Below the pieces are notes generated by a model. The model searched no databases. It saw nothing but the letters and a program-made list of their open reading frames with translations, and was not told the origin of the DNA. Below are positions 1 through 64,000 of a DNA stretch of 64,000 bases, one piece after another. Location: the NCBI GenBank assembly GCA_002189035.1, contig CM007991.1, positions 1,674,001 to 1,738,000 of the forward strand. The letters run 5' to 3'. The stretch comes from Utricularia gibba (taxonomy: Eukaryota; Plantae; Magnoliophyta). The position numbers and the translations under genes are program-made. Every line of letters starts with the position of its first letter. Position 1 is the stretch's first letter.

Positions 1-168
1 AATGGCTCAAAAAAAATGCATTTTTTGATAAAAAAAATACAGGGAATTATTGAATTTGTTTATAATACATCGTTCAATAATATTTTACTACATTTTTTTT
101 TCTCATAAATCATGATATCTCAACGTAAGATGTCTAACAGTCGGACGGGAAGGGGAGAAATCACCATT

Positions 169-637
169 TCAGAAATTGAATTCAGAATCGTCCCACTGAA
201 GCACAGCGGATTCGATATTCTGCTCTCTTTTGAGTTTATCCTTGAGGAACCAGTCGCAGATTCTCCCTGCATTCAAATCCTCAATCGCGCATCCTTCTTG
301 CTCGGAAATCACCCGCAGCAAATTCAACGACGATATCTGGATCCACGAGACACAATCAACAAAAGGCATTCACCATCTTCTAAATTTTCATCCAGTAATT
401 TACCGTCAATCTGCATAAGAACCGCTCGTGGGTGCTCAACCCAGAGATTTCGACCAATCCTGCTTCCTCTAGCGTCAGAAAACTTCGCTCCTTCCGCTCC
501 TCAGCACCGGAGGATGCAGCAGCGACGATTCTTGCGTTTCTGGAGACGCCGCGTTTACGTTCGCTGGAAGTGAAGAAGCGAGGTTTGAAGATGCGATTCA
601 CTTGGTGGTTCACTGGAGGTACGAGGAGCGCGTTCAT
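169..637 (-). CDS. Small conserved plastid-targeted protein (133 aa, 2 exons: 637-404, 336-169); possibly the At4g21445/CRR9-type NDH assembly factor
   Basis: Two ORF-track fragments join in frame across a 67-nt GT-AG intron (403-337): transit-peptide-like N-terminus, then SFLTLEEAGLVEISGLSTHERFLCRLT|ISSLNLLRVISEQEGC...WFLKDKLKREQNIESAVLQWDD. The CRR9 assignment is from memory and unverified. Confidence 0.8.
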
Positions 638-1508
638 GGTTCACACGAGGCGGAAGGATCACCTTCGAATCGAGTGGCTACAAATCCGAAACAATTGGAC
701 GTTCAGACGATGAGAATTGGGCCTTCTTTTTGGACCAAAATTGGACTCAGTCGCTGACTCTAATTTTTTGGGCCTTCAGAAGCCCCAGAATTTACTTACA
801 TTTCAATTAATTTTTAGTTTTCAAATTTCAAATTTTATTTCGTTATAAACATATTTGATATATATTGTTTTTTAATCCAATTTCCAAAATTTTAATGGGT
901 TAAATTTGGATTCTAAATATTCGTGTAAATCCAATCCGACCCGACCCGTAGATATCCCTAAAATTTAGGTTCTATACTTATGTTGATAGGCATATCCTTT
1001 ATTTTGGAAATATCCATTGAGGAAGAGTATTTTTTTTTTGGAAATAGCGGTTGGAATATTTACTTTATTTTATTTTATTTTCCGTTTAATTTGGGGGTCG
1101 GTAGTCGCATACGTGGCCTTTCACGCGCCAAAATTCCAACCATATGTAGTTGTCCGTCTTAGGGCATCAAGACCTAACTTTTCTTTTCTGTCAAGCTTTT
1201 ACCTTCTCAGGATTTCGCCGTCTTCGTTGCCTCAAGAAATTCCGGATTTCTCGGTATCGCTCCAGCGAATCATCTGTTTGATTTCTCAACGATTTGTAGG
1301 TTTCCTTGTTCCGGCGGTGCGGGGTTTCTTCTTCGGTAGTAGCAGTCATTCCGTGGGGGAAAACGCGATACTTTGTTAATTGGAATAGAAATTGGAGTTT
1401 TTCGGATGTTTGCAGCCCGTTCCGTTTCATTTATATTTTGAAGATGCCCCTTGGTTGCTCAGTATCGCGGCTTTTGTTTATTGCGTTTATTGAATCTCAA
1501 TCTTCGAC

Positions 1509-4500
1509 ATGCCGGGGTAGGTGGAAAGATTCGTCTTCGTTTTTGCACTTCATTCTCGAATTGGTTTCTTTTGTTATGCTTTGTAATGTATATATCCTTA
1601 CATGACGTTTATCACAATGTGGAATTGGGGAATTGATTCTGAACATGCTGCGTTTGCACTGAGGATTGAATTAGTTTGTATAAAGACTTTCATTAAGGCT
1701 TATACGTCTGTTCTCTTTGTCATATTGATGAGGAACTGGTTTTCTTGTTTGTTTATGATGTTGCTGTCTTCGTGTAGGCTGTTGAAGGTTGGAAATTTCA
1801 GGAGAACATCAAAGTATTTATTGAATCGGACAGTGAGGTCCACATCACAAGGATCACAGTATGGATACACAGGAAGTGAGAGTTTATGCCCACCGGCATA
1901 TAAGTTTTTCTCCAGATACTTGCATGGCATTCCGCATTCATCTAATGCACCGCGTCAGTTGGGAAAGATTTCCTATACCATCATTCCTGCAGCTATTGTG
2001 GCTGCCCGCCAATCACAATCTAGATTTATTGCACACATCCTAACTAGAAAGTTTGGAGCTTCTAATGCATCATGTGAAGCGAGGAAAAGATCAGGATATC
2101 GTGCCTATCGGAGCTATGCCACTAGTTGCTCTGGTAATCTCATGGCCTGCTATGCTCATATTGCTTCGAAAAGGTTGTTTCCGACTTCTTTGTCAAAGGA
2201 CCAAGTAATGAACCGCATATCACAGGCCATCATTTTGGGCATGAGTCGTTCCTATGTTATTGTTCCTGGCTTGCTAGCTATCATGCGCGGAACCCAAGTT
2301 GCAAGTGCAGAAAATGGTCAAGATACAGGCCTACTCCAACCACGGAGTAAACTATACTTGCATGCTCAAGAAGGTCATCTTGTTTTTGCTAGTTTAATCC
2401 TTTTTACCATAGAATGCATCATGATGTTTCTAAGAGCTGCTTATCTAGCTATTCTCTTCACACCAAGCATTGCCATTGCCCCGTTTGCGGATAGCTTCGG
2501 ACCTGAGTTTAGGAAATTATGGTTACAGATTGTTCATCGAACTCTTGAAACGGCAGGTCCTGCATTTATAAAATGGGGACAATGGGCAGCCACACGGCCA
2601 GATCTTTTCCCTAGAGATTTATGTACTGAGTTGTCCAAACTCCACACAAAGGCACCTCAGCATAGCTTTGCGTACACTGAAAAGGCTATTAAAAAGGCAT
2701 TTGGCCGTGGAATCTCTGAGATTTTTGATGACTTTGAGGAAGAACCGGTGGCATCAGGAAGCATTGCACAAGTGCACCGAGCCACTTTACGTGCTGGAAT
2801 CTCTAGTCCCAAGCCAACTCTGGTGGCTGTTAAGGTGAGGCATCCAGGAGTCGGTGAATCCATCAAGAGGGATTTCGATATTATTAATGTAATTGCGAAG
2901 GGTTCGAAGTTCATTCCTGCGCTCAATTGGTTGAGATTAGATGAAAGTGTTCACCAGTTTGCAACTTTCATGATGTCTCAAGTGGATCTTGCCCGAGAGG
3001 CTGCACATTTGAGCCGCTTCATATACAACTTTCGGAGATGGAAAAATGTTTCTTTTCCCAAGCCTGTATATCCTCTAGTACATCCTGCTGTTTTGGTTGA
3101 AACATTTGAGCATGGAGAAAGTGTATCCTACTATGTGAATGTACTTGAAGGTCACAATCGTATTAAGCATGCACTGGCGCATATAGGAACTCATGCCTTG
3201 CTAAAGATGCTCTTGGTACACTTCATTCTCTTTATCTTCTCTCTTTGTATCTTAGTTGTCTGGTGTATCCACTGTGCTGTTCTCTTTCCTCGTGAGATCA
3301 TTTGTGTGTGATGTGAGATTCTTAAAGTCGCACACCTGGGTATGTTTCATATTTTAAATGTATGTGCTCTGGAATGCTATATATATGGTTTACAGAATGC
3401 GTGAGGATGCAGCTTCTGTCAAGTACAGTAGTATGCCATATTTGGGCTGGCATGACTTATTTTAGGCCTCTACTGCTGTATGCTGCAGGATTCTTTTGTA
3501 TTTTCATATCTTTAGTCATGGGAAGCAAATTGTTGCATGGGTCTCTCATTTTCCTCTCTTTGCTCGACGATAAAAAACCTTTTGATGTGTTCGAAGGGAC
3601 TCATTCGATTTGACGTTTGTTTATTTTTTCCTTTTTTATTTGTACTCAGCGCTTTTTTTTTTTCTAAATCAGGTGGACAACTTCGTTCATGCTGACATGC
3701 ATCCCGGAAACATACTTGTTCGTGCACCTCAGAGTGAGCCTCCCCGCAAAAGGATCTTCAAAGCCAAGCCACATGTTGTGTTTCTTGACGTCGGCATGAC
3801 TGCCGAACTTTCAAATAACGATCGTCTGAATCTTCTAGAGTTCTTTAAGGCAGTTGCCCGCAGAGATGGCGCAACAGCTGCTCAATGCACGCTGAAAATG
3901 TCACAAAAGCAAAATTGTCCAACGCCAAAGGCATTTATCCAGGTAAGTAGCACGTATTTGCCACTTACAAGCTACTCTACCTTCCCCTAATTGCATACAG
4001 TTCCAGGGATATGCCACCGATAATTCAATCAACGTCCCTAGAAGTATACATGATACCATTTCTCTTTATTTGTTTTTTCACCCCCTAGCACGTATGCCAT
4101 TCCAAGTTCCATCCAGTGCAATGCATCTTATGTCTGCCTTGCCTAAACTCCTGGGCTCCATGGCTCTCAACATTTTTCATGGATCGTTTCTGCCATGAGT
4201 CTGATCCCCTTCCTATTCCTACAGGAAGTGAAGGACTCCTTCGACTTCTGGGGGACCGCAGAGGGAGACTTGGTTCACCCCGCCGATTGCATGCATCATT
4301 TGCTCGAGCAAGTGCGGCGTCACAAAGTAAACGTCGACGGCAACGTTTGCACTGTAATGGTGACAGTCCTCGTGCTCGAGGTATTCTTCTTCTATCCATC
4401 TCCTCCTCCATTACCTTGGAGATCTTCTTTTTCTTGTTAGGCACCAAACGATTGATTTCCCGTTGCCTTGGTCCAAAACAGGGGTGGCAGCGGAAGCTTG

Positions 4501-4601
4501 ATCCAGACTACGATGTGATGCGCACTCTGCAGTCGTTGCTCCTGAAAGCTGGATGGGCGGAGTCCCTTTCTTACACAATTGACGGGCTCATGGCTCCGTG
4601 A
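1509..4601 (+). CDS. ABC1K: ABC1/aarF-domain atypical kinase (ABC1K, ADCK2-like); exons 1509-1516, 1778-3215, 3673-3942, 4225-4380, 4482-4601
   Basis: ABC1 motifs GPAFIKWGQWAATRPDLFP, PVASGSIAQVHRA, VAVKVRHPGV, HADMHPGN, VFLDVGM. All exon phases are consistent with GT-AG junctions. The 8-nt first exon (ATGCCGGG|GTAGGT) is inferred. Confidence 0.93.
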
Positions 4602-5551
4602 ATGGAACTGGGGATTTTTCAACTGTTAACTCCAGATAAAGGCGTGTTGATTCGCACCCACGCGTATATGAAAGATTTTGCAGCACGTTATACCCGTAAT
4701 CTCACTGATAATAAGCACCAACAATTTGGCCCTCGTTATCCTGTTTGTTTATTTTTGTTTTTATTTTTTTGGAAGGCCCTCTTATTGGTAGCTTGTATTG
4801 TAAAATAAGGCAAAATTGATCTCTTCCATTGATTAATGTGTCCACTATTCATGCACACGATCTTTTTATATTTTTGGGACAATTAACGATGCCATTTCGT
4901 GTTAATCTGTTATTTCACGAAGTTTATTATTACCACGTCTATTTTAAGGGGGATTAATACAATGTGTTAACCATCAAAATAACACAAAAAAGTATCCAAC
5001 TTTAGAGACTTTTCCTTTGCGTCCGGCACTGGGCTCAGCTTAAAGGGGTTGATTTTCTTTTAAAATATACATTAAAAACAAGTCAAAATGATATATTTTT
5101 TTTGGATTGAAAGAAAGAAAGATGAAGAAAAAGGACAACACACGGAAAGAAGTTTCTTTATTATCTTTCGGCGGCTGATGCCCTACCACCACCGGCGCAG
5201 GGACATCCATCACTCAATTAAAATTAGATTATTTGATTTTTTCTACAGTAAAATCCAATTTTAATTGTCCAATGTCCTCCAGTGCTTACTTACTAAGGAT
5301 TCCAAATTCCATGTAGCTGAGAATCCGCATTGATTGTTGGCACTCCACTAAAACAGGAATTATGAATCTTGAACCATAGATTCGAATGTCATTATTATAT
5401 ATGGTAAAGTTTTCTAATGAAAAACTTAGGGGGCCTTGAAGTATCCGTCCAATATAAGGTTCGTAGATTAATTAATTAAATTTCTTAAAAAATAAATAAT
5501 GACACCAACGAACTAATAGCACTTGTTCAGCACTCGAACCTCATCTTCGTC

Positions 5552-6697
5552 ATGGGCGGCCACCACCCTGCACCGACGTCCGAACCGGACCGGGAATCCG
5601 CCGCATCCACGCCAGGAGCCGATTCTCACAACCATGACGAATATGGCGGCCCTGCGTTTCGACCACGGCTTCGTTTCATGTGCAGCTTCGGGGGCAGAAT
5701 CTTGCCCCGTCGCCACGACAGTCAGCTCCGCTACGTCGGCGGCGACACTCGAATAGTCGCCTTCGACCGCCACACGTCCTTTTCGTTGCTCCTATCGAAA
5801 CTCTCGAAACTGTCGGGCGCAACTGATGTTAGCATAAAGTACCAGTTACCGAACGAGGATCTGGATGCGCTAATCACCGTCACCTGTGATGAGGATGTAG
5901 AGAATATGATGGAGGAGTACGATCGCGCCGTTTTGAGCCACAAATCGGCTCGCCTCCGGCTCTTCCTCTTCCCGACGGACAATTCTGTTAGGAGAGTTTC
6001 GAACATCGATTCGATCCTTGACGGTTCGTCTAAGCACCAGAACTGGTTCATCGACGCGCTCAATCGTGGCGGCACCGGTGCCTCAGGGCTAGAGCGAGGC
6101 AGGTGGAAGGTGTCGTCCATCTTCTCCGAAGCGCCGGATTATCTACTCGGGTTGGATAACCCGGACGATGTTTCAAAAGAAATCAGCGACAAGATCGAGA
6201 GTAAAAGCATTGCTGACGACGTCTCCGATTCGGATCCGGGTCCTCCCGCCCCGATCACTTCCTCTCCCTCCTGTTCCACTTCCCCTGGTCTACCACCGCC
6301 TGGGTTGCCAGTCATCCCAGATCTCCTTCCGGTTAAAACCCGACCCAAAAACTCTGTTCCACCTGAATACAACAGTGAATCGGTGGGAAAACCAATCTCA
6401 CACTCAACCGCTTTCGCCGGTGCTCCAGTCTACCATTACCAGAGCCAGGCGATGTACTTCGTCGTCCCTGGCGGAAGTACTACTGTGGAGGCGCTGCCGG
6501 TTCAACCCCAGTTCCTTCAATCCTTAAATCCGGTTGTTCAGGGCCAGGTACCCGTGGGCGCTGTTTACGCCACCGATAATCCGTTGTACCATGCTGCAAG
6601 AAACGCGGCGGTCGCTCCGGGTTCCTACAGGAGCATGGTGGAGATACCCATCTCAGGGTCTGATTCCTTTCTGGGTCGGATCTCCCGAGGATCCTAA
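5552..6697 (+). CDS. PB1 (octicosapeptide/Phox/Bem1p) domain protein, intronless, 381 aa
   Basis: Plant PB1 signature LRFMCSFGGRILPR..DSQLRYVGGDTRIV...IKYQLPNEDLDALITVTCDEDVENMMEEYD...RLRLFLF followed by a Pro/Ser-rich tail. Confidence 0.92.
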   Translation: MGGHHPAPTSEPDRESAASTPGADSHNHDEYGGPAFRPRLRFMCSFGGRILPRRHDSQLRYVGGDTRIVAFDRHTSFSLLLSKLSKLSGATDVSIKYQLPNEDLDALITVTCDEDVENMMEEYDRAVLSHKSARLRLFLFPTDNSVRRVSNIDSILDGSSKHQNWFIDALNRGGTGASGLERGRWKVSSIFSEAPDYLLGLDNPDDVSKEISDKIESKSIADDVSDSDPGPPAPITSSPSCSTSPGLPPPGLPVIPDLLPVKTRPKNSVPPEYNSESVGKPISHSTAFAGAPVYHYQSQAMYFVVPGGSTTVEALPVQPQFLQSLNPVVQGQVPVGAVYATDNPLYHAARNAAVAPGSYRSMVEIPISGSDSFLGRISRGS

Positions 6698-7134
6698 TGC
6701 TGCTTTCTTCTTAGTGCAGTACGAACCAATAGCCGCTTCTTTCTTCCCCTGGAGCGCCCTCTTTTGCTGTATTTTGGGGAAGTGTAGTGGGGGTGATTCA
6801 GTCAGAGCGAACCATGAGGAGATAGATACATAGATTTGGTGGCACTGTTCTGTGCTCTGTGGTGTGCTGCGGTAGACGATGAGCGGCCTCGAGTTTACTG
6901 CGGATTTCAGGCATAAGATATCCGGCCGGCGGGTATGAGAATTGAAATTATATTTTATTTTAATAGGACAAGCAAATAAGAGACCGAGATGAGGAGATAG
7001 ATACATTCTGTAGCGACGTCTCATGCGCGACGGGGTGCTCTATTCCCGGCGCCGACTCTGTTCTGTATTTCATCGCCCCTCCCATTTTACTCCCGATCCT
7101 CATCTCTGCTTTCACCCTACATGCGCTGCTCCTG

Positions 7135-8110
7135 ATGGCCGCCACACCGGCCAAATCGCAACCATTACACAACTTCTCCTTGCCCAGCCTCAGATGGGCC
7201 CATAAGACGCTAACTTCTGCCGGAGCCTCTACTTCTAATCCCCAACGCTTCCGTCGCCGCGAATCGCCTGATCCGAATCACACAGATCATGCCTCTGATG
7301 CGGAACTCAAGCCCAAGAAGCAACCGCCGCTCACCGCCACGGATGGGGGTTTGGAGGAGGAGAATGGGGAACCTAAGCCCTGGAACTTGCGGCCGAGGAA
7401 GGAGATCATGAAACCGGTAAAGAGGGAACTTACACTTGGTGGTGAAAATAAAGGGAATTGCGCCGCGAAATCGCAGCGGCTCAGAGGAGGGAAGCACTAC
7501 GGAGGTGTTGATAGAAAAGGGGAACCTAGGGTTTGGATTTCCTTGTCGAGGGAAGAAATTGAGGAAGATGTTTACTCTTTGACCGGCGGCCGGCCTGCCC
7601 GCAGGCCAAAAAAATGGCCTAAGAATGTTCAGAAGCAACTCGATGTATGTCCCTTGGATTCAAGTCTCCTTCATTTCAATTGAAGCCTTTTCAAATTCTC
7701 AAATTCATGTTCAAAATGGTTCTTTTTGTCTTCTCAGAGTGTGTTTCCTGGATTGTATCTGGCGGGCGTTGCTGCTGAATCCTATCGCGACACCATGCTC
7801 TGGTACTTGCTTCTTCTATTTCCTCAATTCTTTTTGATGCTCTTCCATGGATAGAAAGAACGATTGTTGCATATGTGTGCTTGGGATCACATTCAATGCT
7901 TTATTTCTTCAACGGGTATCCCAAGAAGGGGCTTTTTCACGGATGGGGATTGGTTTGATGAAGATTGGAAGATGATTGGTTTTGTGTTTATTCCGTATTG
8001 AACTTTTATAATCATTTATGTTCTTTGTTCAATAGGCATTCAGATTCTTCGTTACATAATGTGTTGTGGTAATTTTTTGAAACTGATTTTTCTGATACTC
8101 CTTATGCAGA
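7135..8110 (+). CDS. DUF1639 family protein; exons 7135-7644, 7738-7802, with the stop codon completed at the next acceptor (8110 or 8738)
   Basis: Motifs LHNFSLPSLRW, PWNLRPRK, WISLSREEIEEDVYSLTGGRPARRPKK..KNVQKQLD|SVFPGLYL. Canonical GT-AG junctions. The 3' end is inferred. Confidence 0.85.
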
Positions 8111-8943
8111 ATGGGCAACCTTGCACATTAGTAACATTGGAAAGACTGAGTTTTGCTGGAGGTCTGCCTTAGATGAAGTATACTAGAGTATCGAATTATT
8201 CACAGAGCAGCCAAAATAGATTGACGGTGCATATGTTTTATCTTTCCTTTGTTAGCTTGATATTGGGTGTCATCTATAACATATTGTTGTAGATCTTAAC
8301 CTTTGTCAGTAGCATGTAAAGATTGGGATAATTGTGAATGATTGGATTAGGTACCTCTCGTTTAATCATATCCTGTGCCTTTGCTTGAACCCTAATTCCT
8401 GCCTAGTTCTTTCGTATGATGGAAGTGCTTGTTGCTGATTAGAATATGTCGATTTGAGCATTTTAGGAAATAAGCTTAAAGCTAAACCAAGCACTTGAAA
8501 TACCTGATTCTTTTACTGCTGACTTGAGACTTATCCGATTTTGAAGGCTGTCATCAGTCCCTCTAATGGATCCATCTGCTGGTTGCACTTTCCAGTGCCC
8601 AGTATGTTTACAAGTTGATTTGGCATGAGAATCAAGAGAAATCAAGTTCAACAAGTGGCTAGGCTAGTGTAAAATCATGGTATTCCTGTTGATTGTGATG
8701 TAAACTCCCTGATTTTTTTTTTCCTTTGCAACTCCAGATTGCTCCCTATTCCCTCACTTTCTGCGTTTCTGTGGCCAGAATGTAGAACAGCCGACAGCTT
8801 ATGTCCATCCTTGTGCAACATATCCGTAGTTCTTGCATCAGCAATATCTGTTTCTAATGTCCGAAGATCAAATTCATGATGCCATATTCTTTTGTTAACA
8901 CTGACGAACTTATATCAGGATGAGCTTAACGGTGCAGTACTAA

Positions 8944-9043
8944 TATGTGAGACAATGGGATTTGCAGCAATAATAATCACACAAAGTTTCAACAAAACGA
9001 CATTATCTTAGGGTATTATGTGAGACAATGGGATTTGCAGCAA
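8944..9043. repeat. Exact 27-nt direct repeat TATGTGAGACAATGGGATTTGCAGCAA (8944-8970 and 9017-9043)
   Basis: Read directly from the sequence; lies just 3' of the CSU1 stop codon. Confidence 0.95.
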
Positions 9044-9052
9044 GTGAGGATA

Positions 9053-10435
9053 TCATGTCTTCATTGCGGGTCTAACAAGACCGAGACCGGATCCACTTCC
9101 CAAATGCTTGAAATCCTTAGCTTCGAGATTATCCCCATGCCCTGCAAAACCAGTTCCACCCTTCTTTAGGTTGACAATGTGCCGCTCCTTGCATGCTTTG
9201 TCACATACCAGACAGACCCTATCAACCACGACGAACTTGTCGGCACATTTCTTGCAGAAAATATGCCCACACGAGCTCAGGGCGATCAGTGCGAGTGTAT
9301 TTGTTAGTGAAACCTTGCAGCTTGGACAGATATAGCTCTTATCAAGAGGATTTGATGCCTTGTCATCATAGGCATCTTCAGTGAAATGCAGAGGAAAAAG
9401 AGTCTTCAGCCTAAGTTTCTCCTTCCCTTCAGGGCACACTGTATCCGATACTGGAAGTTCAACCTTTTTGGGAGCATCCGGTGTCGCAGAGGGCAACCAA
9501 AATGCTTTCATGGTTCGGAGGGCTTCTGCTTCAAAAGTGGTAGTCTTTACACTGTTTGCACCTTGGAATCCACTCTTGTCCCTGGTGTAGTTTTTATCGT
9601 TGTACTGTGGAAGAGCTCCATGATTCTGCTGATCAAACGCATCAAGTTCTCGAGCTTTCTGCATCATTAGTCTCTCTTCCTCCTCTTCCTTTTCCATCTT
9701 CTGTTGTGCAGTGTAAGCAGCCTGTTTTCTGGTTACAAAATGCACAAGTTGTCAAGAATAACGATCCGCTTGTAAATGTTTCTCTGACATATATACCATG
9801 TGGATTATAAGCAGTAAAAAGGCGAAATGGCAACCAGACCAGTCAAAATAAGGTAACTACAGTTTCGTGACAAAAGCAAAGGGAACGTTCCAATACAATC
9901 GACCAGGTGAAATGGCAACAAGACGAGCGAGTTTCGACCAGAATCGTAAAACAAATCCCCGGTGTTTGTTGATCAGGAAACGTTCCAATACAAACAACAA
10001 ACACACGCGTGTACAAGGAGAAGCCACAAAGTTCTAACATCCTCTTACCGATTAAAGTTATCAAAAGGTTTATCATCAGCGCAGAAAAAAATAGAGCACA
10101 ATGAAAGGACCATAGCATTACCAGATTGACAATAAATCAACCTCCAGCACAAATCAAGCAGAATAATCAATTCCACCGCTAAGAAAAAAAACCAACCTTT
10201 GAATATCTTTTTTCTGCGCCAAGAGACACTCGAGAATGCACTCTTTACAAAAAACATGGCCCCCCTGGCAACACATCGGGTCGATGAAAGGCTTCAAGCA
10301 GAGGCAACATGCGTCGAAGGGCTTTATCGAATCTTTGCCGAGCCTCTCCTTCTGCGTACCGTATCCAAGCTTCCGCTTCTCATCGTATGTAAAAATTGCA
10401 AGATCATTGTTGTTCTTCGAGTGCCTCTGAGGCAT
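9053..10435 (-). CDS. CSU1: NOSIP-like RING E3 ligase (COP1 SUPPRESSOR 1 homolog); exons 10435-10197, 9728-9053
   Basis: N-terminus MPQRHSKNNNDLAIFTYDEKRKLGYGTQKERLGKDSIKPFDACCLCLKP and C-terminal RING (CPSCKVSLTN...CGHIFCKKC...CLVC...GGTGFAGHG). The exons join in phase 2. Confidence 0.95.
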
Positions 10436-10922
10436 ATTTCACGATCTAGTTAACGGATCCAAAGATTCACCGGTGAGGTTTTTCAATTCGCGGGAAATTG
10501 TGGAAACCCTAGAACCAAGGATTCCCCTCTTCAAGCTGTAACGCTTTCAAATTCCAAACTCCAGCGGACGCGCTTTTACGAATATATCCTCATTTTAAGC
10601 CTATCAGCGTTGGCCACGTCTCCCTCTTATTTTCGTAATATGTTTTTATTATTTTATAAAAATAACAGTAAATCATGCACTGGAACTGTAATAAAGGTGC
10701 GGCTGCCTATAGCAGCAGACCCGACAAAGTAGGATTAATACAAACTCTGTAAGAACAACACAAGCATCACTTCGTCAGTTGCAGAAGCTGAATTCATCTC
10801 ATCACAGCCCTACGACTAAATTTAGCACCGGTTCCTGTTTCTATTCCACACAGACGCTTACTTCTTCGACTTATATCACTTCAGAAACTATGGAACTATG
10901 GAGCTTCCTCTTGCTTTCTCCT

Positions 10923-12707
10923 CTATTTGAAGCTTCCACCAGATTGAGGAGTCCAAAACTCGCTACTCGTCTCCTTGACAACGTTGTAGGTGCTCGAAAT
11001 CGGCATCAGGCAGAGGCCCCGTCTCGTCATCGGACCTTCTCTATCCATCCCACATTGCCTAATCTGCAAATTCAAAACATTTTACATAGATTAGTTTGAT
11101 GAAAGTACGAAGTGGGCGATATGGGATCTTTGGAATCTGGCGGACGTGGATGGAAGTAAATGTGAAAGATAAAGGGCTGTCCTACAAATTTATCATGCCT
11201 CAGGAGATGGTGAAGTGTCAAGGGGGGTTACTTTTTTTATCCGGCAGTATGTAAATGATGTCATGACAATACCTGTTGGAGTTGATGTGGAGGCGATTTA
11301 CTTTTGAAGTACGGGGCAGTCAGCACCTGAGAACACGTAATTTGCTGTAGTTATAATGTTTTTTAACTGGTTTGTTTTGATGGTGGTAAAAAAATCCTTT
11401 TAGGGATGTCGCATACGTGAACTTGGTCGTGGAGAAACTTGATGCTTTCGATTGCTTCGTGCAAAACTGAAGAGGTATCTGTCTGAAATATGAGCAAACT
11501 ATTGAATGAACTGGATGAAGCTATAAGCTTTTTGCAGGCCCATGTCTAAATGATGCTTAGTGATTCAGTGTTAACCTTTCCGAAGGGAGAAACAAGCTGC
11601 TGGAGAGCGGTTACTCGGCCTCCCAGTTTCTCTTTTCTGACCTGATTCAACCAAAAAAGCACCATTGTTATCATGTTTTTATTGTTTTCTTGCATGAACA
11701 GAAGGGAGATGAATATCTGCCTTAAAAGTTGGTAATGACGATCGCGTTTCGAATCGAGGACGCTTCAATGGAGGCGCAAGGGAGGTGTTCTTGCAGGCCA
11801 ATGGAATTTCGTCAGGAGAAGCCTGAAGAAAAAATTTGCAATATATGATGACAATGATCATGCTCCGTGTGTATTAATAAGGTCTAAAGAACCAAGACAC
11901 AGAAATGCTGTCTGTAAGTCTGTTAGGGCACATACCTGTGGGTTAAAGTTGGCTTGACAGACATTCTGGGTGCTGTCAGTAGATGAACTGAAAAACTGAG
12001 GCTCACTTGAATGAAGAAAACTCGCCGGAATACTGCCGGAGCCGCCCAATCGCATATGAGTTTCTGGCAAAGCTGTTGAGTTGATCATACCCAAGTCTCC
12101 CAAGTAATCACCCTGATTCGCAACGTGGCTGGAATCGAACAAGGAAGAAGGGAAGCTGGATGACTGATAGCCACCATATCCAAACGGACTACTTTCTGGG
12201 CAAGAAAAGCTCGGATAAGGATCTTGAAAACCACTTTGGGTACTAGACTGCGCATTCGGACAATAGAAATCGGGTCTAAATCCGGCGCAATCGATCTCCG
12301 GAGGCTCTGGATACTGATCCGGTAATCGTCCATGGCTGTACCTGCATCAAGACGCACACAAGGTTAAAACCAAAAGGAGCCTTCTTGGATCAACTTGTCC
12401 CTTGCACATGATTACAAGAACCACGCCTAAAAAGAACCCCGTCCCTGTAAAAAGGCTTTTGGACCATCACAGATAGTGATCATCAAGGGGACCAATAAAG
12501 AGTTCCAACACATCAAAACACACAAGGAACTCACAGTAAATCTGTATTGCAAACAACTGGAGATCTTGAGTTCCTGGAGTCGAAAACGAATCCGGGGTTG
12601 ACGACGGCGGATGGATACGGCGAAAGACCGGAGAAGAGGAGACCCTTGGGCACACTGAACCACCAATTTTCACCAAGAACTCCACCAGACTGAAACTCTT
12701 CACCCAT
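10923..12707 (-). CDS. bHLH transcription factor, bHLH112/68/123-like; exons 12707-12535, 12341-11936, 11822-11721, 11641-11576, 11482-11417, 11326-11273, 11063-10923
   Basis: Manual assembly gives [16 protein letters not shown]...[15 protein letters not shown]|[22 protein letters not shown]|[22 protein letters not shown]|VLTAPY...[12 protein letters not shown]...EFWTP..GGSFK*, matching this subfamily's N-terminal, bHLH and C-terminal motifs. Requires one GC-AG intron. Confidence 0.92.
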
Positions 12708-14749
12708 GGTTTGCTTCTCCTTCTCCTCTTTGATGCTAGAAAACCCTAAAATGAAGTGAAATGATGGTGCAATATATAGTTAGCATGGTTGACATTTTTT
12801 CTTTCTAGAGGTCTCATTCTCTTGTAGGTGGAAGAAGGAATTATTTCACAACGAATTTTAATAAAAAAAATATCTCGATTATTCAGAGAGTGTATGATTG
12901 CTTCTACCTTTATTCATTTCCTTAGTGTTCATTGGTTGGTAAATTGACCTAATTAAAGTTGCCAACGGGATTTTCAGATAGTGGAGCTTTGAATTTTTTG
13001 TATTTTCTTCTTTTCTCGAACAATTTGGGTTTGACTTCGAAATTCAATTATCACATATACATTTTTTTTTCAAACAAATTCAATTATAAAAAATCGGATA
13101 TAATTGCTAATCGCACGTGGAATTTCTCCAAATGGGTGTACCATTGCCTCTGTAGACAATTCTGAATTAGGGTTTAAATTGCTAATCGCCCAACATACCC
13201 TGGGCGGTGGTAATAAGAAAATATTATCTTCGTGAGGGTTGACTCACGAGTCAAAATAGGTGTGAAGAATTTCAAAGTTAGGCAGTATTAAATTGCATAC
13301 TTTAATGATTGAAAAAAAACATATATTAATGAGGAAAATGTTCATTCTTACTTATTTATTATTAAAAAATTTATCCACGTGACCATTTTTGTAATGTCAA
13401 ACTTTGAAAATGATCAATTTCAATAGTTATTGCACTCTTGGATACAAAATTGCTTCCTCCTTTTTTTTTTTGTTTTTCTTAAATAAAATAATATGTTTTT
13501 CAAAAAAATCAAACCCCATCCTTCATAATTGATTAAAATAGATAATAGTAATAATAATAATATTGGTTATTGTAAAAAGAAAAAAAAAACTCGGAAGCTG
13601 GCGGCGGGCAGTGGGGTGGGGTGTGACCGGCAACGGACCGTGGATCTGGAAAGGCGGGACCCACACGCAGCACGCGCACCATGTCGGGAAAGGGGACCGT
13701 GAATTTTATCCCCCTTTTTTTCTTTTTTAATTTTTATAAATCATTTACATGGTAAGATTAAAAAACTATACATAGAATTTAATGAAAAAGTCAATACTTC
13801 ATTTTTTTTTTAAAAGAAAGACATGAGCCCATTTTGGCAAAGCTCAAGCTGCGCTCCTACACACAGCAAACGTGTTGAATTTTATCATCTGGAATCAACA
13901 CGATCATGTGCCTAGTGCACAGGCCTCCCCACACGCCCCAAGACAATAGAAAATGTGAGGAAGTAACATGGGGGGGCTACCGAATGCATGACGCCATCCC
14001 TGCGTCATAATTGGGGGCGGGCACCCTTGAAATTACATGGAAATTATTAAGCATGTGGTGGGGGTGGGGGTGAACTGTGAGGAGACAAGAATGCCCCAGT
14101 AAAATACAAAGAGACAAAACAATTATAGTTGATGCGAGTCGGATGGGTGATTGTATAGGCGCTTTCCACAACAGTTGTAGCCAGAGGTGCTGGAATGTTA
14201 CACCAGGTGGTAAAAAGGTAAATTAAACCTAGCCTCATCACCATGTCCGCACATATTGAGGTTTGATGTTGTTGTTGAAATTAAGAATTTGATGTATAGA
14301 ACGATATAAAAAATGTAAATCGTATTAAAAAAAAATTGTGTTAAATCGATTATTAGTTATTATAATTTTTATATATTTAATTATTTCATTTTTCAAATTT
14401 CAATATAAGATTACTTGTTCTAATAGTTATTTGTGGCATTTCAATGTTGCTACGGTACAAAAAAAGTAATTTTGAACGGTCTTGGGATAAGTTGTATGGT
14501 GTAACGGTCCCGGTGCATTAATGATGAGGACTTAGGTGTAACATTGGACACTCCATGTATTTAATTGAGAAAAGGATTGACATTGCCGCCGCCACCGTCT
14601 TTTGTAAAAGCATGTGACCCTTTTTAATAATGGTGTAATAACAAATTCCACATGCTTTTTAAAAAATTGCATCATTTATGACAATGGCACAAGTAAATCA
14701 TAAGCAACAACAACAAAAGTGTTGATGTAATCTCTGAATCGCAGGCACA

Positions 14750-16137
14750 TTAGCAAAGCCATCTAAAGCTCATGTGTCCCTTTAAATGGCGGTTTCTCCA
14801 AGTATCAATGCCTTCGTAGACAAGCATGAAAACTGTACTCAGACCGATTATCAAACTTATCAACAGAACGGCTATTGAAACTCTTCCTGATTTGTTTATT
14901 GCCCTTTTGACGGCAACGAACCCCAACAAGGATGCAATCAAACTGATGGCGGCAAGTACGGCTGCTTTTCTTACACCTTCCATGCCGGAAATCAAGTACT
15001 GGAATGCCGACATGGAGGAGGAGAAGAGCACCATCACTGAACTTGTTGCTACTGTAACCTACACGTAGGAAAAAAGAATGGGAATTGATTTCTCTTGAGA
15101 GAGTGATTTTTGAACATTTTAACCACTTACTCGAGGGTTTATTCCTAGTTGAAGAAATATTGGGTTCACGATGGTCCCTCCTCCGATCCCGAACAGCCCG
15201 CCAACAACCCCGGCAATGAGGGCGACGGCTGGAATCGTCGTTGGGTTGATCGTTACCAGTCGATTTTCGCATCCATTTCCCTTGAACCATCAACAAACAT
15301 GTCAATTTATCTTCATGGTTACTCATATAATGCTGTGCTCATCGGCGTACCTTTTCTCTAGAACACTTGGTTAAGCACAAGATCACAATTGTGAAAACAA
15401 GTGCTAGAAAGATCTGCGATGCGAAGAGACTCCAATACAAACTTCCACAGGGCTTTATGTGGAGAATTCCCTGCAAAAACTACATGTTCAATTCATGAAA
15501 CGTACCAAAGATATGTAAATTTGAATTTTGAAACACAGGAAAAAAAAAATTGGCCTTGAGGCTTTGATTACGTTTCCATATCTATTCCCTCTGAGGAGAG
15601 ACAATGCGAAAAACGAAAGCCAGATAGTAACAAGGGTGCCAATCTTAAGCCATGGGATACTCGATTTGACTCCTCCACCGTCGCCGCCGGAGGTTTGCGG
15701 CGGAGAAGTTTCACATGTTTCACGGTCTCTAGACTCTTCCATCCAAAGTCTGGTTCCATACGAACAAGTCTTGTATGTGTTGTAAGAGAAAAAAATCACT
15801 AACAATACCGTGACCAGCCACTCAGGGAACATGGCGTTGCATATCACGCCGATGCTAACTCCGAGCAACATACACGGCTCCGAGATCAAAACGATATCAA
15901 TATCGATCGCCGGCTTCCGTCGATTCTCTATTAGTTGGCATACGACACCGCCGATCGATCCACCGGTTACCATCAAAGCCGAGAAACTAACCGCGGTCTT
16001 GAGTTCGAGGTCGGCGACCAATGTGAGAATCGGAATGTATAGTGTTCCACCCCGAGCCCGAGAGAGCTCGATATGCCGGCTGCCGGAAAAGAAAGCGCCG
16101 CCGCTAGGAAGAACCGGAGGTCGAAGCTAGAACTCAT
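14750..16137 (-). CDS. Sulfite exporter TauE/SafE family membrane protein, copy B; exons 16137-15572 (one -1 frameshift near 16050-16053), 15470-15351, 15280-15131, 15058-14750
   Basis: Motifs GISS..GLGGGTLYIPIL (after adding one G), IDIDIVLISEPCMLLGVSIGVICN, GVVGGLFGIGGG, VTVATSSVM. Exon 1 is 566 nt, one short of the 567 needed for phase 0. Either a consensus error or a young pseudogene. Confidence 0.85.
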
Positions 16138-16733
16138 ATTCATTCAGTGGGTATGGAGGAAACTACCATAACTTGGTAGAGCATACAGCATACTACATAA
16201 TACTTTTTGCCATGAGGACAATGAATATGCTGCACGTTTGGTTTTTGCGATGTAATGCGAAGATTTGCTGGCGTGTTGTGTTAGAAGAGTAACGGAATTC
16301 TGTGCATGGCGTTTTGTGTAACAAACAAGCGCATTTCTCACGCAGCGCAACTTCACGAATGCAGACAAGTTGGTGGCGCCATGCTCATATGAAATCAGGC
16401 TTGTCTGTGATTCTTTTTACCAGGATCCCACTCAGATCCTAAATTTGGAATTTATAAATTAAAAATTATTTTTAAATTCAGAACCAGTTTTCCAATTACA
16501 CCCAAACAATTAGCAAAATTGATTTTGGCCCCCTCCATTTCCCTTTTTCGAATTCCATGTTTTATGGGTCGTATCGATCAAGATCAGAAAAACAATATTT
16601 CTTTCATTATAATTTCGATTATTCCACCAAAATTTTGTATTTCGGTCAATTTTTTTCGAATTTAAAACTTTATGTGCAGCATATGTTTTGTAGCTTAAAA
16701 ACATAGAAAAGAACAGTAACGCCGCCGAGTCTT

Positions 16734-18386
16734 CTAGCAGAGCTTTTTGAAGCCGAGCGTCTCCCCGTCGGCGCGGCTTCTCACGACGGCGATGACTTGA
16801 GAAACAGTGATGAAGACGACGCTCAGGGCAACGACGAAGCCGATCAAGAGGACCAGAATCGACTCCCTCCCGTACTTCTTGACGACTCGCTTGATCAGGA
16901 CGAAGCCGATGAGGGATGCGAAGAAGCTGATTGCTGAACAGATAACCGCCCTTCTTACATCCTTCACCCCGGAGATCAAGTACTGGAACGCCGTCATGGA
17001 TGACGTTAGTAGTATCATCAGAGAGCTTGTGGCTACCGTAACCTAATCGTGCATCGGAAGAAGCCAAAAGTCAACGCCGGACTATTTATCGAGTTCGTAA
17101 TCCTACATGTAGCAGCATCGCATGCATGTGGTAAGAGAATTGCCTGCGTGTCTCTTTTTAATGTCTAGTGGGCGTGTTGAATGTCAACGACCGATGGAAA
17201 AATAGGAATTAAATTTTATTAGGGAAAAAAGGGAAAAGCACCAATCATACAGAGTTACTTAAAATAAACAACTTACTTGGGGTGGTACGCCAATTTGCAG
17301 AAGAACCGGGTTCATGATCAACCCGCCGCCTACCCCAAACAGCCCTCCGATTACTCCGGCGAACAACGCGGCCACCGGGAAAACGATCGGATTTAGTGAC
17401 TCGCCTCCTCGGGTTGTTCTTCTATTTTCCTTTCATGGACGCATACGATATGTCAGTTTTCATGATATTGTCTTCTGCAACTCAGGATGCAAATTTGTCA
17501 CCTGCCTCCAAGAGCTTATGCTCATGTTCAAGGCTGTGAATACAACCGCCAGGAGAATCTGAGACGTGGAAAGGATCCAATACACAGTTCCACAAGGCTT
17601 TAGGTGGAAAATACCCTGCAACATGTTTCAAATTTATTGCGGGAAGGAAAAAATGAATAGGCGAGACCTCAATATTGTGGGTGGTATTATTCATTACGTT
17701 TCCGTATCTGTTGCCCCGGAAGAGATAAACGGCGAAGAACGAGAGCCAGATGATCGGTAGTCCTGCAAGCTTAATCCATTTACGGCCAGAACCGACGGCC
17801 GGGGTTGATCAGTTTCAAACGTCTCGATCTCCACCGTTCCCTCTCCGCCACGGCTTCTAGATTCTTGCTTCCATAGCCGAACCCCGGATAAAATAGTTTT
17901 CCAGGTGGTGAAGAAGAGGAAAGTAGCTAACAAAACAGTTATCAGCCAAACGGGGAACACGGCGTTGCATATTACGCCTACGCTCACCCCAAGCAGCATG
18001 AACGGCTCTGAGAGAAGCGCGATGTCGACGTCGATAAGTGGGTTCTTGCGGTTCATTATGATCTGGCAGGCCACGCTGCTGACTGCCCCGGTGGTCACCA
18101 TGCAGGCGGAGTAGCTGACGGCTGTCTTCAGGTCGACGCCGGAGATGAGTGTAAGAATCGGGATGAATAGTGCGCCGCCACCGAGTCCGCTTGCGCTCGA
18201 GATCCCCGCGGCAGGGAAGCATAAAATAGCGGCAATCAAGAACCTGTGGCTGGAGCTTAGGTGCAAGTTGAGGGCGGTTGAAACCCGAGAGATTGAGTTT
18301 ACCATAAGCGATGGCAGCGACGGTTCCCCGTGGGAAGTGCCGGCCACGCCGGAGAAGATGAACAGAAGCAAGAATGTTACTCGCAT
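16734..18386 (-). CDS. Sulfite exporter TauE/SafE family membrane protein, copy A; exons 18386-17698 (one -1 frameshift at about 17780-17810), 17615-17502, 17429-17277, 17042-16734
   Basis: Signal-peptide-like start, GISSASGLGGGALFIPIL, IDVDIALLSEPFMLLGVSVGVICN. The conserved WIKL..IIWLSFFAVYLFRGNRYGN segment lies in a shifted frame. Exon 1 is 689 nt versus the 690 needed. Same 4-exon layout as copy B. Confidence 0.88.
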
Positions 18387-19879
18387 TTTCTTGAGCCTAT
18401 TCCACTACCCCCAAATTCACATACATATAATAGAGAGGATGCTTGATAGTTGAATGTCTAAATAAATAGTTATTAATAGTAAAAAAAGGAAATAAAATAA
18501 TATGTTGACGTGCATTTAAATCCAATCAGCCTATGTGTGTGCTACTAAAAAGTGAAATTAAATCAAAATGAATTTTTATCATAAGCTCCTATTGGTCACA
18601 CGGGTGCAATCACGTGCGTCTTAAAAGTCCGGTGGGCCTGGGCCGTGATCGCCAGGCCCGTTCCGTACCCACCTCTACAGAAAAATTCACACGTTGGGCC
18701 TTCTCCGGTAATTCAAAAACATCATGCTATATACACAAGCCCACTAGCCCTCAAAAAAATCCATTTTCCACCCTCCCAATTATGAGATATTCCAATTTCC
18801 CCCCAAAGTTGCACCTAAATTGGGAGACTAGTCCTTGTATCCTAGGCTGTCCCTGCCACGCACATATAATGAAAATATAGGTGTAGCCTTGCTGCCATAA
18901 CCGAGCACAGTTCACACACGACATGCTCCATCCTCGTACCGGGTACTCGTGCAATCCACTCGGATTCTCTTCTTTTTTGTTCTTTGTAAAAACAACACAA
19001 TTAACAGGGTTTGGGATAAAATTATACTGTTATATATTCTCCTTTTATCTCTGGTATAATTTATACATATACCAAACACATTCAAATGTTTATATGAACT
19101 TACACTAGGTTAAAGCAGTGGATTAGTGAAGTGGTGTTGTGGTGTTATTACAAAGGACGAAAAAGAAGATAATCCGATTATCCACGTGAAATTTCCCAAC
19201 CACCGGCGCAAACGACGGCTGCATTGGAGTCAACGTCTCTCCATCACACGATGAAGCGGAACAGAATCTTCATTATGCGCAAATAATAAATAATTAGCCC
19301 AATGTTTGAATTTCCTCCTACTGGGCTGCATTTACTCATCACAATTATCACCTTTTTGAATTGAGACCACTGTCGTGGTTGGTGTCTAAATCTTACTAAC
19401 ACACATTTGCATGTGTTCCAGCTACAATATATGAAACTTTATTTGGATAATTTTATTATTTAATTCATGAAATATCATTAAATACAAATTTGTATTTTTT
19501 GAATCCTTCTTACTATAAAAAGATTCTATTTCCTCTATTTTTATTATTTTTATCTTTAATTTTTCAAAAACAATAATTCCAATTCTACAGGTATAATGAA
19601 AATGTCAGTTTTTAAATTATAATTATTTTGATAAAATATTATATATTTAATTATGAATATTGCGATAATATTGGTTTCAATTTATTGGTCCACGTGGGCG
19701 TGTACGAGTGTTCGAGAATAGCTGGATCTACCCACCTACTGGCGGCCATTGCGGGGATGGGTTTTTTAAACTGCATCAACTGTATGATGATGATGATGAT
19801 CCACTCTACTGCTAAGTACACTGCACTCATTTGATCTTTATAACCAGAAGTGGGGAGTGGGAAGGCGGACACCAACGCC

Positions 19880-21112
19880 ATGAAGAGGGCCCTTCTCTTG
19901 CTCGGTGTTCTCAGTCTCTCCGCCTTCGCCATTGGTGCGGAGGATGAGGGCAAATCTGGTCTCGTTATGAATTACTATAAGGATTCATGCCCGCAAGCTG
20001 AGGATGTCATTCGTGAGCAAGTCCAGCTTTTGTATAAGCGTCACAAGAACACTGCTTTCTCTTGGCTCAGGAATATTTTCCATGACTGCGCTGTTGAGGT
20101 GCATTGAATTTTTCTGTGTTTGGAAATGGAAGTGCTGTGTATTTCTGGTGAAAGTCTTTTTGTTTCTATGAAACCAGTCGTGTGATGCGTCTCTTTTGCT
20201 GGATTCAACGAGGCGAATGCTGTCGGAGAAGGAGACGGATAGGAGCTTTGGTATGAGGAATTTTAGGTACATCGAAACGATTAAAGAAGCTCTGGAGAGG
20301 AATGCCCTGGTGTTGTTTCTTGTGCAGATGTCCTTGTTTTGTCGGCAAGAGATGGGATTGTTTCCGTGAGTTCACTCTTTCAATTCTGCTGTTTCTTTTT
20401 GAGCTCTCCTGATCTATGAGCACTCGTGCCTCTGCTCCTCAGCTTGGAGGGCCATATATCCCTCTGAAAACAGGAAGAAGAGATGGGAGAAAGAGCAGGG
20501 CCAATGTGCTTGAGCAATTCTTGCCTGATCACAATGAGAGCATGAGTGTTGTCCTTGAAAGATTTGCCAACATTGGAATTGACACACCTGGAGTTGTTGC
20601 TTTGCTTGGTACACACAACATTCTACAACCATTCCTCTATTTTAAACAAATTTGTTGAGTGGTTGAGTCCTGATTCATGGGCTGTTGCTGATTGCGATGC
20701 AGGCGCTCATAGTGTAGGCAGAACCCACTGTGTGAAGCTGGTTCATCGTCTCTACCCGGAAGTAGACCCAGCCCTGAACCCGGACCATGTCGACCATATG
20801 CTCTACAAGTGCCCGGACCCGATCCCGGATCCTAAGGCCGTGCAATATGTGAGGAATGATAGAGGCACTCCCATGAAGCTTGACAATAACTACTACAGAA
20901 ACGTCTTGGATAACAAGGGACTGTTGATTGTTGATCATCAGTTGGCTACCGACAAAAGAACTAAGCCATTTGTGAAGAAAATGGCCAAGAACCAAAACTA
21001 TTTCTTCAAGGAATTTGCTCGAGCCATCACTCTTCTGTCTGAGAACAACCCTCTGACAGGAACCAAGGGTGAAATCAGAAGGCAGTGCAACGTTGCTAAT
21101 AAGCTCCATTGA
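19880..21112 (+). CDS. PER42: Class III peroxidase 42 (PRXR1-like); exons 19880-20098, 20178-20365 (-1 frameshift at 20299-20300), 20443-20608, 20703-21112
   Basis: Diagnostic HKNTAFSWLRNIFHDCAVE|SCDASLLLDS, GAHSVGRTHCVKLVHRLYP and LDNNYYRN motifs. GAGAGGAATGCCCT needs one extra G to read ERECPGVVSCAD. Confidence 0.95.
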
Positions 21113-21508
21113 TGGATGCCCCTGTTTCTGTGTGCACTTCGAAATTCTGCTCGCTTCGGTTTGTTGGTCTTCTGTCTGTAACTTGTAGTCCTACGATTCT
21201 GCTGTTATCTCATGTTCTTCTGGTACTGCAGTAACATTGTAATTGTGCAACAATCAGTCATGCAGCAGGGATCATTGCTGTTTTTATCATGTTTTTAATA
21301 CAACGAAGGCACAGAATTTCACAAGCTTTATCCTCGAAGGAAACAGCATAAAACAAACACAGGAGATTCACTGTTTCTGAAAGAAACCGATTGTACAGTT
21401 GAAAGCAATTCAGAAGATGCCTGGAAAAGATCAAGGGAGGAAAGAGCGAGAATCACAAATTTAACAGTTGAGCCGGATGATCCTCTTGAAAAATGTGATG
21501 TTCATCTT

Positions 21509-23724
<2,216 letters not shown>

Positions 23725-24449
23725 CTCCGCAAGATTCAAACTTCAGCACTCGCAATATTCAAAGTCCCCAACTTTTCCTCAAATTCGATGAGGATCAGGG
23801 TTCGTATGCATTTGAATGTTCTCCCTTAAAGTCTACGGAGAATTTTGCTTAAAAAACAATTCCACCCGTTCTCTCTTTCGACTCCACGTGAGGCATTTAT
23901 GTGTTTTAAAAGGCGGACGGTACCGGTCCAGCAGATCGGTCCAACCGCGAACCGCCAAGCATTTTAGTCCGATTTAGCTACACAAAAACCGATCGCCATT
24001 TTTTATACGATAAAATTGTAAAAATGTATTCGTTGAGATAAAATATAAAAATGCAAGACTATTAATTTCCCCATGAGATAATTAACATATTAAACATATA
24101 CAACTTCCCTCATTTGTATCGCTTGCTAAATTTAAAAATTATTAAAATTAAATTCATCATAATAGAGATCGTGGTTTTAACTTTTAACCAACTAAACCCT
24201 AAACCATTAAATATTTGAAATAATTAAAACTGCCCAATTATTACAGCCCTGAACCGTGTGGGTGTAGGTTTAAATGATTGAAACCTATTCAGCAGTGCCC
24301 TAGACCCCATTTTGTAATAATTCTACATTTTTTTTCACCGAGAAAACTAGGAGGAGTCTTCACAAAAACGGAACAGTAACCAGAGCCGCCATCAACACAA
24401 TACATGATTTTTGAACCTGTCCTCTTTGGAGCCGGTGGGCTCGCCCTTC

Positions 24450-24767
24450 TCATGGTTGGTGGATTTGTTTGGCGCGTTGGCACTTCAGAGCGAGCCTGCA
24501 GGATCTCAGCAGAAGCGCAGCTTGCCTACAGAAGCCAGCCCTCGTCAGAAAGGAAGCGCCTTTCCTTAGCCTCATGAGCCTTTTGCCGACTCTGAGCTTG
24601 AGCTTAACCGCCTTCACTCGCAGCCATGATGGGCGGTTCAGGTCATCGGCCTGCTTCATGATCTTGTGGATGAGCAGCTGGGCCCGTGCATGCTGCGCCT
24701 CTTCTTCATCGTCCTCCAGCTTGGAATAAGCGCGAGCTTTGCTCAAAGAGGGCATGGGCATGGGCAT
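24450..24767 (-). CDS. Small basic plant protein of unknown function (105 aa, intronless)
   Basis: YSKLEDDEEEAQHARAQLLIHKIMKQAD...RPSWLRVKAVKLKLRVGKRLMRLRK resembles a recurring uncharacterised plant family (..HRRAQFLIYK..LKVRIGKRL..). Confidence 0.75.
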   Translation of the reverse strand: MPMPMPSLSKARAYSKLEDDEEEAQHARAQLLIHKIMKQADDLNRPSWLRVKAVKLKLRVGKRLMRLRKGASFLTRAGFCRQAALLLRSCRLALKCQRAKQIHQP

Positions 24768-25735
24768 GATTGATGATTCTCTGGCGGATAGAGATGGCTC
24801 AGATGGAGGATGCACAATTTATAAGCAAACCACCATGTGGTGATATTAATGATTGTGATAACATATATATAACTACCTGAGATCTATTAGTTTTTGATTC
24901 GTGACCATGTCTATGTCCATGGGGTTGCATCATCATGCAGCCCCTTTGAAGATTTTTTCAAGAGATTGATGAATGATTTTAGTGAGCTTTGAAATTGGAG
25001 TCATGCCGCGAACAATGGCGTCCGCTGATTTCTACCTCCTCGTGAGGACAGCCATGCCCGAACCAGGCTTCAGGAGCAGCAAAAAAACAAACACAATTCC
25101 ACGCTTCGGGTGCAACTGCTCAATGAATTCCGATGGAGATTTGTCCTTCGTGAAAAAAGTCAAATGGAGCTGCGCCCAACGAGTATCCATGTGTCAGCCT
25201 TCGAAAGGGCAAGCTCCGCAAGGTTTTTCAGAAACTTATTTCAAAGCTCTCCAAACTGGAGTTTTACCGTTTAAAGGGAAAGTCGGGTGCATTTTGGAAG
25301 AAGATGATGTCCTCTAAATGATTCGGTCTGCTGTTTTGTAAGAAATCTGTTTAATCGCTGCTATTTTGGAGAACGCACAGATCACTCGAACATGGGGAAA
25401 CAAGAACCCCCTTTGCAAGGATATGAATCACGGAAGTTGAGTAGAATTAGCAAACGATAATCAACGCACGAGACACCGTACAATCGCAATTCAACACTGA
25501 GAGTGCATACAGTTCGCCGGCCGATCAAAAGAAAGAAAGGCTAAAACAAACAGCATGGGAGGTATGAGATACCACATAGTAGAAAAACAAGGGAAAGAAA
25601 AGCTTCCGGCAAACATCTCTACTGATCCTCACCAACAAACGCCTTCTGCACCATACATGCTTTCAAGACAACCAAATCGAGAGCCTTACCGAGAAATAAC
25701 TGCCCTTAATTTGGATTCATCAACTAGAGAGAGAG

Positions 25736-28700
25736 TCACTGAAAAAAAATAGAGACAAGAAAGCAATAAGAAATCTAGCTGCATCCAAGCTAACAATGTC
25801 TTGAGTGGATTTTGGAAAAGTAAAGGCAAAGACAAAAACTATCTCATAAATGAGAGGCCTTGAGAGTACATCCCGGAAGCTTCTAACAAGAACCCATCAT
25901 CAAGTACCTGAGGCTGCTGAGGAAACATTTGCTGCCCCTGTTGCGGAGGTGGTGGATAGTTACCATATCCAGGGTAGCCAGCATAGTACATACTTGGATC
26001 TTGTGGGGCAGAACCATATGCATAGGTTTCATAACCATGGGGGTAACCATAATATCCACCACCACTCCACTGGTCTTGCTCAGCCTGGGGCTGGAAAATC
26101 AGCATCGTTAAAAGTTCATTCCTGAGCATACATAAGAAAGTATGCAAAATAATAATGACGAACCGGTTTATTGGAAGGACTACGGCCCCAAGAGAGTCTA
26201 ATGCTCTGCCCTCCCAAAGGGGTTCCATTTAACATCCGCAACGCTTCTTCAGCGCAGCTTCTGCCATAACAAAAACAACAACAAAAATCAGATTACAGTT
26301 CAACAGCAATTATTTTGAGTCAGTTTCCGTTCAGTCTTCAATTACCTATCAGCAAATTGGACAAACCCACAGCGTTTACCAACAGGTATTTTCACATGAA
26401 GCAGTTGTCCATATTGCCCAAACACCTGTCTCAGATGGTCATCACTGACATTGGAATCCAAATTGCCAACAAATATCTGAAGGGAAAACGTAAAATCAGC
26501 TCAAATCTTCCCTTATCCCTCAATAACAGTTTATAAAAAGTTCCGGGACGACTATACTAACAGTTGTGTTTGAGGGGTCATCCTCAGCAAGGGCTCCTTG
26601 CGAGGTTTGATAAGAGGTAGCTGCACTCACAAGATATGAATATAATAGCATCCAAAAACCCGAACAATGCATTTTTAACTCAAAAATTCTCTTACGTAAA
26701 CTTCAGATAGAATAGGAAACTGGCACATGGAAAACGCATTATTTTTCAAGCTTCAACGAAGAAATTACACAAGGAAAGCCAAGCAAAAATTAAAAGGAGA
26801 TGTTAAATCATTCAGCGGCAGAGAGAGAAGGAAACTAACAAAGATATAAAAAGGTCAAAAATACTAAAATTTCAAGAAAAAATCCTAATGTTCGTTAGAA
26901 ACTGTTAAGCCACATAGAAAAACTATACTGAACACAAATGGTTCTGCGTACAAAAGCATCAGATTAATTTGGCATTAGCTCAGGTTTATGCTCACCCCAT
27001 GGTGCGAGGATTTGGGGACTGGAGATACATGCTATAATAAAGATAAAGAACTAGAGGGGGCTGGAGGACAAGTCAAATGGTTCAGTGAATGTAAACACGA
27101 ACTGAAAGCTGTATACAACAACCCACATGCTACAAGCACTGTTGTGCAATCTTCAGTGTCAGCACTCCTGGATATTCGATTCTAGTAGAAATACCGTATG
27201 ATTGTTCTGAGTGGTGGGTTGTTATACAAAACTTAATCACCAGGGAACGGGAAGACAGATATACAACGCAAAGAAGCAATGGCGGAAATACAGAAATTTA
27301 AAAAACAGGGAGGGGGAGAGGGGATTAAGTGAATGTACATCTGGTGTGGGCTCAAAATAGAAGGACTTAATGTAGAAAAGAACGATTAATTGCTCAAAAC
27401 GCAAATAAGCGCATAAATGAACTGACCTACGCACAACCACGGTTTAAAGGTTATCATTTCAGCTGAAATCAGCTCCAGGCCCCTATACATAAGAGCCTCC
27501 AGACGCCTGCTTTGAGACAACCGGAGTTTTTTATGAGATTATGTACACTAAGCAGTCTTAAACCTAAATTTGAAAGTACAGGAAGGTAGGGACTCTAAAA
27601 GGGTGCTCATCTTCAAGAGCTCAAAGAAAGCAACTTCCCAATAGAAATACTCAAAAACAAGCAACCAATCACTGAAACTGCCAAGTTAAGATATCATAGA
27701 ATCAGTAAAAGGGACAGAAAAATAAATTAAACCATGAGAAGTACCACCGTTCAATGCTCCAACAGTCAAAATGAAAAATTAATGACTCACCAACAGTAGC
27801 CTGCGCAGTCCCCTTTTGTTTGTTTGCAGCAAGACCGAGCCTCATGGGTCTAGTGGAACAAAATCTCCCATTCATCTCAGCAAGTGCGCGTATCTGTTCA
27901 CCTTCATCGCCAAACTTCACAAACCCATATCCTTTTGTCCGACCTGTCATTCTATCTGTTACGACCTTTGCACCCTTAACTGACTGATAGTTGGCCCTAA
28001 AGGTCTCTTGAAGCATATAATCAGTAACATCAGCGGCCAAGTCACCAACGAAAATCGTGTACTCAGGGCCATCATCGCGTTTTTCACCAGCACCCATCGA
28101 TGCCCAATTCATACGAAAAACTTGCTCAACATTTGGCATCAGAGTCCCATTGTATGCTTGCAGGTTCTTTTCTGCGGCTGCGTGACTAACGAATTCAATA
28201 AATCCATAACCCTCTGATTGACCAGTTTGCCTGTTACGAATTACTTTTGCAGAAACTACCTACAAGAAACAACAAACAAAATAGACAAGGCTTAGTTGAA
28301 AGGCCAACTAACGTAATCCTGTGCACAGCAATGCTTCAAAGCTCTATATCAACAGGAACTAAAATACTTCGTCATCACGGAAAACGAGCATGCAAAAAAA
28401 CAAAATAAAAGGAAAAGAAAAGAAAAAAAAATACAATTTGCATAATCAGCGATTTCCCTCATAAGGACACTGGAAGCAAAAAAAACGTCACCTCATTAAA
28501 CAATGGGTTCCTCATGAAAACAAAATAGATATCTCGAAAAATACAAAACGAAAAATAAAATGACAAAAAAAGCTTATTGAAAGCAACAAACTACAATCTA
28601 AAAGATGTCATTGAATCCCCGCCGAAAATCTCCATGAGCGAGAAATGAATTTCGGCAAACTTATGGACAGTAAGAAATGGAACCTCTCCGGTGGCAGCGA

Positions 28701-29010
28701 AACAATTATACAAATATTGCTCGTCCATCCAGTACTGCAGATCTCCGATCCACAAACTCCGAATCCCATCGTCCATCATTTGAACGTGACCCGTCTGCCC
28801 GACCCCATACTGCTGCGGTGGAGCCGCTCCCATCGGAGCCTGAGGAGGAGGCTGCTGATAGTAGTACCCTGCGGACGGCGGCATCTGAGGCGGCGGAACC
28901 TGGTATTGCGGTTGCGGAGGCTGCGGAGGCTGTTGCATCCATTGCTGCGACGGCTGCTGCTGCTGCGGGTACTGTGGCGGTGGAACCATAGACGACCCCG
29001 GCTGCATCAT
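25736..29010 (-). CDS. RBP45: Polyadenylate/RNA-binding protein RBP45-like (3 RRMs); exons 29010-28684, 28259-27791, 26620-26562, 26476-26346, 26260-26164, 26090-25908, stop at 25738-25736
   Basis: Q/P-rich N-terminus, RSLWIGDLQYWMDEQYL, EGYGFIEF, TIFVGDLAADV..KGYGFVKF, IFVGNLDSNV..RCGFVQF, IRLSWGRSP, Tyr/Gly-rich tail. All phases are consistent; the stop-only last coding exon is inferred. Confidence 0.95.
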
Positions 29011-29063
29011 CTTCGAAACGCTAGGATTCCGACCGAAGCCTGGAGAACAAGTCGCGATGGGGT

Positions 29064-29193
29064 AAACCCTAACCCGATAGAATTTCGGACTGTTTTATTC
29101 AACCAACCCCGCAGGCCTTGAAAGAAAGGTAATAGCAATTACACGCTTTTTAAAAAAACAAAAGCCCAACTTATTGGGCCTGACCGAGGCCCA
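29064..29193. promoter_or_regulatory. Telo-box plus site II elements in the short divergent RBP45/VPS28 promoter
   Basis: AAACCCTAA at 29064-29072; AGCCCA 29163-29168, TGGGCC 29175-29180, GGCCCA 29188-29193. This pairing is typical of plant housekeeping promoters. Confidence 0.6.
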
Positions 29194-29954
29194 AATCCAT
29201 TTGATTCGGACATTGACTTCCCGCTCATTGACCAGTGATTTTAATTTTTAAAGATACTGATTTAATATAAATATGGGTCACTTTTGTAATTGGTATGTAT
29301 CAGAATTGGAAATATGATTAGAAGAAGGACCAAATTGTAATATTGGGAAACGGAAAGCTGAAGGAAGAAGGGGCCGTGGGAGATCGGCACACGCAAACTC
29401 AGACTGCTGCCTCTTTTCTTCCTGCTGCAACACTCTTCCCATCATTCAAAGCCGTAAGCGGACCTTCTCATCTCATATTATATTAATATATTTTTGTCCT
29501 ACTTGTTGATTCCATCGATTATTGTTTTGGTTTCCTTGGTTTTTAATTTTATCTTCCAACCCTTCTTCTTGGCAAGTCATGACTGCCTGTTGATTGAGGT
29601 ATGTTTTCATCTGGAAACGGGTGGAAGCTTGCGGGGTTGGGTTAGATTCGTCGTTTTTTCATGCTTTTTCTCCGTTTTGGATTAGGAGTATATGATGTAT
29701 TTGAAGGCATTGCAAGAAAGCTTGGATTTTGATTCTCAGATTGTTTGATGGATTCTTTTTGGTTATTGATGGGTTATTGTATTATTTTCTTGGTGGGTTT
29801 GGATCATCTTCCTTCACAAAGGATGTGTATGAATTGTATGTCTTGAATTGGTGGTTGCAACTAAGTTAAGGGTTTTCTGTTGTTTGATTTGCAGTTTGGG
29901 GTCTTTGTTCTCTTTGCGCGTGTCCCGTGCTCTTCTCCAGTTAAGTTTTTGTAG

Positions 29955-30584
29955 ATGGAGGTTAAGCTCTGGAATGACAAGCGTGAAAGAGAGATGTATG
30001 AGAATTTTGCTGAGCTTTTTGCTATAATCAAAGCGACGGAGAAGCTCGAGAGGGCTTATGTTCGGGATATTATTTCTCCAGGGGAGTATGAAACCGAGTG
30101 CCAGAAGCTAATTGCACATTTTAAGACCCTTTCGACGACATTAAAAGACATCATTCCTAGCACACAACATTTTCATGACACATATAGAATGGACTGTCCT
30201 GCTGCCCTGAATCGTCTTGTGACATCCGGGGTTCCTGCAACTGTTGAGCATAGGACAGCTGCTGCTGTTTCATCCACAGCATCAGCTGCTATAGTGGCTG
30301 AATGTGTGCAGAACTATATCACAGCGATGGACTCACTGAAGCTAAACATGGTTGCTGTTGATCAGGTCCAGCCTCTGCTGTTTGATCTTTCAGGTTCTCT
30401 CAATAAGCTCTCGTTATTGCCACCTGATTTCGAGGGCAAGACAAAGATGAGAGAATGGATTGGGAGGCTATCGAAAATGGTTGCTTCGGATGAGCTGACT
30501 GAGCAGCAGGCACGGCAACTACTCTTCGATTTGGATGTGTCTTATAACTCCTTCATGGCGCTTCTTCCGACTATTGGCAATTGA
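29955..30584 (+). CDS. VPS28: ESCRT-I subunit VPS28 (209 aa, single coding exon)
   Basis: MEVKLWNDKREREMYENFAELFAIIKATEKLERAYVRD...ITAMDSLKLNMVAVDQVQPLL...QQARQLLFDLDVSYNSF. Confidence 0.97.
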   Translation: MEVKLWNDKREREMYENFAELFAIIKATEKLERAYVRDIISPGEYETECQKLIAHFKTLSTTLKDIIPSTQHFHDTYRMDCPAALNRLVTSGVPATVEHRTAAAVSSTASAAIVAECVQNYITAMDSLKLNMVAVDQVQPLLFDLSGSLNKLSLLPPDFEGKTKMREWIGRLSKMVASDELTEQQARQLLFDLDVSYNSFMALLPTIGN

Positions 30585-31157
30585 AATTGCTGGCTTTTGT
30601 GTGAGACTTGGATGGATGGCCATAGTATTTACCCTTTGTTGAGAACATGTATGTGGTGGTCACTCCCTCATGCAGCTAGAAGCTTTTTGCAATGCAAAAT
30701 TCCTCAAGGTCTCATTCTGCTTGTTTCCCTGGTTACATTGGTACGAATTTTGAAACTTCTGATATTCTCTGGCGAAACCAGCATGCTACTTACTATGCTT
30801 GTACTTTGGTGCTCGACTAATGTGTCCATTTGATAACTAGCCGAGGCTATGCGTTTCTATTCCCTGTATCAAACACCCCTGCTCTCTTGAAACACTGATG
30901 TTCATGCTATTATTAGCCGCAGCTTCCAATATGTTAAAGCAGAGAACAAGTGAGCGCATGAAGATTAAACTTTCAAGGCAACAAACCTAAACAGAGTGAA
31001 CTCTGTTTTGCTAACGTTAAGCTCTTACAAGGAAACTGATGTTGGTTTCCCCCCCCCAAAAAAACCTAAGGAAATGAATATAAATGTCATCTAAATCATT
31101 AAGTGTTACATTGCCCAAAGGCTGTGTGTACATAACCATATTCAATGGGCAAGATCA

Positions 31158-31224
31158 GTCAATACCCGCACCTAATTGGCCATTTTCTCCAGCTCCTGCA
31201 TTTTCCCAAAGGTGCGCTCTTGAC
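31158..31224 (-). promoter_or_regulatory. Paired 3'UTR motifs of HD-ZIP IV genes forming a stem-loop
   Basis: mRNA-sense GUCAAGAGCGCACC (31224-31211) and GGUGCGGGUAUUGAC (31172-31158) pair as 5 bp plus 6 bp around an internal loop. They resemble the conserved paired 3'UTR motifs known from HD-ZIP IV genes. Confidence 0.75.
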
Positions 31225-31361
31225 AGCTTCCCAAGTACACACAGTACTCAGTCATTACCTAGTAACCTGAACATCAAGGGATTTACAGGTTGAGAACAGA
31301 GTCAAGTTGTCAACAATGGAGCAACATGAAGTTACAAAGTCACCTAAAAGAACAATTGTGG

Positions 31362-34276
31362 TCATTGCTGCCCTTCACAGAGCACTGCCCCTTTGATCCT
31401 TTCGACTGTACACTTGATCAAGCTATTGACAGTAGCCACTGATCCTAAAGAGAGCTTAGCCGTCGGAACTGAGTCGACAAGAATCTGGAATGCCACGGTC
31501 AGCAGTGATCCGCCGGATCCGACGTCTGGGATTCCGCCTATGTTTATGTCATACAATCTCAGATCAGATAATGCCAGTTTTAGTGTTAGCCAATGCAAGG
31601 AGAAGAACGCTGAGCACCTGATTGGTTGTTCGGCCCATCGGGAAGTATGGCAAAGCCGGACGGCAAAAGAGCGACGTAGTCTGGATCACCACCACTGAGG
31701 ACAACATTCATTGCTACTATATCGACCGGAGCGTAGATGACGTAAGAGCCTGTTGAGTCTGTGCAGCTTTCTTGCAAGATCAGCATGTTGCTCTGGCTCG
31801 AGTTTGCACTCTGACACAAGTCCTTGATCAGTACGAAGTTTGAATGTCACCAAGACTAAAGCTTCTTACATTGACTCGAAGAAGGGAGACAGCGTTGCCG
31901 GGATCACGGCCGTTAGCGATGTGCGCCATTTCTTGAACTAATCCACCGTTGGAAAGAATGTCCCACTTCACACACAATAGCAAGCTTGAGATTTCTTTCA
32001 AAGGGAATGTGAATCCTACGGGAAATCTAATCTCTATACGCACCTCGCTTCGAGAGTTCTCATCACGGAGGAAGTCGAAGACGCGTTTCGGTGGAATGGG
32101 CAGCCAAAAGGAAGTCGCAGCGCTGAGGACGATGCCCGGAGGCCGGCCAGGATCATCCATGCTTTTCCTGGTCATTACGCGAACATCATCGGCACCACTA
32201 CCTGATAAGGTTGTCCATGTATGTGCTGTCGAAGCTCCGACGCCAGTGCAGAAACTAACCACCATTCTTTCCGCCAGCTTTAGCATGCTCTTCCTTCCCT
32301 CCGGCGAGGAGATCACTGCATTTTCAAACAAAACATGTTACAAGTTGCTCTGCACCTGTAACGCTGATTGTAACAGATTTAACCTCCAACGTCGCCGGCA
32401 GATATGTTGTTGGCCATCACACTGGCGAGGCGCTCGCATTGCCGGTCAAGAGTCGCCACCCACCGCCGTGCACCGAAGGCCAAGCCAGAGTTCACAAGTG
32501 GTTTGTAGATAGTGTGCACAGCTCTGTCATCAACTTCAACATGTTCAACACAAGTAACCTACAAAAAAAAAAAACACGAAATTCTTCAGAGGTAAGCTCT
32601 GCATCAACCCATTACTGCTGCTATGTAGCCAAACCTTGGAATAGCCATTTGGGAGTTCTTGAATCAGATAGCCTGAAGGTCTTCTTCTGCATCTGGATAT
32701 CGAAGTTGGCCGTAAGCTGTCCAGGGAGACATCAACCACGGCCCATGTTCCATCGGTGTGTTGCTTGCAGTATCTTACGAAGTAATTCTCTCTAGTAGGG
32801 ACGAGTGGCGACGGTACTTGAAATTCTGCTGTCATCTGCAGAAAAGATGCAGCAAGATTTACTAACGAAATATGATCCTGCTTCCGTGCTTCTGTTTATG
32901 GATCTGAATCTTACCACTTGGAGGGCTCCATGATAGTTGCCTGCTACTCCTGTTGAGAGAACTTCAAGAGTCATTGCTCTTGAAACAATGCTTGAAAACA
33001 CGCTAGACCACTGATTCTGCATCACAGAGCATTCCCAGTTAGAATACACGAGTTCAAAACAAATTGCTCTAACACCTCCATTCTTACCACATCCATGAGA
33101 ATTTCAACAAGGTTCACGTGATTCATTATAACCACTGCAGATTCACGGGAAGCTTCTGATTTCAGGCCTAAAGTTTTCGGCCCGATCCCACGAGGGAAGA
33201 TGCGAAAATACTCTTCCTCTGCAAGTGTTTCGGATGGACTGTCTGGGTTAGTAATCCAGAGAGGATCTCCGGCTTGAGCCATTCTTATCAGCTCCTCCAT
33301 TGCAGTTACTGCTAGTTCGATAATCGCTGGTTTGTCGGCGTCACTCGGACCCGACACCGACCTTAGAAGATCAGAGGCCCCGTAAATCTCCCCTGTCAAG
33401 CCGGATTGCGCCCCGAAACTTCCAACTCCGAGATCATTTGAACGTGAACTCCCAGGAGGAAGATGAGGAAATGTTAGCGCCTGTTTGCCTACGTACTTCG
33501 CAGCTATACCTGATATCTTATCAATCTGCCCAACGCACTCAGTGTCAGAAAAGAACACGCAGACCCTTGTTCTGAATCCCGAACAAAGTATATGCAAACA
33601 TACCTCTTCTCTTAGACGAGAATTCTCAATCCGAAGATGCTGCTCGTCGAATGACATTTCTCCGATTGCAGCAGGACCGCCGCAGTTGGGACAAGTTGCA
33701 TTGCTTAATGCTTCTTTGTAACGTATGTTCTCAGCTCTCAGCTTCTCATTCTCGTTCCTTAGCTGTGTATTCTCATGCCGCTCATGTTGAGCCTGTCGCA
33801 TGGAACTTTGCTTACAGTCCATATCTCAAAAGCATGGCACTACTGCTTCATTAATAGTATTTACCTTCATTTGTGTTCTCTTGTTTTGAAACCAGAACTT
33901 GACTTGCAGTGGCTCCAATCCCAGCCTCCTCCCAAGCTCCTTCCTCTGCTTGTCATCAGGATGCGGACATTCTTTGAAAAATCTACAGAACAAAGTTTGT
34001 TGGAAACAATGGCAGAAAACCACTTGCAGAGATGAGATGCGGAGGAGCGTACGATTCCATCTCTTGAATTTGATGCTGAGTGTGGCGATGGTAGCGCTTC
34101 TTCTTGGCCCGTTGATCGGGGTCCTGATCGTCGCCAGAAGCGTTTTCATTAATGTCCGTGCCGGATTTACTCTCGTACTCATCTTCTCTAATCAGGTCCA
34201 GTTCATTTTCCGGCGACTTATGGCCGCCGCCGGAGATATCAAGTAGATGGTGGTCAAACATATTCTGCTGAAACAT
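31362..34276 (-). CDS. PDF2: HD-ZIP IV homeobox-START protein, ATML1/PDF2-type; 11 coding exons 34276-34053, 33982-33865, 33792-33604, 33525-33088, 33016-32915, 32835-32635, 32558-32384, 32315-32044, 31965-31870, 31810-31618, 31537-31362
   Basis: Homeodomain [18 protein letters not shown]|[16 protein letters not shown]...[26 protein letters not shown] ([16 protein letters not shown]), C-terminal [29 protein letters not shown]. All phases are consistent. Cannot distinguish PDF2 from ATML1 orthology. Confidence 0.96.
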
Positions 34277-34884
34277 TTTCAGTATTGTTTCCTTTTCACT
34301 CCGGCCGCACCCGCCGCCGACGCTGCAAATTTTTACCCTGATTTGCAAACAAAAAACAAAAACAGCAAGATTATTGAGTACAGTGGTCATCAATAAAGGG
34401 CAAAACAATGCAATTAAGAATGTCTGAAACCGAGGCATGGGGAGGAGGCAGTAAGATAATTGAATGCAGATCGGATTTCCATGGCTTTTACTCAGACTCT
34501 CACTGTGATCATTTCTTCACCTCTTTACATCATCATTAATCAAAACAAACACCCTCGTTCATTACTACACGCGTCGGCAACCAAAACGAAACACCAAAAA
34601 TCAAACCTGAATCATCAACCATTGAGCAGTCAGATAGATATTCACGACCAAAACGCCAGCAACAAGCTTCCCAATCCCTCTGCCGACCTCTCTGAACCCA
34701 GAAAAACAGTTAATCAAGGTCCAGAACAAACCCCAGAGATCTGCGTCTTCTTTCTGGAAAAAAGGCTACAGAGAAGAAGGGAAGGAGGTGCTGCCGCTGG
34801 AGATGGCTGAAGATGGCGATGCATACACAATGCTGTGGTGTAAGTAGGAAGAGACAGAGGGAGGAAGAGGAAGAGGGAGTGGAG

Positions 34885-34892
34885 TAAATGCA
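34885..34892 (+). promoter_or_regulatory. L1 box (TAAATGCA) upstream of the ATML1/PDF2-type gene
   Basis: Exact TAAATGCA at 34885-34892, near the inferred promoter. A near-copy (TAAATGCG, minus strand, about 34915-34922) and CATTAATG (about 34952-34959) lie close by. Confidence 0.65.
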
Positions 34893-37734
34893 GAGCGCAT
34901 CGAGAGGGTGCATTCGCATTTATGGCAGTTTATTGCTGGGGAAAGCCAAGCGGGTTTGAATCATTAATGTATCAGAGATGATCCGATCCCAGACCTCTTG
35001 GCTACTCCATTTATTTATTCTCATAAATATTTATTCCCATAAATTACCATTTTAAATCCATATTATTTGCATAACACTTACTCTTATTCTCCTTATTCAT
35101 TAATCCCTCAGAATAAATTTCTTACTTTAAATAATGGTGTATTTCAATTATTTCTCTTTAAATAAATACATATTACATAATTATTTGATAAACATGTATT
35201 TAAAATACCTTAATGCTTAATGTATGTATTTTAAAAACATTTGAAAAATTAAAATTTTATCAAATAATATAATTCTCAGTATATATCCAAGAAAATGAGT
35301 TTTAGAGATATGATTTTGGTAAAATAAAAATTGAAATTATACTATTTTTTAAAATTTAATTATAACGTATATGATGAAGATGAATTAAAAATTTGATCAT
35401 GTATCAGACATTGCATGAAAAAAATACCGTATTTAGTTTTGAAGAATATGACAATGGCCACTTTTATGATATTATCGAATACATGATACGAATTTCAAAT
35501 TTAACTAAATGAATGTTTTGGAAAATTTTTAAAATATATTTCTATTTTTCAAAAGTAAAAATAATTTTGTTCTATAACATTTTTAATTATAAAAGTAATT
35601 CTATTAAAAATATTTTTAAAATTATAACTATAAAAAATTTTATGGAAAAATAAATAATTGATTACTTTTACTTTTTTAATTTTATTTTTCAAAATTATTT
35701 TTGAAAAAATAAAAACAATTTTAAAAAATTTTCCAGGATTAAAACTAATGTTATCCGGTGTATAAACTCATGTGACTCGAAACCCACATGGTTTCTCCGA
35801 GCCCACGGACAACTGCCCTTTCTTTTACGAATCGAAGGCACCAAGAACTGAGGGTGGACACAGTTGTCCGAAAGCGTACCGCATTCTTGTTTAGGAATAT
35901 GAATGGGCATCAAACACGGGCACTCCTCGTCCGAGTAGCAGTAGGAAGGTGATGAGTTATGTGAGGGGGAAGGAAATGATAGTTCCATGATCAAAGAGAT
36001 GCCTTGTTTTTTGTAGCAGGGCAGTGCTTGTACTGAGCAGCAGAACCCCCAAATCCCCCTTCCCCTCGCATCATTGCAATAAATTTCCGTAGGTCTCCAA
36101 AAGCAAGGAGGTGGACGATCGTGCACAGCATCACAGCATTGAATGAATGTCTGAACCGAACCGTCCGAGCGTATTCATTGCCATTGAATTCCCATTAGGG
36201 TCATTCAATGTCTGTGCTCTTTTGTAATACCCACCCCAAACGCACTCATCTATTCACAAAACGACGTCCCCGGAAAAAGAGAGGAGTAGTAGTAGTAGGA
36301 GATGGTGAAATACTGCTGAGCTGCTCACTGCTGCAATGTGAAGAAAAAAAAGGGGGAAAAAGACTAACTGGGCGAGATTCTGTTTCGTTGATCGGATCGA
36401 GGCTGAGCTCTGTCGTCGAAGAGGAGATAGTTTCATCTCCTCACTGGAAATTCCTGATCCTTTTAACTGCGATTCCTGATGCAGAGCTCCAGTGTGATTC
36501 AAACGTGGAAGCATGGAAACCCCCTGTTCGAATATAAGTAACTTACTACGGGTAAAAAAAATTGATTGAATGGTAAATAAGTAATTTACTATAAAATTGA
36601 CATGGTAAAATGGTACGTCATTCGGACCAACATTAGGTATCCGTGTCCACTTAGTATACGACAGTATTTTAAAATTCGAATTCATAATTCTTATAAAAAA
36701 CTTTTGAAATTTATGGATATTAAATGTAGATCATTATTTTATTTGTTAGCAATATATTTACTTTATTGTCACTGTATTTTTTTAAACGAGTTTCAGGCCG
36801 TCAAAATTACAAATTTAGGCCTCCATTGCTTGTGGGCCGTGGGCGCCCGTCACACACATTCTTATGTCCCTGCAATTTTTTTTGAAATAACATATGATTC
36901 ATTTTGAAATTATTTTTTAAAAAAATAACAATAACAATAACAATAATCTTGTAGTGCATAAAAACTAATGCGCATTTTGGTAACCGTCGTTGGTGTCTGC
37001 AAATTCGGTTGACTGCTTGGAACATTTACCCATGCGTTTTACAGTTTTACAGTGGATGAGGATGAGGGGGGTGACAGTAAGAGGCAGGCAGCCCCTTATT
37101 CAATGTGGTAATTAAAGTTACTGGTCCTACACTTTGAATTCCTACCAAAGTTATTCGGATGGATGAAAAGCAGCCATGGCTGCGGTGAAAATCATAGGAC
37201 CTTAGTGTATGTGACAAAAAAGATTATCTTTAATATTTTATTTTACTATTTGGGTAAATGATTGGGTTCTTCAATTTCTGTACTGTTTTTGCATGCTGTA
37301 CAAAACATTATTACTGCCAAAAAGAAAATTCGACTATTTTATTATATTAATTTCCTGTCATTAATTATTATTTTGGTTAATTTTAAGAAGGGAAGAACAC
37401 AACATTTATTTGGGTCCCGTCCCCGTGACTAGCCAAAGGAGGAACAAAGAACATGTGGAGGACAATCATTGGCTGTAAATAATGCAGTGCAATAAATCGT
37501 ATAGTAAATATGGACGTTTTTTTTATTCTTTTTTCTTTTTTTGCATGCACCTCAATAAATATGACCAATTATTTGAGAACACGTCAGAAAATGATTTCCG
37601 ATTTTAATAAATAGTTATGAATAATAAATAAATGAGGATTAATTAAACGCTTAATTATTATTTAAATAAAAAGCCCCACAAACAGAAGACCTCTTTACAA
37701 AGGACCATCGCAAGTAAACAAATCTGAAGTCATC

Positions 37735-38753
37735 CTACCGGAGGTGAAGGACTCGTCTCGGGGACTTCTTGTGTTTCAGCTTTTTGGCAACCTCGGCTCC
37801 AGAGTGATGTCCAAGTGATCCTCCGATATCTGCGCGAGGTTAGGGAACACATGAGGAAACAAATTTCTGCAAGTTTAGGGCTGTGTGTTTGAGAAGAAGA
37901 ACATGCGAGCCTGACGTAGCAGCCTAAAGCTCCCATTTTTTAAGGTAAAGAGACGAAAACACTAGTCCAATAAAGTTGTGTTCAATGTAATGATACCGGG
38001 GACAAACACATCACGTTACATCAAAACAAAGCCCGTGAAGGAGCCACGTCCCAATGAAGACAAAAGCACATGAATTGCATAATGCAACACAAGTTGCAGA
38101 CATAGAAAATGATCTTAAACCTGGCAATGATGCTAGATTATCACAGCTAACGCAGAGAAAGAAGCCATGTTTCATGGTTTTTTTGTTTTTGGTTAGATCC
38201 GTTTCTAAAGATGGTAATCGGGACAGGAGAATGAGCATTGTCGAACAAGAACTGACCTTGAGATGACCATGGAGAAAGGGTCGAAGCTGATCTGCAGATT
38301 GAAGTTGCTGCGAAATCCGGCCCGGTTTTGAATTCCTTCATCTGTCATGGAAGCGCAGTGTTGTGATGGAGTTGACGATATGTACTGTTCTATGGAGCTT
38401 AGTGCAATGGATTTAATGAATGGCAAAAACTCTCGACTTAATCTAATGCGCAAAGCTTCTAACTATTTGAAAATCCAAGAGTGAAACAATATACCCAGGA
38501 GGGAGCTGAACTCCCGGAGGGTCCATCCCAACCAATGTGAGTAAGATGTTTGACGTCTGTGGGGGATCCAATCTCCATTTCACGCTCCTTTACCACTAGA
38601 ACAAGTGAAATGCAGCCTATTCAGCATGGTTGCGGAGGTTCAAAAACGAACAAGAACAATGAATGAAGTAATTCAACAGTTGAAGCTACCAAACATATGA
38701 GTCAGAGTGTACTTGAAGCCTTTATAGAAGCCTTTGATTATTGTTCTCCCCAT
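37735..38753 (-). CDS. RIC: ROP-interactive CRIB motif protein (RIC10-like); exons 38753-38690, 38595-38495, 38341-38257, 37829-37735
   Basis: Manual assembly: [21 protein letters not shown]|[34 protein letters not shown]|[14 protein letters not shown]...SPWSSQ|DIGGSLG...KKLKHKKS. The CRIB core is IGxPTDVKHxxHIGWD. The C-terminal frame after a C4 run is uncertain. Confidence 0.92.
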
Positions 38754-40052
38754 TTTCGGACAGCTTACACCTTCAATTTCTATGGATCACGAGCACAACA
38801 ACGGCACCGCATGAAATATCTGCTTCTCAAATATCAGTCAGATTCAGCACCAACACAGGGAAGAATAATGCTTCGTACATACAACAGAGAGGCAAGGTGG
38901 AGAGGCACAGACCTTATTCTGTTGGTGTGGTGACATCCAAATTCTAAAACATTCTCAATAATTTCCCATCTTTTTACGATGGAGATGATTCTTTTGAGAA
39001 TGTTAAAAGACCCAAGAACCACAAACCTCAGAAAAGGCAAAATGTGAGCACTCCAGAGGGAGGAGCCATGTCGTTCATCGACACCGGCGCCGCGGAGGAG
39101 GATTTGGGTGTTGGGATCTTGCGAGTGAATGCTGAGAACAGCAATGCCCAGCACTACAAGATAAGTAGGGAATCAGATGCAAAAGGTTACAAAAAAAAAA
39201 AAAAAAAAAAACTCTTTTAATCTCTCTAGATCAAAAAAGTAAGCATGCAAGGACATAAAAATAAAAATTGGCTGTCTCTCTCTTTTACTGGCACGTTGAA
39301 ATGTGAACAGAGTATGCGGTTAGGCCAGAGACGAATGGGGGAGTGGCGACCATGGAAATAAAAAAGAAATGAAAGGGAAAATGATCAATACATAACGATT
39401 GAAAAGTCAAAGACGTATATATTCTTCCTCATGGGAGTGTCAGAGAACTTCAATAGCAAGAACACTTCAACAAAAATTCAAACAACCACACAACCCAACC
39501 CCCCTCTGTATCACTGTCATGAGTGATGTGACCAGGGCTTCGCGTCATCAAGAGAACATCCACGATGTCGACAAAACTGCCACAATCTCTACACTTCCAA
39601 GCTTCTACCTTCTTTTCAAGGGTGCGACTTTAAGCTTTCAGCACAGATTTTGGAGAAAACAACATTCTGGTCAATGACCAACGATCAACACAGATACTAA
39701 CATAGCTATGGGATTTTGATGTAGAATTTGACAACAAGTCGCAATATGTAACTACAGTCCTCACATTCACGGAACAAATTTCGCAAATCGAATCGATATA
39801 CGAGCCTTTCCAGATAGGAGATGAATGAGATATGAGCAGTGGAGCAGAAATAATAAGCAAACGAACCGAAGATTTAAAAAAAAGGCAGGAACTTCTGATT
39901 GGATATGCTAACACACATGAAGAATCACGTTGTTTTGTAAGCAAACATAGATCGCTTAACCAACAATCCAGTGACAAATCCATAGTTAAAATAGAAGAAG
40001 CACTGATACAAAAACTAACATCTCATGCATTTGGAGGTGAAGGGGAACTGAA

Positions 40053-41075
40053 TCACCGCCAGCTTGTGGGCCAATAGCCATGAATGGCATACCCAGTTTT
40101 CCAGTTATCCAAAAACACAACCTTTTTCACCGCCCAAAACGATACGAACATGGCGAACATCATCAGCAATCTCTGCACATTTCTGTTCTTCACCATAACC
40201 AAAGCATGAGTAACAAACGCTAGGAGAAGTCCCACAACCGTGTACAGAAAACCAATGGCGAAACCCTCGGCACCCAACTGCATCCCTGACCCCTGGTAGA
40301 AGAACACCATTTTAGAAGGGTTCTGACGATCAGCCATAACCATCGGCATTTTCCGGATGATGTTGAACATTGCCCCAGAGACGCTGAAAAAGTAGATGAA
40401 GATGGCTCCGGCCATCCACATGCTTCTCTTGTGCAAAATTGTCTTCCCAGAAATCAATTTCTTCAAGAAGTAGGGAGCCCAGATCAGAATAACCACAACG
40501 ACGAACAAGATCATTTTCTTGGAGATCAGGGGCGGGCGGTGAATTGGTCCGACGGAGAATTTTGTTCTAGAGTTGACAAAATCCGCCATAGAGTCAGCAA
40601 GTCTGGAGAAATCAGATGCCTCCATTGCGATCGAATCGGCTTTCAGATTTGTGGCAGAAGGGGAAATCAGGCGAATGTGAGGGAGTGAATTGACACCGAA
40701 AAGCTCAAAAGACGATTGAGATTGTTGGAACTCAATTTCAAAGAAAAAGAGCTGAGATTTCTGATTAGGGTTATTGGACTGAAAGGAGGAAGCGACAAGG
40801 GCAAATTCGGATTTGAGTGTTGGGAGTGACAACTCGGGCTTTGAATGAAGCTGCTGGGCGTCGAAGAATACCAGGGCGTGAAATGGCCGTGGAGCTGGCA
40901 AGGACAGAACTCGGCGGAGGAGCTCGTTGGAAAGGTGGATAACGCCGGTAGCGGATTGGGATTGGAGTGCCGAGAGCGTAGAAACAACTTCATCGGAAGA
41001 ACCGGGAGATACTCGGGGAAGAAGAACGATCAGAAGCAAGAAGCATGTCGCCATCGAAATCCGAGAAATCGCCAT
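40053..41075 (-). CDS. OST3B: Oligosaccharyltransferase subunit OST3/OST6 (340 aa, intronless)
   Basis: Signal peptide, thioredoxin-like lumenal domain (FELFGVNSLPHIRLISP), four TM segments with SGAMFNIIRKMP and GSGMQLGAEGFAIG, C-terminal DNWKTGYAIHGYWP. Confidence 0.95.
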   Translation of the reverse strand: MAISRISMATCFLLLIVLLPRVSPGSSDEVVSTLSALQSQSATGVIHLSNELLRRVLSLPAPRPFHALVFFDAQQLHSKPELSLPTLKSEFALVASSFQSNNPNQKSQLFFFEIEFQQSQSSFELFGVNSLPHIRLISPSATNLKADSIAMEASDFSRLADSMADFVNSRTKFSVGPIHRPPLISKKMILFVVVVILIWAPYFLKKLISGKTILHKRSMWMAGAIFIYFFSVSGAMFNIIRKMPMVMADRQNPSKMVFFYQGSGMQLGAEGFAIGFLYTVVGLLLAFVTHALVMVKNRNVQRLLMMFAMFVSFWAVKKVVFLDNWKTGYAIHGYWPTSWR

Positions 41076-41632
41076 CGCGACGGCGGAGTCTCGCCGGTAA
41101 CAGAGTGCTGCGGTTAGCGATGCGAAGCCCTCTACTTCCCTCACGTTTGACTTGAGGTTTCTCGGGAACTGTAGCCTCTGTCGAGGTAGCATGACCAATA
41201 AAATAACGGCACGTCTGATACCCGATTACATCAGGGCCGCAGAGAGGCCCAAAATAAATTCCGGGCCTAAATGGGCCGGATATCCAAATTTCCTTCAATA
41301 ATATTAAAAAAACCATGCCATTTAATTATTACACTAAGAGATGGAACTCAAATTGAATTCATTGTCATTATTGTATAGTATTTGTACCTTTTCAAATATT
41401 TAAATAGAAAATTGAAAAAAATAACAATAAATGATTTTTAATTATTTTTACCTTTTCAATTATGTAATCTTTTGGAAATATTTTCCAAGTATTGATATAA
41501 ATAGCAAGTCTTGTGAGAAAAAAGAATGCGAAATAAGGCTCGCCCTCGCAGTTTCTTTTAAAGGCATGGCGTTTGTTTTTAAAATAATAAAAGAGGGGGG
41601 ACTGCAAATAGGATAATGAAAATTCAGGAAAA

Positions 41633-43393
41633 ATGATTTCCTCGTCGACGTTATCCGAAACAATGGCTCCACACGCGCCGACGTCAAACGGGGGTTTTCC
41701 GCATTCCGAGCCTAGGTCTCCTATTTCCGATGTGGAACCATCTTCTCCAGAAACTCCAGGGCGGAGAACGAGACCCAACCCTCAGCTCAGTCGATGGTCC
41801 ATGGCGCGAGCCGTTCGCTCCGGCCGAAAATTGAGTCGGTCGGTTCGTCTGCCGGGTCATGAATCATACCAATCTGATTCTCCGTCACCTGTTTCTGTGG
41901 ATGATCGGGCCCGTGGCGGAGGGGAACTCCTGATACAGTCCCCTCGCTCTGACGTGGAGGATGTAGCGGATGTGGGAGTTGCTGCGAAGTCCATATACAT
42001 GGTTTCCGACGGAACTGGTTGGACGGCTGAGCACTCAGTTACGGCGGCTTTGGGCCAATTTGAACATCCATTGGTGGATCGTGGTTGCTCCGTTAGCACT
42101 CATTTGTTTTCGGGGGTGAGTTACTGAATGCTTCTGATGTGCGTGCATTCGATTATGATAAGTTCTTGAAACTGGATAATTTTTGTGGATACAATAATAT
42201 GTTCACTTGAACGAGATCCTTTTTTTATTTAGCTTGTTGTTAGATTGGATCTTATTAAACTGTTGAATACTATGTTTCTGATTTGACCAATAGATCATGA
42301 CGTTGGTGGATCTCTGTGAATACATAGATATTAACTTTATCAAGCACTGTTGTAGATTTTTCTTTTCTCTTTATCCTGCCAATGACGTTAAGTGTTGTGC
42401 TCAAGGTGTTCATTCTGACTATGAAACAAGCATTGTAGTAGATCTTTCTTACCTCTTTATGCTGCCAATGACATCAGGTCTTGAGCTCAAGGTGTTCATT
42501 CTGATGAAGAAACTTTGCCGGTTTTTTAGTCATCATCCACTGATTAGTGATGTTGTTTTCTCTTTCATCCAGGTTGATGATATGGATCGTCTTATCGAAA
42601 TCATAGCTCAAGCATCTAAGGAAGAAGCTCTCTTGGTGTACACATTGGCAGATCCTTCATTTGCAGCATCAGCCAAGCAAGCTTGTGAGATCTGGGGCGT
42701 GGTTTCTCTTGATATTCTTGGCCCTATCACAGAGGCAATTGCATCTCATCTCGGTGTTTCACCATCTGGCCTTCCCCGTTGGGCTCCTCAGAGAAAGCGT
42801 CAGCTTGGAGAGGAGTACTTCAAAAGAATCGAGGCAGTTGAGTTCACAATTAAGCAGGATGATGGAGCCTTGCCGGAAAATCTGCACAAGGCTGATCTGA
42901 TTCTTACTGGCGTGTCTCGTACTGGGAAGACTCCATTATCTATTTACCTTTCTCAGAAAGGATACAAAGTAGCTAATGTGCCCATCGTGATGAATGTTGA
43001 CTTGCCAGATAGCCTCTTTGAGGAGGATGAAGAGAAGGTTTTTGCACTGACCATAAACCCTGTAGTCCTGCACACGATCCGAAGGGCGAGGGCGAAGAGC
43101 TTATCTTTCAGTGATGAAATGCGATGCATGTATTCTGATATGGATCATGTTCGACGGGAGCTAGACTACGCCACCAAGATTTTTCAGCGGAATCCCAATT
43201 GGCCTGTCATTGGTTAGCACCCCCACTATGTTCTTGAATTCCTCAACTCGACATGCCATCCTCACCATTTATCTCTCTTTTGGTTGCAGAGGTCACTGGA
43301 AGAGCCATTGAGGAAACAGCGGCGATCATTCTAAGACTTTACCATGATAGAAAAAACAAATGCTTGATGCCCCGGATCTCTAGACGATACTGA
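41633..43393 (+). CDS. RP1: Pyruvate,phosphate dikinase regulatory protein (plastid); exons 41633-42115, 42573-43212, 43290-43393
   Basis: [40 protein letters not shown]-loop [26 protein letters not shown]. Phases are consistent. Confidence 0.96.
42341..42504. repeat. Degenerate tandem duplication (about 78-nt units, 42341-42418 and 42427-42504) in intron 1 of the PPDK-RP gene
   Basis: Both units read CAAGCA.TGT.GTAGAT...CTCTTTAT.CTGCCAATGAC...GCTCAAGGTGTTCATTCTGA. Confidence 0.85.
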
Positions 43394-43915
43394 ATCAACG
43401 TAATTGTGAATAATCTGGAGCAAATTCTGCCAACTACCTGGGGCTTAATAAAATGCAGTCCTTCTGTTCATAATAATTTGTCTGCAGATTGTAAGACCTC
43501 CGTCTTTCCACTCCCAGGAGTTCCTCAGAATGCTACAGAAAGCGTGGCATTAGCCATGACTGCGTGATGCTTCCATCTTAGCACATCAAGAAAGAATTTT
43601 ATGAAGCAGCCCTCTTGCTTCAAAGGGCTTCTGTGTGTCAATCGTCTTTGTGTCTGTATCAGTGTTTCATGTGCGCCTGAGACTTCCCCTGGTATGTACA
43701 AACTGCTTGCTCACTTTTCACATTAACTTTAGGGGAATTTCTAATGTGCTTTTCGTCCCTGACTAACACTTTAGGATTGGAAAGATGCCTTTCCTTTTCC
43801 AAACCGTGCACTCAATGCCAAGATCCTTCTTCATTTCGTTTAAACGTATAGATAATCACCACCAACTCCTTAATGATCACGGCTACTGTTCTCCTTCATT
43901 CACTCCATCTGAAAA

Positions 43916-44599
43916 ATGTGGTCAGATAACCGGATCCCCGTCCACGCGCCGACGCCGCCACCGCTCCCGAAAACCAGCAGCTTTCGAAAAGCCAGAAACT
44001 ACGTCCACAATGTGAAAGAAAGCCTGACAACCAGAGTATCCAAGCTGATATGCGCTGTCTTCTTGCCCATTGTCCTCTTCATTAGCCTCATCTTCTTCAT
44101 CCTCTGGCTCAGCCTCAGTCCCCACCGCCCCCGCTTCCACGTCGACCAATTCTCGATCCCCGCAATCGCACAATCTCCGCCCGCAGCCCCGGAAACCGCC
44201 GTAATTTTCTACAGCATCACCGATCAGAACTCCAACCAGAACATCGCCATTCACTACGATTCAACTCGGCTGACTGTCTTTTACAATGAGCAGACATTGG
44301 GAACATCTTCGGTGCTGTTTCCCTTCCTTCAGAAACCCCAAAACATGACCCGCATATCCGGGCAACTCGGAGGTGCCGCCGTGAACATCACCGGCGAGAC
44401 GTGGCGGGAAATGCTGTCGGATAGAGGTGATGGGAGAGTAGTTTTCAGGGTCGAGATTACATCGAAGATCAAGTTTCAGATTTCGACTTGGGACTGCAGC
44501 CTGCGTACCATGCACGCAAATTGCGAGGTCGGAGTCGGCGCCGATGGCTGGATGCTGCCGGAGTACAGGAACAGAAGATGCCCGCAGTTTTACAGCTGA
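43916..44599 (+). CDS. NDR1/HIN1-like (LEA_2) protein, 227 aa, intronless
   Basis: Pro-rich N-terminus, one TM helix ending ILWLSLSPHRPRFHV, NxNxxIAIHYD motif, C-terminal C..V......RC pattern. Confidence 0.9.
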   Translation: MWSDNRIPVHAPTPPPLPKTSSFRKARNYVHNVKESLTTRVSKLICAVFLPIVLFISLIFFILWLSLSPHRPRFHVDQFSIPAIAQSPPAAPETAVIFYSITDQNSNQNIAIHYDSTRLTVFYNEQTLGTSSVLFPFLQKPQNMTRISGQLGGAAVNITGETWREMLSDRGDGRVVFRVEITSKIKFQISTWDCSLRTMHANCEVGVGADGWMLPEYRNRRCPQFYS

Positions 44600-45032
44600 C
44601 GACTCTCCATTTTGAATTCTTTTAGTTAATCTCCCATTACTTGTTCCCAAATCCGGAAACCTCGGGATATTTTTCAGAGCTTAATATTATAATTTAAATA
44701 AAAAGAAAACGAAAATCGAGTCATTATTTATTATAATTATTATTTGAAAATGAGGACAATAATTGGAAGGGGCGTTGGGCGTGGTGTGTCGTATCACGTG
44801 ACGTGTCGGATTTACCAATTTATCCCCAATGCTACATCCATGCAAAAGTTGGAGACGAAAATGGGCATAAAATAAGGACCGTTTTTTAGAATATTTTTTT
44901 TTATAAAAGACACATACCTCGGATGGCTCGATATGGAATTAAGAGTAGATTATGTGTACAATTATGTAATATCACAAAACTAGGAAGAAAAAGGGCAGCG
45001 GACATCTATCTCTGTCCATGGTCCGAAATTAA

Positions 45033-45848
45033 TTAGTAAACTTTTTTGGAAAATAAGTTCCTTATGCCCAATAGATTACTTCGACGTAGTTCTTCGCCTC
45101 CTTCCGCCACAACATCCACCGTGGCGTCCATCGGATTATTTTCTTCGCGGCTGCAACTGGAGTTCTGTCGGTATCCGATGCACATCGGAACAGACAAGCT
45201 CAAAACCTTCGTTTTTGTCCCCGTGGAGGTTTTTGGGGCTGGGGGATTCTCGGCGGTGCTCCGGCGAGCGCCACGGCGGATTTTTACAATGGGGCTGGTT
45301 CTTCCCAAGGGAACGCCGGTGACCGTGCTGCCCGGCGACTTCCTCGATTTGGACTCCCCTGTGGAATTACTCCTGGAGCAGGGTGCGCTGCTCACATTCC
45401 TAACTGTCGCTACCGTCCTAGGTCGGCCACCGCTAGTTCCCGCCGATCTGCTTCTGGAGAAAGGCCAAATATTTATATTAAGCTCCGCCGACGCCACGCT
45501 GATCCCAACGGCGGTGGTAGCCTTCTTCTTGTCCTTACCCCCTGCAACATCCTTGTCCGAATCCAAGCCACATTTCTTATCACCCTTCCTGAATATCTTC
45601 CTCCATCTCTCGGAACTGGAGGAAGACAGAGGCGATCCCGGAAACAACGATGTCGACGGCGAGGCCTCGTTCAACCGCGGCGCAGTTGGCTCCTTGGAGA
45701 TGTTGAGGTCGTGCAGAGGGAGGAGGAACCCCCCGGAAAAGAGCTGGTCAGCGGAGAGTAGGCTAGGCTGCGGGTCCGACAGCTTCCAGAACTCAAACTC
45801 CGGCGAGTCGCATGAAGTCGAAGTCTCCGGAGGAAGTCCCATCTCCAT
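45033..45848 (-). CDS. MAKR/BKI1-like low-complexity protein (271 aa, intronless)
   Basis: SCDSPEFEFW...LLSADQLFSGGFLLPL, ELNINIWPFSRSRSAG, VSSAPCSRSNS and the C-terminal FSKKVY are conserved in this plant family; GA/CT repeat in the 5'UTR. The exact family name is uncertain. Confidence 0.8.
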   Translation of the reverse strand: MEMGLPPETSTSCDSPEFEFWKLSDPQPSLLSADQLFSGGFLLPLHDLNISKEPTAPRLNEASPSTSLFPGSPLSSSSSERWRKIFRKGDKKCGLDSDKDVAGGKDKKKATTAVGISVASAELNINIWPFSRSRSAGTSGGRPRTVATVRNVSSAPCSRSNSTGESKSRKSPGSTVTGVPLGRTSPIVKIRRGARRSTAENPPAPKTSTGTKTKVLSLSVPMCIGYRQNSSCSREENNPMDATVDVVAEGGEELRRSNLLGIRNLFSKKVY

Positions 45849-48199
45849 CACCCTCTCTCTCTATCTCTCTCTCTCTGTAGCCCGAGAGCAATGAAGAGGA
45901 AGTAGTGATGGGGGCTGGGGCGAAGGCAGGTTTGTGTTTGGCTGGAAGGAGGAGGAAGTAATAAAGGAGGAGGGAGCTTCTACATCTACATCTAGGCCTT
46001 AGGGCATCCAACTGCCGAACCTTCAGTTGAATTCAATCATCTCCTCCTCCTCCTCCTCAACCATAGTTTAGGTTTAGGGCATACAAACGGTGTCGGACTC
46101 GGGGCAAGTAATCGCATTTTATGAAATACCTGGGGGAAAAGTAAAACAAAGTGCAATACTATGGGGCTCATTTGTAAATATTAAAAACTTGACGCATCCG
46201 TCGCATTTGAATTATTATAATCTGTAAACTAGAGACAGTTTTGGAGTCAGGAGGCATGAGACTGCAACTTTTGGTGATACCGCGTGGGGGCCACACTAAT
46301 CAATTTTGTTGTAAGTTGATAATTAATGTGACAAAGAGGGAAGGCCTACAAAAATTAGTGATGGGTTGGTTAGTGGTTTTTCCGGAATGGAATCACTCGA
46401 TCCTATAAAAAAAAATAATTATTATTGTCATTAATTAATTCCAACTGAATTATATGTTTTTTGTGCAAAAGAAATTCTAAGTGAATGCAATGAGATAGAG
46501 TCTTTTTGGAATAATTTGAAAATAAGGTATAGTACGAGATCACGTTCTCAATGGAATCAACATAAGGATTGACAATATTAATAAGTTCTATATAAAAAAA
46601 TGTCAATGAAATCAAAATAACTGTAAAGATTATTTTATATGTCACACTTTGAACTATTTAGAATCGAATAAATGTCAAATACTTCAGACAAATTGTATGC
46701 TCGTCAATATAATTACTCTAAAAAGTACAATTTATGAATTATTGGTGAACACGAGTATAAAGAATCAATATTTATAGAATTTTCAATTAATATGAATTGA
46801 TAATTAATTCATTATATACTTTAGAAAAATGATATAAATTTTATATTATAAAATAAAAAATCAATTTTTTAAATGATAACTATCTATTTTATTTTTTAAA
46901 AAAATTAGTGATAAAAAATAATTTATTAGTTTAATAAAATGAATATATGGGGGACAAGAAAAGGGTCAACACGGTATCGTTTGTTGTGTATGGCACTTCA
47001 TGAACCTCCAAAGCGGTCCGGTCCCACTGCCACACCAACTGCCATGTGCCCATTATTATTATTATTTTCATATTACATCTTTTTTTTGTCCTAAAGAAGT
47101 TTATATATATTAAAGATTTTAAGATCTGTACAAGGTTTAACAGTTAGTTATTAACTCTGGTTCACTCCAATGGTTGAATGCAAGGTTAAAGGCAAAAAAA
47201 TGATTAATATTAACTCAATAGGCATTTAAACTTCTTTTTCCCGTAAAAACATGTGAATAGACAACCATGCCCACTAATGATTACAAGGACCGAGTGGGAA
47301 TGACTGAATTTGAGCCATACAACAGAACGGGTGCCTCTCCCTTTTGCCTTTTCCCGTCGCTTCAAAAGAGCTGATGACTACTCAGTTCACAAATGGGAGT
47401 GAAATGCACGCACAAGAGCCAAGGATTGTGGTATCATTGTGTGTGTGTGTGTTATTATTACAAAGCTATTGCGTGTCTGAACTTTTGAAGCTGGGGAGAG
47501 TGGGGTGATGACAGAACAGAACACTTTCGAACGTGGGTGTCTGAAGAGAAGGGGTAGGAAGGTTGATGTGGGTAAGGAGGGGAATCCAAGCCAACGATTT
47601 TCCGGAACAGTAAAGAATGCAAGTGGTGGATGGGGAGAGGTATTCCTGTGCTTGTCCTTTCTTCAGTTTGGTGCCCCATCATCACGTGAACTCATCAGGT
47701 TTATCCCATCCCATCCAACGGGAACAGTAGCATCCTTCCATTTTTCTACCACTTCTGTCCCTGTCTCAGAGCTTTAATTCATTCGAGGATATGTCGAGCT
47801 ACTTTTACCTAAGGTTTTTGAAATGAAGTACATACTTCTGCATTGGGAAAAGGAGGCATTCATTCAACTGCAGAGGAGCAAACAGAGTTAAATAACAGGA
47901 TTTATCAAGCAGGAAGAAGGGAGCCATGTTTTATCAAGGGCGAGTCGCTCAATCGTCATCCATTACAAAAATGCTTGCATACCAAGCAAGGGAAACGAGG
48001 AACTAGCATGGATTTTACAAAACATCAGACCTAACCAAAAACAATCTTAGGAATCGATAATCAACATCAGCATGCATGATTCAGCTGTGATTTCTACAAC
48101 TAGAAGAAGCATTTGATGTTCAAATAGGATATTATTATCTTGTAGAATAAGGTCATGCCACCAATGTGCTCTAATTTTTAGAGGAAAAGAAAAAACCCT

Positions 48200-50494
48200 T
48201 TAGACCTCACCTTTTTCAGGGGCATTAGCAGGATGATCTTCTTCAACCTTTTTTTCATTGTCATTAGCTTGCTCATTAGAACAATGATTTTTAATAACAG
48301 TTGAGATATCGGCTTCGGAGGCACCTGCAAGCTTAAACTGCTCAACTGCAACATCAAGATTCTTCTTCCAACCTGACAACCCAAGCTTGCACTCAAGTTG
48401 GGATCTTTCAAAAAGCATGTTGCCCCAGAAAAGCTGGATTTGCGATCTCATAATAGCAGCTTGCTCTGCTGCTTCTTCTGCAGACATTTCCCCTGGAATC
48501 ACTGTGGAATCAGATTGTGCAATATGGTCACCCTGTTTTTTCTTTCTTTTTAATAAAAGTTCATCTTTTTTGTTCTGGCTTGGATTTTTTAGCTCATTGA
48601 GTCTTTGTTCCTCCAGCTTTTCCCACATCTCAGTAGCGGCTTTCAACTTCACTTCAGCATTGTCAAAAAGATTAAGGGTCTCGGTCGGATCCCATTCTGA
48701 AAGATTCTCCTTGTTTGCCAAAACAAATGACCATTGGAGTTTGGCCATTTCAAATTGCTGCTGCCCCAGAGCCAAGAGGCCCTCGTAGAAATCTGGTTTC
48801 GTTGACAGTGACTGCTCATATTTCTCTCTTGCAAGATTATACTTTTCTTTCACCCAGTCATAAGCACTTTTCAGCTGCTCCTCCATGACCTCCTTACCGG
48901 CTGATTCATTTATTGGTATCCTTTTTCTTGCGGCACACATATGCACATTTCCCCAGTTGAAAAAAGCTAGAGCAGCAACCTCTTGAAACTTAAGAGCAGC
49001 CTTTTCAAAAAGGCCTTGAGCCTCTTCGCAAATAATGGTTTCCTCAAGGGCTTCAGAACACACCTCCATCCCAATTTCATGAAGTTCAATATGAGCATCG
49101 GGGTCAATTCCAACACGAGAGCGAAAGAGCTGTGCAAACTCAAATAACCAATCATCCATCTCAACCTCCTTGAATTCAGGGTCTTCTTGTGCTCCTGCCT
49201 TTTGAGTAATTTTCTCAGTCTTTGCAGTGTCAACAACATCCACAGAAGAATTAACTGTTAATGAATTTGAAACATTCTCATCTCCTTTAGGATCCTGAAC
49301 CTCTTCTATAAGAGTCGTGTCCTCCTCTTCTGGAACCTGAGGCTCTTGCTCGGGACTAACTTCAACAATATGCAACTTCAACATGGAAAAGGCATCTCCT
49401 TTATCAGAATCAAGGTCTTTTGGAGTGTATTTGTCAACTGTGGACTCAGCATATCTGAGTTCAGCTGAACATGTAATTGTTACCAAGTCTCCATCACTGT
49501 CCATGTACTTAATGAGCACTGATTTCGACATTGGAAAACGTTCTCTAACAACATCTCTCAGAACCTTAAAACTGCAACGCACTGGCATCCGAGCAAGTCT
49601 GATATCATGATCATATACAAGCTTCAATGGCCGGTACTGCAAATTAACCTGAGCAGATTGCTTCAATGGCTCACGGAGGTTACTCTTATGGGAATCCGAA
49701 TTTGGTTCCGAAGAGCCACTTAATGGTTTCAAGACAACTTTCGGCATCTGTGGCTTTAACTGAGGCCCATTTTCAAGCGTTGGGACAGGATACAACTTTT
49801 CTGGCTTTGGAGATGGTGCATTTTGCCCGCTTACTGAAGACAAAGACTTCTTTGAGGACACAGGACGAGCGGGCAAGCATGGTCCTAGGCCAGAAATAGG
49901 TGACCCTACAGCAGAGGCACCGAGGGCTGCTGGAGATGGGCGGCTCTGAAGGTCCTGCTGTGCATCTTGGCGAGGGCCAACCGCCATTCTCAATCTCCCA
50001 GCAATCTCCAAAGCATCACGATGATTTGGATCCTCAGCCAACAAAAGCTGAACATCTTTCATCGCCATTTCATGCTTCCCAATTGCCTCATACGCCCGAG
50101 CTCTCCGAAGAAGAGCACGGACATAAGTTGGCTGCACCTGAAGGGATAAAGTACAGTCGGATATCACAGCTTCATAGTCAATGGGCTTTATCTGCATCAA
50201 ACAGGCAGCTTTATTACTATGGAAGATTGCGCGATCAGGATGATTTCTCGGAGCAAGCTTAAGGGCATTCTCATACAGCTGAAGGGCACCCGCGTAATCC
50301 TTCTCTTGAAACTTCCTGTTACCCTCTTCCTTCATCTCATGGGCTTTTTGCAGAAGAACAGACGTGTAAAAATTCTGACCGCCGTTCGCAACAGAGACGG
50401 AAGAATTATTCGCCTCAACTGCAACTTTATCCTGGCTTTGAGTCTGGTTTGTACCATAGCCACTCTTCTTCTTCCTTCCTCCAGACTTCCCCAT
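48200..50494 (-). CDS. CLMP1: TPR + PB1 domain protein CLMP1/PHOX (764 aa, intronless CDS)
   Basis: MGKSGGRKKK start, three TPRs (KEEGNRKFQ...ALLRRARAYEA), PB1 (RPLKLVYDHDIRLA...LIKYMDSDGDLVTIT), C-terminal FQEVAALAFFNWGNVHM and QLFWGNMLFERSQ. Confidence 0.95.
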   Translation of the reverse strand: MGKSGGRKKKSGYGTNQTQSQDKVAVEANNSSVSVANGGQNFYTSVLLQKAHEMKEEGNRKFQEKDYAGALQLYENALKLAPRNHPDRAIFHSNKAACLMQIKPIDYEAVISDCTLSLQVQPTYVRALLRRARAYEAIGKHEMAMKDVQLLLAEDPNHRDALEIAGRLRMAVGPRQDAQQDLQSRPSPAALGASAVGSPISGLGPCLPARPVSSKKSLSSVSGQNAPSPKPEKLYPVPTLENGPQLKPQMPKVVLKPLSGSSEPNSDSHKSNLREPLKQSAQVNLQYRPLKLVYDHDIRLARMPVRCSFKVLRDVVRERFPMSKSVLIKYMDSDGDLVTITCSAELRYAESTVDKYTPKDLDSDKGDAFSMLKLHIVEVSPEQEPQVPEEEDTTLIEEVQDPKGDENVSNSLTVNSSVDVVDTAKTEKITQKAGAQEDPEFKEVEMDDWLFEFAQLFRSRVGIDPDAHIELHEIGMEVCSEALEETIICEEAQGLFEKAALKFQEVAALAFFNWGNVHMCAARKRIPINESAGKEVMEEQLKSAYDWVKEKYNLAREKYEQSLSTKPDFYEGLLALGQQQFEMAKLQWSFVLANKENLSEWDPTETLNLFDNAEVKLKAATEMWEKLEEQRLNELKNPSQNKKDELLLKRKKKQGDHIAQSDSTVIPGEMSAEEAAEQAAIMRSQIQLFWGNMLFERSQLECKLGLSGWKKNLDVAVEQFKLAGASEADISTVIKNHCSNEQANDNEKKVEEDHPANAPEKGEV

Positions 50495-50823
50495 TATAAC
50501 TCCCTTAAAACTCTCCCAAGACTCGAACTTTATTTCACAATATCAGCATCCAACGAGCCGCGATACAAATTGCATCACTGTTTATCCACAGCTCAAGTGA
50601 GAGTTTCTAGACAAAATGAAACTACTAAAATAAAGAACAATCACTTACTGTATCAATATCAATGGCCACCGCTATAAAAAATGAATCCAGCTCCCAAGCT
50701 CCTGAACTCGATGACCGCAACGAAAACAGAATTGGAGACAGGGGTTAAAAGATATAAGAATCTGGGTTTTCATGCGGAGAAACCGAGCGAAAAGAAAGTG
50801 GTGGTGGAAACTGAAGAGTGACT

Positions 50824-51034
50824 AAACCCTAACTCAGATTATTTATTTTCCCCTGCCATTTTTTTAACAGCCCTATTTCTCTCTGACACCATTGAAGCCT
50901 GGAATTGCTCGAGTTTAAGATTTGCACGAAGGATGACAGTCACCAACCTTGAACAAGAAAGACACAATCCTTCAAATCAAATAGGCCCAAAACCCCTAAG
51001 CCCAAAACATAAAAAGCCCACTGAAAACTGGGCT
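50824..51034. promoter_or_regulatory. Telo-box plus site II cluster upstream of CLMP1
   Basis: AAACCCTAA 50824-50832; GGCCCA 50984-50989, AGCCCA 50999-51004 and 51015-51020, TGGGCT 51029-51034. Confidence 0.6.
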
Positions 51035-53451
51035 GGCGACATCACTCTGTCATAATTGTAGGTTTCTGAGCAGAACCCGGTTGCTAGAATCCGACAGACG
51101 TCGCATGATTTGCACGGGGACGGTTACTTTCTCTGGTTCGAAAGGAATCCGCTGCTTCATCCACCGGCCACCCTCAAGAACACAACAGTTCCGTCCAATT
51201 ATTGACGGCGAAACAGATGCACGATGACGGCTGGCCTGAAGCGGCGCATGCTTCCAATAATGCGTGAACCGAGTAGTCATGGCGTGCAATGCAGTGATGC
51301 GAAGCCACTGTCAGGTACGATGATCCTGTTTCACTGTAATAAACAATGGGTCTACATGAAGTGCATCCCCGCAAAATGCCAACCAATTACGGCTCCCCCC
51401 TTCGTCTCCTGTGTGACTCCCAATTCCTGTTCGTAAGGGTAACTTTTTTCCTGTCCGTAGGGCAGTTATCTTGCCCTAATTTCTCGTGAAAAAAACCCAT
51501 TACTTTACACGCCATCTAATTTACATTGAAAATTAGAATTCTGTAACTGGAATGAGTACACGTGAAGGTTAATATATCTCAATTTTTTAAAAAATAAATA
51601 TAACTAATTAATAATGATCATCTCTTGATTTTTAGATATAATATTGATTGTTCTCATAATTTCATGTTTTTTTTACTATATAGCCGTCCCTGAAATAGAA
51701 GCACTATTCTTGATGGGGTGGCGCCGACTTGGACTTTGTACGTCTTTGGTGAATTTCGACACATGTTTGTGTAGGAAAAGTTGCATGTGGATTAATTAGA
51801 CTTATAATACTAGCGATTCATCGTTTATTTGACTTCATAAACCCATTTATTTTTTTCATATTTTAAAATTTTTTATCATATTAAGGTACCTCCTATTTCA
51901 TCCATGTGACTTGTCTATATATGACATATGTTTACAAATATATTGAATAATTTGAGTGGTTGCATGTGCATATTCTTTCTAATAAACCATCTCAAATTAT
52001 CTTCACAAATATTATTTTTCTAAGATTAATCATTATTTAAAAAGAAAACATTTAACTCTATCCAAAAAAACAACTTTTGTTGCATCAATCAAATCAAAGA
52101 CAGACCATGTTACTATACCAACAGAGCCAGTGGAGAATTTTAATAATTGATAAATATGAATATGTGTGTAAAAGAAATTAATGATGATCCCAGAGTTGAC
52201 TGAGGTCTGAAAACAAAAAAAAATCAACATCTTTCATAGATTCTTTCATGAATAATATATGATAGATTTCAGGTATTATTATGTATCCCTAAAAACGCCA
52301 AAAAAAAAAAAAACACATACACATGAAAAAAGGACAATGATACAACATATCAATTTTGTTATGAAAATTGCTAATTTATGTTACATCTTTTTTATACTTT
52401 CTAAAAATGTCACAATTTCAATTTTTTTCCCCTATTTTCCTCTATTTGTAATTTGATCCAATAGTTATCAGTTTGTATGGTACATGAAATGATATATTTG
52501 AAAACTAATGTCAAATTAATGCAATTCATAAAAAATATAATAAGAAATTATCTGTTATTAGTTTCAAATTTGACTATAAAAAAGGATATCATTCATTAAT
52601 ACAAGACTGCTTATGTCAAACTATTTTTAATGTTATATAGAATAACAAAAGTAGGATAAAATCTCTGAAGATTTGATATGACACATGTGAACTAAATTGA
52701 ATTAAAAGCTTACATAATATGTAAGTAAACATAAAATATGAGAGAATTAAAATACTATGAAAAATATGTTACACAAATCACTATTTTTCGAATCAAAAAA
52801 TGACACGTTTGAAAAAAACTGAATTCGTTGGTGGTGAGCAACAATAATTGTATGTAATTTGACTATGGTATTAACAATAATTAGGGTTGGCACTGGATTG
52901 ATGAATCTAGTCCAAACATGGCTTGCCGCAATGGGATCATGTCTCGACCCATGAATGATGTTTTGTTAGTTCATGCCCAGATTCCTGTCTCCCTCATCAT
53001 CATTCTTGTTTATGGGATTGAACGTGCGTTTCTCATAAATTTTAATTAGTACAAAAAAATTAATAAATTAAAATTATATTTGAAGTATTGGAATAAAAAT
53101 AGGAGATTGAGGATATGAATATTGGGTTTTTTTAAAAAAATTAATAACCTTGATTCGGAGAATAATCATATGGTTTAGAATCGTTGCAAATCATAGTATC
53201 TATTAATTTCGAATTAATTTGATTAATATAGGGATTAAGTTGTTAATGGAATTTTCATTTTACTCTATTTCGTTGACAATCATTTTTTAAAATTTATTGT
53301 AATTAAGTCGAATTAAAAGATTTAAGTGTATTTAAATATTTTTTCCTTTTTTTGAGAAAAAAAGGAAAGCTTTCCACAATGAAGTCTCACCTATAAATCC
53401 CCGCTAAGGGTTCTTCCCTGTCACCACACAAACCAATATCTGGGAAACCCG

Positions 53452-54643
<1,192 letters not shown>

Positions 54644-55375
54644 ATAAGAATGGAGGAAGATGGTGATCATGACAAGATGGACCAATTCCTGCCCTTATGT
54701 ATTATCATATGTTCCAGTTAAAGGATGCCTATCAAGATGTGTACTAGAAAGATCTATCAATGTATCCCCTGTGTTCAATGCTATTAAGGTAAAATGTGTG
54801 TGATTAAGAATATGAATTTTAATATTCGGTTAAATTAATGAAAGTAGGATCATACTGTCCCAGTTAATGTGAACTTATTACAATAGCGATCACGTTGACA
54901 TATGTTTGGCGTATCAGAAGTTACCTTACGATTAGTATCTGTGTGACCTTAGCATGAAACACATGGTGAAATGTGATAACATTCTACTTTTATGGAGAAA
55001 AAGCAAATAGATTGTGATTTTTGTACGAATCTTGGATATTTGGGTGGATTTTTTTTAAAAAAAATGTAAATGTTTTATATTTTTTTTGTTTTGTTTTGTA
55101 AGAAAAGATGATATTGCATCTAATTTTGTAAACATATTGAATAGAAAAAATGTGATGACACGTGTACTCTGACATTTAAATTTTCCAACCCACATTGATT
55201 TTGTACATCTCTTGCTTTTACAACTAGGATTTTGTGTTGTCATCTGGCCTTTTCGGACATTAATGAAACTTTGCAAAGATTCGTTCGTCCCCGCATCCGG
55301 TGTTCGCTTTTCCCACTTATAAATACCCCTCTCATGTCTCTACTTCATCATCAACGAACACACGCATAGAAAAAA

Positions 55376-55787
55376 ATGGCCACTGCGGAGGTGAACTTCC
55401 CCTTCTTTTCCAGCGTTATGTTTACTTGTGTTTCATGTTTGGATCTCCAATCTCTTCTTTCAGGTTGAATCTGTTCAAGTGCAGGTTGAGGACCTGGGAA
55501 TCTCCCAACCTGTGGAGGCTGAGAAGCAAGAGGCGCAGGTAGAGGTTGAACAGGAGAAAGCGGAGGAGGTCACTGCTGAGACTGAGTTCATTGCCGAGGC
55601 TGAACCGGAAAAGGTGGAACATTCCACTGCTGAAACTGAACCGGAGAAGGTGGAGGAAGCTGATCCGGAAGAAGCGGGGGAAGCTGAACCGGTAGAGGTG
55701 GAGGCAGCCACTGCTGGTGCTGAACCAGAAGAAGGGGTCGCGGCGGAGCCTGCGCCGGAAGATGGGCCAGCTGAGAAAGGCGAGTGA
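55376..55787 (+). CDS. Small acidic Glu/Ala/Pro-rich protein (CCaP / vacuolar Ca-binding-related / Hev b5-like), 112 aa; exons 55376-55390, 55464-55787
   Basis: MATAE|VESVQ start via a 15-nt first exon, repeated AEPEKVE/EPEE units, strongly acidic composition, TATA-like TATAAATA at about 55318. Confidence 0.85.
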
Positions 55788-57119
55788 TGGATCCCTCTGT
55801 TGTCTATGCCATGTGGTGTTCTCTGTTTTGCGATCGCTGTTGGATTTTCATTCCATAATATAAATAAGATATGACTAGTATCAAAACTTGCATTTGTTCC
55901 TGCCATAAGAAACCTATCTTGTTTAATCTGCAAGCTTAGCTAGTTCCTCTGCTTTAGGGTTCTTCACCTGACTTATAAATCACAATATCACATTTGGATT
56001 TCTAACAATCTTCACGATTAGTGACTCAATAAACCTGGTTAGGATGAAGGATTGGGTGATAAGATTTATAAATGACTTTTATCTGAAATTGCAACCATGA
56101 TTTTAAAATAATTATGAATTAGATTTTGCCACGTTATTATATTATCAAATTAAAATCACAATTTTATGATTAATTAAAGTAGAAATAATACTCATAATAA
56201 TAAAAGTATGAAATAAAAATATAGATATATAATTTAGAAATTCAGTTGAAAAATAGAATGCCCTTCCATTATATTGGTAATTAAAAATTGCTGGGTTGCT
56301 CCTCATTCATTATTTCATAAATTTTAATGTCATGTAAAACCCATTTGTTGAGTACGATAATTCTAAGACATGGTTGAATCTGTAAATATCTTGATATATC
56401 CTTTTATTGTTGTATATTAATTTATTGCTTATATTCAACAAAGCATGGGTACGGGTTTGATCTAACGGGTTGGTTAACATTCAACCCCATGATAAGTTAC
56501 ATGTCAAAAGCAAGATCAATTCATTAAAATATAATCATATATATATTTTTAATTTTTATTCAATAAAATAAAAAAGACTCTAGAATATTAAATCCTTGTA
56601 TTATAAGAGTCCATTTTATTAAATTTATATGCCTACTCATGAAAAATTTGTATTTTTTTTTTTTTTATGGGCAAAACCTAAGGAGCCCTTTAATGGGCTT
56701 GTTTTTTTTGTTTTATGGGCAATGAAAATAATTACGTTAATGGGTTTAATTCTTTATTTTTTTTAATTACAACGGGTCAATTTCGTACGGATTAGAATCA
56801 AGATTGGGGTTAAACCAACGAATGCATCCATGCCCATGTCAACTTTGCTATCATCGTATTAAAGTTAGAATTAGAAATATATTGTAGTTGATCAATATTT
56901 ACCACATCATGAACAATTTCCAATCAAATCATAAGAATTTTGATATTAGATTTTGTTTTATTGGGATACTATGAAAATTTATAAAATTTTCTTTGAATAC
57001 AATCACTAGTATCATATTTATATAATTACAGTTCATACATCAGTAATAACTTCTCATTATTAATACTTTCTTTTCTAAGTAATGTCTGAATTTGCCTTAT
57101 TACCATATCTCTTCATATT

Positions 57120-57893
57120 TCACTCCTCCTCCTCCTCAATTTCATCACTTCGCTTCTCTTTTGTTTTCTTCTTGGGTGCTGCCACCGGCTTCGGCTGTCC
57201 CATTGACATCCACCCACATTTGAAAGCGTTCTTCGCCCTCTTGTCCGCTTTCAGAGAACTCATCACTTTCTGAGGGTCTTTGTCTTGGATTGTGAAGGAA
57301 ATGAGAGATGACTCCTGGTCGTACTTCACATCTCGAACTTCTACACCAACCAAAAACCAGAATTCAAACTCACTAGAAAATCCAAGAGTTATGATGAACT
57401 TAAGGTGTCGTCTTTGTGACTTAATCAATATATTTACAATTAAGCAATTTATTTATTAAATAAATCATATTTTTTCAACTTATGTAACGAATAATTGAAA
57501 TAGTTAAAATTAAAATAAGTTAAGAATAAATAGAAATAAAAATATAAGTTAATTTTTAGTACAAATAAATATATTCTATAAAACACTTATTTTTACTTTA
57601 AGTCATATACGTTATAAAATAAATCACACAGATTACATACTCATACATAATTGAATAGTAACTGGTTCATCATCTACACCCACCTCGTAAATCGCCAAGA
57701 ACCGTCAAAAGCCTCTGCTTGCAATCCGAGCAGTTGGGTGAAATCTGTACAGCTTGTGTAAAAACCTGGACAATGGCGAAGCAAGTCCTGGTTACTAACC
57801 GATTGCCGACAACTCTTGTTCGATAGTACTATGAAATGTTATTTATTTTTCATGGGATGAAAAATGAAGAGTTCCACTTACTGAGCCAGACAT
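57120..57893 (-). CDS. Small heavy-metal-associated (HMA) domain protein, copy 1 (104 aa); exons 57893-57882, 57765-57684, 57340-57120
   Basis: Manual assembly MSGS|VFTQAVQISPNCSDCKQRLLTVLGDLR|EVRDVKYDQESSLISFTIQDKDPQKVMSSLK...SMGQPKP..KKKTKEK..EEEEE*. CxxC, a micro first exon and a phase-1 second intron are typical of plant HPP/HIPP genes. No CaaX motif. Confidence 0.85.
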
Positions 57894-59201
57894 GATTGAG
57901 AGAGAAGTGAGCAGAAGTACTTTGAACAAAGAAATGATATTCTGACTCGCAATTTATAGAAAATTCTAAGAAGAAAAAATCAGACTTCTACTTAGTGTTG
58001 ACTACCCAGTGAAGGAATTTGTTTATGGAAATAAGGTTCTGAAAATATATGTTGATTATGGTCATTTTATTTTTAATCACAAATGACTACGAATATAATG
58101 GGGTTGTTCTATGATTTGAGATTGTGTTTCAGATTATATATAATATTATCAATATTATGTAAATAGAATCAATTTCAGATTGTAAAACTGTTGTATGAGA
58201 TATAATAAAATTATATTATAAAATTTAATAAAATAATATATATTATAAATTTTAATAGTTATTATATAATTTAATGCTTTGATATAAATGTATTTTAAAA
58301 ATATATAAAAATTGAATAGTATAATTTTTTAATTAATCTTTTATTCAATTTCCGAAATCAATATTTAAGAAATTCAATAATTTCTAAAGTTAATTACAAA
58401 ATTTAAATTTCTGTTTTTATTACAAAACTATTAAAGATTAGAATCTTAAAAAATTAAAAAGAATCACTTTAAAAAATTGATAAAACAGAACACACCCAAT
58501 ATGCCTTTTTATGAACATACTTTTTAAAATCATTTGAGTTGATTTTGTCACAGATTGTTTGGTGGTTTAAATTTTGTATTCAGATTATCAAATTGAATTC
58601 GACAATATATAATTTATGGAATTGGGAATAATGATGATAATATTATTAGATATGAGATAAAATATACATTATATATTCAAAAATCGTGGAATTAATGAAA
58701 TTCAATTGGGTAATCGAATGCCATTCTATTACAGCGATACGTTTATGGGCCAATTACAAAATTATTGGGCCGTTTGTTACTAAGCTCGGATGCAAGCCCA
58801 TATATTATTATATAATTTTTAAATGTCATGTCAAGAGAATCCTTTTTATACATATGTCACTAAAAATCATATGAAATTCCAAGGTTGTTAGTATGCCAAT
58901 CTTGCAGACTATTTTTAATGTCTTTCTTTCTCTATTAAGGAGCTGATGCAAAATAGTTATTATATTGTAATTCACTATATTTCCATCCTAATTACAAATG
59001 TGATCCATAATTTTGAATTTCTTATTGATTTGGCTAACATAGTTGAATAAGTAAAGATTGACACCATCTTCTTGTTCTATTATAATTTGTTGCTTACATT
59101 CAATAGTACTATATAAACTTTTGAAATTTATATCATTTCAAATGTAATGTCTTGCATTCATAACCTAATTTGTAGTATTAACATATTACTTCACATCTTC
59201 C

Positions 59202-59655
59202 TCACTTCTTCTCTGCCATATCCTCATGTTGCTCATCTGTGTCTATCTCACATTCATTTTCCCTTAGGTGATCCATTAGAGATCTGATCACTGTCATAGT
59301 GCTCATATTTACTACACTGAAGGCAAGGATATTTGACCCTTCGTTGTACTGCAAATTTCGAACTCCTACAAAAAAAAAAAAAAAAAAAAGAATTCAACAT
59401 TTGAAAATCCAGAAATAATTAAATGCATCAAGCGCACCCACCTGGGAATTCCTGGAGAACCTTCGTCATCTTCTCCTTGCAAACCACGCAGTGGGGTGTA
59501 ACTTTGACAAGCTGTGCATAAACCTAGACAATTGCGAAGGAAGTGCACGTTACTAAGTGACTTCCAAGAACTCTTCTTCGATAGTACTAGGAATTGCAAT
59601 TTATTTATTTTTCATGGGATAAAAAATGAAGACTTTCACTTACTGTGTCATCCAT
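59202..59655 (-). CDS. Small HMA-domain protein, copy 2 (85 aa); exons 59655-59644, 59523-59442, 59365-59202
   Basis: Manual assembly MDDT|VYAQLVKVTPHCVVCKEKMTKVLQEFP|GVRNLQYNEGSNILAFSVVNMSTMTVIRSLMDHLRENECEIDTDEQHEDMAEKK*. Same exon sizes (12, 82 nt), phases and splice sites as copy 1. Absent from the ORF track. Confidence 0.85.
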
Positions 59656-60963
59656 GACTGAGAGGCAAATACAGTATTTTGAATGAAAAAAAAATGATTC
59701 TATAATTCGAATTTATAGAAAATTTTAATAAGAAAAAAACCCCGACTTTTACGCAGTGTTGACAATCAACTAAAGAAATTCTGTTTAAGAAAATAAGGTT
59801 AAAAAAATAATGAAATTAAATGTTAATTGATTATCGTAATTTTAGTTTTATTCACAATTTATGAATAGAGCGATGAACATGCTTTTGAAAATCATTTGAG
59901 TTGATTTTCGTCACATGATTATTAATAATAATAATAGTAACTATCATTATAATATTTGTTAAAGTAGGAATAATAATAATCAGTATTATTATTATGATAT
60001 AAAAAATATAAATTATATTATTATTTTTGAATGTCTTGTCGAGCCCATGTGCACAAAAGAATCCAGCCACGTCCACGTCATTAGTAATCATGTGGAAAAT
60101 AGTGTGACACATTTCAACGATTCCTTCGGAGTTAGAGATTGAACCCTTTCTATGAACTTTATGTTGAATGTTCACTATTTTTTTTAAAAAAAAAATCTCT
60201 ATATGGGTTCATTGTTTAGTGGACCTGGTGGCATTATTTCTATTGTAAGAAGTCCATTTTTTAATTTATCCTTAAATTAAATATATTACGTATTATAATA
60301 TGATATGTTATGGGGGTGGATCTTGAAACTTAATTTAAGGGAGGAAAAATAATTTCAAATATTGTAATTCAAGTATAAAAGGAAAAAAAATAAAATATCC
60401 TAAATTTTATTAATTTTATAATCCAAAAGGCAACTTAATTTTGCATTTATTTTACTTGTTCGGTATGGTATTAGTAGTTGAGGTGTACGTTCAGGAGACA
60501 TTGAACATTTAACAAGCTGACTGATGTGGCACTGTCCAAAAGTTGTTATCGAGGTATAGTTAAATTGATTTGATATAGTATAGTATAATATCCTAATATA
60601 TGATATAATTAATACAACCGGGTATATTTTCTTCTATTCAATTTTCGATATAGTTGCGATGTTGACATTAGGGATAAAATGTGGGGCTGAAGTGAAAAAC
60701 GGAAAAATAACAAGGACTATGCTGTAAAAAACAGATGCAACAAAACTGAAAACAGTCTGGAGAAGCGAAGAGGGGCGGGCGGGCACGGGCGCGTTGTATC
60801 CGTTTCTTGAACAAAGGAGCGTTCTCGCTTTTTTGTGTTCAAAAAACCGAGGAAGCCCCAAACTCAGTAACAATCTCCTGGAGAGTTATACTGAGGAGAA
60901 CGACGGTATGCGGTGAAACCCTTTGAAGGCGTCAAGAATTACTCTCGAAATTTGAGGCTGTCC

Positions 60964-63942
60964 ATGGCTCAAAAGTTGCAACAGCAGCTGAAGGAGCTGG
61001 GATCAAAGTTGGGGAGCCCTCCAACTTCGAAAGATGCTCTTGTGAAACTCTTGAAGGTGAGAAGTTGTATTCTTTGTTTTGAATGCGGCTGGAGGGATGT
61101 TTTTCTGATGCGCGTGATGAAATTATTTTGTTAGGTTGGGCTTGTTTTTGGATGCATGTTTACAATTCATGAAACTTTCAGCGGCCTGAGACATGTGGTC
61201 ACGAATTAGGGTTCTTGTTTTGGTTTTTATTCGTGGAAAGAGACGGAGAGTTGGAGTCGTTGTGTGTTTGTGATTATGACCTTTTCTGCTCAAATGGTCT
61301 GCGATATGCACTTTTTATATAATATGCGGCCGGTTCGTCGCAGTTGAGACTCCAGTTTCGTAAATATGTTTCTGTATTGTTCGATCTTGTTTTGGAAAAT
61401 GTAGAGCAGGAAACATGTCTTGTATTAGGATCCACTTAACTCTGATTGTAGTCGTCTCTAGTCTTGTAAAGCTGGTTGGGCAGTGTTCAATTGTGTTTTG
61501 GATAAGTGCAGCATGAACAATATCTTTTGTATTACGACTCCACTTAACCTTGATTACAGTGTTGGGTATGGTAGAAGGTATTCGTGTTTTATCCTTCTTC
61601 ACTTTTAGATGTGATGTGGAACAATGTCTTTTGTAATGTGGGTGAAGTGGCGGCTCTTTTGATCAAGTATTGCATTGGGATTTCACAGTTTATTGCACTG
61701 GTGGCTCTTTTGACTGGCTTTTCTTGATACCTGAATTTTTATAAATGCGTACGTGATGTTGGAATCATTACTGTATTAAATTACGATTAACTTCCTTGTT
61801 TTTTTAGAGAAATTCCCTGCTTCCCGTAACCGTCCAAGCTGCTATTTGATTGCTTAATCTCATTTTATTGACTCAATTACAGCAAGCTGCAGCATGTCTT
61901 TCTGAATTAGAACAGTCTCCTTCTAAGCTAGTGATGGAATCCATGCAACCTCTTATAAATGCCATTTCCAAGCCTGAACTTTTGAAGCATCAAGATCGGG
62001 AGGTCAAGCTTTTTGTTGCTTCTTGTGCATGCGAGATTACTCGAATTAGTGCACCTGAAGCTCCTTATCATGATGATGTTCTAAAGGTCGTTTCTGCTGC
62101 ACAACCTATTCATCGTGCCCACAGTCACTTGAATTTTCTTATTTTTGGATACCCTGTGTGACATATGTTTTATTTCAGGATATTTTTCAGCTAATTTTGA
62201 ATACTCTTGGTGGCTTAAGTGATATGAGTTCCTCGTCGTTTGGAAGGAGGGTTGTTGTTCTTGAAACTTTGGCACGTTACAGATCATGTGTAATGATGCT
62301 GGATCTTGAATGTGACGATCTTATCAATGAAATGTTCAAAAATTTTTTTGATATTGTCAGGTATGATTTTCTTCTCTCATATTTATGCCCACATGAAGTT
62401 TGTATTTAATTCTGTCCACTTCTTTTTTGGTGCATTGTGTTTTCTGGGTAAATTGTGCCAACTATTAGTGTTGCGCTGCTATTTGCTGCACATGAATACT
62501 GGTTTGCTGCCAACTTTTTTAGTGCATGTTTTTATGTCTACTGACACTTCAAGCTGTCCTTATAAACAGAGATGACCACCCTGATAATTTGGTGTGTTCA
62601 ATGGAAGCAATCATGGAAGTCTTGCTCGAAGAAAGTGAAGACGTGCCTGATGAACTCTTGCTCATATTGTTAGCTGAATTAGATAATGATAAGAAGGTAA
62701 AATTTTTTATGTTTTCTCCAACATTCATAGGTTTTCATCCAGTCAAATGTATATTGAGAGTTGAGGTGGGTGTAGGGTGCCAAAATGGCTGCAAGGAGGC
62801 TTGCTATGAACGTGATTCAGAAGTGTGCGACAAAACTGGAGCCTAGCATTAAGCAGTTTCTAGTGTCTGCAATGTCTGGTGACAGCAATCCCTTGCAGCA
62901 TGGAATCAGTTATCATGGTGTACTCTATAATGTTTATTGCTGTGCTCCACAAGTGGTAGCAGGAGTGATCCCTTATCTTACTGGAGAGTTGCTGGTAATC
63001 ATCCTACTCTGGAATTTTAGATTTAACATCATGACGTAGAAGACCCTCTTTAATTAAAAAACTGTGTTCTATATACTGAATTTTTTTTTTCTGGGTGCGG
63101 CAACATGGAAAAGCTCTACCTTTTGCATTTATCCTTGTATTTATTGCTTACAGGGGTGTTGTAACTGACATTTTGGAGGAACTTTATAGTGAAGCTAATT
63201 ATTCTTGACATATTTCTCAACTGTGTCCTTATTTTAAAAAATCCGGTTCTATGATGTTTTTCTCATATTTGGACACTGCCACACAGAGTGACCACCTGGA
63301 AGCCCGTTTGAAGGCAGTTGGCTTAGTGGGCAACCTGGTATCTCTCCCAGGATCTACTCTTTCTGAAGTGTTCAGACCAGTTTTTATGGAGTTTCTGAAG
63401 AGATTGACTGATAGAGCAGTTGAAGTTAGAATGTCCGTCCTGGAGCATGCTAGATTATGCCTTTTGGAGAATCCTTCCAGGCCGGAAGCTCATCAAATTA
63501 TTTGTAAGAAAGAGATAATCTACAAATGTAATGAGGCTCTTTTATCTGATGAATCTAAATTTATTTTCAGCTGCTCTTTCTGAACGGTTTCTGGATTATG
63601 ATGAAAATGTTCGTAAGCAAGTGGTCTCAGTTATTTGTGATGTGGCATGTCATTCCCTCACATCCGTTCCGATTGACACTATTAAACTGCTCTCTGAACG
63701 GCTACGCGACAAATCTGTAAGAATAATTTATTTTCCACTATTTTCTCCCATTCCTTCATGGCTTATTTTCTGATAATTTTTGATGTTAATGCACAGCCTC
63801 TTGTTAAAAAGTACACTTTGGAGAGGTTAGCAGATATACATAAGGCATTCTTCCTGAAGCATTTTAGTGATTCAAGAAGGAATAAAGACTATATTTGGAT
63901 TGCTGGCAAAGTATTGAGGTGCTTCTACGATAAGGATTTCAG
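60964..63942 (+). CDS. PDS5: Sister chromatid cohesion protein PDS5 (5' part, runs off the window); exons 60964-61056, 61883-62086, 62179-62360, 62570-62696, 62776-62994, 63287-63503, 63571-63716, 63797-63942
   Basis: MAQKLQQQLKELGSKL...LLKHQDREVKLFVASCACEITRISAPEAPY, LETLARYRSCVMMLDLEC, VIPYLTGELL, FLKRLTDRAVEVR, RFLDYDENVRKQVV. All phases are consistent. Confidence 0.97.
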
Positions 63943-64000
63943 GTGACATTGTAATCTTTGATCCAGCGTTATATTCTATGTTATTGGTGCTTATACCACT

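Follow-up and report, generated by a model that had tools for sequence, protein, structure and literature searches.

Exon divergence in excess of intron divergence in a tandem pair of small HMA-like genes of Utricularia gibba: a candidate case of diversifying selection

Two small genes (copy A and copy B), lying in tandem within a 64-kb window of Utricularia gibba DNA (the window being the whole stretch that was analyzed, 64,000 nt), share their gene structure and a CxxC motif; their exons are ~65% identical, as compared with 84.5% identity for intron 1. HPPs are HMA-only plant proteins without a prenylation motif, and the Arabidopsis family includes ATX1, CCH, and CCS (PMC12835825). On the basis of the sequence comparisons described below, we favor, at a probability of about one half, the interpretation that copies A and B would be real tandem genes of the HPP type, which underwent adaptive divergence of their protein surfaces following one duplication event, with the fold, the cysteines, and the gene structure being kept.

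Results

Structure of the tandem pair and extent of the duplicated unit

Gene models for both copies were rebuilt from the minus strand of positions 57100-59665. Copy A (57120-57893, minus strand) has three exons that encode 104 aa and copy B (59202-59655, minus strand) has three exons that encode 85 aa; the genes are arranged head to tail with a spacing of 1758-1762 nt, and the duplication was also picked up by an independent repeat search with this same period. Both reading frames are open and the introns are of the GT..AG type in 4/4 cases. A coding micro-exon of 12 nt, followed by a GTAAGTG donor, opens both A and B, and the 82-nt exon 2 ends in phase 1 in each copy (Table 1). The rebuilt models bear out the first-pass annotation, which had described shared exon sizes (12 and 82 nt), phases, splice sites, and CxxC motifs (NCSDC versus HCVVC) in two intact frames.

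Table 1. Features of the two gene copies and their upstream regions, by position in the 64-kb window
Feature	Position	Strand	Length and remarks
Copy A exon 3	57120..57340	-	221 nt including stop; putative beta2-beta3-helix 2-beta4, Lys-rich then Glu-rich tail; first 90 nt 58/90 identical to B
Copy A intron 2	57341..57683	-	343 nt, phase 1; ends align with the 76-nt intron 2 of B
Copy A exon 2	57684..57765	-	82 nt; putative beta1, CxxC loop NCSDC, putative helix 1; 54/82 identical to B; HMA Pfam alignment begins here
Copy A intron 1	57766..57881	-	116 nt, GT..AG; 98/116 identical to B intron 1, one 4-nt indel
Copy A exon 1	57882..57893	-	12 nt, ATG plus 3 codons, MSGS; GTAAGTG donor; size and donor common to copy B
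Copy A 5' UTR and proximal promoter	57894..58093	-	148/194 identical to 59656-59868; TATA-like CTATAAAT at 57951-57959 (plus-strand coordinates)
AT-rich stretch in A promoter, missing in B	58095..58510		~416 nt; one large gap between two conserved blocks of the locus alignment
Copy A far-upstream conserved block	58511..58560	-	~90% identical over 51 nt to 59873-59923; 94% over 36 nt in the repeat search
Copy B exon 3	59202..59365	-	164 nt including stop; acidic tail, without the Lys-rich stretch
Copy B intron 2	59366..59441	-	76 nt, phase 1; 20-T tract ahead of the acceptor
Copy B exon 2	59442..59523	-	82 nt; CxxC loop HCVVC
Copy B intron 1	59524..59643	-	120 nt, GT..AG
Copy B exon 1	59644..59655	-	12 nt, MDDT
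Copy B 5' UTR and promoter	59656..59923	-	TATA-like block 59710-59718; far-upstream conserved block 59873-59923

A locus-wide alignment revealed homology across the whole unit, including the far-upstream block, the proximal promoter with the 5' UTR, and both introns. The proximal promoter and 5' UTR of A and B are 76% identical over ~200 nt and contain a TATA-like CTATAAAT ~60 nt 5' of each ATG, within a block conserved in both copies. At the 3' end of intron 2, 26/30 positions are identical (~87%; local alignment), a score that was reached by 2/500 shuffles. Weak homology was also seen in the 3' flanks for the first tens of nucleotides past the stop codons; the comparison of the 3' flanks of A and B alone was not significant against shuffles. 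Two AT-rich stretches of copy A are missing in B: one of ~267 nt (about 57385-57650) in intron 2 and that of ~416 nt in the promoter, for which just weak AT-rich similarities were found elsewhere within the window. No third copy of the unit was found within the 64-kb window.

The window is very gene-dense, and the locus itself is set in an AT-rich island. The neighbors of the pair are PDS5, a gene for a 2OG-Fe(II) oxygenase, and an acidic ORF; no NLR lies beside the pair.

Divergence of exons and noncoding DNA

The divergence between the copies was recounted position by position. Intron 1 has 18 substitutions plus one 4-nt indel in 116 nt (98/116 identical), exon 2 differs at 28/82 nt, and exon 3 differs at 32 of its first 90 nt. 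When the 57 aligned codons were classified, 40 were found to change the amino acid, 4 to be purely synonymous, and 13 to be identical, with 26, 18, and 16 differences at codon positions 1, 2, and 3, respectively. Each of these counts agrees with that given in the first-pass annotation. The excess in the exons (64/184 differences) is significant when compared to intron 1 (18/116, Fisher p=0.0003) and to the 200-nt upstream region (46/194, Fisher p=0.02). The full proteins are 27% identical, and their tails differ in length by a net 57 nt, in frame.

Several candidate explanations for this pattern were tried and set aside. CpG hypermutation of the exons was rejected as the cause, since the contrast survives when CpG sites are removed (divergence of 0.339 for the exons, 0.142 for intron 1, and 0.223 for the upstream region). 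An RNA gene conserving intron 1 was likewise rejected: no Rfam match was obtained and the folding z-scores (-0.4 to -1.0) were no better than those of shuffles. A conversion tract confined to the 5' end does not describe the locus, because conserved noncoding DNA flanks exon 2 on both sides and the pattern alternates instead of showing one switch.

Replacement, silent, and noncoding rates

Replacement divergence (pN 0.379) was greater than that of noncoding DNA (0.206, intron 1 plus upstream region) with p=1e-4, a test that assumes neutral evolution of the promoter and intron 1, whereas silent divergence (pS 0.247) was indistinguishable from the same noncoding value (p=0.54). The comparison of intron with synonymous divergence that the first-pass annotation had proposed thus places pS level with noncoding DNA and pN above both. 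The four putatively neutral classes (upstream region, intron 1, synonymous sites, and the end of intron 2) are homogeneous (chi-square p ~0.2) and, when pooled, yield a JC distance of 0.24.

All rate tests are pairwise comparisons of two short sequences, A versus B. Over 57 codons, dN was 0.52-0.58 and dS 0.24-0.33, for an omega of 1.5-2.4 depending on the method used (NG86, LWL85, YN00, or Biopython ML). A GY94 maximum-likelihood fit to codons 1-61 gave an omega of 2.6-2.8, with 2dlnL of 4.9-5.4 relative to omega=1 (p ~0.02), and rejected omega<=0.5 at p<1e-4. In parametric simulations under omega=1, the observed pN/pS of 1.53 was reached in 2-3% of the runs (p=0.02-0.03). The NG86 Fisher test of pN versus pS was weaker (p=0.09), the silent sites providing ~10 synonymous differences in all. 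Exons 2 and 3 taken separately yielded omega values of 1.5 and 1.7, respectively. Because the case was chosen as an extreme out of a very large scan, a p of ~0.02 is weak. The pairwise dN/dS of the pair appears to lie above 1 and is marginal once the choice of case is allowed for. The earlier proposal that the pair is under diversifying selection is upheld in part: the pairwise omega of 1.5-2.8, the likelihood ratio test (p ~0.02), and the excess of pN over noncoding divergence (p=1e-4) speak for it, and the NG86 Fisher value (p=0.09) does not.

Coding status and conserved positions

The base composition of the exons (GC 43-48%, GC3 0.49-0.54) is inside the range of the neighboring genes, as compared with a GC of 30-39% for the introns and flanks. 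The first 183 coding nt contain 0 indels versus 4.7 expected at the noncoding rate (P=0.009), and the exons contain 0 stop codons (P=0.05-0.14 for substitutions placed at random at this level of divergence). At the protein level, 21/22 hydrophobic positions of A are kept hydrophobic in B, a result with P=0.001 when simulated from A; the corresponding test simulated from B was not significant (P=0.18). The BLOSUM62 score of A versus B is above random expectation (P=0.03), and the hydrophobic positions exhibit both strand-like and helix-like periodicity. Both cysteines (C16 and C19) and the proline ahead of them are invariant between the copies. On the basis of the hydrophobic positions, the BLOSUM62 score, and the invariant Cys and Pro residues, the hydrophobic core looks preserved and the polar positions look rewritten along the whole domain.

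Relationship to the HMA family

With the whole domain used as the query, HMA (PF00403 / IPR006121) was the top Pfam match for both A and B, in the same register over the CxxC motif. The match of copy B (E=4.6e-4, 21.0 bits) places residues 15-46 on profile positions 8-39 and that of copy A (E=0.069, 14.0 bits) places residues 16-49 on profile positions 9-42; both scores are below the Pfam gathering cut-off of 24.8 bits, and the alignments reach no further than roughly two thirds of the way into the HMA model. The HMA-like domain is interrupted by intron 2, and the exon pieces alone produced no match when searched against Pfam. The cysteines of the CxxC motif, C16 and C19 in both copies, are located where the HMA profile puts the motif, in the loop that connects strand 1 to helix 1. 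Since A and B are so dissimilar in sequence (27% identity), their agreement in register is meaningful, though it falls short of formal membership in the family.

No CaaX isoprenylation motif is present: copy A ends in ...EIEEEEE and copy B in ...MAEKK, with no Cys residue near either C terminus. The lack of a CaaX end would make the pair HPP-type and not HIPP by the definitions of PMC12835825. The first-pass annotation had called these small HMA genes (HPP/HIPP); the HMA assignment, which rests on top Pfam matches with scores under the cut-off and on the placement of the CxxC motif, is putative, and the HIPP part of the label is dropped. The tail of copy A includes a Lys-rich, NLS-like stretch that is found in A only.

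Searches for relatives and transcripts

A word-indexed protein search with exon 3 of A and exon 3 of B returned no candidates, and an exhaustive phmmer search of 1.84 billion representatives, with a 51-aa query from A exon 3, gave 0 matches. A PDB sequence search with the exon pieces yielded nothing meaningful, and the scores obtained from the ESM Atlas for exon 3 of A and of B (0.57 or less) were uninformative. A neighboring single-exon Phox/CLMP1 gene (48200-50494, minus strand), which has its best identity (71-72%) to proteins of Perilla, Sesamum, Paulownia, and Handroanthus and thereby places the genome in the order Lamiales, was used to locate related loci. Orthologue loci with 10-kb flanks from Sesamum (two assemblies), Paulownia (two paralogues), and Erythranthe contained no HMA-like sequence detectable by tblastn; the gene order at the loci of these three genera is unlike that of the window.

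None of the 2.6-kb stretch with A and B was found in five RNA assemblies of the species, and no contig aligned to it; the same assemblies contain 29-36% of the words sampled from the 8 kb next to it (Phox, oxygenase, and acidic ORF), so that both the organism and the transcripts of the neighbors are represented in them. The RNA data consist of contigs assembled from few samples and document a lack of appreciable expression of the pair in those samples, not silence everywhere. Lack of expression of one copy had been named in the first-pass annotation as counting against its interpretation, and that point is touched by the result: neither copy was found in assemblies, from few samples, that contain the neighbors.

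Discussion

The favored interpretation begins with one local duplication of a ~1.8-kb unit that would have carried the promoter, the gene, and the 3' flank. A single duplication is suggested by the combination of a synonymous divergence no higher than that of noncoding DNA, homogeneous neutral classes, and conserved DNA on both sides of exon 2. Neutral divergence since that event would amount to ~0.24 substitutions per site, and at commonly assumed plant mutation rates the duplication may date, very roughly, to 8-30 million years ago. Over this period the frames, splice sites, exon sizes, and two cysteines stayed intact and the hydrophobic core looks preserved, with polar positions changing more rapidly than silent and noncoding sites did. 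Candidate drivers are pathogen effector pressure or neofunctionalization toward a new partner or metal, and expression of the pair is probably conditional or tissue-restricted.

The same exon excess could reflect relaxed constraint, with redundant copies drifting near omega=1, perhaps silent and decaying, and with sampling noise and the choice of an extreme case making up the remainder. We view this explanation, the chief competitor of the favored one, as possible but on the doubtful side. It gains from the lack of A or B transcripts in RNA assemblies that contain the neighbors, from an NG86 Fisher test of just p=0.09, from the failure of the exon-piece searches to detect a homologue for either copy, and from the structure of B, whose tail is shorter and which is without the C-terminal part of A that looks closest to HMA. 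An omega of 1 is nevertheless disfavored (p ~0.02-0.03), pN is above the noncoding divergence (p=1e-4), and the hydrophobic positions and both cysteines are kept beyond random expectation. The record of 0 indels in 183 exon nt (P=0.009), 0 stops (P=0.05-0.14), and a tail difference that is in frame is also at odds with decay, and if one third of the sites are constrained the rest must exceed omega=1 even at a mean of ~1.

The two other explanations fit poorly. According to one, the duplication is as old as the exons suggest, and its 5' part (promoter, exon 1, and intron 1) looks young because it was homogenized later by conversion or unequal exchange, or because it is under regulatory constraint. 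Promoter-proximal DNA and first introns often contain regulatory elements, and the best-conserved parts of the unit are indeed intron 1 (84.5%) and the 51-nt far-upstream block (90%). Such a history predicts that dS greatly exceeds the intron value and that dN<dS, whereas pS was 0.25 and dS 0.24-0.33 versus 0.21 for noncoding DNA (p=0.54). Identity is also 87% past exon 2, at the 3' end of intron 2, the neutral classes show homogeneity, and intron 1 is without an RNA family or stable structure. We consider a history of two ages quite unlikely. Homogenization of the intron by gene conversion, which had been put forward as an alternative when the pair was first described, is not needed, given that pS equals noncoding divergence (p=0.54), the classes are homogeneous, and the end of intron 2 retains ~87% identity. 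The remaining explanation, to which we assign very little credence, is that the duplicated segment is noncoding DNA or a transposon fragment in which the shared frames, splice-like sites, and CxxC motif are coincidental. The lack of RNA in the five assemblies and of homologues in the exon-piece searches, the subthreshold Pfam scores, and the AT-rich island setting are in keeping with it. Homologous open frames have, however, been kept through 35% nucleotide divergence with 0 exon indels, the exons are coding-like in GC and GC3 and unlike the flanks, and the four GT..AG pairs, the 12/82-nt exons, and the TATA-like box ~60 nt before the ATG are all conserved. It is further opposed by copies that are only 27% identical matching one Pfam family in the same register, by the conserved hydrophobic periodicity, and by the lack of other copies of the unit within the window.

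Comparison of the pair to known HMA proteins reveals both similarities and differences. Like the HPPs, A and B have a single small domain with the CxxC motif in the predicted loop after the first strand, no CaaX motif, and a length of ~85-105 aa. Unlike the HPPs, their Pfam scores are below the cut-off, a Pro residue stands in place of the usual Met at two residues before the first Cys, the exon-piece searches returned no sequence relative, and the protein appears to evolve above the neutral rate. HPPs and HIPPs are often targeted by effectors of fungi, oomycetes, and bacteria and by a viral movement protein (PMC12835825, PMC7961100, PMC11611257). The HIPPs that are targeted by pathogens or act as susceptibility factors (rice OsHIPP19/20, Pi21, and HIPP43; NbHIPP26) would share their domain type with A and B; in contrast to those proteins, A and B are without a prenylation motif (ending in EEEEE and AEKK) and without a Pro-rich region. 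The HMA domains integrated in the rice NLRs Pik-1 and RGA5 have been examined for adaptive evolution driven by effectors (PMC8294853, PMC6233088). The pair would share with Pik-1 and RGA5 an HMA-type domain, subthreshold in A and B; the HMA of those receptors sits inside an NLR, whereas A and B are free-standing with no adjoining NLR. Among HIPP duplicates, Ka/Ks is mostly below 1 and above 1 in a minority (cassava MeHIPP12 and others), and tandem duplicates exist (PMC12940333). The pattern seen for A and B is thus not without precedent, given that a minority of eudicot HIPPs are reported to exceed a Ka/Ks of 1 (PMC12940333). The cassava study differs from ours in that it made between-accession comparisons of annotated, expressed HIPPs and A and B are one unannotated paralogue pair, and in that our pair brings its own neutral reference, the divergence of its intron and promoter.

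An effector arms race would be compatible with the literature on the targeting of HPPs and HIPPs (PMC12835825, PMC7961100, PMC11611257, PMC8294853). The more specific proposal that A and B form a free-standing small-HMA module, which would serve as target or decoy for effectors of pathogens or symbionts in an arms race, being part of genome-wide small-HMA tandem arrays in AT-rich islands, seems to us unlikely. As it stands, the case for adaptive divergence of A and B would consist of a single pairwise signal, of marginal significance, from two tiny genes that are unexpressed so far.

HMA-only proteins are recurrent effector targets, and it is from them that the integrated baits of rice immune receptors derive; evidence for adaptive evolution of free-standing HMA members is sparse, particularly in eudicots. 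The pair described here is a compact case with an internal control: a common neutral divergence is obtained from the promoter, two introns, and silent sites, and it is exceeded by the replacement sites only. If expression and orthologue tests hold, it would be a convenient system for asking which small-HMA surface is selected and by what. If the arms-race reading is true, the pair would carry what is known of HMA domains and effectors in grasses over to free-standing HPPs of eudicots with an omega above 1.

Gene order and repeated sequence around the HMA pair

Next to copies A and B, the tandem minus-strand HMA-like genes, lies the Phox/CLMP1 to oxygenase segment, which was compared with five orthologous Phox/CLMP1 loci (L001-L005; two Sesamum assemblies, two Paulownia paralogues, and Erythranthe). 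In U. gibba, the minus-strand Phox/CLMP1 gene and the plus-strand 2OG-Fe(II) oxygenase gene lie head to head, whereas the two genes are arranged tail to tail at the Sesamum, Paulownia (both paralogues), and Erythranthe loci, with fibrillin and Ovate genes next. This difference indicates a local rearrangement adjoining the HMA pair in the U. gibba lineage. Of the other neighbors, the small ORF has a highly acidic product that is rich in Glu, Ala, and Pro and has no Pfam match, and the PDS5 gene, whose start is ~1.2 kb upstream of copy B, continues past the window end.

The two AT-rich stretches of copy A, which may be either insertions in A or deletions in B, have no more than weak, AT-rich matches in the rest of the window. 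The DNA immediately upstream of each duplicated unit (promoter, gene, and 3′ flank) is weakly similar to a third AT-rich element, located downstream of copy A, and no third HMA-like coding sequence lies beside this element. In copy B, intron 2 is closed by a T run immediately 5′ of the GTAG acceptor.

Features of the HMA pair and its surroundings
Feature	Position	Strand	Remarks
Phox/CLMP1 to oxygenase segment	48200-54643		compared with L001-L005
2OG-Fe(II) oxygenase	53453-54643	+	ACC-oxidase-like
Small two-exon ORF	55377-55787	+	between oxygenase and copy A
PDS5 (sister-chromatid cohesion)	60913-64000	+	multi-exon; Pfam PF20168, three exon ORFs
AT-rich element	56141-56271, 58584-58731, 59946-60022		69-75% similarity (weak)
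AT-rich stretch, A intron 2	~57385-57650		~267 nt; absent from B
AT-rich stretch, A promoter	58095-58510		~416 nt; absent from B
T run, B intron 2	59370-59389		20 T, uninterrupted on gene strand
W-box, A	57998-58003		TTGACT; ~100 nt upstream of ATG
Homologous site, B	59759-59764		TTGACA
Far-upstream block	58511-58560 (A), 59873-59923 (B)		~51 nt; ~90% identity between copies

Candidate promoter elements

Because one W-box core is expected by chance in that amount of DNA, the W-box of copy A does no more than hint at regulation by WRKY factors. The far-upstream block is the best-conserved part of the whole duplicated unit and contains a 7-nt inverted repeat (AAAATCA ... TGATTTT, gene strand). 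This block may be a cis-element shared by the two copies.
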